Below are positions 1-64,000 of a stretch of DNA of 64,000 nt, in pieces. The DNA comes from Thalia democratica. Taxonomy: Eukaryota. The position numbers and the translations under genes are program-made. Position 1 is the stretch's first letter; each line of letters starts with the position of its first letter. Below the pieces are notes generated by a model. It ran no database searches. It was not told the DNA's origin and saw only the letters and a program-made list of their open reading frames with translations. The DNA is taken from positions 27,094,001 to 27,158,000 of the forward strand of contig OZ241834.1 of assembly GCA_965202585.1 (NCBI GenBank). The letters are read 5' to 3'.

Positions 1-1176
1 AAAAAATTTGATTATTTTCTTCTTTTTACCTGATAGTCCTTGTCTGAAAATTCAATGTTGTCTAGATCCATTTTTTCAAGAAATTCCAATCTGTGAAAAT
101 AAATTCTGTAAAAATCTGATACAATTACTAGATGAATTGAGCAAATGTTTTTGTATACTAAACACTTAAGTATCTAATAATTTTTAAGTGGCTATTTTTT
201 TAGTAAATTAGTTTTTTCAAAACATTTGAAAATAAATGAAAATAAGTTTATTAGAAATACATGATACAGTTAACCCTACTGTTTAATTTTTTTAATTTAG
301 AGTTATCACTTCGTCTGGAAAGTTCTATGTTGGTTTCAGATTATTTGTTTAAACATTTTTGTTATAATACATTTAACTTTCTTTATGAAACTCTGTAGTT
401 GTGTGTAAAGAAAAAAAAGTTTTTTATCCTAAAGAAAGGCACTATACTGTTATAAAAAAAACTTAAGCATTTTTACACGGATAATAACTAAAAACTTTTT
501 AAAATTTAACACCTACGTCTATATTCTTAAGATCGTATAAACCATATTGGTATCAATATTATACAAGATTAGTTACTTTTCTACGTCTTCCAAATTTTTT
601 TTTATTGAGCTATTTCTAATAGTTATCAAATGCAAAATTTTTTAGTTTTAATTTTTTATAAATAAAAATCTTTTACAGCTTATTAGAAAAACAGTTGAAA
701 ACCGGTTACCTTATTTCCAAAAAAGTACATATTTTGAGTTTATCTCGACCTACTGTACACTTTAAAGATATGAAATTTTATAAAGCTTAATTCAAGTACT
801 GTTAATATTTTACATAAAAACTGTACAAATTATACTTCAGCTTACTTACTGTACAAATACTTAGTTTCTTCTATTTTCTAACTTAGAAGCTATGGAGACT
901 TTTATTTTTAATATAAATTTCAATCAAAAATGTAGAAACAAAGTCACAGTTATTTATTTCTCACTTTCTTTAGTAAACTACTTCTTACTTTGAAGCTATG
1001 GAGACTTTTGTTTTTAATTTAAGTACTTTCATTAATTTCAATCAAAACAGTAGAAACCAAAAAACTTTTTTTTTCTCACTTTCCTTAGTAAACAGCTTTA
1101 TATAAATATAAATTAAAAATACTAATATAAATTTCAGTCAAAACAATAGAAACAAAATCACAGTCATTTTTCTCAC

Positions 1177-1295
1177 TTTCGCTTGGTGAACATTGTGTAG
1201 AGCTTGCAAACGAGCAATTCTGCTGCCCCGTCCCTCTGATACATCGTCCCCCTCACCAGGCACCACGGCAGCTTCATCTTCTCCTTCGCTATCAC
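1177..1295 (-). CDS. SPATA4: SPATA4-like exon 3
   Basis: ctcgcag|GTG ATA ... CGA AA|gtgaga; part of ORF-track entry 1173..1388. If the donor is not used the frame stops at 1173-1175. Confidence 0.8.
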
Positions 1296-3111
1296 CTGCG
1301 AGTTGTTGCATAAGTTAAGAATATATATATTGTTTATTGAACGACAAAAAAAAGCGCTCAAAATATTTTGTTCTAAGACTTGGTGCACGAAAAAACCTAG
1401 CTATTTGTTGTGCAAATTAACAAAATAAAACGTGATGAATGGTGTTAGTGAAGTATAAATGAGCAATGCCATAAACGAACTGTTCTAACATTAAAAAATT
1501 TTTATTGAAAGCTATCACTTTGTTATAGTATGAGTGTTATGCTTCATTTTTATGCATTTGACAAGTTTAATACACTACTGAAGAGATTACATGAAAATAG
1601 ATTTGTATTTGATTGTATTATTTTAAAGCTGCCCTTAAATAATCTAAGCATTGAAAAAAGTGTTAAACAGATTTATTGTAAAAAAGTTTTGAAATAAACT
1701 TTTTCAAGTAAACTTCAGCTAAGACATCATTATGGAAAAACTTAATCGTTTATAGTTTTACTAACTACTGAAATACTAAAATAAAGCAGTTATTATTATG
1801 AAAAAAATAAATACTATCATACATTTATAATTTATATTCTTTCAAAGAGATCGTTCTTTTATTTATATAGACACTATAATTCGTACTAAAAAAAACAGTA
1901 GAAAAAAAAGTTGTTAAATATTTTGTATTTAGATGCGAAAAACAAAGGCTTAAATAATCTGAGTTTTAATTTTAAGTTTAGCCAAAAAAGCAACTAAAAA
2001 GTTTAAATAATTCTTGTATAAAAACAACAAAGTAGGCTAAATCTTGATATAAATAAGTTTATACTAAAATAACAAAAAATTCATCCAAAATAGCTGAACA
2101 CATGTAGTGGTATGGGACACATTCAAAATCCACCCGCGTTCAAAATCCACCCGATCAAAATCCACCCAGCCAAATTTGAGAACCGCTTACCAATCGAGGG
2201 TAAGGGTTAAGGGTAACAGTGATAGTGAAAAAATAATAATAAATAAATTTAAAAATGTATGAAATAAATTAGTAAATAATAAAAATTTTAAAAAAATCGG
2301 GTGGATTTTGAGCGCAGATGGATTTTGATCGGGTGGATTTTGAACGCGGGTGGATTTTGATCGGGTGGATTTTGATCGGGTGGATTTTGATCTGGTGGAT
2401 TTTGAACGCGGGTGGATTTTGATAGTACAGCAGTGGTATATTCTTGAAAGAAACTACAAATTTAAGCAACATACTTTGATTACTTCAATTTAAAACAATT
2501 ATTCACCTCGAAGAGCGAAACCCAGTTGTAGAAAATGGCCTTGGAGCTGGTGCTGTCTACCAGGCACCCTGGGAAAATGTAGCTGGGGAAGGCTTTGGGG
2601 TGGTAGCGATTGAAAATTTCAGAAACTATCAGGCCACTGCAAAATTCTCTGCGAAAGAAATAAATTGAATTTTTCAAGTGCTTATGTTTTAAACTTTAAT
2701 CGTTTTGGATGATTTATTTTGATTACAGTTTTTGTTTGACTTCAAATAGTTTTAAACTTCCTACAAAAAAAAACTTAGATTTTTTTTTATTATCATAACA
2801 ATTAGCTTAAAAGTGTTGTTATAAAAATCACCGAACCAGGTTTTAAAGTAATATTATGGGGTTTTCTTTACAACTGCAATTAAAAATTTATGATTTTAAT
2901 TTGTATCTAAAATTCATTTTCAATTATACTCTGCTTATTTTAGACTACAAGCTTTATTTTCTCAAGTTCATTTCAACATTTTGCAATTTACAAACCTTTT
3001 TATGTTTTTTATTGGTTTGCTCAGCTCCAATGCTTGCAACCATTTTAGCACCTCTCTCGGTGTTTTTGTAGGCCTTCTTATTATATCAAATCTTTCTTTC
3101 TGCTTCGACAT
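1177..3111 (-). CDS. SPATA4: SPATA4-like CH-domain protein, exons 1-3 (3111-2996, 2648-2507, 1295-1177); 3' part presumably beyond the left window edge
   Basis: Spliced translation MSKQKERFDIIRRPTKTPREVLKWLQALELSKPIKNIKR/EFCSGLIVSEIFNRYHP...NWVSLFE/VIAKEKMKLPWCLVRGTMYQRDGAAELLVCKLYTMFTKR. All junctions are GT-AG and phase-consistent (2,0,2). Matches the remembered SPEF1/SPATA4 CH domain (LxWLQxLxL..RxFxxGxxxxEIF..Y.P..NW) and the SPATA4 block LPxxLxxGT..xxG..E.L...Y..LT.R. Confidence 0.8.
1340..1398 (+). repeat. ~110-bp dispersed repeat, copy 1 (5' part)
   Basis: aacgacaaaaaaaagcgctcaaaatattttgttctaagacttggtgcacgaaaaaacc. Confidence 0.7.
2114..2431. mobile_element. Foldback-type MITE with arms built of 15-17 bp tandem units (TCAAAATCCACCCG), in SPATA4 intron 2
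   Basis: 3 units at 2122-2167 face about 8 inverted units at 2297-2422. 8-bp direct repeat AGTGGTAT flanks both sides (2106-2113, 2432-2439). G-rich core at 2197-2215. Confidence 0.7.
2507..2648 (-). CDS. SPATA4: SPATA4-like exon 2
   Basis: tttcgcag|A GAA TTT ... GAG|gtgaat; part of ORF-track entry 2480..2677. Confidence 0.85.
2996..3111 (-). CDS. SPATA4: SPATA4-like exon 1 (38 codons + 2 nt)
   Basis: ATG at 3111, open to AG|gtttgt donor; not in the ORF track because it is short. Confidence 0.8.
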
Positions 3112-6059
3112 TTTAAAACAAACTTCAATTATTTAGACGAAAGCTTTGCTTGCTTTGGTATTTTAAACTTAGTAAAAACAATACTTGTACTTTTGATATA
3201 CTTTTTTTTTGCACTTGTATACAATACTTATATACATAGTAACTGTAACTACGTAAAAATCTGTTAATTACAGTTTAACTTTTTTAGTTAAAAATTAAAA
3301 AAATCGACGAACTTTTGGCTTAGATTTTTTCTATTAGTTTTGGTATTAATGACATACTGGGACGATTTAAGGAATTAATTATTATAACTTTAAATTAACT
3401 TGCATGTTTAAACAAGTTTACAAAAGTTTATTTTATACGTACTTAATTAAAAAAAAAGACTAACGTCGTATTTTATGATAAATGAAAAACATTTTTGTAT
3501 TTTTATTCAAGTATTCAGATTAAACTAATAACTTTAAGATAAGTTATCAATCTATGAAAATATTAAAAACTAAAAAGTAGCAAATGAACATTGATGAGAC
3601 AATTCTAAGTTCAGTTTATTACTTGACAGTGTGTTTCATGTCTATTAATTTCTGGTCTATGCATAAACGCATAAAAAAAAGCATTAAAAAATAAACTTTC
3701 ATTTCTAATTTGTCTCATTGATCATAGTAATACAGATTTTTATTAATATTTTTTTAATAAACTAAACATAAATTAGAACAAACGAATATTACATATAAAA
3801 TAGAAATATGATAATGACTTCTATTATAAATGACAGAATAGTTTATCATTGTTTAGCCAGTAAGTTCAGACAAAAAAGTAAGGGCTAGCAGTTTATAGCT
3901 GTTTTATAACAATATAAACTGTTTTTAGTTCTATCATTTTATATCAATGAATAATACAATCCTAAAATAGCGAGGAGCAATTTTTTTGGTCGGCGGGCCG
4001 GATTTATTAGAAAAACTCATGCCAAACTTTTAAAACATTTTTTCAAACCTGCGTAACTTTGAAAAATTGCACTATAAAATTAAATACTCTGCAAAACTCG
4101 TAAATGCTAAATTACAATGAAATGACCACTAAACTATTAACAAACTTTATCTTAATTGAACAAACTACAGAAGAAAAATGTAAAGTAAATCTTTTTCTGT
4201 ACTCGGCATAGTAAATTAATACTACTCTCGTGTTATTGTCATATCTTGTACCGCAAACTTTATCATATCCTATTTTTATTATACCAAACGTAGTACATTT
4301 TATTGTACTAGTTTTACCATAAGCAAAATCATCTGCCCATTTGCATAAGTTGATTTAAAGCTTTGTATAACTGAAACTTATTTTAGTTTTTAGTCCAGTA
4401 GTTTTTAAACAACTTGTGTTTGAGTTGTGTACCCGACTAACTTTTAAAATGATCAACCTGATAAACTACAAAATAATTTTAAATTATGTGGTTCTATTTA
4501 CTTTAAAAACAGTATATTTTCTTACTAATTAAAATTTCTGAAATCTTTAAATTAAAAGATTGGTAGATTACCAGCATACTATTCATACATAAAAGTTTTT
4601 ATGATAAGTAATCATAAAATGACCAAGCAATTTTTAAGCAGTAACTTAGACTTTTTTTACATTTATTTTCTAAATGTTGCTAACTTCCTTAAATGAAAAA
4701 CATATAATTAGTAATTGCTTATTCTAAATCATCAAAGCTTTAAAAACCTTACTAAATAAAATTTGGAATTTAACGGTTACTTTCATTTTTAGAGAAATTA
4801 AAAACAGCTATATAAATTGCTAACCCATTCATTTATGATATTTAATTTGTTACTACTTTAAAAATAGTAATAAAATTGTCATGTTTACTGGAATTTGATA
4901 GCTCCTTACATTTATGCTAATACCAGAAGTTTAAAAAAGTAGTTTTAGTTGATTGTGACACAATGTTTTTTTTTTTCCTTACTTCTGTGTTTTACTTTAA
5001 AGAAAGAATTTAGTTGAAGCAATAAAGCTAAGCATTTTACTTAAAAAAGGTAGAAGTAGTGAACTTTATTTATAAAAAAACGTTAGGCACAAAAATTAAC
5101 TCTGCAATGGTAGTTTATCGTAGTAACACTAAAAGTTCTCTATTTAAAGTTTAGTGAAATAATATCTTGACTATAAAATACTTAATTAGCTTTTGAAATT
5201 TTACTTTATAAACTCAATAATAGCAGTATTAAATGGAATAAAAAACACCAAATTCTAGAAATAAATACTTATTAAAAAAATTTTCAAGTATATTTTAAAT
5301 CTTTAAATAAGATTTAGGATGAATGGTTTGCAGGTAGTCTGTTTTTTAGATTGGAATGAGACAGGTTTAAGTAAATAAACAAATAAAAAATCGGTTAAAA
5401 GATCATTTTAATTAACTGTCTTAATTTTATAAATTAAGAAAACACTTAGAAAGAGATCTTTCGTTTATTAAAAATATTTTCAATTTTGCTGATAAATACA
5501 TTTGCTTAAGAGTGGTAACTTAGAGTATGTACTAAATGAGATTAATAATATATTCTGTACCTTAAAAACTATCAGTAAAAGTATAGCTTACTTGTTTCCT
5601 ACTTTACAAATTTAATAATTTTAATGGATACTAAAATTTGAAATACTTAAGTTTTATTTATATTCTTAAATCAATATTTTTAAATAAACTGGTATCTTTT
5701 TTTAATTTCAACTTTGTTGTAAAAATATGTTTATGTAGTATATAAATAACTGTATCAGTTGGATCTGAATTTAAAAAATTTAAAAACTTTTGAAATACTT
5801 TAATAATTCAATTTAAGTTAGCACTTTGGTTAAAAAAAATATATGTATGAAAATACTTAATTGCAAATAAATGTAACTGTAAGATTGTATGTTAAATTAC
5901 TAAGAATTTAGCCCATTTTTGATAGGAAGTTAGTATCAAAAAGGGTACTTGGCACACATTCAGTGGAATCAAGTTAAAGTTAAATTGTTACTAACAAGTT
6001 AAATTATTATTAAATCACTTTACTTACTAACAGGTATTTGTGTGCGATAAGTAATCGAG

Positions 6060-7481
6060 ATGGTTTCGGTCAGAAGAGGGAAAGCATCAAACGAAGCAGA
6101 CCTCCTTCAACAAAATGCTTTAATGAAAAAGATAAGGACTTTGATCCACTACGATGATGAACCGTACGCGTTTGAGTACGGCTTCGCTCCGAAACAAGTC
6201 GTTGAAAAGTTCAATGATTTTCGTAAAAAACACGGAAGCTTCTTTGCCACAGTGGAAGATCTTCTACGCAAGGGTGAAGGCTTGAAACACAAGTACAACT
6301 TCATTGACAGGAGCAAGAACATGCGGAGGCTGGAGGCGAGGTTTTCAGAAGAAGAAAGTTACGAGCAAGCGTGCACTGCAAATCGCAAGCTGGTCGTGTT
6401 CGCTCAGTCGAACGGAAATGATGACGTTGCTCGCGCCATCGAAGAAATTCTGATGAGCGCCGAACCGGCACCAGATTCTGGTCGCGAAAAAAGTCCCGTC
6501 AGTGAAACTTCTGGGAAAGGCTTATGCGGTTTGGAGAAGTTGGAAAAATTTATGAACTTTTCCTTCATGAACTCTCTGCTTAAATGCATGTTCAGCAAAG
6601 AGCAGCTGAAAGGTTACTTCAACAACATAAAGTTACAGAAACAACCAGAAAATTATCTAAACAGAAAAATCGCTTATGAAAATAACTTCGCGGAATGTTG
6701 TTCGCAATTGTTGAAAGATGTCAAGAGCTTAAGTAACGGTCGTAGTTTGAAGCCTGACGTTTTTTTGAATTGGGTAATAAATGTGGAAAAAATGTTTCTT
6801 GGTAGTAATAAACAGCTTAAAGTTAAAATGAAATTCTGGCTCAATTGCTTTCTGGTTGGATTGGACAAACACTTGGACAAGGAACGCGATGAAAATGCTA
6901 AAAAACTAAACAAATATTTTTCGGGAAAATTCCGTATTACAAGGGACTGTCTGACAACAGAACCATGTCTGAGTGTACCAAGTATACAGTTGTTTCGAAA
7001 GCTATCACTACCTTTGACTGAAAATAGCACACTTGCAGACATGGTCCAAAGATATCAAGTGCCAAAAAAGTTTTTAAAACGATGCGCCGCTTGCAAGGAA
7101 GCTTACCATCACGAAAACTCACGAAATGTGGTCGTGCAAAGATGCATTACGAGCCTTCCGCCAGTGCTGACCATCGAGCTGGAACGGTTTGATCAAAAGT
7201 ATAAACATCGTGTAAAAGATTCCAGGGATGTCAAGTTCCCGCTCTGCCTTTATTGGAAGAGAACGGACGTACTCGACGTGGAGAAATACAATTTGTACGC
7301 TGTCTTATACCATGTCGGGCCGGTGTCGAAGGAAGGACGTTACGTGGCGAGCTGTAAAGTTGAAGGTCGCTGGTATTTGTTCGATGATGAAAAGGTGAAT
7401 GAAATTGAAAGCTCTCGAGTTGAGAAGCCTCACGGAGATCACGACGCCTACATTTTGTTCTACTACAAATCTGATGAATGA
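6060..7481 (+). CDS. Ubiquitin-specific protease (peptidase C19)-like protein, predicted catalytically inactive; single coding exon, 473 aa
   Basis: Cys-box-like GLCGLEKLEKFMNFSFMNSLLKCM, finger CxxC (RCAAC), LPPVLTIELERF, V.FP..L, His-box-like YNLYAVLYHVG....GRYVA..K...WYLFDDEKV and terminal AYILFY. In-frame TAA at 6048 and a candidate acceptor (ctaacag, 6033) upstream support ATG 6060 as the start. Confidence 0.9.
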   Translation: MVSVRRGKASNEADLLQQNALMKKIRTLIHYDDEPYAFEYGFAPKQVVEKFNDFRKKHGSFFATVEDLLRKGEGLKHKYNFIDRSKNMRRLEARFSEEESYEQACTANRKLVVFAQSNGNDDVARAIEEILMSAEPAPDSGREKSPVSETSGKGLCGLEKLEKFMNFSFMNSLLKCMFSKEQLKGYFNNIKLQKQPENYLNRKIAYENNFAECCSQLLKDVKSLSNGRSLKPDVFLNWVINVEKMFLGSNKQLKVKMKFWLNCFLVGLDKHLDKERDENAKKLNKYFSGKFRITRDCLTTEPCLSVPSIQLFRKLSLPLTENSTLADMVQRYQVPKKFLKRCAACKEAYHHENSRNVVVQRCITSLPPVLTIELERFDQKYKHRVKDSRDVKFPLCLYWKRTDVLDVEKYNLYAVLYHVGPVSKEGRYVASCKVEGRWYLFDDEKVNEIESSRVEKPHGDHDAYILFYYKSDE

Positions 7482-7689
7482 AGCTTTATTTTTGACTGTT
7501 TATCTAATTGTTGAGTGCATTTGTGAGTTTTTATATAGTTTATAGATTTTTCTGTGTCGTTACGTTTGCATGAAAGCCTATTTTCTTATTTATTGCTTTG
7601 TTTATTTTGTTCTAAGTTATTAAATTCGTTATACAATAAAACAAATTTAAAAATGGTTAGTCTTAATTTATATACTTATTGTTTGTAGA

Positions 7690-7805
7690 ACAATAAAAAA
7701 TGAGCGCTCAAAGTATTTGGTTCTAAGACCTAGTGCACGAAAAAACTTTTCGGTTATCAAGTCATACACCACTTAGATATCTTTTAACGTCATGTCTACG
7801 ACAAT
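7690..7805 (+). repeat. ~110-bp dispersed repeat, copy 2
   Basis: gagcgctcaaagtatttggttctaagacctagtgcacgaaaaaacttttcggttatcaagtc...ttttaacgtcatgtc. Confidence 0.75.
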
Positions 7806-8051
7806 TAAACATCGAAAAGCTACATACTAATCGTTTATATGCTTATTATTATTTTTTTAGTATACTTTTCATCCAGAATTTAAGTCCGTAAATCTGTTTT
7901 ACAAAATTTGATAACTTATCAATAATATTTTAGCAATTAAAATTGTACAAGCTGTTTACCTTGTTGCTTACGATTAAAATAAGGCTTATAATGCAACATT
8001 TGAAAAGTTAACTTATTGTGTTATACTTTTATACCATCGTTCAAATAATGC

Positions 8052-8135
8052 CCATCTAAGATTAAACTTGTCTTGCATGGAATTAGAGAAAGATCATTCT
8101 CTAATACCATGCAAGACAAATTCAATCTTGAATGG
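8052..8135. other. Near-perfect intergenic hairpin
   Basis: 8068-8090 pairs with 8097-8119 (22 of 23 bp), 6-nt loop, with further imperfect lower stem. Confidence 0.85.
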
Positions 8136-9426
8136 CAATAAATAAATAAGTTGTAAGATTTAATAAGTTTTAATAAAGCTTTTATGCCACAAATATTGTG
8201 CGGAATTAAGCATTGTACTTTGTTTGATTTAAAGGTATAAAGGTGACTATGAGACCTAAAATATGAAGAGCAAATCTTTGGATTTAATAGGTTCTTTACG
8301 GAAGGCACAAACTCGAAAGATTTTATTTTCAAGTTATTTACACTAAATTTTATTAAAATGTTCCTTTCATTGTTGCCAAAAAACCTGTAACCCTGTAAAA
8401 TCTAAAAATATTCCAAGACTATTTTAATTTTTAAGAATTCTAAAAAGCGTAACTAAAACAAAAGCGTATTTTCGCGAGAGCTGACTGTACATCCGATATT
8501 TTAACTTATATTTTATTTAAATCTTTTTATTTAAAACATATACAATAAGTAAAACTAAACCATTTTTTCAGTTATCAAATTTTTATTATCTTATTAATAT
8601 ACCTTTAATTAAAAAAGTTTCGTATACACATTACAGCACTTGTTTAATTTGAAAGAGCTAGTAAGTTATACCTAAAAATTTACTATTTTAGAATGATTCA
8701 AAATGTCCTAGTTTTAAAACAGAATTTTATACATCAAAACAATTCTTAAAGCTTTTAGTCATTTTTAAATATAAAAAATTGTAGCTAAGAAGTATTTTAT
8801 ACTTTTTAAAATTAATTATTAATGATGACTTGCTAGAAAGACTTGACAATAAAATATCAAAAATGTATAAACTAATTCGTACAATTACAGGTTGAAATAT
8901 ATAATGTTTTATTTGTCATAAACCACCGTTCAAAGTGTATATAAATAGTTACGAAGAGTGACAATAACAATTACAAAATAAAACAGCAAAAAATGTATAA
9001 AGAAGTTGTTTAATTTATAATTTCATTCATTAAACAGAAAAATTTTTACTGATAAAAACAGAGTAAGGGTAGTAACCGTACAGTTTGCAAAAAATGAAAA
9101 GTTTTGAATATAAATTAAAAATTTGCACGGCTGAGACATTCAGATATCACAAAAAAATAAAGAGATACACGTTAACGGCAAATTCAAACAAAAAATAATA
9201 AAGAATTCAGTTTCGGGTTTTCGACTGAAAGACGCGAAAACAAATGACTTTTCAGGTAATTGAAACAAAAAGCTATTTATGTTATAATTATAATTGTAAA
9301 AACGAAAAACTTAAAAGCGAATTTATTTTTAGATGCGTCAACAACATCATGCCTCGTTATATAAAAATCACAAAAAAATTGAAAAATATTAAGTTTTATT
9401 TGCATTCGGGCTCGCACTTAAATATG

Positions 9427-9654
9427 GGTGGCTTGAAAAACCTGCAAAAGTTTGCATATTTGATGAGTCAGCTTTTTTTATTCTTTTCAAGTTGTTTTTT
9501 AATTCAATGAACACTTTTTTACTTGATTTATATGTTATATTAAGGTTAGGTGGGTTAGAGATAAATGTACAGATAAAAAAATAATTTAAAGAGTTTTATG
9601 AAAAATTATTGACTCAGCAAATATGCAAAATGTTTGCAGGTTTTTCAAGCTACC
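9427..9654. mobile_element. MITE with ~45-bp TIRs just downstream of the CDC27 stop
   Basis: ggtggcttgaaaaacctgcaaaagtttgcatatttgatgagtca (9427-9470) is the near reverse complement of 9611-9654; central ggttaggtgggttag. Confidence 0.75.
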
Positions 9655-9758
9655 CTCAAATACGAGAGACGCGAGAGAACTCAAACAATCAAATACGAGA
9701 GAACTAAATAAGAGAGAGAGCTCGGTGGCGCCACTCAGCGGATGGCAGATATGCAGTT

Positions 9759-9890
9759 TCAAGCGTGAGTGGTCTGGTGCGCGTTCTCTATCGCCTTCTT
9801 CAGGAAATTGTTGGAACCGCTGGGGTCGAGGTCGAGCGCTTTCGAGAAACTGTTCGTCGCCAGACCGTTCTGTCCTATTTTTAAATAAAC
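9759..9890 (-). CDS. CDC27: CDC27 exon 19 (terminal coding exon)
   Basis: gcacag|GTT TAT TTA AAA ATA GGA ...; VYLKIGQNGLATNSFSKALDLDPSGSNNFLKKAIENAHQTTHA, TGA at 9761-9759. Confidence 0.92.
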   Translation of the reverse strand, partial: VYLKIGQNGLATNSFSKALDLDPSGSNNFLKKAIENAHQTTHA

Positions 9891-12800
9891 CTGTGCGAGA
9901 GAATATATTTTTTTGTACAGGTTGTTGGAATATCAAGCTCAGATTACAAGCAAAAATGGCATACAAATTATAGATATTGTTGAAATATTTAAAGCTTTAA
10001 ATTTAAAAAGCAAACGAAAGAGGCAAAAAAATGTTTAGTTAAACTATCTCCTCTACAGGTATTAAGCAATGTTTTTCCTACTTTTTAAGTCTTTTTTTAA
10101 ATTAATATTAAACAGTTATTATAAAAAGAATATACATATTGATTATAAATATCTATTTTTTTGTTAAATACTATTGTTAAATTAACTTATTACATGTATT
10201 TAAAATTTACTAAACCTATGATAAAATGCAGATCCTAGTAAAAAAAAGTGCAGATCAGTTGAACACTTAAACTTAGTTCCAAAAACTATTTGAAACTTAA
10301 AAACAAACCATTTATACAACAACTCACCTTTCCTAGTAAGAAATGGACGGTGCTCTCGGTGGGGGCGATGTTGATCAGTTGCTTGAGCTCGTTCAAGGCG
10401 CCCTCGAAGTTGTTCAGCGCGTACAGAATGGTGGACTTGGTGAACTTGCACAGCGCGTTCTTCGGCTCCACCCGCATCGCCACGTCCAATAATTCCAACG
10501 CGAGTTCCAACTTGTTCTGGTTCTGATAGGCCACCGCTGTTGACAAGAAATTTGAATGAAGTTGTAATGAAATTAACATAAACTGTTACAGAGTTTGTTA
10601 CTCGACAAATGTTTCACGTTTGCACGATGATCACAAGTTATTAACTAATAACTAGTATTATTTAATTTAAAAGGATTAGATTTAAATTTTAATTTGTTCT
10701 GGTTCTGGTATGCCACCGCTGTTGAGAAGAATTTAGGATAAAATTGTAACGAAATTAAAAACAAACTGTTATTGAGTTTATTACTTGACAAATGCTTCAC
10801 GTTTGCAAACGATGACCACAAGTTATTAACTAATAACTAGTATTATTTATTTAAAACATGATTAAATTTAAATTTCAATTTGTTCTGTTTTGGTATGTCA
10901 CAGCTGTGAGTTGGAAGGTCGTTAATGAAGACATAACTATGAACCTATACAATTTTTAATTTAATTCATCATAATCGAAACAGGTAGCTACAATATTTTA
11001 GTTGTAGATTAATACAAAATAAGCTGGGCTCAGGGTAGGTTGTAAATCACAACGTGTTGAAAAATAAAATGAAAGAACAATTTTAAAACGGTCTGATGAG
11101 AAATCTAATAACAATAGCTGGACTTGTAGAACTTTATTGACACAATTAAAATATCACTTCTAAATTGTCACGGTAAGGATAAAAACTTTCTGCCTACCAA
11201 AGTAAAAAAATGGATGAATTATTATTACCTGTAAAAATACTTGAAAAAGTATCTAAAAGTTTTAATTATCATTACATGTAGAACTATGTTAAGATTATTT
11301 GTATGTTGTTGTTAAATAAAACAGTAAAATTATACTTCTGGCTATCACTGTTAAAAAAAATAGTTTTAGAGTTTGTTTAATAGTATTTGAAAAAAACTAC
11401 TACAAATCAACTAAAAAAGTGTGACAGTTTATTGTAATTTAAATAAATTTGAGTACAAGACAAAAATAAAAGTAAAAAGTTTAAAATTTAAATTAATTGG
11501 ACTGTGAACTTTGAAAGTTAAGTAAAGCATATAAAATTAATTTGGAAAAATCTATTCATAGTTTAAAAAGTTCATAGTTTAGTAAAAGCTAAAATGATGT
11601 GATTTCAAGAAACGTTTTCTTATAAAACTATAAAAGAATGTAACTATAAACAGGGTTGCCACTCATTTTACAAAAAAAAAATTTCCAGGTTTTCCAAATT
11701 TCTTCCAGGTTTTTAAAAGTATACTTTTTTGGGTATATTTATATTTTAAAGTTAAGTTAAAGGTGAAACTGTGTTAAAACTGTAAAAAAAAAAATTGAAA
11801 AAATACTTTTAAGTACTGTAAAGCTACTTTATATTTATTTTTTAATAAAAAAAACATTTTGATGATAACAAATTTTTATTATTTATATGATAGATATTTT
11901 GAGTCAAATCGAAATTTTGCTACTAAATATGTGAAAAATGTCAAAATTCTAGGTTTTTTTAGTGATTTTTGTTTAAAATTCCAGGTTTTGCCAGGTTTCC
12001 AGGTAAAGTGGCAACCCTGTATAAAACTAGGAAATATTCTAATTTAATTATTTCAAAAGGCAGATCTTTTAAAAGCAAATTTCTCCGAACAACTTACAAC
12101 ATTTTTTTATAAAAATTGCAATTTATTATATCTACATGCCCTTTAGCTAAAAAGGTCATTTTAATGTAGTTTTATTAAATATAAAAACTTTGCTCTAGCT
12201 ATATTAAAACAATAATTATCTACTCTTAGGAATTTTAAAAGTACTTTATTAATCTGATTTTTTTTGGGAAAAAAATTATCACAAGTTTACTATTAGTGTA
12301 ATATATATAAAGTATAACAGCTTTAAAACAAAACTGTCATTCAAGTAAAACACTTTTCTTTAATGCAACTAAATACAGAATAAAATTGCACATTTATGCA
12401 ACCGAATGTGAATAAAAATTCCAAAAGCTTACAAGTACTGTTGTGCAGACCGCAACAATAAATTGGTGAAATTTCTATCTTAATTAGAGGTTTGTGAATT
12501 GCTAAATTGCTAGTAACATACTGAAACTGTTAATAGAAACACGTTAGATCTGGAGAAAATGACAATTAAAGTTTAAAAACTACACATTATATGTATGAGT
12601 TGCACGTATTTTCCATAAAACATTTAATTATCGTTAGTTACAAAGTTTAAAACAGCTTCTGATAAAATCAACAAGTTATTCTGTTATTTAAACAAACAAA
12701 ACTAATTTCACGGTTAAATAATACTAATAAGCAGAGAGAAAAATAATAAAAACACAAAATAATTAAAAATAACAATATTATTTGCTTAAGTAATCTTTGA

Positions 12801-15800
12801 TTATTGTCGTTTTATATTTTGTTGTGAAAAAATGTGTAACTTTTTGCACAAAGCATTATAAGAAAAACAAAAGTTTTCTGTGCACGACTTTAGTAAAAGT
12901 GCCCCAGAGAAAATAAAAACGAATTTAAAACATTTAAAACAAAATAAAACCGCATATGTGTTTGAAATGTAACACTTTCTATTTCGCAATCAGGAAACAA
13001 GTTGGAATTTGAAAAAATATATATAAAGGTAAATTTTTACAACATACAACCGTATAACAGTTATATGTATATATATGAACGATTTATGTTTCTTGTCAGA
13101 AATTTATTTCTCAATTACTTAAGGTTCTACCTAAATACAGTTAACAGTATGGTTCTTAAAAGAAAATAAATTAAAGCCATGAAAAAAAATTCTGTACAAT
13201 TTTGGACAAAAAAATTTTAATCTAAGAGAGCTAATAAAAATATTGCCTAATTGCTATTTAAAAAATAGCTAATTAAAATTATAAACAAATTTTACAGTTT
13301 TTAAAAGGTAAAACAAAATACTTAAATTTTGCATTATTATTTTTATCACAGTATAAAATTTAATTAAAAAATTTTTTTTTTTTCAAGTAACAATGAATTT
13401 TAAAATTATTCATATTATTAAAAAACACTAAAAGTTTGGTTAAAAAAAATAATAAAGAAATTTATTATTATAAAATATATGCTTTGAATAAATAAAATTA
13501 ACATTTGAGCAAGAGCTCTTTATCATAAGATTAATTTCTTAAACTTATTCTTTATGCAAAAAAAAAAACAGACTTCTTGTTTAAAGTGATAGAAAAAATT
13601 TCAAAATACATGTTCATTAAAAAGATCTATTTTTAAATTTAAAATTAACTTATTCTGGAATGAAAAGTGTTTTAAAATCTACCTGTAAAAACTGTATAAG
13701 TTGGTAAAACTTTTATCATAATATCATAAAGATACATAAAAAAATTGTATACTTTGTATACTTATAACCAGCATTTTACAAAAAAAAAAACACACAACTA
13801 GTTATGTAAAGGTTTTACATAAGTTAAAATAAAATTGACAAGGAAAATATTATTTAAAGTTTGCTCAACTACAAGTTAAGTATAATAAACTTGTAGTAAA
13901 ATAAGATTTTTTGTTTGCATTAATAGAAAAACTTTTTTGTTCAAAAAATTCGATTTAAAATCTATTGAAACTTCTAAAAACAAATTTATTTACATCACAA
14001 AAACATATACATTACAAATTAAACAAAGAACAATTGTGCTTTTGGCTAAACTTTACTCGAAATAAGAAAATTCTTTAATTGTAATAAAATAAAAAATGGT
14101 AATAAACAAAAACTAAATTTTATAGAAATTTAACTAATTATTAAAATTCTTTATAACTTAAGGTATCAAATAACAAACATATAATCAGTTTGATTTTTGC
14201 TTATAAATGTTTTTTTAGTAATCAATTTTGATTCTGTAAAAGTTATGAAAAAAGCATTTCATAATACTACTTTTTAAATTATAATAAAAAACTTATGAAG
14301 TTTTAGTCAAATCTATTAAAGCATTACAAAAGTTTATAGAAAAAAAATTCATTTACAAATTTTAATCAAAGAGCTTTGTTGACAAATATTGCATATGAAT
14401 CAAAATCAAAACTCGTGAGTAATTCTTTTTCTTTTCTGTGTGAAGTTTTCACTTGAGAGTAACTAAAGTTTAAACTACCTTTTATTATCAGTATTAGCTA
14501 CAATAACACATTATTAATCATACCATTAAAAATTATCACATCAGTCAAAAAATTTTAACATGTAAAAGAGGTTTTGCAAAAACAAGGCATTACATTTTGT
14601 GTTTCAAACTTCTGCATTTTTAAACATAACAATTCATTATAATACTGTATGCAAGAGTTATTGTGCGGAAACGACAACCAAATATGATTTGAATTACTAA
14701 TAGAATAAATTCTGTTTTTGTAAAGTTGAATATTTACAGTATGTTGTAGAAATATTAAGAAAAGTCTTACATATAAACTCTAGTCGAAAAACATTAGAAC
14801 ACAACTACAAACCTAATTTCTGACAATTACCAACACCTTTTCACCTTGACCCATAAAACATACACCATGCATGATGATTTACTAAGTATTTAATACATGT
14901 TCCTTATAAAAGAAGATTATCTTTAAATTGTCATCAACCGTTATAAAATATTTTCAAAAATAGTTTTATGAACGAATGATTGAATACTTTTATTACTTAG
15001 TGTTTAATACAGCTTTACTACAAAGTCGTTAGTATTATACACTTCTGAAAAAACACTAGATAAGTAGAGAGTATAAGGAAAATACATGTATAGCCTTTTT
15101 CATTTTCATGCCATACAGAAGAAGACAAAACTGAAAGTTTTAAAAACTCATCATACATAATTTTAACCTTTTGTACGAACAATTGAAAGGAAACACCGAC
15201 TTTTAATTTAGAAACTATGGTTCAACTTATCTTAAATTTTGAAAAACCAAAACAAATAAAAAACAAACCTTTATGGCACATGAGAGTAGGACTGCTACCG
15301 TGTATGTCGAGAGCCTTGTCCAGAAACTGTTCTGCTTTGCTGAAATCTTCTGATTTCGTGTGGATCACGCTCATTCCGTACCTACGGTGTTAGAATTATA
15401 ATTGTTAATTTAATTTTGTGTAGAATCATAATTAATAATAATTATATTATTAAGTCAGTTTTGAAAAATTATCTAAAAAGTTATTTTAAAATCAGAAGCA
15501 TATTTTAGACCACTTTTATTAAAAATAGTAGAGTTTGTAAATGTAATTTTGACATGAAAAAGCATTTTAAAGATTTACTTATTATTACAGTAGTTTTTGA
15601 TTAAATAATATCATACTTGTTTTTAACATGTACATTAAACTAGTAAAAAGTTCAGCTTTGAAGTATTACTAAACTAATACATAGTAAACCGAAACTAAAA
15701 CCCTTACTAGGCTTAATAGTTGTAATTTTTACTACAAATACACCTTACACTTTTCGCACAAAATACCATTCCAGCTTCCAAATATTGTAAATATGGCACA

Positions 15801-18800
15801 AAACTAGAAAATTTCGATAGTTAACGGTTTTTTGGCACCCCTTCAAATTTTTTGAACTTATAAACAAACAACCCTCACCAGGCCTTGTAGTTGTTAAAGT
15901 GATTTTTGTTCAAAATTCCTGTTTTCCTCAGATTTTTTCAAGATTTCTCAAATTCCATGTTCTTCAAGGTTATTTCTGCCTAAAATGTCAAATTCCAGGT
16001 TGTTCCAGGATTTTTAGCACCCCTAGAAGTATTACTAATTTTAACTTTCAAAAAAAAACAAGCTTCACCATGTTTTGTAGTTGTTTAGGTGATTTATGTT
16101 CAAAATTTCAGTTTTTTCCAGCTTTTGATTTATTTGTATTTCTTCAAATTTAAGGTTTTTCAAGGCTTTTTTTTGCCGGAATTGCCTAACTCTCGGTTTT
16201 CCAGGTTTGTTAGCAGCCCTTTGAAGTACCACTAAACTTATAATAAAAACAAAACAATCCTCACCAGGCCTTGTAGTTGTTGGTGTCCACCCTGCTGGCG
16301 GTCTCGAAGGCGGCCATGGCGCGGTCGTGGTCCTCAACCACGCGGTACTCGTGGCCCAGTAGGGTGTACGCGTACGTGTGGTGCGGGTCCAATTGCACCG
16401 CCCTCTTCAGGAACTTTATGGCGGTGGGGTTTTCCCTTTGTAATGAAAAGCAGTTGCCGATGACGCACCACGTCTGTTTTTGAATAAATGTTAAATCTAG
16501 CGGTTGTTGTTGAGTGTTTAACATAAGAAATCGCATCTGATATTTTTTTCGAAACACATTTAAATAATAAATGAGCTAAAAATATATTTATCTATAATAA
16601 AAAGTCTCTGGCCCATAAAGTAAAATTCAAAAAACTACAGTAATGTAGTTATTTTTATTAACCTTAAAAACTTATCAAATAATGTTTAAATTAAAAAATT
16701 AATGAAATATATTTGTTAATTAAATTTAAGTAACAACTAAAAACTTAAAATGAGAATTATTTTAAACCAACTAACAATACCAAGTGAAGATCAGGAAAGT
16801 AGTAATCAAGTAAGCTGATGAGCAAAATAAAACTTGAATTACTACTGAAAACTTTTTTATCAGTCTTATTGAAAATATGAGAACTATTATAGTTCAACAA
16901 TTAACAAAATACCTCGGCAGAGTTAATTATTGCAAACATTTTACTATTCTAAAACATTAAAAAACTAAACAGACATATATAAAAAATAAACCAGATATGA
17001 AAATAATTTTATAAGCAAATAATACCTCAGCGGAGTGCGGGTCGGTATCGTGGAGCTGAGTGGCGAGAGTGGACAGCGCGTACTGTTCGTTCAACTGCCA
17101 CAAGCAGGAACTGTAGACCGCCATCCCCTCCAAGTGGTACGGATGCTTGCTCCTCAGCTCTTCAAAGTGCTTCTTCGACTGTTTATATTTAATCATTCGT
17201 AATTGTTATTTACAGTTATTTAATCTATTTTTTTAATTTGTTAAGTTTTTGTTTGAAATATTTAACAAAAAAATATTTTGCTCCTCAGCTCTACAAAGTG
17301 CTTCTTTGACTGTTTTGTTTGTTTGAATTAATAGTTTTTTTTTTAAGCTGTTTAATATTTTTTTATTATAAAATTATTGATTTTATACAATTGATTAACT
17401 TTTGTCTACAGTCTTTACAAAAAAAAATAGCTAGAAAGACTCGGCTAATTATATTTGTTTGTTTAAATTAATTGTTTTTTTGTTAGTTGTTTAACACTTT
17501 TTTTATTATAAAATTGCTGATTTTCTACAACTCATAATCTGTTGTACACAACCTTTACATAAAACTAATCAAAAAGGTTCGACTTTTTATATCTGTTTGT
17601 TTTTTCAGCTCTTCAAAGTGCTTCTTAGACTATGTTTGTATTTGTTTGTTTATGTTAGTTTTTTTTTGTATATATTTAATTTATTAATAATAAATTGCTG
17701 ATTGTGTGCAACTGATTAAATTTTTTCTACAGTCTTTACAAAATAAAAATAGCTAGAAAGGCAGGCTAATTATACTTGCTTGTTTTATTTAATTGTTTTT
17801 TGATGTATTAAATTAACCACTGTTGGCAAATTACTGTGTAAAACAAAAATAAAACACAAAAAAAAATTTTTATAGTTTCTTTTTACTATTAACTTTATTC
17901 AAGTAAAAATTTTACATGTATTTTAGTTCATTACTTGTTTAATGTTTAAAATTTCATGACTAATAAAAAATTACTGGTTATTTTTCAAAAGCTATTTTTA
18001 TCCTCAAAATATCTCAGTTTTATCAACACTTGTGAAAACAATATAAACTGTCAGATTCTTTACAACCGTGTAATTTTGATGAAATTAAACAGTTTGTCTT
18101 GAAGGTTTACAAAATACGTTTTTAAATGAAAAGTTTTATTTTAAACGCTTGTTTATTTTGGTATTTATAAATAATTTAAAACTGCATTAAAATAATACAC
18201 CTTAAAAACATACTCAATACTAATAAACTATTTTACTCTAACTTATTTTGAAATATACTTCATGAAAAAAAAAATAAATATATCAAAAAAATATTGAACT
18301 TTTTTTGTATAGTACATAAGTTTGCAGTGAAAAACTAGTTTGAAAAACATAGTTTTTTAATAAAGCAACTTTATTGTTGATTAATTACTCAAAATTTATT
18401 AACTAAAGACGTAAGGTTCTTAATTTCATGAAGTTTTTTAAGAAAAAATATCATATAAAGGTAAAACAAAACACCAGTCAAAAATTAAATACTACATAAT
18501 AATATCTCAGGTATACAATTTCAATCTGATCAAATACGTTTAAGAGATAATTTAAAGAGATAAAATAAACTTTTCAAAAGCTCATTTTGTACAAACTACT
18601 GTAAAATATTATGTTGAATATTATATTATATTATGTTGACATTTAAGATGAAAGTATGTGCGTTTAGTTATTTGGTCCTTAAAATTAAAATTTTTATGTA
18701 ATATAGACAAAATAAAAATAACCCTATTTCGATAATACTCATATATAAATATACATTTCAAAACTTAGACATAGTTTAGTTAATTGCTTTATCAAATTAA

Positions 18801-21800
18801 TTTTTTTCGATTATCTTTAATATTAGCAAAGAAAGTTTAGGAGTAAAATTTTTGAAATGACACAATCTAAATTTTTCAATGTAACTTGATTTTTTCAGAT
18901 TTTTAAACTGTTTAAGATATGTAAAACTACTTTATAAACAAAACAAATAACTTCAAACAATTTAAGATCCTACACAATTCTTGTGATACACAATACTTTA
19001 CATACAACTCAGAAACAAGTGATAGAGATTGAAACAAGCTTATTAATAAAATGTCTTCATTGCCTATAATTTCAAATTATCCGATTTTTGAAAACGAGGT
19101 ATTCAATTAAAATAAATCATAAAATATTTGATTCTCTGATGGTTTACCTACTTAAGTTCATTTAAAGTGCATTTTTGGTAGTTTATACTTATCTAGATAA
19201 ACTTTATTTTTCATGAAGTTTACCAAACAACTTTTCATTCAATTAAAAAGTCTTTTAAAATACCAACTACTAAATTAAACTACTTGAAACTTCAATTAGA
19301 TTAAAATACATTGCTTGTGGAAATGACTTCAAATTTAAACCAACTGGGAAGCAGAAGTGTATACAAAAATACAGTTTTAATATTTTAAAATTCTTAATAA
19401 TATCATAAAACCTATAATATTATTTCATTACTTTTAACACAGATAAAAAATTTAAATAAATAGTAATATAGATTCTTTGTGGTTAAATTTAAACCAACTG
19501 GGAAGCAGAAGTGTATACAAAAATACAGTTTTAATATTTTAAAATTCTTAATAATATTATTTCATTACTTTTAACACAGATAAAAAATTTAAATAAATAG
19601 TAATATAGATTCTTTGTGGTTAAATAAACCTTAAAACAAAAGTACAATTTAAACAATAACTTGTATTTTTGGTAACACCTATAGAAAAGTTTTTGAATGT
19701 TATACAGTTAAAAGACTTAAAATGGGAAATATTGTAACTTAATTTGTATGATTTTTCTTTACTATAAATACTAATACTTTCCAAAAAAACATGAAAGTTA
19801 AAACCTTTTTTGACCATTAAAAAAGCCTGCATTTACTATTTTGACCTTCAGTATCTATAACTGTTTGTGTAAATTTTTTTGTAAACTTATATTTAGTTTT
19901 AAATTAAAAATTATAAAAACTACAATGTTTTTTTAAATTGTAAAAAAATCATTTCTTTGTGAATATTCTACAAGTTTTTGATTTTTAAACACCTTTATAA
20001 ACAACTATTGTGTTTTTTTAAAATTTATAAGAACGGCAGTGTAAGATAAGCCGTTCTTTAAAATCCAATAACAAGAACTTAACGGTATAACAATTTATAA
20101 GACAATGAGTAAAAAAAGCCCAGTTAGTTTAATACATGTAAACATTTTCTTAAACTGAACCTTAAAGCAAACGAAAAAAACCAGACTTTAAAGCCCGTAA
20201 AAGTAAATTGTTTGCCTTGGCAAAGCTCTTACTTATTAAAAACCTATCAAATACCAAGCTTGCTTGCATTTTATTCATTCTCACCTTGGCGAAGCTGTTG
20301 ATTTCGAAGTAGGCGGTGGCTTTGAGCAGTATGACGTAATAGTGGTCCTGGTACTTGTCAGGTATGTCCTGCAGGTAGTCCAGCACCTTCTTGCACTCGA
20401 AGCGGGACATGGCGCGGGTGGCGTGCGCTATCTGCCGCATTATCAGCATCATCGAGTCTGTAAACAATGTAATAATTAAGTACAAAAAATAAAAAATAAC
20501 TTCCAAGAAACTGTTTACAGTTGACCACCAAGAATATATTTATCAGCATCATCGAGTCTGTTTGATTAAATAATAAACATAAAAAAACGTAAAAAAATCA
20601 AAAATAACTTCCAAGAAACTGTTCACAGTTGACCACCGTAGAAAATAATTTTTTTTAAGCAAAACACAACTTTGATTATTAATTAAGTGCGCTATCTGCC
20701 GCATTATCAGCATCATCGAGTCTGTTTGGTTTGAGAATAGAATAAAATGCAAATAAAAATTGTTTGAAAACAGCCGCTCGATATCAGAGAAACTGAGCAC
20801 ATTTGATCACAGAAGAAATTTTTTGTGCAAACTAATACATTAATTCTTTGTTGAGTACTTTTGTGTAGAAAAACACTTTTACCCACATTTTAAGAAAAAT
20901 GATAGTTTATAAACTTTTTTTTTTAAATAGAACTACTTCTTTCATCTATTTTGAACACGCACTCTTGCAAAGCAAAATTAATTTTACCAACTATTTAAGA
21001 AGCGATGGTTTATAAAAACTCTATTTTATTTTTAGTGAAAAACATCAAGTACAGAATTACAAAGAAAAAAGTAAATTGTTTAAAAAAGAATAATTTTTTA
21101 TCATTAATCAATTATACTATGTTTGGAATAAACTCACCTAAACAAGGTTTTTTGCAAGAGGTTCCGGATTCAGTGCTTGATTTCGAGTCGAGGTCAGTAT
21201 CGACTGAAAAAACAGTATTCTTTTTAATTTAGCAATCTAAATATAGAAAAAAATATTTAATTCCTTGGAATAAAAAAAATTAACAAAATTAAAAATTTTA
21301 TGATTTTTTTTAATTTGATGGTAATTTCACAGCTTGACCGTTAGTTTTTTATTAAAGAAACTTTTGGAAAAAAATTAATCTGTTAAAGCGTTAAAAATTT
21401 AAATAAAGAAGAAAAATTAATTTTGCTTAAAATTAACTTTTTTACAAGCAATATAGTCATGCTTCTAATCAACTTGAACTAAAAATCAGAAAACTCCACC
21501 AAACATGGGCTCCCTACATTAATTATTAAACAAAATAAATATTTCAAGGCCGTTTCCACGGGGCGTACCAACCTAGTTTTCGCTTTTTGCTTCTGATGGT
21601 AAACAGCACCTTACTAAATTGCACTCCTGGAGAAAATATTCGCGTGTGGCAGTCAGAATCAGTTAAGGTTGAAAGAAAAAAAAAACGACACCCAAAAATA
21701 TTTATTTACAAAAAAATAAGACCTATTAGGCAACCTAATCAAGAATATATATTTTTTTAAATCCTAATAAGTTACCATAAAATGTATCCATCTTAACAAG

Positions 21801-24800
21801 TCAACAATGTTTGCTGACGTTGTAAGAAATAACAATAAGCAGGCTTCAGCTGCAGTTTTCCACATTGAGCGTATTTAGCTTTAAAGTAAGGGTTGCCACT
21901 ACGTAAACAAAGTATAGCCTGAATCAGCCTGAATTCATAAAGAAATACTATTCTGACAAATTACTGTTGTTGAGCTTTTAAAAGAAAACATGAGAGTATT
22001 CGACTCAGTAAAAATGTCTACAGATACTAAACTTGTTGAAGTTGAAAAATTTATTTATTTAGAAAACTAAAAATTTTAGAATGATTCAATTGTTTTTATT
22101 TCAATTGTAAGTAACAACATAAAAGTAAGCGTCAGACTTAAATTCAAAAAAATTAACTACCTAGAGTTATTCTGAATTTTTTAAATGTGAGTTTTTAAAA
22201 GTAGTCTGAGTAAGTGGCAACCCTGAAAAAATTTAAAGCATTTTATTTAATTAAAAATAAGTTTTATTAATACTACGAAGGTTTAAAATTTTATATATAT
22301 ACTTAAGAAACCACAATGTGGTATAGACAAAAATAAATAAACGAGTTTATACTATTTTGTTAACTTTGAAATTAAAATTAAATTAATTTTCAAACATAAA
22401 AACTGCATCCAATTATAAACGAAAAAATGTAAGAAAAATTATTAAATAACAAATATTAAGTACTTGTAAACAAGGAAATTTTTATTGTAACTATTAAAAT
22501 GTTAATTTTTTAATTTTATTTCCTCTACAGATGATTAACAAAAACAGTCAAGACAAAACTTTCATAGTAAATTTTTGAAATTAAGTTCTATTCAATTTGT
22601 GTTGTTTAAAACTGAATTTAATTTTAACATTACATCATTTAAACAACTACAGTAAAATTTCTAACTATCTAGCTAGAATCAGAAATTAACTAGTATTAAT
22701 ACTAAAAAACATAAAACAATAACTAACCTGTTTTTGTACGTAAATTCCGACTACCTCTCAGTGCTATTGGATTTTTGCTTCGACTATTTTTGGAGTTTTC
22801 CTATAAAATAATGTCTTTGTAAAATAAGCTACCAAATGAGCTTAGTTCACAACATGAATCAATATAACTTCTAAAAGTTTATATCGAGTTTCTATTTAAA
22901 AAAAGGATTTTTTAATGATACTATTTGTTTATAACTGGTTTGCCAAATACATAAATAGAAGTTTCTTAAAAATGCCGTTTTAAATAGTTTTTGAATTTTA
23001 GAATCAAAGTTCACTGTAAATTTGTAATAAAGTCTTTACTATAAGATATTTTTTAATTTATCATATAAATTCAGAGACAACCTATTCAAGTTTGTAACCG
23101 TCTAAAAATATTCTGTAAGCTAAAACAATAATTCAACACATTTATGCCACAAATTATTTTTAGTAACAAGCTGTTACACTCAACAGACCAATTTATAGAC
23201 TTTTTAACACTAATATGATCATAATATTAACATTAAATTTTGATAGTTGAGTATTTCTTAAATTTGAGTACAATAATTAAATTTTGTGGCTTTTTATCAT
23301 CATGAGAAATGAAAAAAAAACTTGAAAAGTTATAATTACTGCAACTAAATTAAATACTTAATAAAAAAATAATAATTCGAAATTGCAAAATTAATAATGA
23401 GCTGTTATATTCACAGACAAGTTTCGAAACGTTTTAGTTTAAATAGTTCTAATATTTAAATATAAATATTTTAAATTAATCAAACTTAAGTTTAAAAAAC
23501 AAACTTTGTAGCTTCTTATCTATTTTATCATATTAAAAAACCCACAAACTTTTATTATTAAATACCACAGCAATTATATTATAAATTTAACTAAAAATTA
23601 ACAACTTTATTAAAAAACAAACTTTGTGGCTGGCAGCTGCGGATATTCTCTTGCTCCTCCTGAGGTCGATGCTCTCGTTGGGCGTGGACTGATAAATGTT
23701 GGGTTTCCCCGGAACCGAGTGCTTCGATCTCTCCATCACCCGCTTCGACTGCCTCGTCGGCACTTGAGGGTTCTGTGAACGATTGTTAAAAATATTCTTT
23801 GTATTTTTTGATAGCTTCGTGGAAGCTTCTTAAAGATGAGGTTATTTAGAAAATTTTAATAACTAAACAAATCTTTTTTAACTACTCAATTAACTTTTAT
23901 TATTTTCACCTTTACTAGTATTAAACTTTTACTTCTTTTTTTATTTAAACTTGGCTAATTCTTGTTTAGATACTTTAGTAGTAGTACAAAATTAAAATAG
24001 TTAAAAAAATAATCTAATGTTACACAAAGTTAGTTGTACTTATATCAAAAACTGTTACAAACTAATTTTTACACAACAAGACAACAAACTTAAATAAACT
24101 TTAAACTAAATTTTAATTTTATCATAAAAGTAATACAACATGAAAAAATCAACGAACTTTCTTGTAGAGCATTTTGGGCGGGTTTATTTGCGATGGGGCG
24201 TTTACTTCCGGGGTGACGTGGACCTCTGGCGTCTTCAAGTGGCCGATCCCGGATATTTGGTGGATAGTGGAGGAGGCAGGCGTTTGTGGCAACGGAGACA
24301 CACCGCTGATGCTGGATAAAATAATTATAAAATATTTATGCATGCAAAAAAGTTATAATAACTAACATATGTATTTTAATTATAATTAGTAAAGTTTCTA
24401 CAACACATGGATTTTAATTCTTATCAAGGTGGCCAAATGTATTTGAAAAAAATTTTCCAACATTTCTGAATTTATTATATGTTTTTAAAAGTACAATTTT
24501 TTTGGTCTTTTTTATTTTAAAATAAAGTTTAAGGTAAAATACTGTATCAAATTATATAACAACATTGAAAAGATACTATAAAGCAGTCTAAATGTGTTTT
24601 TAATAAAAACTTTGATAATGAAAAAAAAATCTATATAACAAATTTTTTCTGTCAAATAAAAATTTTACTACTTAACATGTAAAAATTGTTTAAAATTCCA
24701 GGTTTTTCAATGATTTTTGTTCAAAATTTCAGGTTATTTTTAAAATTTCTCAAATTACAGGTTTTTCTAGTTTTCTTTAGCCTTAATTGTCAAATTCCAG

Positions 24801-27800
24801 GTTTTTCCAGGTTTCAAGATTTTTTAGGCACCCTGCTTTATGCTTGCAACAGTTTTGTTTAACTTTTTATTTTTATCTATAAAGCTATCGTTACTACTAT
24901 ATGTTTGACTATTGGAAATTTTTTGTAAAATTTGCTGCACTGTTTACTTTTATTTGTAATTGCACAAACTAAAACAACTTTTAATATTTCTTATCACATT
25001 CCAAGAGATACTAAAAATCAACTTGTTAAAACATTTCAGCAGAATAGTAAACTAAGTTAATCATAGTAAATTTATGCCTTCTATAAACTAATTGTTGTAA
25101 AAGAAAATTAAAATATATAACTTTAAGTTTATAAAACACTGCAACTTGGTTTTCAACTTTAAATAGATACTAAATTTGCTTGCACAATCAATTATTCATA
25201 CAAAAACAGATTTCGATTTTTAAATTTGTACTATTCTACAATTAATTTGTAGGTTATTAATTTTTTAATGACTCAAATACAAATAAAAGTTAACAAATTC
25301 TCTTTTTTATTCTCAGTTGTAAAGATTTCTACTTTGTCCTTGAGGTTGTTCCTTATGCAAATTCAAACTTATTTCAAAATCGCAACTGTTTATTTATTAT
25401 TTCCGCTATATAGCGCCATTGAGCTTATAAAGAACAGTTTGTTATTGTTTGTCATGCTGAAGTATTGTCATCATGTTTTAAAATATTCCCCTACTATGAG
25501 AATTGTTCATGTTTTGAAAATTTTACTATCAAAAATTGAAAAGCTTATTTGCTATTAGATAATTCTGAAACTTTTGGTAAATATGATAGTAAATATGATA
25601 AAAATATACTAACTGTTTTCACTATGTAAAACATTAAATTTTCTAATTTAAACAAAATACAACTATAAAAAAATATAATTTTTAAAGTTTTTAAATTATT
25701 ACTTTTTATACAAAAATGAAAGTGTTGAAATTAAATATTACAGAAAAATTTTTAAACTTTATAATAATACTTTATAATGTCTTCATAGTACATAAAAGGA
25801 TAAATTGAATCAGTAAAAAACAAAAAGCTAGCATAATTTTGATATCAACAACTTTTATCCATATTAGCAAAAGACTAATTATTAGTGAAATTATTTAAAA
25901 TGTATTCAAATATAGTACATAAAATTCTAGCACAACAACAGCTAAGCTCAGCAATATAACTTAACTTATTAAAAAAATATTTTATACTATTGGTATTCCT
26001 AATAAAATTAAAATTACGTTAGAATTCTGTAAAAATTTAAACTTAATATTTTCATAAAATTAAAATTTATGTAGCAAATCTAAAAAGTTAGTATGTAATA
26101 TTATTACATTTAATAAGACTTAAACGTCAAATATGAAAGTGAAAAACAAATATACTTTAAATCACATTTAAATATTAAATATGTAGGTTCTGCAAGGTTT
26201 TTAATTTGAAGTGTTCTTCTGGTAGAAAAAAAAAACTATGTTATTGAAATTAGTTAACTTCACCAATTTCTTTCACACTCATTCATAAATCAAAGTGTTT
26301 AACAATTAAGCACACGTTTATACTTTATCTAATTATCAACTTACACAATTTGAAAAATTAAGTTTCGTACTTAAGTCAATTCACTAAAGCTTTTTTTTAT
26401 GTTTTAAAGTAGTCTAAGGCAATTACATGATGTAAACTGAGGTAAGTTGAAAATTAAATTGATTAGTTTTTTAGTAACTATTATATTATTATTAATATAT
26501 CTATTATACTTTTTATTGAAAAACTATGATTTAAAAAAAAAAGTGAATAAAGTTTTTCGTACCTAAACAGAAGAATTAATAATGTCAAAGATTTTTTAGC
26601 CAGGGCTAAAAAACTTTCAAGAATCACTTCAAGTTTTTTCGAAACTTAACTTCATTTATTTAGTACAATCATTTTATAAACAATAATACGTTATACCGGT
26701 ATAAGTCTAGAGTATTGACATAAACGGTTTTAAATCGAAAAAATTAAAACTAGATTCTAAAATATATAAAAATATTAAAATATTATAGCACTAGTTTTTT
26801 TTTATCAAAGGTTTATATTACAAAAAAAAATTAGAACTGAAGAGTTTGTAAGTTTTGAAAAATTTAGGAAAAATATTGATTATGAGAAACTATTCAAAAC
26901 TTAACAATATTATAATGACATGGTGGTTTTTTGGTATGGTGTAGAAAAAGGAGCAGTCATTACTTTTACTTTTTTAGTGTTTATAAAAGTAAAACTTAAA
27001 ACATGACTTGGTAGCCAAAAACTCTTTAATAAATCAATCACAAAATACTTAAATACATTATATGTTTTAATAACACTTTTGTTTTCACTGTTTACTGTGT
27101 TTTAATTTTTTATTACTAAATTGTTTTCAGAAATTAAAAAAATGATAGCATAATGTCTAAAAACTTATTTAAATTTTTTTTAAACAAAACTCATAAAATA
27201 TCAAATTTAATTCATTTTAGCACTTGAATAAGGACCTTTAAATACTTTAATTAGCAGCTTTTCAATAAGGTCTTCAAAATTTCTGGTTCATGCTATTAGT
27301 TTATGGCTACCTTAATACACCAGAACTTTTTCTGTTACAATCAAGTAAAATAAATAATTTTTATTTGTTATTATGAAAATACAAATGCTTGATAAACTAT
27401 AAACGCTGAACTTTTCCCTAACAATAACTTTTCATATTTTTCTTTCAAACAATAACATTTACCCACGTTCTTAAACTCTACTTAAAGTGTCTTAAGAGTT
27501 CACTGCTTTTAAATTATAAAAGTTTTACAACTTTTTTTAACGGTGTTTGTTTTTTTTTTTGTTTTTTTATGCCTTACACTGGTTAATTTCAATGTTTAGG
27601 TCATTTTGTTTAGTACTTAATTTTAAGTACTTCTGATTATAAACATAATAATATTGTTTAGTTATGACTTCGAGCTTATAGATTACTATAAAAGAAGTGA
27701 AAACTTTAAACACTTATTTATATATACTTTCCCTGTAGTTTTTACTCAAGTTATGGAAAAAAAATTGCTAATTAGTTTTACTAAACGAAAAAATGTATCA

Positions 27801-30800
27801 TTATTTTCTAGCTATTCATCAAAAATAAGGAAAGCCATTCAGTTAAATGTATCGACAAAGCAATTGTTAACCCAAACACAACTTTTGACCTTTTAAGTTT
27901 TTTTTTTTTTTTTTTGAAAACTAAAGTAAAAAAAATATAAGTTAGTGATGGATTTTTTTTGTTTTTTTTTTTACAAACGCAACAGTTATTAACTCACCTT
28001 GCAATATCCAAAAAAAAAAATTGTGAAACAAATTTTACTAACAAACGTGACTATTTATTTAAGTGTTACACCTAAACTAAACAACGTGAGTGCAATTAAG
28101 CTAATTAAATAAAAAACTAAAATCAATGATTTTAACAATTGTTTTTTTAACCAGCTAATCAATGAGATATAGTTCGAAACAATTCCAAACTAAACCTAAA
28201 ATGCCAAGACTAAAAAAAAAAACAGTATATAATAAAAATTTACAAAACAAACTTGGGGATGAAAGGAGCTTAAATAAAAAAACAATAACACTACTACATA
28301 ATGACTAACAAAAAACCAGAAGAGTAATAAAACATTTTCCGGAATCATTTGATACAAAACTCCAAAGAACAAAAGCAGAAACAAATTTATCTCATATTGA
28401 AAAATAAGTATAAAAAACAAACTTGGCGAAGAGAGCTTTGGATGAGGACACAAAGCTAATTTATTATTATTTATAATATTCGTAAACATGTCTAATCGAC
28501 ATAAGCATTTTTATTTTACTAATAATAAAAAATAAATGAAACAGAAATAAAGTTAAGTTATTTAGTAAAAAAAACCTTATATTAAAGAAAACAACTTAGC
28601 AATGAAGGAAGCTTCGGAGGAGGACAGCAAATAAACTAAAACATAAAACAAAAAAAAACGACAATAATAATGACTTTTTAAAACCCAAACTGGCATGAAA
28701 CATTTTCCAGAATATTTTACATAAAACTTTACCTTAAACAACAAGAAAATCTATATTATATCAACTGTACAAACTTGGCGATGAAGGAAGACTCTGATGG
28801 TGACAACATTTTTGATGAAAAATTATTGTATCTTAAAATAAGCATCTTACAAAGCTACATTATTAAGGTTTCCATTCTTAGACAACTTTTTATAAATTGT
28901 ATCCTAAATACCAAACACCAAAAGAATCAATCTAAGATAATTTATATATTTTAAAAAACAAACTTGGCAATGAAGGGAGCTTCTGATGAGGATAGCAAGC
29001 TGCTGCTGATCTTGCTCTGCGTCTTCGTCCTCTTCTTCACGTGGGATCGGGTGGATTCGAACGCGAACGAGGAATCCTCCTCAACCGTCGTCTCCCACTG
29101 AGAGGACGGTGGCTTCTGTTTGTTGTATTAAAATTTATGAAAATGCACTTTTGAATCAATTAGAAATCACTTTTGAAAAATCACTTAAAAATAGTTTCAC
29201 GCGATGCAATGATTGCAGAAATAAAATTACAGATATCTAGTGTTGCTCTTTACAAGTTAGTTACAATTAAAAGACGGTGGCTTTTGAGAAGGTTGTTGAA
29301 TGTTTATTAAACTTTAAACGTTGATAATAATGTTTGTTTTGTGTTTACTCGGAGTCGTTAAATGTTTCCTTTGTTTTTTAACCCAGTGCCGTAGGACGCG
29401 TTCATTTTGACATGTTTTAAAAGAAAAGAGTGTCCGTCGGCACAACGCTTCAAAAATTTTAAACTGATAATCGTATCAACTTTTACTTGACAGTGGTAAG
29501 TTGTTTAAACTGATCAAAGTTTTTTTAAATTATTACTTGGAAACCCTGTTCCAACGCATGCGTCCGTTAGCAAAAGCACACTTTGAATTTTGAACTGTTT
29601 AACTTGGTCATGCTCTAATTAACTAATATAATTTAGAGAGTGAAATTTTCCTTAAAATTTCAAAACTTTTTCTTCTCGTTTAGCTTCACAAAAAATTATG
29701 ACATAAATGTAAAAAAAACTATAGTACCAAAAAAACTAAGTCAGCTATTGATTATTTTGTTTGTTATTTATAAAAACGCTTTAGTAAACATTAATAAGTT
29801 AATTAATTAATAATGAACAATTAGCAAAAGAAAATTTTCTACCGGCTTGAATGTAAATCACGTGCAAAACAAGCAATTTGTCATTCTACTGAATAATTTA
29901 TCAATTCTGTCATATATAATTTGCGTGTAAATGAAAACGGTTATTTTTAATAATAACTTAATTTTTAGCAGTGGACAAACTATAAATATTGATATTGATT
30001 TTTGACTGTTGATTCATAGTTATAATGAAGTTATAAGTTTCACTTAATATATTTATTTTCAACTTAAAACTTTGATAGGTTTGCTTAAAAGATTGATAAA
30101 GTCATTCAAACATTAATATGATTAACTTGATAGTTTCTACAATGGTCAAAATATATTTATTTCCAATCATTATACTACAGTCATTTGTCTTGAATAAAAT
30201 AAAGTACTCAATTTACTGTAATGTAACGAGCTTATTTTAATAATAATAATAGTGCAAAATAAATGTTTTATTCACTACCAGCTTACTACCTGTTTACACT
30301 TGACAATGTCGTAACTTTTTTGCACCAAAACCTGGCAGTGAATAAAACATTTAATTTTATTCTAATTAAATAATTTGCAGCAACATTATTATCAAGTTGA
30401 CTACACAAAAAATGAAGTTTACAGATAAGTAAAAAAGTTTATATTTTATAGCAATTAGGACTTCTCATTGTACGTGTTATATCACTTTGTTTTCAAAAAG
30501 TGTTTAACAAATCAACCGCGTGGATATTCCAGAAATTACTGTCACTAAAGGCACGAGACGCATAAATAATTGATTTATATATGGCGAGTTGTTGAACTTA
30601 CCTTGAATATTTTAAATTTGCTTTCCGACATCAAACTGCTCGTATCTGCAAAATAAAACGCTGATTAGCTTTTAACAAAAACAAGCACATTAACTTAAAA
30701 AATTATAAGTTGTTCGACAACAAAATATCTTAAATTTGTTATAAAAAATAATTTATTTTATTTTCTATGAAGCACCTTATTAGTTAAAAAAATTATAGTT

Positions 30801-33800
30801 AAAAATCTATAATAAGCCATCAAATGGTAAACCAGAGTACTTAATCATTGAACCTACTTTATTTTATATATTTCACTTATAATTCTTTTTTTTTTCTTTG
30901 TAATGTAATTTATTCAATAATGTCTAATTTAATCATGCTCGGTAGATACTCTTTGAAGCCCTGAGTCTCCACAAACTTTTATAAACTGTTTTTTTTTTAA
31001 CCTTTTATCAGTATTTAACCGTAAATCAATAAAGTACTGCATCTACTGTGGCACAAATTTACGACCTTACGTTGACAGTAAGTTTTTTTTTTGTGAAATT
31101 TATTTTAATTGATAAAAACCTAGGTTTTCATTTCCTGCTAATACAATGCATGTATTAAGGATCAAAAAAAAATCATAAAACTAATACTAAATAATTTAAT
31201 TTTAGATATCACCACATAAAGAACTTTTTCCTCCCTTTTTCAACAGTAAGATTTAAAATTCACTAAATCAGATTAACCTTACAATTTATACGGCCTTATC
31301 TGTACAAAAGCTAAAAATAAACAGCAGCCTTAATTTTCAAAACACCTACTTGAAGCATGTTTTTGAATTAGAAGACATTTGAAGACTTTAAATTAAAAAA
31401 CATTCTATGGGCATCAACTTAAGTCATGTATAAACGAGCATTAGTTTTATTTTCAAATTAATAAATAACAAATAATTGATAAATACAAAAAACAAACCGA
31501 GTTTTGAGAAAGAAAGTGAAGGTGTGTGATGACCGTAGCTTTCTCGCGTTCTTGAAGACTAAAATTATTATTTTTATTTAATTTTAATTATATAAACCCT
31601 AATAAAATTTGAACATAAATCACAATTATAAAAAAAAAATTATTGAAGCTCAAGATTTTTTTCAATTTTTTTTTATTGAAATTATCAATTTTTACTTTTA
31701 ATTGAACACACAAGTAAAAAATTAAAAAAGTTCAACATAAAGTTATAGTTGTATAAAACGGTTTAAACTGTAGCTAAAATGTTAAGAGGGCTTTGTTGTT
31801 GTGCTAAACTAAATTTTTTTAAATCAAAAATAAAACTGCACTTTTGCAGAGTATAAATCAAAAAAGAAAAAAAAAACAAACATTATAGATTGGGTACCTA
31901 ACTCAGCTGTATTACAAATCAGTTACAAATACTAAAAAAGTAAGCGAAAAAAGTGCTTAAAACCATCAAACAAAGATAAAATACATAGAAATAACAATTT
32001 AAAACAAAAAATTAAAGTAAAATATATTTGTATTAAGTTTAAAATTAAAATACAAACAACTATAATATATTAAATACGTGATTTAAGTATGGTACAACTA
32101 CAGACACAAACTAAAGTACTATAGATTGTTGTGTGCAAAATAACTTTATTAGTGATTAAAATAAAAAATATATACACTTAACAATGTTGAAAACTTATTA
32201 TAGACCAAAACAAATTTATGATACCGGCATTAATGAAATCCAAGTTAGTTTAAGTAAGCAAAATAAAGTGCTTAAATATATTAAACAAAAACTTTACATA
32301 AATCGCAATAACAATTTTAAAAAAATCTAAAACAAGATTTTTGCGAGGCTAACATTAATATAATCCAAACTGTGGTTACAATTATAATCTATATATTAAA
32401 ACAATATTTTAAAGCAAAACTAAATTTTTGAAACCGACATTGATGTAATCCAAACTGTGGTTGGTGACGTCCAGTGAGTCGTTGTTCAGCTCCACTTGGC
32501 TCAACACCTTCAGCTTGTGGTCCTTGCTCGTGTTGTGCACCTGCTGCGTGGACGGTTTCACTGTGGAACATTTATATGGTAAATATAAAAATAAATAAAG
32601 ATTGAATTCAATTGTTGCTTATGTGAATCTTATTGAATCAAACTAAAACTTTATGAAATTAATAGAAAAGCGAAGATTTAGTGCCAATGGACGCGCTTAA
32701 AATGTATTAAGATAATATCATCAGTTGGCAGAATGCTTTAATGAATATATAAGTTTAAATGTTGATATTTATGTTTCTTTTGTAAATTTGAATAATATGA
32801 TGAAATATTTTTAAGTGAAACTAAAAAACCCTGTGCCATCGGCAGTTGGCCTTTAAAAAATTCGTAAAAGTTTAAATACTGATAATTATAGTTCTTTTAT
32901 AGAATTTAAAAATTATTAATTTTTAGGTTATCACTAGTTATAGACAATCAAAGAATATTTAAATTTAGACCTCTAAACATGAAAGTTCTTAAACTAAAAA
33001 TATGTTTATTTGTTTTTTGATTTATCAATTCAATGTGTTCATAAAATACATGGTAACATAACATTGTCAACAAAGTTAAAACACATCTTTAAAAAAATAT
33101 TCAAAATATTAAAAAATAATATTCAACACTTACTTTGGATATTTTCGTTTTCTAAATTGTAAAAGGAAGTGTTGTTGTAAAAGTCTTCAGGGTTGGGTTT
33201 GTGATTACGCGGAGCTGAAATATGATTAATAATTGTTGTTTAAATTTATAATATTCCATCTTTTGTTAAAATTAATTTAAAGACAAAAACGTTTAATGTC
33301 TATTTTAAATTTTTCGTCACAAGCTTTCAATACAAATACTTTGTTTTGCAAATTACAATTAAATTCAAGTAATAAACTTATCTAAATAAATAGTCTAATA
33401 CTAGAAAAAGTTACACCCCATAAGTTATCTTTTTTTGAGGTTAACTCACAAACATTTAAATGTCAAAATACAAATAGGCAAACAAGTCTTGTTTTTTTTT
33501 TACTCTATTTGAGATAAGTAACAAAATAAGTATTAATATATAAAAAATAATAACTTAAAAATCAATTTTGATAATTTATTACTTGTTAAAAATACAAGTC
33601 CACACTATTCCTATCGATTAAATAGCTTAAAATATTAAAACGCTGCAAATAACTCATCCATACATTTTTGCTATATATACTATATGTGCGATATGTATAT
33701 GACCTTTACTATATGTCGTACGAGTAAATTTTATTTTTTAAATATGTTTCAGTTCATGTAAACCTGTGCAAATTCGATAAATAAAAACTATACAAATTAT

Positions 33801-36800
33801 CATTTCAAGCAAACACTTTAATAAAAAAAACAATTTTGTTAAGTTTTAAAGTATTTACTAGGTAAGTTTACTACAATAGACTGGTTTACTGTGAGAAACA
33901 CAACGATTACAAATATTATAATTATAACAACACTTTATCTAAATAAAAAATAATCTAGAAATACTTTTATTAAAAAATAAAATATGAACGTTTATTTAAT
34001 TAATAATTTACGCAGTATTGCAATACTTAACAAAGCAGCAATTTATAAAATTTACAAAACTGATAAACTGATAAAAATTTAATTGGACTATCACAAAGTT
34101 TATCTTAAAAATAAAAAAATTCAAAACTTTAATGAAAACAGTAAACTAAAACAGAGCTTCTTTTAATTTTATACTGAAAACTGAAATACAAAATAATATA
34201 ACGAGTTCATTTTAGGTTTTAAAACTTAATTCGTATCGTAACTTGTTCTTTACTTATGGATATATGTAACAATGTAAACAATTTAAGAACTGTGAAAACC
34301 TTGCAATTATGTAAACACTTATCAGCACTACTTGATTAAAACAAAAGCTTCTACAATAAATAGTTTGCATGCTTTAATGCTAATTATAACTCTATTTATT
34401 ACAGTATTTATGAACTTAGGTTTTAAACAGAAACAAACTAAACCAATTAAAAAAAAATTTAAGGATGTTTAAATTTTAAACCTTTTAACATTTAAAAAAT
34501 AAAAAAGAAAATTATTTAGGTAATTAACAATATATATATATATATATATATCATGTTTTTACTATTGATTCGATTTTCTCTATTTCTCATTAAGAAAAAA
34601 CAGAACTATATTCTTATAAATTGTAACAAAATAGAGTACATTTGTTTCAATCGACACTACATTTTCAACAATTTATAAATAAAATTTCAGTCAAATTTTT
34701 AAATTAGTGTTTTTTTAAATGTGCCCAAAATGTTGGATTTTTTTTTTTTTTGGTTTTTAAAACCATAGTAACTATGTTGATACATAACAAACAATAGTGT
34801 AAAACAAAAATTTAATGTCCTAATTATATTTTTTAATTATAAACACAAAACTATTTTAGCTCATATACGTGTTTTATAAAATTTTTAAAATAAACACTTT
34901 CAAAGCAAATACAGCTTTAACTGAAAATTTAACTTGAGTTTACAAAAAAATGTTTTCAGAAACTGCTTTTAAATTTATTTAAGATGTATAATTACATAAT
35001 TTTGACTAACATACTTGGAACTTTTTTTTGTGTAAATACACAGAAATTTTAAATAAAGCAATAAAATTGTAAAGGTACCCAATTTAAAAAAAAATTATTA
35101 AGTTTACTAAAAAAAACTGTATGATACTAAACACAGCTTTGAATTTTTTTTAAAGTATTACAATTAAAACTCACATATCTGATAGAGACTAGAGTAAAAA
35201 AAACAATTTTTACTCACATTAAACAAAGTAGTATCTAAGTTTAAACTCCGATGTTGAGTTTATATAAAGTAATAAAAATAAAACTTTAAAATATTTTTTA
35301 AGACAACAAGCAAAACTTAAAACAAAACTCACATATCTGGCAGAGGGTGTTGTACGCCGAGAGCAGCAGCGGGTTCAAGTGGAGCGCCTCGGTCAGGCAC
35401 TTCTCGGCCTTGGACACGTGGTCGCTCTTCACGTAGCACTTGGACAGCTCGGAGAATGCCAGCCACGACTGCTCCTTGAAGTTCTTCTTGACGTGGGCGA
35501 TTATGCACGTCATGCTGCTGCTCTTCGACCCGGTTTTCGTCAAAGTTTTTTCCGCTTCGGAGTATCTGTGGTGAGCAACAAATTTATAATAGTTGTATGA
35601 ATGCTAATGTTAGTAGACTGACATTAAATGTAGTCTGAAATGTTTTAATTAACTATGTACATTTTTATGCATTAAGATATTCAATTCTCGTAAGTTACAT
35701 TGCTCATACTATCAAAAACAAATCTGATTAGTTTATTAAACTTCTAACCCAGATATTTTTGTAAACTCTTAATATACTAGAATATAATTAAGCATTATAT
35801 AAACTTGACTATATAGCTTTATTTTCCAAACTCACTTGTTAAGTTTGATGCAGGATCTTGCGTACAACAAGCTGGTTTTTGAAGAACGAAACTTATCTTC
35901 TTTTTCGTATAAGTCTTTCACTGCCTTGAATTTGTTTTGATGGAAGTACACTGACAGTATCAGAAAGTGCGTTTCCTCTGAAGGATCTGAAGTTAAAGGT
36001 TTTAAATTAAAGTTATTTTAAAACGCTTGTAGTGTTTGGTAAAAACATCTCACACTGTGTTTTGCAGTTAAAAGAAGTTATTTTTTTAACTAATTTTGAG
36101 TTATAATATAATATAAAATTTTAAACTAATAAAATTGACTATTTTACTGTGTTTTGCAACCAAAACTAAAATACTGTAAAGGATGATTCATCAAAAATTT
36201 ATTTTTACTGAAACTGCTGGTCAAAGGATATTAATTTAAACATTTATAAATTATTTCAAGTACTCAAAAAACCTACTAAGATGTTATAGTATAAGTGAAC
36301 ATTCTAGTTGACTTACCCTCCTTATGCAGTATTTCAGCAATGAAAAATGCATCCGCGTACAACTTGTCGTGCACAAAGTTCCAAGCTTGCTCCTTTAAAA
36401 TCAATTTAATTTAGACAACTTAAAAAAAAAACTTTTAAAAATACTCAAAGTAAAATTATAAATACATTAGTACATTCTTCTACACTTAAGATTAAAAATT
36501 ATCATTTTTTAGAAAAATTTTACTTTATAAAAAAGATTAAACATGAATTATATACAAAAATATTAGTTTAAGTTATAAATATAGTTTTACTTGAAGTATA
36601 TTTTAAAATTTAAAACAAAATCATTAAAAAAGTATAACATGTTTTAAACATTTTATCAACCACAATTTTATAAACCTTGTTATTCTTATTAAAATGAATC
36701 TTTTTAAGATTCAAAAAAAAACATAACAAAATAATTACTACAACTTCAGTTCTTTTAATTTATTAAGAATAATTTCAACATACCCTCATGTTCTCATGTA

Positions 36801-36810
36801 GAACAGTCAT
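9759..36810 (-). CDS. CDC27: Cell division cycle 27 / APC3 (anaphase-promoting complex TPR subunit), 19 coding exons, 2379 nt, 792 aa
   Basis: Exons assembled with consistent phases from MTVLHENMR/EQAWNFVHDKLYADAFFIAEIL (N-terminal TPR) through a Ser/Pro-rich linker with RRSKR and ENSK to the C-terminal TPRs (LEGMAVYSSCLWQL, WCVIGNCFSLQRE, YAYTLLGHEY, ALDLDPSG). First exons of 27 and 76 nt resemble the remembered vertebrate CDC27 structure. Confidence 0.93.
10328..10536 (-). CDS. CDC27: CDC27 exon 18
   Basis: tcaacag|CG ... AAG|gtgagt; EPKNALCKFTKSTILYALNNFEGALNELKQL...VHFLLGK. Confidence 0.95.
10510..10910 (-). repeat. Three-copy tandem array containing the CDC27 exon 18 acceptor junction
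   Basis: Anchors at 10536 (live), 10718, 10903; intronic parts also align. Confidence 0.9.
11651..12019. mobile_element. hAT-like MITE (TIR CAGGGTTGCCACT)
   Basis: Perfect 13-bp TIRs, subterminal TTCCAGGTT motifs; only TATAAA is shared by the flanks, so no clean 8-bp TSD. Confidence 0.75.
15269..15381 (-). CDS. CDC27: CDC27 exon 17
   Basis: ccgtag|G TAC GGA ATG ... G|gtttgt; YGMSVIHTKSEDFSKAEQFLDKALDI. Confidence 0.92.
15835..16283 (-). repeat. Three-copy tandem array containing the CDC27 exon 16 donor plus a MITE end
   Basis: Anchors at 16265 (live), 16069, 15879. Confidence 0.85.
16265..16473 (-). CDS. CDC27: CDC27 exon 16
   Basis: aaacag|ACG ... TG|gtgagg; TWCVIGNCFSLQRE...YAYTLLGHEY...NYKAW. 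Confidence 0.95.
17026..17178 (-). CDS. CDC27: CDC27 exon 15
   Basis: aaacag|TCG ... GAG|gtatta; SKKHFEELRSKHPYHLEGMAVYSSCLWQL. Confidence 0.93.
19331..19621 (+). repeat. Recent tandem duplication (154 + 137 bp)
   Basis: 19331-19484 and 19485-19621 appear identical except for a 17-bp indel. Confidence 0.9.
20285..20457 (-). CDS. CDC27: CDC27 exon 14
   Basis: tttacag|AC ... AAG|gtgaga; DSMMLIMRQIAHATRAMSRFECKK...ATAYFEINSFAK. Confidence 0.93.
21138..21203 (-). CDS. CDC27: CDC27 exon 13
   Basis: tttttcag|TC ... G|gtgagt; VDTDLDSKSSTESGTSCKKPCL. Confidence 0.78.
   Translation of the reverse strand, partial: SILTSTRNQALNPEPLAKNLV
21889..22225. mobile_element. hAT-like MITE, same TIR family, different interior
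   Basis: agggttgccact ... agtggcaaccctg. Confidence 0.65.
22728..22800 (-). CDS. CDC27: CDC27 exon 12
   Basis: tttatag|GAA ... G|gttagt; ENSKNSRSKNP (cf. KENSKK). Confidence 0.8.
23623..23772 (-). CDS. CDC27: CDC27 exon 11
   Basis: tcacag|AAC ... AAA|gtttgt; includes DLRRSKRI (cf. LPRRSSRL). Confidence 0.85.
24158..24311 (-). CDS. CDC27: CDC27 exon 10
   Basis: atccag|C ... AAA|gttcgt; ISGVSPLPQTP...TPEVHVTPE (SP/TP sites). Confidence 0.82.
24425..24835. mobile_element. hAT-like MITE (decayed TIRs)
   Basis: caaggtggccaaa ... ttaggcaccctg with arrays of TTCCAGGTT; right end also resembles 15900-16025 and 16086-16220. Confidence 0.6.
28240..29000 (-). repeat. Five-copy tandem array containing the CDC27 exon 9 donor junction
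   Basis: Junction anchors at 28964 (live), 28775, 28596, 28423, 28253. Confidence 0.85.
28964..29115 (-). CDS. CDC27: CDC27 exon 9
   Basis: aaacag|AAG ... AA|gtttgt; GC-rich, open, Ser-rich linker sequence. Confidence 0.8.
29378..29450. mobile_element. Possible piggyBac-like mini-relic
   Basis: TTAA|CCCagtgccgtaggac with imperfect inverted gtccgtcggcac about 45 bp later; right TTAA absent. Confidence 0.3.
30261..30352. other. Intronic inverted repeat (21-bp arms, 50-nt spacer)
   Basis: aaatgttttattcactaccag / ctggcagtgaataaaacattt, 20 of 21 complementary. Confidence 0.8.
30602..30645 (-). CDS. CDC27: CDC27 exon 8 (44 nt)
   Basis: ttttgcag|AT ... AAG|gtaagt; DTSSLMSESKFKIFK; bridges phase 1 to phase 0. 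Confidence 0.7.
31498..31558 (-). CDS. CDC27: CDC27 exon 7
   Basis: ttttag|TCT ... G|gtttgt; SSRTRESYGHHTPSLSFSKL. Confidence 0.7.
32439..32560 (-). CDS. CDC27: CDC27 exon 6
   Basis: ccacag|TG ... AAT|gtcggt. The phase-0 donor at 32439 is preferred over one at 32435 because it keeps the next two exons in frame and the echo copy at 32354 has GT at the same position. Confidence 0.75.
33134..33214 (-). CDS. CDC27: CDC27 exon 5
   Basis: atttcag|CT ... A|gtaagt; SPRNHKPNPEDFYNN (cf. KPDPDQTF); symmetric phase 1/1. Confidence 0.8.
34530..34550. repeat. (TA)n microsatellite; another at about 40176-40198
   Basis: Direct reading. Confidence 0.9.
35333..35565 (-). CDS. CDC27: CDC27 exon 4
   Basis: ccacag|A ... 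T|gtgagt; YSEAEKTL...ALHLNPLLLSAYNTLCQI. Confidence 0.92.
35836..35986 (-). CDS. CDC27: CDC27 exon 3
   Basis: cttcag|AT ... AA|gtgagt; DPSEETHFLILSVYFHQNK...LLYARSCIKLN. Confidence 0.9.
36317..36392 (-). CDS. CDC27: CDC27 exon 2
   Basis: tttaaag|GAG ... GAG G|gtaagt; EQAWNFVHDKLYADAFFIAEILHKE. Confidence 0.9.
36784..36810 (-). CDS. CDC27: CDC27 exon 1 (MTVLHENMR)
   Basis: ATG ACT GTT CTA CAT GAG AAC ATG AGG|gtatgt; resembles human MTVLQEPVQ; phase 0. Confidence 0.85.
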
Positions 36811-37000
36811 TCTGAATATTTGCTTACAAGTGCTTTTCTACTAATGTTAGTTTGTTTATTTACAGAGCGATTTCTACAAAATGAATATTTTAAATTAGAA
36901 AGTTACAACAACTGTAAAACATAAGGTTCTGGGTAAACTTATTTAATTTGTATTAAAATAAATGCTCTTAGAAATATCCAACTACTGTATATAAACTTAA

Positions 37001-37710
37001 GGCCATAGGGGGGGGTAGAAGCCATTTTTTGACCAAAAATAACATATAGACTTATATTATAGTAAATTTCATAATCTTTCAGATGCTTTTTTTAGATATT
37101 AAAAATATTAAGTAACTTTTTTTTTATGACCGGTTATATAAAGGGTTGTCTTTATAAAGGGTATATAAAGGGTAATTTTAAAGCCGTTTTTCTCGAGTTT
37201 TTAAAAACGGGCTTTAAAATCTATCTTCTCCTTCATTTTTTAAGCAATCTTCTTCAAATTTTCAGGAAATGTTCCTTACATTATGAGAAAAAAACGTTAT
37301 TTGTGAATTTTAATAATTTTAAAAAATAAAAATTTTATGACAAAAAAAAAAAAAAAGGGATTTTTTATCAAAAAAAATTTTTTTATTTCAAAAAAAAGAT
37401 ATTTTTACTTAAAATTTTCGAAGTCACAAATAACGTTTTTTTGTTATTGTATAAAGAATAGACTGTGAAAGTTTGAAGAAGATTGCTTAAAAAATGAAGG
37501 AGGAGATAGATTTTGAATGCATTAGTCTTTTTTTGCCGTTTTAGTTTTTCCTTCCCCATAAGGAACCTGTTATGTGGCCCGACTTTGGCCGGTCATATCT
37601 CAAAAACTAACTCGAATTTTTAAAAACGGTAAAAAGCAACTTGAAGCTTAGTAAAAACTCTATAAAATAAGATCAACTTGTAAAAAACATGGCCTACCCC
37701 CCCTATGGCC
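37001..37710. mobile_element. TTAA-flanked non-autonomous DNA transposon (Kolobok-like)
   Basis: TTAA|GGCCATAGGGGGGGGTAG ... CTACCCCCCCTATGGCC|TTAA; internal inverted arms (about 37205-37330 vs 37400-37520). Confidence 0.8.
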
Positions 37711-39587
37711 TTAAATGGTTTTTATTAATTGTTACTACTTGTCTTTTCTCCTAGTTTTCAAACTTTGAAATAAAACAAATGTTCTGCTTTAAATTAGATC
37801 TTTTACATGCACAGGTTAACTAAACTTATACTACATTAATCGAAGAGTAATTTACAAAGCAACATGTGTTGAAACTTATACTACTAACATTTTATTTATT
37901 TAGTTTAGACTTAAGCTTTCAAATTTTTGTAAACAAGTTAAAAATATTATTAAATTATTTACCTTATGGTATTTACTAAAAGTTATTTAAACTTAAAATG
38001 TTATGTTTCTTAATATATTCATATATATAACTTATGTAAACTATTTTATTTACTATTTTTTTAATTTAAAAGGTTTTAAATAAAATTTACTTTGTATTTT
38101 GGAGACACTTATTTATTATTAAAAAACATTATACCCAGCTGATAGTAAATTATTTTTAAAAGTAAAATATAATTAAGATGTATACTGTTTAATTATTTTA
38201 CAAAAATAACTCTGCTGAACTTTGTAAAAAAAAATGCAACAATCAATCAAAATTCATCACTGTGCAAAATTTTATTGGAAAAATATAGAAAAACATATAA
38301 AAGTTTCCTTTTTACAGGTAAAGACTTTAGTAAAAAGATTAAAGACAAGACAAGTATTATTAAAATATGAAGTGTATGTTAAAACCTAACAGGAAAAATA
38401 TAAATAATTGTTAAAATTAAAAAAAATTAATAATAAACTTAAATTATGAAAAAAAAAAAAGTTTACTGAACACAAAACGAAAATGCACAAAAAAAAGTTA
38501 CTCAAGAAATTAAACTAAATGCAACTAAGTAAAAAAATTACATGAGTAAAACAATACTAACTTAAAACTAAACCAAGATTAGAAACTCAATCACAAACTA
38601 AATTTGTATAAAATTTTAAACAAAATTTAGTACAACCAAGAAACTAAAATATCAATATAAGATTATATTAAGGTTAATACAGGAATAAATAAAAATTAAA
38701 ACGTAAAACTAGATAAATTATAACAAATTTTTTTTTTTCAATATAACTAGTTTTAAAACTTTTATTTTTTTATAATTGCGTAACTTTGATTATAACTCGT
38801 TAGCAAAAATAAATTAGTAATGCTGAAAAAACTATGATAAACTTTTTATAAGATTTTACATAATTAGATGAGTATGTGAAACTATAAATCATACACAAGA
38901 TAATTTTTAAAAACCATTTTAAGAGCAGCTAGATGACATTTTAGATGTTTTGAGTATAAATACTAAAACATAAGCTTTGTACAAGTTGGATATAAAGAGC
39001 TTTTAATTTACTGATTTACTATTTTTTCTGTTTATGTAGACATTGATCTTGTTTTTAATAAGTTTTACCTAAAACAAAGAACTTATAGCTACCTGCTTAC
39101 TGTACTTACTGCGTTTTTTTTACATCAAAACAATTTACTAAAACAAATCAATTTACAACATACTGCTAATTTTGTGCAAATTAGAAGTTAATAAAAGATC
39201 TTAAAAACTATATTTTTTAATTTGTAATTACAAAAAGTTCAAAAGTAAAAAAAAAAAATTAATATTTTAATAAATATAATTGCTTGTTAGTGCTTTACTA
39301 GATCACCTTTTATCTAGTTTTCTTGTAACTAAAAAATAATACTTTTACAAGTTTATAAAAATAGTTTAAAATATTTAACTACTAATGAGCACTTACTAGG
39401 AAACCTTTTGCTTATTTTGTTCTTAATTTATATACCTTGCTATAAAAGTTGTAAATTTTAAATTTTTAAAAAGTGGGTCTGTAGAGTTGTAGACAATACA
39501 AATTTCAAAATTTTGTCAGCAGTTTGCTTATGCAAATAAGCTAAGGTTTGGCAAAAAATACAGCCATGAGTCAGACGAGTTATTTAA

Positions 39588-39980
39588 GGGCATAGAATGG
39601 GTTAACACCTTTTTTGAAATTTGATATTATTTTATATATTTTTTACCAAGCTACAAAATTCTTTTTACAGATTATAAAAATTCAAAATAAATTTTGAGAT
39701 ATAGCCGGTCAAATTTGGAGCCAACAATAAGATTTTTATAAGAGGCACAAACTAAAACAGCAAAAATAGACTTTTTCTTTAAAAATCTATCTCCTCCTAC
39801 GTTTTTTGAGATAACTACCTCAAACTTTCAGGAAATGTTTCATGATTTATTTAGAAGATTCTGTAAGAATGAATTTTTAAAAAAATTAAAAAATAAAAGT
39901 TTTGTAACAAAAAACACAAAAAAAAAACTGTCAAAAAAAAAGATCAAATTTCAAAAAAAGGTGTTTACACCCCTATGCCC
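39588..39980. mobile_element. TTAA-flanked non-autonomous DNA transposon (Kolobok-like)
   Basis: TTAA|GGGCATAG..AACACCTTTTTTTGAAATTTGAT with a ~38-bp imperfect TIR ending CCCTATGCCC|TTAA; interior related to 41473 and 56881. Confidence 0.8.
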
Positions 39981-41472
39981 TTAAAAACATGAAAATGTTT
40001 AAACTAGCCTAGTTAGTCTGATTATCCAAAAAAAAGCACAGTAAAACTTAGTTTGATTGAATTTAGTAATTAAAAAAGCAAACGTAATTAATTAAGAGGT
40101 AGCAAAAAGTTTAAAATTATATATATTTAAGTTTAGCAACACATAAAATAAACTTTTGCATGTGACAGTTGATTAATATATATATATATATATATATAAC
40201 AAGTTTTAAAAAAAAATTGTTATTTCAATATAACAATTAGTAAAACATACAATATTAAAGACTTTTTAAATTGCTTGTTTTTTGTATTTTTTGAAAATTC
40301 TAAAATTGGTAACCAAACAAGAGAGATTTGTGAGAGATAACTGTAAAATCTAATATATAGTTTTCAAATGCAGCTCTTTTGTAGTCATACTCTAAAGTAC
40401 ATATGTTATACTGCTAAATGTAAAAACTTTTTTTTTAATTATAATTCTAAAAAGTCACCTTTTTAAAGTTTTATTATGTTGTTTTAGTTATAATATCAAA
40501 ATTATATAAATACTTATAAGTTACTTCTTTATTTATGTTTAACTGAAAATTTTAAAAGAATCTAAAAAATATAACTTTTAGTTGCTATGTAAAGCTATTA
40601 CTTGTAATTGAAAGAAAATTGTTGGACTGTAATTAAAACACAGGTTTTCGTTTTAAATAATATACATTTCTTACTGGAGGCTAGTTATGTTGAAAAACCT
40701 TTTTATTTCAAAGCTGCTGTACAAAAACAATAAAAACTAGTACATGTATGTACTATTGAAGACTGTTGTGCTACTTTTAATCAGGTAATTCATTCAGTAA
40801 ATGTACCACCATAAAAAACAATTAAGATTTTACATTTGCATTTTTTATATATTAACTTTAAAACTAAAATAGTAGAAATATGAGTTTTTATAAAATATAT
40901 ACAAGCTTTTACAACTGTATATGCAGTAACTTTGAAAACAATAAGCTTCTTAACTAAAAAAATTGATAAGACATCACAATTACTGGATGGATCAACATGA
41001 AATGTAAAACAGTTGAATATAAGTGCAGGTCTTCAAGAGTCTATTATTAATTTTTTAACTATATGTGCAATAACTATGAAAAAAACAAGGTTCTTATTCA
41101 GCTATGTACTCTAACTGTTTTCCTATAAGAAGTGTACACTAAGATGTCATAATTTTGAAAGTTATTCTGTAGTTTACTTCTGAAATTTGCAAAAGAAGAC
41201 AGCCATGTCCTAATGACACAAAAACTGAAAAGTTGTAGGTTGTAAGATAATAACCCAGACCTGATACATACAGGATGGCCACTGGTTTCTAGTAATTTCT
41301 TCTAATTTTTTCTTTTTTTATTAAATGTTTTTTTTGTACCTTTTACAAGAAAATTAAGTTTAAGTAGTTTAAAACTACTGAAATGATACTGTGATGCTTT
41401 AAAACAATTATCAGTCTGTTTTGTTTTTATTGTAGCTTTTAGATCTGCACATGATGCAACTTACTTGATTAA

Positions 41473-42005
41473 GAGGATAGGGGGGTTAAAACACTTTTTT
41501 TTCAATTTGATCTTATTTTATAAAGTCTTTACTAAGTTACAAGATGATTTTTACAGATTTTTAAAATTCAAAATTATTTTTGAGATATAGCCTGTCAAAG
41601 TCAGAGGCAACAATAGGTTCCTTATGAGAGGCACAAACTAAAACAACAAAAATAGACTATTTCACTAAAAATCTACCTTCTACATTTTTCAAGATAGATC
41701 CCCCAAAATTTTAGGAAGTGTTCCTTGATCTATTTAGAAAATTCTGTAGGAAAAATTTAAAAAAAAATAAAAAACAAAAATTTTATATATTAAATAAACA
41801 TAAAAAAAACTTTTTATTTTGTTTTTTTGTTATAAAATATTTATTTTTTTAATTTTGTTCTAACAGAATTTTCTACACTGCAAGGAACATTTCCTGAAAA
41901 TTTGAGGTAGTTATCTCAAAAACGTAGAAGAAGATAGATTTTTAGTGATTTCTAGCTATTATCCGTTTTAGTTTGCACCTTCCATAAGGAATCTATTGTT
42001 GACCC
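41473..42005. mobile_element. Truncated TTAA-family element with ~190-bp internal inverted arms
   Basis: TTAA|GAGGATAGGGGGGTTAAAACAC start; about 41605-41760 is the imperfect reverse complement of about 41850-42005; right TIR not found. Confidence 0.65.
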
Positions 42006-42006
42006 T

Positions 42007-42100
42007 CAAAATATTTGGTCCTAGGTCCTGGTGCACAAAGAACCTTTTGGTTATTGAGTCGCACACCATGGATACCTTTTAATGTCATGTCCAGGACAAG
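42007..42100 (+). repeat. ~110-bp dispersed repeat, copy 3
   Basis: caaaatatttggtcctaggtcctggtgcacaaagaaccttttggttattgagtcgc...gtcatgtccaggac. Confidence 0.75.
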
Positions 42101-45100
42101 GAGACAACTATTTTAGTAGAAAAAACAATTTTTAACTATTTTTTGTCAAAAAATACCATTTAAAAGGACTCATATTTATAAAACTTAAAAAATTTTAAAT
42201 TACTAAATTTATAGATATAATATTTTTTTAAATTTTCATTTAAATAATTTTGAAGAATTTCAACATACCAATGAAAAATCCAATTTTATAATATAAAATA
42301 TTAATGAGCTTCCATAATCTACAATTTAGAGAACATAAAAGCAAACGTGACATGTATTCAGGACATTTCAAAAAATTTATGTAATTTGAGATATCGTAAG
42401 ACTCTAGTTTTAGATCCCTGTTAGTTTATTTTATTTGATTTTGCATCATAATATTACTGTGTATACTTTTACTTGCTGTAAACAGATTTGAGAATTTAAC
42501 GAATATGGTACAAAAATAGGAAAGATTTAAAACCAGAGATATTTTTATTTCCACTAAAAGTTTGGTGTTTCTTAAAATAGAAAAGTGTTAAAGGTGTTAA
42601 CATCGTCAGGAACAGAATAGTCTAATTCTTTTATAAATAACAAAATTAAAGCTCAGAAAAATATTAACAATAAGTAACAGAACTAAGATCTTTATAACAG
42701 ATGACTTCCAAAAGTAAAAGCCAAGTTAGTATTCCTCCTTGAATTATATTGGTTGATTAAAGAAATTAATAAATAATTGTATATGAAATTGTTTTATCTA
42801 TAAAAACACATTAATTTTATTGCCTAATGTAGCTTTTTCTCATGATATTTTACACTAATTCCCAATATTTACAGTTTTTTCTTAACATAGAATGCAAAAA
42901 ATTATTTTGTTTGTATCTAAGTTTTAGCAAATGCATGTATGTATATATTAAGTTTAAACAGATATACTAAATATTTAACCAATCCTTTTTAAATCAAACA
43001 AAAAAAAAGAATATTTGTATTAACAAACTATGTGCTATCAAACCTGCTTTTAAATGGTGTCTGTTAGCTCTGTTTTAATTAAATATGTAAAAATAAATTA
43101 CTTAATAAAGTTTTTATGTAGTATAGTTAATTAAAAAGAGATCGTGCTTACCTTAACAGTATGAAGTCTTTTTAAAACGTTAAGGTGTTTCCCGTAATAT
43201 TTGCCGAGTCAGCAAAATACATCAGACATTTAGAAATTTGTTTTGAAAAACGTTACCAAGCCAACTTCACAATCGTATTTTTCAGTTATATTTTATAGTA
43301 CAGACTGTAACATTTAGAAACAATAAAATAAGTTAGATAATAAACTGATGTCGTGCGTATAATTTTAAATTTTTATGCTACTTTTGTCGTTTGAATTCAT
43401 TATAACCAAATTTCAATGTCATATTTATAGTAAACTAAGAAATGAATTGTACAAAACCAATTGTTTACACTGTAATTAGCAAGAACTCTGTTATTAGTCG
43501 AAGCTAGTTTCAAAAATTTCAACTAATGAATTTAATTGTTAAGAAATATTAAATTATTAAAAATGGAAGCAATAAGCAACTTTTAGTTTTTCAAACTCAA
43601 CTTTACTAAAAGATTGGAAAAAAGTTACATGAAAAAAACTAAAAAGAATAGTTTTGATTGTTTTCTTAGAAACTACAACAAATTACAGAAAACTTTTTCA
43701 AACCATCTGAGAAAACTTTACTTAAAATTGAAGAATGATTTTATTGCAAACCTTTACGACTGGGTTCTTTCTCAAAATTAGTTCTATGGTGATTTCCATG
43801 CAAAAATGTGCAAAGAACGTTATTTCTATATCTGGTCCTAATAAATAAACACTTAGAAATTCTTTTGAAAGATCATATTGCTTGTTGCTGACCATTTTTA
43901 TTTTGAAATTAGTTTGAATTACTCAAAAAAACTGACTTGCTCCTTAAAGAGTTTGTTATCATTATTAAGCTATTTCGAACTGCCTGTATAAAATAACAAA
44001 GTCACTGAAATAATATTACTTACACAAGAAGGTTGTTTATTACACATAAAAAATAATTAATATCGGATCATCGTTGTCTGTACTATTGTGAAAGTTAAAA
44101 TACTAGGTAAGGTACTATAAACTATGATCAGTTCTAGACTAGCTACCTTGAGTCTGTGCTGACTCAGAAAAACCGAAAAAGACGAACTTATATCATTTAG
44201 AAAAACATTTTAGAACAATAGATACGATTTTAGTAAAAAATGGCAATAAAATAATTTTAGAACTTTAAATAAATTGAAAAAGTTGAGTGGGAATTAATAG
44301 CGTACACATCCATGCACACTAATATGCACACTAATATGATTGCACTGCACACTGGTGTATACAAAATTTATTTGGAGTACACGAAAGTTTTTATCTGACG
44401 AAATTCATTTTAAAGTTGTACAGACTTTCTCGATTTTATGATATAAAACAAGGAAACAAAAATAAAAAGGCTTTCTTTTTGGAAGTTTTGAGTGCACAAA
44501 GCTTCCTGTTTCTAGTTTGGTGTGCACAAATTTTAGTTACTGAGACGTCTACTGTTAAAAACAATAAACACTTGACTAACTTTAAAGTTTTTTATTTTTG
44601 TTTGTTGTAATAAACGTATTAAACCAAACACTAATACAACTTTTTTGTCCTAAAATATCCGCTAAATCATATGGTTTGCATGGTAAAATTAAGTTTCAAT
44701 TTTAATACATTTTTAGTAAGAGAACGATTTAGGCTGATATATAAACACTTTTAATTTATAATCTTTTTTGCAATATAAAATAAAACTTTGGATCAAATTC
44801 AATATTATTTTTTCTTGGTTCTTTTCAGCTGAAAGGCTAATATATTGTTAGTCTTCAAAAAAGCAAGTACTAAATAAAAACGTCTGTTCTGTTGAATTAC
44901 ATTGTACTAAAAAGTATTTTTAACATATATTTTTCATAGTACCTTTAAGTTTAATTTTGTATTAATTGTACTACTTTGTTCTAAATATTATTTTTTTTAA
45001 ATGCCTTTGACATTTGATTTAAATTAATTACTTTCTATTATTTAATGCATCCAATCAACTACCAAAAATATTTTTTCACTATAGTTATAATATCAAAACT

Positions 45101-46104
45101 AAGTAGTAGTGTTAATATCTTTCCCGAAAATAAGGAATGACAGAAAATAATCTTAAAATGTTCCTTCAAATTTTGTTGTAAAATAATCTTGTTTCCAAGA
45201 AACTCATTTTTATACATATAAACTACATTTATTCAAGAGTGCTCAGTGTGTATTGAGTAGTTGATGAGTTTATATCAATATTATAATGTACTGAAATAGT
45301 CAAAGAAATGTATATTTGAATGTTAAACAAAAAAGAAAAAAATTCTTCATAAAAATTAATCTTAAACTTTGTTTTCTTGTTTGTGTTTTAATAATTCAGT
45401 TATTAAAAAAATCCATCACAAACTTTAAACAAACTATAACAACTTTTCTTTAAGTAAAAACAATCTCATTAAGTAAGGTTAGGTACAATTTTTAAGAAGT
45501 GAAAATTGTACAAAGAAGAGAGTAAATCAATCAATTCTATAAAGACAGCTGTTTAGTTTTAAATCGATCAAAATGTTGTATAGTATTTCACTTATAAACA
45601 TTTGTTTTAAAGCTTATAACATGAGTATAACCTAATTGAATCAATAAAAAGTACGGTGTATAAAAATTTGAACCCTTCATCATAGTTATCAAAATTCAAC
45701 AACTAAATGACTTTGATTGCTATTTGATTTCATTTAAGTTATAACGCGTGAGTGATTATGTGGCTACTTGCTGACAGAAATCTGGCAACCATGTCATTTA
45801 ATAAATTAAAAAGAATTTTTTTCATACAGCATATAACTCAGACTTCATAAAAAAGTAGTACAACATACTTAATAAAACAATATCATTTAACTTTAGAATT
45901 TTAAAATATTTTCTATTATTCTAATAATAAACTCATCTGCTTTAAATATTGTATTTAAGCCAGTATACGAATATTTTTATAAAGTATATTAAATATACGA
46001 TTTATTTTAAAATATTCAGACTTTAACTAATTTTAAATTTTTTATTTAATGTAGGCAATTAATGTTAAAATTTTTTAATGTGTAAACAGAGAGTATTTAA
46101 AATG

Positions 46105-46215
46105 TTCTGGACAAGACGTTAAAAGCTACCCATAGTGTGCGACTCGATAACTGAAAGGCTTTTTCGTGCATCAGGTCCTAGGACCAAATATTTTGAGCGT
46201 TTTTTTTCGTTTAAA
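46105..46215 (-). repeat. ~110-bp dispersed repeat, copy 4
   Basis: Reverse-complement copy: ctggacaagacgttaaaa...gcgactcgataac...gtgcatcaggtcctaggaccaaatattttgagcg. Confidence 0.75.
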
Positions 46216-47283
46216 AAAATAATAAACTAAAAACTAATAAAAAACTAGTTTGATGATATAAACAACTTTTAACACTAGTTCTGTTAATTTTAGCAAAATA
46301 TTTTTTAATACTGAATGTCTATAAAATTTTAAGTGAAAAGCTCCAGTGAAATCAATAGTTCAGAAAATGTCCAAAAAATTAGAACACATATGTTTGATTC
46401 ATAAAATTCCAAATTGAAGATTATAAGAATTTTATTTGCAAGTAACTTAGTCAGCATTTTGATTATTAAACTAGTCATGTTTCTTTATTTTAACTACATA
46501 AATGTTGTAAACTTTTGCTCAATAAATTTAGTTTATATTTGTGTTGTTTTTTTATTGTTTTTAAAAAGGTACAATAATAGTTATTTATGTATAGAAACAT
46601 TATTATTTATTGTTTATTATATATATTGGTTTAATTAAATAAAGTTTATAATCATCATATTAGTTATTTAGACCTTAAGTACATTAACATATTTGTACTT
46701 GGATTGATTTTTCTTCAAATTTTTTAAATATGTGCTCAATTTTTGTTTTCCTTTTATGTTAAATGTTTTAGTTAGCTTTACTATTCAGATAGTTTTTTTT
46801 ATTAGTTATACTTTTATGAATGTGTAAATTTACTTACAGTTCAATATAAATTTTGCTCTAGTAACTGGGTTGCAAAAACACCTGGAAACCTAGAAAAAAA
46901 TTTAAATTTAGGAATTTTCCAGTTTAGGCAAAATTAATCTAGAACTTTAGAAATTTTGAAAAAAAACATTAAAAACTTTGAATTTTCAACATAATCCACT
47001 TAAAAACTTTAAAAAACCTTTTATTTAATTAATTTTAACATGTAAAATAATAAAACATATTCTAGATAAAAAATAAATTATTATACAAAATTTTTTTTAT
47101 TAAAGTATTATCATTTTATAGAATAAATTTAAAGAAACACTTTTTTAATACTTTTCTATATTATAAATTTTATCTTATACTAAAATAGACTAAAAACTTA
47201 CTTTTAAAAAATAGAAAAAATTTGAAAATCCTGTAAAAAAATAGTCCAAAACCTCTAGTAGCGTTTCAAACATTTGTTAAACA

Positions 47284-48978
47284 CAGAGTTGCCACTCGTT
47301 TTTTCAAAAATTTTTCCAGGTTTTTCAAATTTCCTCCAGGTTTTTAAAAGTAGAAATTTTCGGGGATATTTTTAGATTAATATTAAGTTTAAGGCAGGAG
47401 CGTGTGTAGACTTTTTTCAAAAGGGGTTCACAACTTTTTTTTTGTTCTTAATTTGCCGCTTAATTACGAATTTCTTAGGTATGCACTGCTAGTTAAGTAC
47501 ACAATATTTAGCCGAAAAACTCTTTGTTTAAAATGCTTTTTCTGCTTAAAAGTATAAAAAAACATATAAGTAGTAATAGAAAAATACTAATTTTTTATAT
47601 ATTATACTGTATTGAATTTAGATAAACTAAAACAAAAAGAACCTGAAAAAAGTTATTAACTTACAAATTGTGATTTAAATTTTAGTATAGATGGAGTTCT
47701 TACAATTTTTTCTTTTAAATTTTAAAATATTTATGTTTATTTATAATTAAAGAAAATTTTCAAGTAATTTAATCTATATAAATTGAAATTTCACTAAAAA
47801 AATGTTTATACTTATACAATTAAATTAAAAAATCTTTAAACTATAATTAAATGTTTGCCTAATGGTGTAGGGATTCTAATGATGGTTTTGAAATCTCTCT
47901 GAGTTAAAAAATTCAAAAAATAAAGAATTATTGTAGCCAACACATATACAAAAATAAACAACTTAAATGAAAATTAAAATTTAACTTAAAAGACGTTCAT
48001 ACTTATACAATTAAATTAAAATATCTTTAAGTTATAATTAGATGTTAGCCTGATATTGCAGGGATTCAAATGATGGTTTTGAAATCTCTCTGAGTTGAAA
48101 ATTTAAAAGAATTAAAATTTAACATTTTGGACAACAATTATACAAAAATTATATCCTAAATAAAAATGTTAAAATATCATTAAATGATAAAAAATAAATT
48201 TCCCGGTGGTGTAGTGGTCTAAAGATGATTTTATAAGCTCGCTGAATTGAACTTTTCAAGGTTTAAAAGCTTCACACAACATTATTATATACAATCAAAT
48301 AAGTAAAATAAAACTTTAGTGATTATATTTGAAAATTTTCAAGTAAAATTGTACTTACTAGTTGAAAAACAATACTTAATCAAAAGTTATTTACACTAAG
48401 TAACAGTTTATTATGGGAAGTAAGAGTATCTTAGTAAAAAGTTTCCTAGAAAAAAATGCTACTTTAAAACTTTTACCTATTACACGTCACGTCTCAATCA
48501 AAGTTTTATTTGAATTCTATTTCAGCTGGGCAAAAACAAGCATTTTTTGTAACGGAAACTTGTAATTTTTCAGTGTTATAAGTTCAACTTTCACTATTCA
48601 AAGTTTATCAAATAACAAAAACAAAGTCAATAAACAATGTTTTTAGTAATGTTCTAAGAATCTTTTTTTTTTAATTTCTTTTTTAAGGCGGTTCACAAGA
48701 AACAGAAAACCAGTCAAAACACGCCCCTGTTTTAAGGTAAGAAACTGTGATAAACAGTATAAAAACAACAAAAAGATATTATTCAGCTACGTAGAATGTG
48801 TTTTTTAATAAATAGAAAATTTATGATGACAGTTTTTTTTATAAATATGATAGATTTTCTGTGCCAAATCGAAACTTTACGACTTAAAATGTTAAAATTG
48901 TTCAAAGTTCCAGGTTTTTCCAAGTTTTTTTTGCTTAAATTGTCAAATTCCAGGTTTCCATGTAAAGTGGTAATCATG
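47284..48978. mobile_element. Large decayed hAT-like non-autonomous element (ends match the 11651 MITE)
   Basis: Left end cagagttgccactcgttttttcaaaaattttttccagg; right end ttccaggtttccatgtaaagtggtaatcatg; internal ~190-bp tandem repeats at 47805-48265. An inverted right-end fragment lies at about 46865-46990. Confidence 0.5.
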
Positions 48979-49311
48979 TAAACAAAAATAAACGTTAACT
49001 TTCAAAAAACAAAATTAGCTTTTTTATCACTGATATGGCTTAGATGATTTTTATTACGTCTAGTTTTTTATACTTATAAGGCTGAAATAACAAGAAATTA
49101 TGGCTTAAATTTTAAACAAGTAGTTTATAAAATAATTAGTGTGAATTAGATGCTGTCATCTACTAGTTGTCGCCCAAAAGGACTTGTGTTACCCTTACTA
49201 CTTTTACTATTCTTTTTTTTTTCTTTTTTACTGCTTTACTATCGATTCTTCTATTAATTGCCACTAACTAACAAAATGTTGTGCTCTGTAGTAAACCATG
49301 ACTTGCTAGAT

Positions 49312-49532
49312 CAGGGTTTCCCAAACTGGGTCAAAGGGTCCCCTTGGAGGCCATTAAAGAAATTTAGGGAGTATGAACTCATAAATTTTAACTTTAAAAA
49401 ATATTTTTGAGTTGTAGATGAAGAGCAAAAGAAAAGGTCTTAAACTGTTGTAATGAGAAATCTTGTTAGATAGTCCATAGCTTTTTTATTCTCTTTTTAA
49501 GAGCTTTTTAAAAAAAAGTTCGGAAAGCCCTG
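49312..49532. mobile_element. hAT (Charlie-like) MITE
   Basis: TIRs CAGGGTTTCCCAAACT / AGTTCGGAAAGCCCTG; flanks tgctagat / tactaaag match at 5 of 8 positions (decayed TSD). Confidence 0.65.
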
Positions 49533-50171
49533 TACTAAAGCATACAATTTTTTTTGTAATTAAGGCAGATTTTAATTACTGGTTTATTGTGTAAATTATT
49601 GGAAGGTATTGACTTTTTGATTTCTCTTAGACTAGGTTTATGTTTTTGAGATCCATCTATTACTAACTGTATAGGTTAAATTTAATAACTTTTTTTTTCA
49701 TTAAACTTATCCAGATACAATGACAATATGAAAAAAAATTCTAGTTGCGTTGTTTTCTTAAGTAATATTAGCAATAACTAACTAACTACTTTAATAATGT
49801 TTATTTAATCAAAACAGTTTAAAAACGTTTCTATTTTACTCTTTAAACCAACTTTGATGTTGAACCGCTTTTTTTACAGTTTGTAACTAACATATGACAT
49901 TCATTTATTACTTTAGTTTAAATGATATATTCTACTATGTTTAAAAAACATTAACTAGATTGAAGTTCTCAATTTAAAAAGTCATAATAAAGAATCTTTT
50001 TAAAAGAAAATAAAGGATTCTATATTTTTAAGATGATTCAAAACAAGTACACTTTAAAATAAATTAAAAAAAAAAATAACAAGCTCATGTGTTTTTTTAT
50101 ACAATCTAAATTTCTGATTACTGACTTTAGGTTTTAATTTAACAAGTAAAAAAACATTCAAAAAAACTGCA

Positions 50172-50349
50172 ATGCATAAGTTCTATGAAAGCAAAAGTGG
50201 GAGAAAAAATGAAAAGTTTCCAGTTAAACTAAACACTTTGCATGTGGCTTGCACTATTAAAAAGACTATCTTGGATTTTTGTCAAAATGATGCTTCTAAA
50301 AACCTTCAAGATGATGATTTGAAAACTTTCAATCAAGTTGCGCAACATG
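50172..50349 (+). CDS. Candidate upstream coding exon of the BACK-Kelch gene (degenerate BTB-like segment?)
   Basis: ATG-initiated 59 codons ending CAT G|gtaaat (phase 1), which matches the phase-1 acceptor at 52905 (..QH G NFPDEV..). Contains TILDFC, reminiscent of BTB xILxFxY. Not otherwise supported. Confidence 0.35.
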
Positions 50350-52904
50350 GTAAATTTTTTTAGTTTTCACTCGTTTCGCATGACTATATAAAAAAAAGTT
50401 TTTAAATTCGTTACTGCAGCAAATCTGTATATTTTTTAGTGTATTTTTTTATTCGTTGTTGTTTTTAATACTTTCTGTTTAAAACACTTTTTTTCTAATG
50501 AAATTAGTCTGTTTTAAACACATAGTAAAAAGCTAAATTTTTTTTAAATAGTATACAAAGTACAACCAATAACTTTAAATTTGTGACATGCAGCAAATTT
50601 CAGTTTATTTTTTGAGAAATAAGTCAATTCATACGATTCTAATAAATACATTAACCAATAAGTTAAGGTATTTTATATCTTTATAGTTAATTCTTGTAGG
50701 TGTTTATACAACCTTAAGTTAAGTATATCTGTTCAATAAACTATAGAACAAATTAATACAATATTAATTTGAAAATTAATTATGTTAAAAAGCTAAGAGA
50801 ATAGTCGTACATTGCTCGCAATGCGCGCTCTAGTGCTATATGGAGAAAGCAAATAAATAATGTAAAACATTAAACAATAATAAACATGTTTCAATACTAA
50901 CATGTTGGTTTGATCAAATTGTTTATATTTCTACTCTTGTTTCATTTTTAAAAGTTTTGCTTTGTTTATACTTTTAGAAAACTTAACATGTTACTCAATT
51001 AAAAGTAGATTTAAGTAAAGCTTTGTTAGAATAAACTTTGAATATTCTTTTATTAAACCAGAATAATTAAACAATAAAACAAAATCTATTCTGAGCCAAA
51101 GTGCACAAAGCTTATAATAAATAAAAGTTATACATTTTTACCTTTTGATATTATTTAAAAGCAAAACTTGGTATATACTAGCTAACATTTAAGTTATTAT
51201 TTTTAGTTTTTTTTCTACTGCGCAGTTATGATCACCAAACAGTTATTTCAATTTTACTTTTTATTAGTTTTCCATTTGTTTTATTTTCATTTATGTTACC
51301 TTTGTTTAGTTACGCTGCCTTCGTTTGTGTTAGATAACTAAAAGCAAGATCACACCGCGCGAAAAACGTGCTGCAGTATCAGATGAAGAAAGCAAATGAA
51401 TAATGTTTAAATGAAAACATTAAAAAATTTAGAAACTTTCAAATTCTATACTTAGTGCTAAATTCCAATTACTATATTTTTTTCTTGAAAACTGCTTTTA
51501 AATTAAGCATAAAACAAAATTACCTAATTAATGAAAAGGAAAATGAATTACAATAAAGAGCTTTCTTAGTTGTTGTTTTATTTGTTAAATGAATATTAAG
51601 TAGCTAAAAGCAAGATCGCAGACCTCGCGCTTTAGTGCTAGCTGTAGAATTACTATAAGTTGAAACTTAAAAAATTTGAAATTCTAATTACGTGCTAATT
51701 TCAAAATACTACAAACAAAACATTTAAATTTTTCAAAACAACTTTTATAAAATAATCTTTGAAGCAAAATTGGTTTGTTTGATTTTGGTTTGTCAAAGTT
51801 TGATCTTGTTTTTAGTTTTCACGCTCGTTTACCTATATCACAACCTCAAAAACTCCGTTTTCTTTTTCAGATTTCTCGTGTATAAAGATTAAAATACTGT
51901 ACAATCTACTGTTTCGTTTTAGATAAATTTAAACGTTTCAAACAAATAGAAATGATATTTTTTAGACGAGCGTAACTCTATTTACGGTCTAACTTTTACG
52001 ATTTCTACCAAAGTTCTTTAATTTTCACGCTAACTCTCATCTTTATTTTATTTTTTACAAAAACCCTTTATACATAATCATTCAGCTTAGAGTATTTAGT
52101 TTCCATACTATCATTTTTTTTTATATTGGGTTAGTATGAATGATGCTACAGCCCATAGAAAAAGTGGTGCATTATGGCTATTTCTTCAGTTTTTTTTTTT
52201 GAAAAATCTGACGATAAACAAATAGTTTTTACTTGGTATTTTTTTACAGGTACAAAATAACATTCTGCTAATTCTTTATGTACGATTTTTACAAAAATAT
52301 TTTTTTTAAGGAATCGTCAGTTTACTGTTTTCAGAGTAAAATGGTATATATATCAATAAATGGTATATATATCAATAAATATTATATAAAAAAAAAACTT
52401 CACACAATACTAATTAACCTACATTGTGCCCATGCACAGTTTTTTACTTTAAACTTAATACTTTTATGAAATATTAAGCATTGATTTTTTTTATTACTGT
52501 AAGCTACTTTGTCTATGAAGGACAAAACAAATGCAAATGATTTGTTTTTAAAGGTTTTTAGGTGGCGCTAAGAAACATAAAATCAATTTAATACATAAAT
52601 TGATGCTATTTTTCATCAACGTATACATTTTGCAAGTAATTCTATTAAATTTATTACTAAGCTTTTAAATTATTTTTCAAGCTTTAATGTTAAACTTAAT
52701 ATTTATTATTTGATGATAAACTGAAAGTATAAAACACTACTTTTACAGTTTTTACTTAAGTTTTTTTGATTTAACACTCAAATGCATCCTTATTTTCAAT
52801 TCTTCAATAATGTTTTATACATCATCTTTTAGTGTAATGTGTTTAGTATTTTGAGTAGTTTATAAAGTACAACCAATAACTTTAAAAAAAACTTTTTTTT
52901 CTAG

Positions 52905-54325
52905 GTAATTTCCCTGATGAAGTCAACAAACTAGTTGTAGTTTTGAAGTTAAATCAGATAAAACTGAATAGAGATGTGGAAACTAAAATGTACAATCACG
53001 TAAAGACCTTAGTAACTCCACAAAATGCTGCTACTTACTATAACCTGTCTAAGCTCTTCAGTTTAAATAGTCTTTCAAAAGAAACAAAAGCTTACATAAA
53101 TTGCTGGTTTACAACAGTTGCTGAAACTAAAAACTTTTTAGAGTTAGATTTTGATTTAGTTAAGAGTGTTCTATCCAGTTCTTACATTCACATTTTTTCG
53201 GAAGTCGAAGTTTTTGATATTGCAGATACTTGGATAAGATACAAGCTTAGTGAAAGAAAAAAACATTCAAAAAATCTCCTAACGACAGTTCGTCTTTCTT
53301 CTTTATCTAGGCATGCTTTAAACCATATTTTACATCGGGATTCGTCGTTTAAAACTGTTAAAGAATGCCAAGCTATGATAACTGAAGCCATAGAACAGAG
53401 TAAAACAAACATGCAAAATAATGAATCAATAAATACAAGACACTGCAGCGAAAATAAACTTGATATTTTGCATTGTGGTCTAGTTAAAGATTCTATGGTC
53501 GAAAATGGTGATGGTTTTAAAAGGTTTGTAAACAAAATTGATGGTACAAATTTAACAAGATGTAGAAAAATCCATTCACTTTCAAAAAAATGTAACTTTA
53601 AATTTGACGATCCACCAGCCGTTTACTTAAAAGGACACGTTTATTTCTTAAACTCTCCACATACTGATAATGAGAACTTAAATTCTAAAATTGAAAAATA
53701 CTCAATTGCTGCGGATACCCTTGAAATTGTGGGAGACATGTTTGAAGATCGTGTACATTTTTGCGCGTGCGGCTTCATCGATAAAATTTATTTCATTGGC
53801 GGCCTCGTGCAAGACAAAAGAACAGCAACGTGCAGGTGCTTTGACACGAGCAGCTGCGCGTGGGGAGTCGTGGCAAGCATGAGGGGAGCCAGATCAAGCG
53901 CGGCCTGCACCGCGTTCGAAGGAAGAATTGTCGTGTGCGGAGGTTTCAACGGCGGCCAACTGAGCACTGTTGAGGCGTACGACCACGCGGGTGACGAGTG
54001 GTCGCCCATGCCGAGCATGACGAGAGGAAAATCTGGACATCATTTAGTTGCTGTGAGGAACAAACTGTTTTCAATAGGAGATTGGAACGGGCAGTTTGAT
54101 GTTTACGATTCGACTTGCAAAAAGTTCGTGAGCGTTCAATCTTCCCTGTGTTTGTTCGTATGTGGGGCTGTGGCTGTGGAAAACAAAATTTTCGCCTTTC
54201 ACGGACCGAGCTCAACGTGTCAGTGCTACGACGTGGACAAAGAGGAATGGTCAACTGAATATTGCGCTTCACAAGGAAGCAGCTTGAAAAAGTTTACTTT
54301 AATTCCTAAACTGACTTTGTCTTAA
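52905..54325 (+). CDS. BACK-Kelch (KLHL-like) protein, main coding exon
   Basis: Frame open from acceptor ttttttctag (52904) to TAA 54325. BACK motifs FLELD..LVKSVLSSS.I...SEVEVF.....WI......R......L...VRL and 5-6 Kelch blades (IYFIGG, IVVCGG, VEAYD....W). First in-frame ATG is 52988. Confidence 0.9.
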
Positions 54326-55645
54326 TTTATCTCGTATTATCATCGTGTGTTTAGTATACGAATTGTTAGAACTAGTTGGAAATTTGAACAAACGTTGGTA
54401 ATTGTTGATAAAAAATATATGCATCGTCTATTTTGTTGCAATTTGAAACTTTAAAAGCTTGTTGAGTTAATTCTAAGAAATACGATAATATTTAGGTTTG
54501 GTAAATTGTTGATATGTAGGTCAAAGTACTTATTGTACTTTACATTACAACTTTGTTAGCGTATTTCTAGTTTAAAATTTTTTTTAATGATTGTAAGCAA
54601 AGTAAGGCTTTTGTAGTAGTTTTTGATAATTTACTATTTTATTTAAACCTAAATAAAGTTCTACCAACTAACACTTCAGAAAAACTCTTTGAAAAACGTT
54701 TTTTAAGTGATAAATAGGACTTTGTTTGAGCGTTTTTTTGTTGTTAATAAACAAAAATTGTTTTTAACTTTTCTATTGTTTGTATATCACAATAAATTTT
54801 GATTTTGTTATGTTTGATTAATTTGTTTTTGAAATATAAAGTTTGTAACACTTAAAAAATTTATTTCGTCTTACTGACCTTACAAAGCTCAAATAGCTCA
54901 ATCTAATGATTACTTTTATGACTTTTTAAAGTTTAAATAACTTATACCAGTAATATTTTTTTTAATTTAAAAGTACTACAAATAAATACCAAAATAAAAA
55001 AAAGCAAAAAAAAATTATATTACAATTTGTCTCTTCAAGGGTCATCATACTTATAAAAGTTTGCACGACGTGTCATCGGATAAAATGTCAAATTAAATTA
55101 AAAAAAAATTTCTGTAATAATAAATATATACAATATTAAAAAAAAAAAAGAAATTCTTAAAATTTGAAAAACGGCTTAAAAAATCAACAAAAGAAAAACA
55201 ACTTTAGAAAAGCTATTTGCTTAACAACTTTTGATTATCTTAAAACAACACTGCTTTGTTGTCGTTTTAACAGATTTTACGTTCTGATATTTTGTGTCTA
55301 AACTTTTTAATGAGGTGCAGGTATCTAATATTAAAGTTATTAATATAACACGCATTTTTTCGAAAAAAACTTATAGTATTCATTGATATACGAACAAAAC
55401 TAAGTATCTGTGCGATATAGAATTAAAGACATGTATTACCTTTTATAAAGCATATTAGAACTTAGTTAAGATGGCATAGTAAAAACAATTTAACAATAAA
55501 ACTATGTTTTTAAAAGTACTTTCGAAATAAGATTTATATGCCAATATATAACAACTACAATTTTAAAATTACTTATGCTCAGAATTTTTTTATTCTTTTA
55601 AAAGTCACTGTTTACAAGCAAAAGTTTTAATGTCAGCATGATATT

Positions 55646-56365
55646 TCAAAACTGTGGCACTTGAACACAGATAAACCAATCAAAGTTCTTTGTCAGCTCG
55701 AAATTCGCCTCAGCCCATTCATCTTTGACCGTATCGTAGCACAAATTTTTTCATTTGGAGAAGACGACCATCTTGTTTGCAACGAAAACGTTCTGACCTA
55801 CACCGACGCCAAGCTGCCCCATCGGCCGTCACTCAAATTTTCCCGCCAAAAACCGAGCAGGCGGCAAACGCTCTTTCGCGGTTCGGCTAAGCGATTTTGA
55901 CTAATTCGTTTACTTCGGGTTGAACTTGGACAAGCAGTTGGTTAAATTTTGGTAACTGCTTCCGATGATGTAGTTGCCGCTTATCAAGTATATCTCGTTC
56001 ATGAACGCACAGACGCAATGCATCGTTCGGTCGTCGTAAACGTCAGACAAAACTTCTGAGGCGTTCGAAGCCAACGATCACCTTTCCACGGCGCGAACGC
56101 CCGCTTGAAAGTTGCTGCTATGAAAGAAGAAAACTTGACTGTTGCAATACGCTGTGTTTCTGTAGCGTTCGCTCTGTTCAAACTGTTGCCTCCAATTTGG
56201 TGTATTTCAGGGAAAACGACCACTTCAAATAGTCATCAACACTTGCGGCGCAACAGAGAAAAACACTAAATTTTTTATAGCTGCTATACCTGTTTCGAAG
56301 ATTTTAGAAACCCACTTTGTTTCAAAGCGTCATCTACGAGTTTAGCGTTCCTTTCTTCCCTAAAC
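55646..56365 (-). pseudogene. Kelch-like pseudogene, paralogous to the 52905-54325 gene
   Basis: Minus-strand fragments RNRYSSYKKFSVFLC, YDDRTMHCVCAFMNEIYLISG, AFAACSVFGGKI*V and ANKMVVFSK*KNLCYDTVKDEW..VPQF* align by eye to NTRHCSENKLDILHC, FEDRVHFCACGFIDKIYFIGG, SSAACTAFEGRIVV and ENKIFAF..CYDVDKEEW..IPKL of the neighbour. Multiple stops and frameshifts, about one blade missing. Confidence 0.8.
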
Positions 56366-56519
56366 TCAAAATTCGGTCAACTTCAATTTAAAAATAAAGT
56401 TAAATTTGCGACTTTTTTTTATCCTTTAAACTTAAATACATAAATAATTCTTATTTTTTTATCAAAAAATAGTGTATAAAAAATTTAAAGATCTTTATGG
56501 GAAAAGTATACTAAAAGGT

Positions 56520-56710
56520 ATGAAAAAAGCTGATGAAAAGCTGAATCAGAAAATTGTATTAAAGCATTTCTTTTCTACATTTTTTAATGTATACCCTTAT
56601 ACCTAACCTACTTTACCCAAAAATATTAAAAAACAAGGTTTAATGATTCAAAAAATATGAAAAAATAGCTTACTGACTTAGTTCTTTTTTTCAGTTATTT
56701 TTTCAGCTTA
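56520..56710. mobile_element. Small foldback MITE with G-rich core
   Basis: aaaaaagctgatgaaaagctgaa vs ttcagttattttttcagctt; core cccttatacctaacc. Confidence 0.45.
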
Positions 56711-56880
56711 GACTGACCTTCATGTATACACCAGTATAGTCTTGTATAGCTTTGTGGTATAGCCAAATTAATTAATGTTAATTTTGACTTAGGTTTTATT
56801 AGTTCGGTGGTAAAGCCCATAGAAAAAAGCAAAACATTTTGGCTCAAAAATTTTTTACGGAGCATAAAAAAATTGATTAA

Positions 56881-57748
56881 GGGGATAGGGGGGTTAAAAC
56901 ACTTTTTTTGCAATTTGATCATATTTTATAAAGTCTTTACTAAGTTACAAGATGATTTTTACAGATTTTTAAAATTCAAAATAATTTTTGAGATATAGCC
57001 CGTCAAAGTCAGAGGCAACAATAGGTTCCTTATGGGAGGCGCAAACTAAAACGACAAAAATAGACTATTTCACTAAAAATCTACCTTTTACGTTTTTTGA
57101 GATAACTACCTCAAAATTTTAGGAAGAGAAGTGTTAAAGGTGTTAACATCATCAGGAACAGAATAGTCTTATTCTTTTATAAATAACAAAATTAAACTAT
57201 TAACAATAAATAACAGAACTAAGATCTATATAATAGATGACTTCCAAAAGTAAAAGCTAAGTTAGTACTCCTCCTTGAATTATATTGTTTGATTAAAGAA
57301 ACTAATAAATTAATTATTAACATTAATAAATTATTAACACATTAATTTTATTGCCAAATGTAGCTTTCTGCTCATAATACTTTACACTAATTCTAATATT
57401 AACAGTTTTTTCTTAACATAGAATGCAAAAAATTATTTTGTTTGTATCTAAGTTTTAGCAAATTCATTTATGTATATATTAAGTTTAAAGAGATACACTA
57501 AATGGTTAACCAATTTTTTTCAAATCAAACAAAAAAAAGAATATTTGTATTAACATACTATATGCTATCAAATCTGCTTTTAAATGGTCTCTGTTAGCTT
57601 TGTTTTAATTAAATATGTAAAAATAAAATACTAAATAAAGTTTTTATGTAATATAGTTAATTAAATAGAGATCGTGCAAACATTAATAGTATTGAGTCTT
57701 TTTAAAACATCAAGGTGTTTCCCGTAATATTTGTTGAGTAAGCAAAAT
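56881..57748 (+). repeat. Direct duplicate of 41473-41720 joined to 42583-43220
   Basis: Long collinear similarity, e.g. aagtgttaaaggtgttaacatc..tcaggaacagaatagtct through aaggtgtttcccgtaatatttg. Confidence 0.85.
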
Positions 57749-57910
57749 AATTTATTTTTTGTAATGAGCTTTTTATTTTCAGTTATTAAAATTATTATTT
57801 TTTTGATAAATTTTATCATGTTTTGGTAAAATGGCTTAAGGATAAGGGTAAAAATAAAAATAAAAATGCAAAAAAAATTGCTGATTCAGCAAATGTTATG
57901 AAAAACAGTT
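57714..57910. mobile_element. Small foldback MITE related to the 9427 element
   Basis: tgtttcccgtaatatttgttgagtaagcaa vs ttgctgattcagcaaatgttatgaaaaaca; core taagggataagggt. Confidence 0.5.
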
Positions 57911-57944
57911 ATATGTTACAATCGGACCCATTAGTATGATAACA

Positions 57945-58007
57945 AAAAGGTCCTTCGTGCACAAGGTCTAAGGACCAATACTTTGAGCGATTTTTTTGTC
58001 GTTTAAC
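57945..58007 (-). repeat. ~110-bp dispersed repeat, partial copy (another fragment at about 54716-54750)
   Basis: aaggtccttcgtgcacaaggtctaaggaccaatactttgagcgatttttttgtcgtttaa. Confidence 0.7.
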
Positions 58008-58289
58008 AAACTATAGTAGTATAAAATAAATTTACTTTTAGATAAAAACAGAGTTGCTATAAATTTTAAAAATAAAATAATGTTTTATAACATTATAAAT
58101 TAGAAAAAATGAAGATAAAATTAAAATATCTATTTAGTTAAAAACTTTATTTAAAAGCAGATTGGCAATTTGGATAAGAGAGTTTTATTTTTATTAAAAA
58201 ACTGCTTCTATGTTATACTAAAATATTTTAAAATCTAAAATTTTAAAACTACTAGAGTCCGAAGCTTTTAATTCATTAATCTCTGCAAA

Positions 58290-58435
58290 AAACTCGTCAT
58301 TGATATATCAAAACGATTCTCTGAGTCACTACCAGCTTCTAATGTTAGTTGCTCACAAGCTGCATTTACAACTTATTTAAAGGGATCATTGGAGGAAAGC
58401 TTAGGATTTAGATAAGGTACAAGTTTTACTTAAAG
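58290..58435 (+). mobile_element. Possible LINE ORF2 linker relic
   Basis: KLVIDISKRFSESLPASNVSCSQAAFTTYLKGSLEESLGFR loosely recalls the endonuclease-RT linker of L2/CR1/Jockey-type LINEs; short and stop-terminated. Confidence 0.25.
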
Positions 58436-58984
58436 TTTAGTTTTAAATTTATCAGTAGAAAGTTTTAACTAAACTTATATTTAATTATTACTGAAGAACC
58501 TCACTGTGCAAGACATTGTTTTGTAAATAGTTTCTTTGAAACATTTTTTTTTTATCTGGTTAAACTCAAATTTTGTACTCTAACTATAGGTCTTTAAATA
58601 AACCAAATGTGTACAGTAATTAATTTAGATAATTAAATTTTTTAGAAAAAAAATAAAATAAAACAATTAATCTTCTTCATACAAAACGGTTTTAACTTTA
58701 GATTTTTTACAATAGTTACAATACAAAGCTTGCATAGAAATTCATTCAAGTACTTCGTATAGACACTTTCAAAAATATTTAAAGTAATTAAGATATTAAA
58801 TAGCAACAATAGTCTATTTGTAAGTTAAACATATTTCTTTAGAAACACATACGCTACTTTTCTGATTAATAAAAGCGATAAAAGACTTCAATTTCAGTGT
58901 GTTAACAACTAGTTGTTATTAAAAAGGTCGGATTTTTTTATCGTTTTTTATTTTTCATTTAAGCTTTTTGAATAAATGTCATGC

Positions 58985-59225
58985 TGTCTTAGAAGCGTCG
59001 GCTGCAGTTCTAAGGTCGCTTCAGATTGGCTTTTTTTTTTAGTTTTAAGTAATTAAACTTTTTTTCGGTTTACTTTTTATTTATTTAGGTAAGGTTGGTT
59101 AGGGATAAGGGTATAGATTTTTTTAATGTTCTGCTGTATTATTACTTTACCACATTTGCATAATGTTATAAATGAAAACATTTTTAATACCTTACAACTG
59201 CAGCCGACCCGTCTTAGAACTTCGA
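58985..59225. mobile_element. Small foldback MITE with G-rich core
   Basis: Perfect 13-bp IR gtcggctgcagtt (58997-59009) / aactgcagccgac (59196-59208); core ttaggtaaggttggttagggataaggg. Confidence 0.55.
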
Positions 59226-62200
59226 TGGTTAAATTGTTTATTGAACAACAAAAAATACGCTTAAAAAGTTTGGTCACGAAAAACCTTTTAGTTATCGAGT
59301 CGTACACCAAAAGAGTTTATTGTAATGTCCAGGATAAATTTAAACAAGTTAGTCGAAGTAAGTTAGAAACAAATAGTAATCTACCGTATCTAGCCATCTT
59401 GCAATGATCCTTATTTACCAAAATAAGTTTAATTAAAAATCGAATAGTCCAAAGCAGTTTTTGTATTACAACTATTTCGTAGTTTAATAACTTTTACACT
59501 TAAAATGTAGCAAAACTATACTTGAAATGACACAAGCATTAGCATTATTTACGTTTACAAATAGACTTACTTATAAACATTAAGTTTTTCATTGATGCAA
59601 ACCAGATGTCGGTTTTTTCTTTTATCTGTACGAGCCAGTTTGAGTAAGATTTAAGAATAAGTGTTTAAAATAAGATATTGTCTGCTGTAAATAAAAAAAA
59701 AATCTTTAAAATTATTTCTTATTTTGTAGTTAAATGATCAATAACATGCAATACTGTTACTTAAAGTCAAAACAAAGACCATTCATAAATAATTATCACA
59801 AAAATTTACAATCTAAGTTATTTTTTAGGCTAGATAATTGTGCTTGGCGGGCCGAGTCTGGCCGTAGTTTAGCGACCATCCTATGGATATTACAAAAGTT
59901 TTCAGTGTAAAACCTACAGGCAAATTTGCAAGTTTTCTTTTCTTGGCATATGTTTTTCTTACTTTGCTACGATAAAAAAATGCTTGGTTTCTTGTATTTT
60001 ACTTCTTATTTTCTATTGAACTCTAACTTTTTTTAGTTCTATGTACTTAAATTTTATTTCAATTTTTTTATTAAATTTTTTTGTAGTTTGTTTGCATAGC
60101 AGAACTCTTTAATAGTTTACACAGCTTATAGTTAATAAGCTCACTATTTATAAGTTGTTCATTTAACTTAATTTTGTTTACATCTGCCTTAAAACAAAAA
60201 ATAAGAAAATAGGTCGTATAATGTTCGTAATATAAGTTTTTTAAAAACTGGAATCAAACAAACTTTGAAGGTTTTAACATGTTTACAACCCTTTTTAATT
60301 CTAGTAAGTCTAATCTGTAAGTGTCGAAAAATATCAGACAAACTTCGATTAAATGAATCCGTTTTATTCTTCTACTTATTATACAAGTTTATAAAAATCA
60401 ATTTACAAATAATATTATTAATTAAAACTTTGTGTAGGACTTTTTATAAGTCTTTGTAAAATTTAGTTATCTATTTGCAAAATTCGTATTTTTTTACAAC
60501 AGAAGCAGTTGGTTAAAGTTTTATTTTTATTGCTTCGTACAAAATTAGGAATAAAGAAACTTACAAAACATAAACTAACAAGTAAAAATAGATAATTTCT
60601 AACGTTTTTAAATGATGCAAGTCTAGTATATAAAACAATTATAGTAAATTAAAAATAAATTAGATGTAAAAGGACATTCAAAATCTTCTAGTACAATTTT
60701 TTGCTATCATTTTCATCCGTTTGTCTGTTTTAATTTGTGCGGTAATGACTAAAGCCTCTAATAAAAGTATTTTTTCTAGTAAAATATAATCAAAAAGATG
60801 TTTAAAACACTAACCTATTTATTATGTATGTTTTAGAATTATATAAAGATAAATTACGTTTTTTATCAATTTTGTACTTGGTTGAAAATCGTTGATTTAA
60901 CTAAAGAAATTGACAAGTATTTTCACAAGTCCATTTTAGAAAGTTTAAAAACAATGCCAACTAAGGTAAAAACTTGATAAAATTTAAAAACAAAAATTCA
61001 CAAACTAAGTGAGTTAAATCATACTTTACAATTTATTTTGAAAAATAAATCCATTCATTATTGTCTAATACTAAGTTTTGTAAGTAAAGTTTTGTTAATT
61101 GACAGGTTTTTTGTTTGTTTTTGTCAGTTATTTAGTTTCAAAGTTCTTTAAAAAAAATAAAAGTAAATTAGTTATAAGTCTAATAGTTTAACTTTTATTA
61201 TATATATATATCTTTTATTAAAATTATTGCTTTACTAGATTTATTGAAAACATTAAAAGTTAGCTTTACTAACTACACTACTATAAATTTTAATGGTTTG
61301 TTTAGTGTTTGGTCAAAATTCACAATCATATTGTAAATATGTTTTGTTGTTAAAGTAGACACTGCTTTTGTATATATTGTATAATTTAAGCATTCTATAT
61401 AATCTAAAGAAAAAATGATTATTTTCAACGATGTCTACAAAAAACTGCTAGAGACTCAAAGTTTGATAACTTATCTTACATAACATTTAGAAAAATTATA
61501 AGTATACTTTCAAAAAAACAGTAATAATTAGGATGTTTTTTAAGTACCGTTTAAATTTCAATACTTAACACAAAAATAAACATATGTCACACACTTTTAC
61601 AAAATAATTAACATAACAGTTTTTCAAGACATTTAAAGTTCAAAAAGCAAAATACCAATACATATACATTATTCTAATAAAAATAAACCAGCAAAAAATA
61701 GTTGACCTCTAAACTAAGCTTTTGTTTATCTAGATTGTAAATGCTTTTAATTATTACACTTTTATTGTCCTGTGTGTTATCTAAGCAAAATAAGTGTAAC
61801 AGATATGAATTTTATATTTAATAGATTTAGAATGCTGTTTTTGTAAGGTATGTTCTGGTCATCGCCAAAAAGAAATTAATTTTAAATTTGTGATTCATAA
61901 AACTAAAACTATGCAAAAGTATTTCTTAAAAAGGTTTTAGTAGCTCAAGTTTACTTTTCTACTAACAATAAATACTCAAAATGCTTAATATTCAACAATG
62001 TCTCAACTTAGCTGTATTGTAAAGCACTAAAACTCTGTAATATTAATACCCTGTAATACGAATATTAATTTTAATGGACAATATGACAATAACAATAAAA
62101 AGTAAAAATCAACTTTAACTAACAGCATTTAGTTGATATTTGTTGTTTGTATCGCTTTTGCAACCATCATATTTGTTGTTTAACCTAAATGTTCACAGAG

Positions 62201-62977
62201 TACTCATATTACAATGTTTTAAAGCTTGACAACGGCAAAAAATTAAAACAATTTTTTGTAAAAATCTTACTGGATATTTTGACTATTAGTCTTTTAACTG
62301 TAGAGACTTATAAAGTTCCTACAGACATACTGCAATATGTTTATTTTTGCCTGAAGTTTAGCTCTGTTAAATTTATTACAATACTATTATATATAATTTA
62401 TTGAACAAAAACGAAAATCACAAAAAATTGTATAAAACAAAAATATAAAAATATAAAAATAAAAAAAACAAAACAATAATATAAATTAAAACTATGAGGT
62501 AAACTAAAATAGCTAAATCTTCGACTAAAGCCAAAAGTACAGTTTTATGGTTTAACTTGGTCAAACCAATTCGTTTTTAAGCTTAACAATATCCGCTTTA
62601 TTTAAGTAACAATTTAGTAAATTACGTACATAGTTAAAAAATCGCAAGGAGCTGAAGTTTAATTGTCATTATCTTGCAAACAAAATTTAAATACAAAAAT
62701 TACTAAGTAACACTTTTTATGTTTTTAAATGTTTTTTACAGCTTTATTTTACGGCAAAAGGCTTTAGTATGTTTTATTATCTAAGTAAATACATTTTTTT
62801 AAAATAGACATGACTTTTTAATTAAAGAAATGAACTTAAACTAGAATTTAGAATATAAGGAAACGCATATTCCAATAAGTAGATATAAAAACGTTAAACT
62901 TTAATATTATAGTTATCAATTGACCGCTTATAATTTTTTTAGAAATTTAGTGTTTTTTCTAGTTATTATTATATTTT

Positions 62978-63090
62978 ATTGAACGCGAAAAAAGTGGTCA
63001 AAATATTTGGTTGCAGGACTTGGTGCACAAAGAACCTTTCGGTTATCGAGTCGCCCACCTTGGGTATCTTTTAACGTCTTGTCTAGGTTA
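62978..63090 (+). repeat. ~110-bp dispersed repeat, copy 7
   Basis: caaaatatttggttgcaggacttggtgcacaaagaacctttcggttatcgagtcgc...ttttaacgtcttgtctagg. Confidence 0.75.
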
Positions 63091-64000
63091 CTTAAACTAC
63101 TTTGACTGTTTTTGATTGCTATTTAGTTTTTTGGCATTAATTCTAACTGTGTCATGGCCGTATTCAAATACACTATAAGGATATAATTTATTTTACATTT
63201 TTTTTACACAAAGAAAGTGTTTAGGCTACAATGGGAATAATTTTTACAGATAACCTACCAAATAGACTAAATCTATTTTTGCTGGTTTGGTTAGTCCCAA
63301 AAGAGTCTTAGTTTAAAAAAAAGAATTTGTATATTGAATCGTTTCATAAAAGTGAAATTACAATGAAGTCATAACTAAATGAATACTAGTAATACTATAT
63401 GTACTATTTACGTTTCGTGTTTGTTGAGAATTTTTCTCCATTTTATCATCAGTAGCCTAGGCAGAGAACAAAATCGCAGTAGTTTCGGGAAAATATAGAT
63501 TTTCAGTTGATCCATCGATCTTCCGTAGACTTTATACTTTTCTGAAAGATGTTACATTCATTTTGTTCGAAAAATTGTTGTTTAATGTAAAAACTATCAT
63601 TTACGTATTCGCTTTATTACACAAAAATGTTACAGACAAAACTTTGCGTTATAAACAGACAAAAAACACCATACTACTTAATAGGTTTCTAAAAATTCAT
63701 CTATTCTGTTGTGCTGATGATGATTGGTTACTCACTTTTAACTAGTTCCGGACGCTAGCCACTCTCGCCTGTAACTGGTACTTGATGCTGACTGCGTTTT
63801 CGTGGTCAATACGGATTCAGTAATGCGATCGGTGCGATAATGAGACAAAACTGTAGACGTTTGTCATTCGTTTAAACACAATGTAAAAGTAAACATAAAA
63901 TGATAATAAGTTGTGATTAACAAAAAGATTTACGCCAAATACACTCAATGACTGATTAAGGGGATCTAATATTAAACCGCAGGGCGTACGATTTATTAAC

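Follow-up and report, generated by a model that had tools for sequence, protein, structure and literature searches.

A single-exon USP-family gene of Thalia democratica with both catalytic residues replaced: a probable pseudo-deubiquitinase under purifying selection

Introduction

Can a USP-family gene that has lost both its catalytic Cys and its catalytic His still be kept by selection, and if so, for what? This question is raised by an open reading frame (ORF) in a stretch of 64,000 nucleotides of the Thalia democratica genome (contig OZ241834.1, positions 27,094,001 to 27,158,000), which is referred to below as the window. Pseudo-deubiquitinases are a recognised but small class of proteins, and few of them have a clear evolutionary history. 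An earlier note, made from the letters of the sequence, had described the ORF as an intact USP-family frame and proposed a lineage-specific pseudo-deubiquitinase (pseudo-DUB), possibly retro-derived.

Gene model and active-site residues

The window locus lies on a chromosome-scale contig (C10) of a very AT-rich, 802-Mb genome; G+C is about 25% in the flanks versus 38% in the ORF region. Translation of the plus strand gave 473 uninterrupted codons followed by TGA. An in-frame TAA at 6048-6050, nine bases 5' of the ATG, fixes the start codon. The coding features, with residue positions assigned by alignment to other USPs and to the orthologue described below, are as follows.

6060-7481 (+): putative pseudo-USP gene, intact single-exon ORF of 473 aa plus stop, with the same start and end in the orthologue P0162
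6543-6554 (+): residues 162-165 (EKFM), three-residue insertion ahead of the Cys box, absent from the orthologue and all paralogues
6561-6563 (+): codon 168, TCC, which encodes Ser in place of the catalytic Cys; the orthologue likewise has Ser, as TCG
6807-6836 (+): residues 250-259, NKQLKVKMKF, corresponding to the 'QQDAxEF' box, with acidic residues changed to Lys in the window lineage only (NEQHEDAMDF in the orthologue)
7338-7340 (+): codon 427, CGT, which encodes Arg in place of the catalytic His; the orthologue likewise has Arg, as CGC
7383-7388 (+): Asp442-Asp443 of the FDD motif (441-443), third and fourth catalytic-site positions, kept

In phmmer alignments with the catalytic domains of USP8 (8xpn, 2gfo) and USP15, the NFSFMNS motif of the window protein was paired with NTCYMNS/NTCFMNS and its GRY motif with GHY; hence Ser168 stands at the position of the catalytic Cys and Arg427 at that of the catalytic His. 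The column of Arg427 contains His in at least 90% of 62 aligned USPs. Both replacements had been read in this way in the earlier note, and its further statements that each codon is one base away from the active one (TGC and CAT, respectively) and that FDD is retained were also correct. Two points go beyond it, namely the three-residue insertion before the Cys box and the replacement of a third active-site residue. The position five residues N-terminal of the nucleophile, which we take to be that of the oxyanion Asn, as in USP7, is occupied by Lys in the window protein and by Arg in the orthologue. In addition, the first CxxC of the zinc ribbon is disrupted in the window protein compared with the orthologue. 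Of the residues required in an active USP, the catalytic Cys, the catalytic His and the oxyanion Asn are missing and the aspartates D442 and D443 behind the His box are present.

One public run yielded a 345-base DNA contig (X1) that coincides with positions 6241-6585 with 0 differences and spans codon 168, which rules out an assembly error as the source of the Ser codon. The three public runs that match this stretch have even coverage of gene and intergenic DNA and contain two haplotypes, which identifies them as DNA shotgun data. An antisense ORF (6674-7042, 122 aa) overlaps the window gene and was treated as a chance occurrence. An Rfam scan of positions 1-12000 of the window found no RNA family.

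USP domain and fold

The C-terminal two thirds of the protein were assigned using Pfam and AlphaFold 2 (AF2).

6546-7463 (+): USP (UCH, PF00443) domain, residues 163-468, Pfam

The PF00443 match (E=3e-36, 125.8 bits with a cut-off of 23.9) covers profile positions 5-254 of 254. The AF2 model, which was built from a 62-sequence alignment and has a mean pLDDT of 81.6, was compared with the PDB using Foldseek, and the best matches were USP2, USP12, USP46 and USP8 (E ~1e-21; TM by target 0.72-0.79), including the complex of USP2 C276S with ubiquitin (5xve). The closest PDB sequences found with phmmer were USP8, USP15 and USP2. The translation, the Pfam match and the predicted structure all agree with the assignment of the ORF to the USP family in the earlier note, and the modeled protein is a genuine USP domain with the thumb-palm-fingers fold. 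A predicted complex of residues 150-473 with ubiquitin (L037:1495-1722, a somewhat divergent Ub-L40 fusion) received a score of 0.00, which was given no weight either way.

N-terminal domain

The USP domain is preceded by a domain that is specific to the gene family.

6093-6458 (+): N-terminal domain, residues 12-133; one helix and one short strand followed by two strand-helix-helix units, AF2

This domain of ~125 aa is predicted with a pLDDT of ~90 and is conserved across paralogues, and every family-invariant residue in it is kept in the window protein. In order to assign the domain, several libraries were searched. No Pfam match was found, and a protein-atlas feature search yielded no usable match. 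Foldseek comparison with the PDB gave TraY of the F relaxosome as the best match (E 0.08), and comparison with the AFDB clusters gave DUF1564 (E 0.1) followed by CopG/Arc/HicB-like entries; neither result was significant. A VIA wide search (best Z 4.4) and atlas structures (RepB regulator and HicB, TM 0.40-0.55) also remained below significance. The weak matches from these four structural libraries can be taken only as a lead, which points to a ribbon-helix-helix-like fold.

Orthologue and phylogeny

To find relatives of the window protein, 5.8 billion clustered proteins were searched, and the sole close relative was P0001 (61% identity), which comes from a Tara Oceans marine metagenome. The 90%-identity cluster of P0001 also holds two further alleles, P0163 and P0162, the latter being full-length (463 aa) and located on a 3.2-kb contig. 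All three sequences contain NSSFINS and GRY and so share Ser and Arg with the window protein; in the metagenome species these residues are encoded by synonymous codons other than those of the window ORF (TCG instead of TCC, CGC instead of CGT). The amino-acid identity of the window protein to the full-length metagenome protein is 61-64%. At the DNA level, column identity is 77% over the coding region with the 3' flank included; ~450 bp upstream (74%) and ~250 bp downstream can also be aligned. Since the flanks align on both sides, the two loci are orthologous.

An exhaustive profile-free search of 1.84 billion representatives revealed no more members of this Ser/Arg clade, and a scan of metagenome contigs with the clade alignment returned generic USPs alone, as short pieces with at most 48% identity. 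In these searches, the combination of the N-terminal domain with a USP domain was found only in this genome and in marine-metagenome sequences, for example P0004. The second-highest score among the representatives belonged to a gopher USP17-like array (P0003); it was the sum of 10 repeats, each domain being 25% identical, and the array was rejected as a specific relative.

In a maximum-likelihood tree of USP domains, the Ser/Arg clade (the window and metagenome sequences) was monophyletic with support of 100/99. Its sister (97/90) was the first domain of L002, a paralogue on C7 with two USP domains and an intact triad. Another paralogue without the catalytic residues, L022, was placed in a separate, well-supported clade among genes with intact triads. 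The separate positions of L022 and the Ser/Arg clade in the tree mean that catalytic residues were lost at least twice in the family. Judging from the shared residues and the orthologous loci, the loss in the Ser/Arg clade predates the split of the two species.

The USP family in this genome

A six-frame search of the 802-Mb genome gave at least 53 matches to the window protein. The majority are single long ORFs of 420-720 aa, about a dozen copies form a tandem cluster at C2:12.44-12.69 Mb, and stops are present in many copies. Nearly all copies share the arrangement of an N-terminal domain (~125 aa) followed by a C-terminal USP domain. Every member that was fetched, including catalytically intact paralogues and those in tandem arrays, is a single uninterrupted ORF. 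These genes constitute a lineage-specific, intronless, birth-and-death USP family of tunicate type. A literature search on the expansion of USPs in tunicates returned nothing relevant, and no paper describing this family was found.

Cys and His are kept in 14 of the 17 other family ORFs that could be aligned across both boxes, with NTC, NAC or NSC at the Cys and GHY, GHW, HY or HF at the His. The members lacking both residues are the window gene, its metagenome orthologue and the unrelated paralogue L022 on C5, in which Ser and Lys are found instead (SMSCINS and GKY); a search for an orthologue of L022 found none. The fate of unselected copies is illustrated by two decayed sisters, namely L003 on C4, which has stops and a frameshift and is 75% identical over the N-terminal domain, and L034 from the metagenome, which has stops and GLY at its His box.

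Gene structure, flanks and origin

The following non-coding elements were noted around the gene.

5953-5984 (+): upstream non-coding block, 30/32 bases identical to the orthologous locus; possible regulatory or outron element
6024-6040 (+): CTACTAACAG/GT, a block conserved between this locus and the orthologous one; probable acceptor site, either for 3' splicing or for spliced-leader trans-splicing
7626-7697 (+): AATAAA signals at both 7626-7631 and 7692-7697; the 3' flank here can still be aligned with that of the orthologue

The conserved candidate acceptor TACTAACAG lies 26 nt upstream of the ATG. Given spliced-leader trans-splicing, the CTACTAACAG/GT block would likely serve as the acceptor for a 26-nt 5' UTR. 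No poly(A) tract was found at the 3' end of the gene, and no intron-containing parent was identified among the family members fetched. The suggestion in the earlier note that the gene is retro-derived had been based on its uninterrupted coding sequence. As all fetched members are intronless, this property says nothing about the origin of the window copy. The locus is also old, its gene and flanks being common to another species, and the suggestion thus has no specific support.

Selection and constraint

The Nei-Gojobori comparison of the window ORF with the full-length orthologue gave a dN/dS of 0.38 (bootstrap 0.27-0.50) at a dS of 0.67. Among the three metagenome alleles, dN/dS was 0.14-0.30. 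Pairs of family members with intact triads (the orthologous L006 and P0004, and tandem paralogues) gave 0.41-0.49, which is close to the value of the window pair; the dead copy is therefore as constrained as its live relatives. All indels between the window ORF and the orthologue are multiples of three. A neutral simulation, in which only substitutions were introduced at the local base composition, kept 1.3% of ORFs open at 0.05 substitutions per site; the share fell to 0.05% at 0.1, and at 0.2 no open ORF was left. Among the near- and within-species differences listed for the ORF, 15 were non-synonymous and 7 synonymous, with no stops among those listed; the rough pN/pS from these listed differences is ~0.5, which indicates moderate constraint.

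The constraint is distributed unevenly along the protein, and one segment stands out.

7320-7478 (+): His-box/palm segment, residues 421-473, with Arg427, Asp442 and the clade-specific EKPHGDHD loop; strongest constraint

In this segment, which comprises the BL2 loop, the His box, FDD and the last strands, dN/dS is 0.06 and 48/52 residues are identical to the orthologue (92%), whereas identity is 53-56% in the N-terminal domain, thumb and fingers. Constraint is weakest in a part of the fingers, residues 321-380, where dN/dS is 0.73. The control pair with intact triads displayed the reverse pattern, with 65% identity in the His-box segment versus 78% in the N-terminal domain and 73% in the thumb (fingers, 50%). 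This sequence comparison indicates that in the window clade constraint has shifted onto the C-terminal His-box/palm segment.

The loss of the CxxC, the change from acidic residues to Lys in the QQD box and the insertion in the Cys loop could reflect ongoing relaxation. The window lineage as a whole showed no significant acceleration, with 28 polarised amino-acid changes versus 18 on the metagenome lineage (p=0.18).

Interpretation

These results allow us to assume that the window ORF is rather probably a selectively maintained pseudo-deubiquitinase, a USP paralogue of a lineage-specific intronless family that would work non-catalytically. The predicted fold is retained without the catalytic residues, and purifying selection has continued after their loss; both are hallmarks of a pseudo-DUB. 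Its lineage-specific character, which the earlier note had put forward, is borne out by the comparisons above: the clade and its architecture occur only in this genome and in marine-metagenome relatives, and the gene bears the mark of purifying selection and not of decay. Loss of the two catalytic residues and of the oxyanion Asn preceded the divergence of the two species, and the ORF has remained intact since. A protein with no thiol nucleophile, general base or oxyanion Asn could hardly carry out thiol-protease chemistry, so the window protein is not expected to hydrolyse ubiquitin, and the conservation of the gene despite its dead site suggests a non-catalytic action.

One alternative to a maintained gene is that a young copy without function is turning into a pseudogene, in which case the open frame is a matter of luck and the catalytic-site changes are the first signs of decay. 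The family is of the birth-and-death kind with many broken copies, a dN/dS of 0.38 is not low, non-synonymous changes dominate among the differences listed, and the window lineage has acquired extra changes of degenerative appearance. However, an orthologue at a dS of 0.67 has the same Ser and Arg in a full-length frame, its alleles have a dN/dS of 0.14-0.30, and in the neutral simulation at most 0.05% of ORFs are still open even at 0.1 substitutions per site. The in-frame indels, the dN/dS equal to that of intact paralogue pairs and the value of 0.06 in the C-terminal block point in the same direction, and we consider this explanation improbable. An assembly or sequencing artefact at codons 168 and 427 has a negligible probability in view of the exactly matching DNA contig across codon 168 and the presence of the same residues in three independent metagenome assemblies of a related organism. 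It is also very improbable that the protein is still a hydrolase that uses non-canonical residues, either Ser168 as the nucleophile or another Cys/His. In chemical terms a Ser side chain can act as a nucleophile, and Asp442 is kept; DUB activity has been claimed for USP39 and PAN2/USP52 despite their missing triads, and this residual activity is disputed in reviews (PMC10919355). Against such activity, Arg stands in place of the general base His and Lys in place of the oxyanion Asn, and the alignments place no new clade-specific Cys or His near the active site. The earlier note had named Cys176 and His418 as residues that might occupy the catalytic positions. They belong to the LQC and YxLxAVxxHxG motifs, are invariant or nearly so in intact USPs and have a structural role there; being present in catalytically intact USPs as well, they are not compensatory replacements.

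As to what the maintained protein does, two non-catalytic roles were compared. It is possible, though not probable, that the dead USP domain is a reader or shield that binds ubiquitin or ubiquitinated substrates and protects or sequesters them. The whole thumb-fingers-palm fold is confidently predicted and matches ubiquitin-bound structures of USP2 and USP46, and the BL2 loop and His-box region, with which USPs grip the ubiquitin tail, is the most conserved part of the protein. When the catalytic Cys of Ubp8 or USP4 is changed to Ala in the laboratory, the affinity for ubiquitin rises up to ~150-fold and chains are protected (PMC6172466). On the other hand, the fingers, which hold the ubiquitin body, are the least constrained part (dN/dS 0.73 for 321-380) and have lost the first CxxC of the zinc ribbon. 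The QQD box, whose acidic residues contact the basic ubiquitin tail in USPs, has been changed to Lys in this species. Moreover, Cys-to-Arg mutants no longer bind ubiquitin, presumably because the Arg side chain in the active site occupies the Gly-Gly channel (PMC6172466), and Arg427 adjoins this channel. The position of Arg427 beside the Gly-Gly channel, the weak constraint on the fingers, the loss of the acidic box and the retention of the N-domain invariants lead us to prefer slightly, and tentatively, the role of an adaptor or competitor. As an adaptor or competitor, the protein would engage the partners of its active relatives through the N-terminal domain and the palm surface around Arg427, without deubiquitinating them.

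A further-reaching reading, which we hold to be doubtful, is that a new function has been gained. Constraint would have moved from the thumb, N-terminal domain and active site to the surface around Arg427 and the EKPHGDHD loop, the N-terminal domain might be a single-chain tandem ribbon-helix-helix, and the whole family would serve in conflict or recognition, evolving fast and having yielded pseudo-enzymes at least twice, in the window gene and in L022. If true, a tandem ribbon-helix-helix N-terminal domain would be unusual in animals.

A dead USP kept by selection is a known kind of thing, and the finding as such is at the level of annotation and no surprise to specialists. Its value lies in the comparison that it allows, within one case, between active ancestors, a dead descendant, an orthologue and sister copies in decay. 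Loss of Cys and His followed by continued selection and relocated constraint makes a tidy natural experiment on the re-use of an enzyme fold. The case also draws attention to the uncharacterised N-terminal domain, to the unreported expanded USP family of a marine chordate relative and to the recurrent loss of catalysis within it.

Comparison with known systems

The best sequence and structure matches to the window protein are catalytic domains of the USP2/USP8/USP21 type. These and the active paralogues have in common a Cys box of the GxCGLxNLGNTC type, zinc-ribbon fingers and a His box. Proteins of the USP2/USP8/USP21 type are active enzymes encoded by multi-exon genes in animals, whereas in the window protein the Cys is replaced by Ser, the His by Arg and the oxyanion Asn by Lys.

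Beyond the shared fold, the window protein is unrelated to USP39 or PAN2. USP39/Sad1 similarly has a USP fold without the catalytic Cys and His that is kept for a non-catalytic role (PMC10919355). The window protein differs from it in that it is a recent paralogue restricted to one lineage, has Ser and Arg at the catalytic positions and begins with a domain of another kind. USP39, an ancient protein present throughout the eukaryotes, carries a ZnF-UBP domain at its N-terminus and has Asp instead of the catalytic Cys. No specific sequence relationship between the two was seen, the best PDB matches being USP8, USP15 and USP2. In PAN2/USP52, as in the window protein, an inactive-looking USP domain serves as a structural module; it is located between WD40 and exonuclease domains and is conserved across eukaryotes, while the window protein consists only of the N-terminal and USP domains and has a restricted distribution.

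Mammalian USP17/DUB-3 genes are intronless, tandemly amplified and fast-evolving, with many pseudogenes. Their likeness to the window family is an analogy only and the similarity is that of USPs in general (25% identity); in USP17 the USP domain is N-terminal and the N-terminal domain of the window family is absent. The different architecture and generic similarity mean that the two expansions are independent.

The laboratory trap mutants USP2 C276S, Ubp8 C146A and USP4 C311A belong to the same class of nucleophile substitution and bind ubiquitin without cleaving it. In the window protein, unlike in these mutants, basic residues that may block the tail channel have also taken the places of the His and of the oxyanion Asn, and the change is a natural one that has been fixed in evolution.

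Relatives of the pseudo-USP gene

The following loci in the Thalia democratica genome were compared with the pseudo-USP of the window:
C7:12978482-12980620 (L002:1405-3543), plus strand, 713-aa ORF encoding a tandem pair of complete USP domains
C5:62130673-62132424 (L022:1505-3373), plus strand, paralogue with an intact 623-aa ORF
C4:61325072-61325505 (L003), decayed copy of the pseudo-USP
C2:12440000-12692000, tandem USP gene cluster with roughly twelve copies, each a single ORF of ~500 aa

L022 has also lost the catalytic residues, its Cys box reading SMSCINS and its His box GKY. It is phylogenetically separate from the window pseudo-USP and represents a second loss among family members; no orthologue of it was found in the protein database search. 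The nearest relative with an intact catalytic triad is L002, which lacks the N-terminal family domain and whose two USP domains fall into separate subclades of the tree.

L003 spans residues 1-145 only (75% identity, two stops, one frameshift). The metagenome contig L034, from a related organism, is likewise a decayed pseudo-USP copy with stops and frameshifts, and has Leu at the His position. In the C2 cluster, identity is 84-97% and dN/dS is 0.41-0.67 for the pairs compared. Since broken copies are interspersed with intact ones, this cluster is undergoing birth-and-death evolution.

Surroundings of the gene and sequence variation

Two kinds of feature were found beside the gene:
window 7703-7772 and 8049-8500, repeats of very high copy number immediately downstream of the pseudo-USP gene, from contig depth
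window 10200-20500, minus strand, TPR-rich exons, from ORF translations inspected by eye

Summed contig depth peaked at about 97,000 within 7722-7918 versus about 100 across the ORF; numerous loose contig ends fell in the intervals 7703-7727 and 7771-7772, with inverted joints near 8049-8220. Judged by eye, the TPR-rich exons resemble CDC27/APC3. They confirm that the single-exon USP adjoins an ordinary intron-rich gene.

Over window 2600-8500, comparison of shotgun runs X1 and X2 with X3 indicates that the sequenced individual appears highly heterozygous: there are two haplotypes at about 40x apiece, and X3 (the second labelled organism) differs by about 2-9% per contig, with many of its variants common to one haplotype.

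Ubiquitin genes

Polyubiquitin arrays were located in the genome at:
C9:6904097-6913111
C9:9592115-9601077
C10:34337131-34350859
C5:69855123-69858875

In each ~480-bp unit the match to ubiquitin starts no earlier than about residue 34-36 and runs to 76, which suggests that an intron near codon 35 splits each repeat. The sole intronless full ubiquitin found was a somewhat divergent Ub-L40 fusion (C7:32055639).

N-terminal domain

The pseudo-USP gene and its paralogues (alignment A3) share an N-terminal domain:
window 6093-6458, family N-terminal domain, ~125 aa, confident predicted fold

It had no Pfam match and no significant structural match. The weak structural matches from four libraries all lean toward a tandem ribbon-helix-helix and include TraY, CopG/Arc, HicB and the RepB regulator. 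Such a fold, if it is that of this domain, would be unusual for an animal protein.
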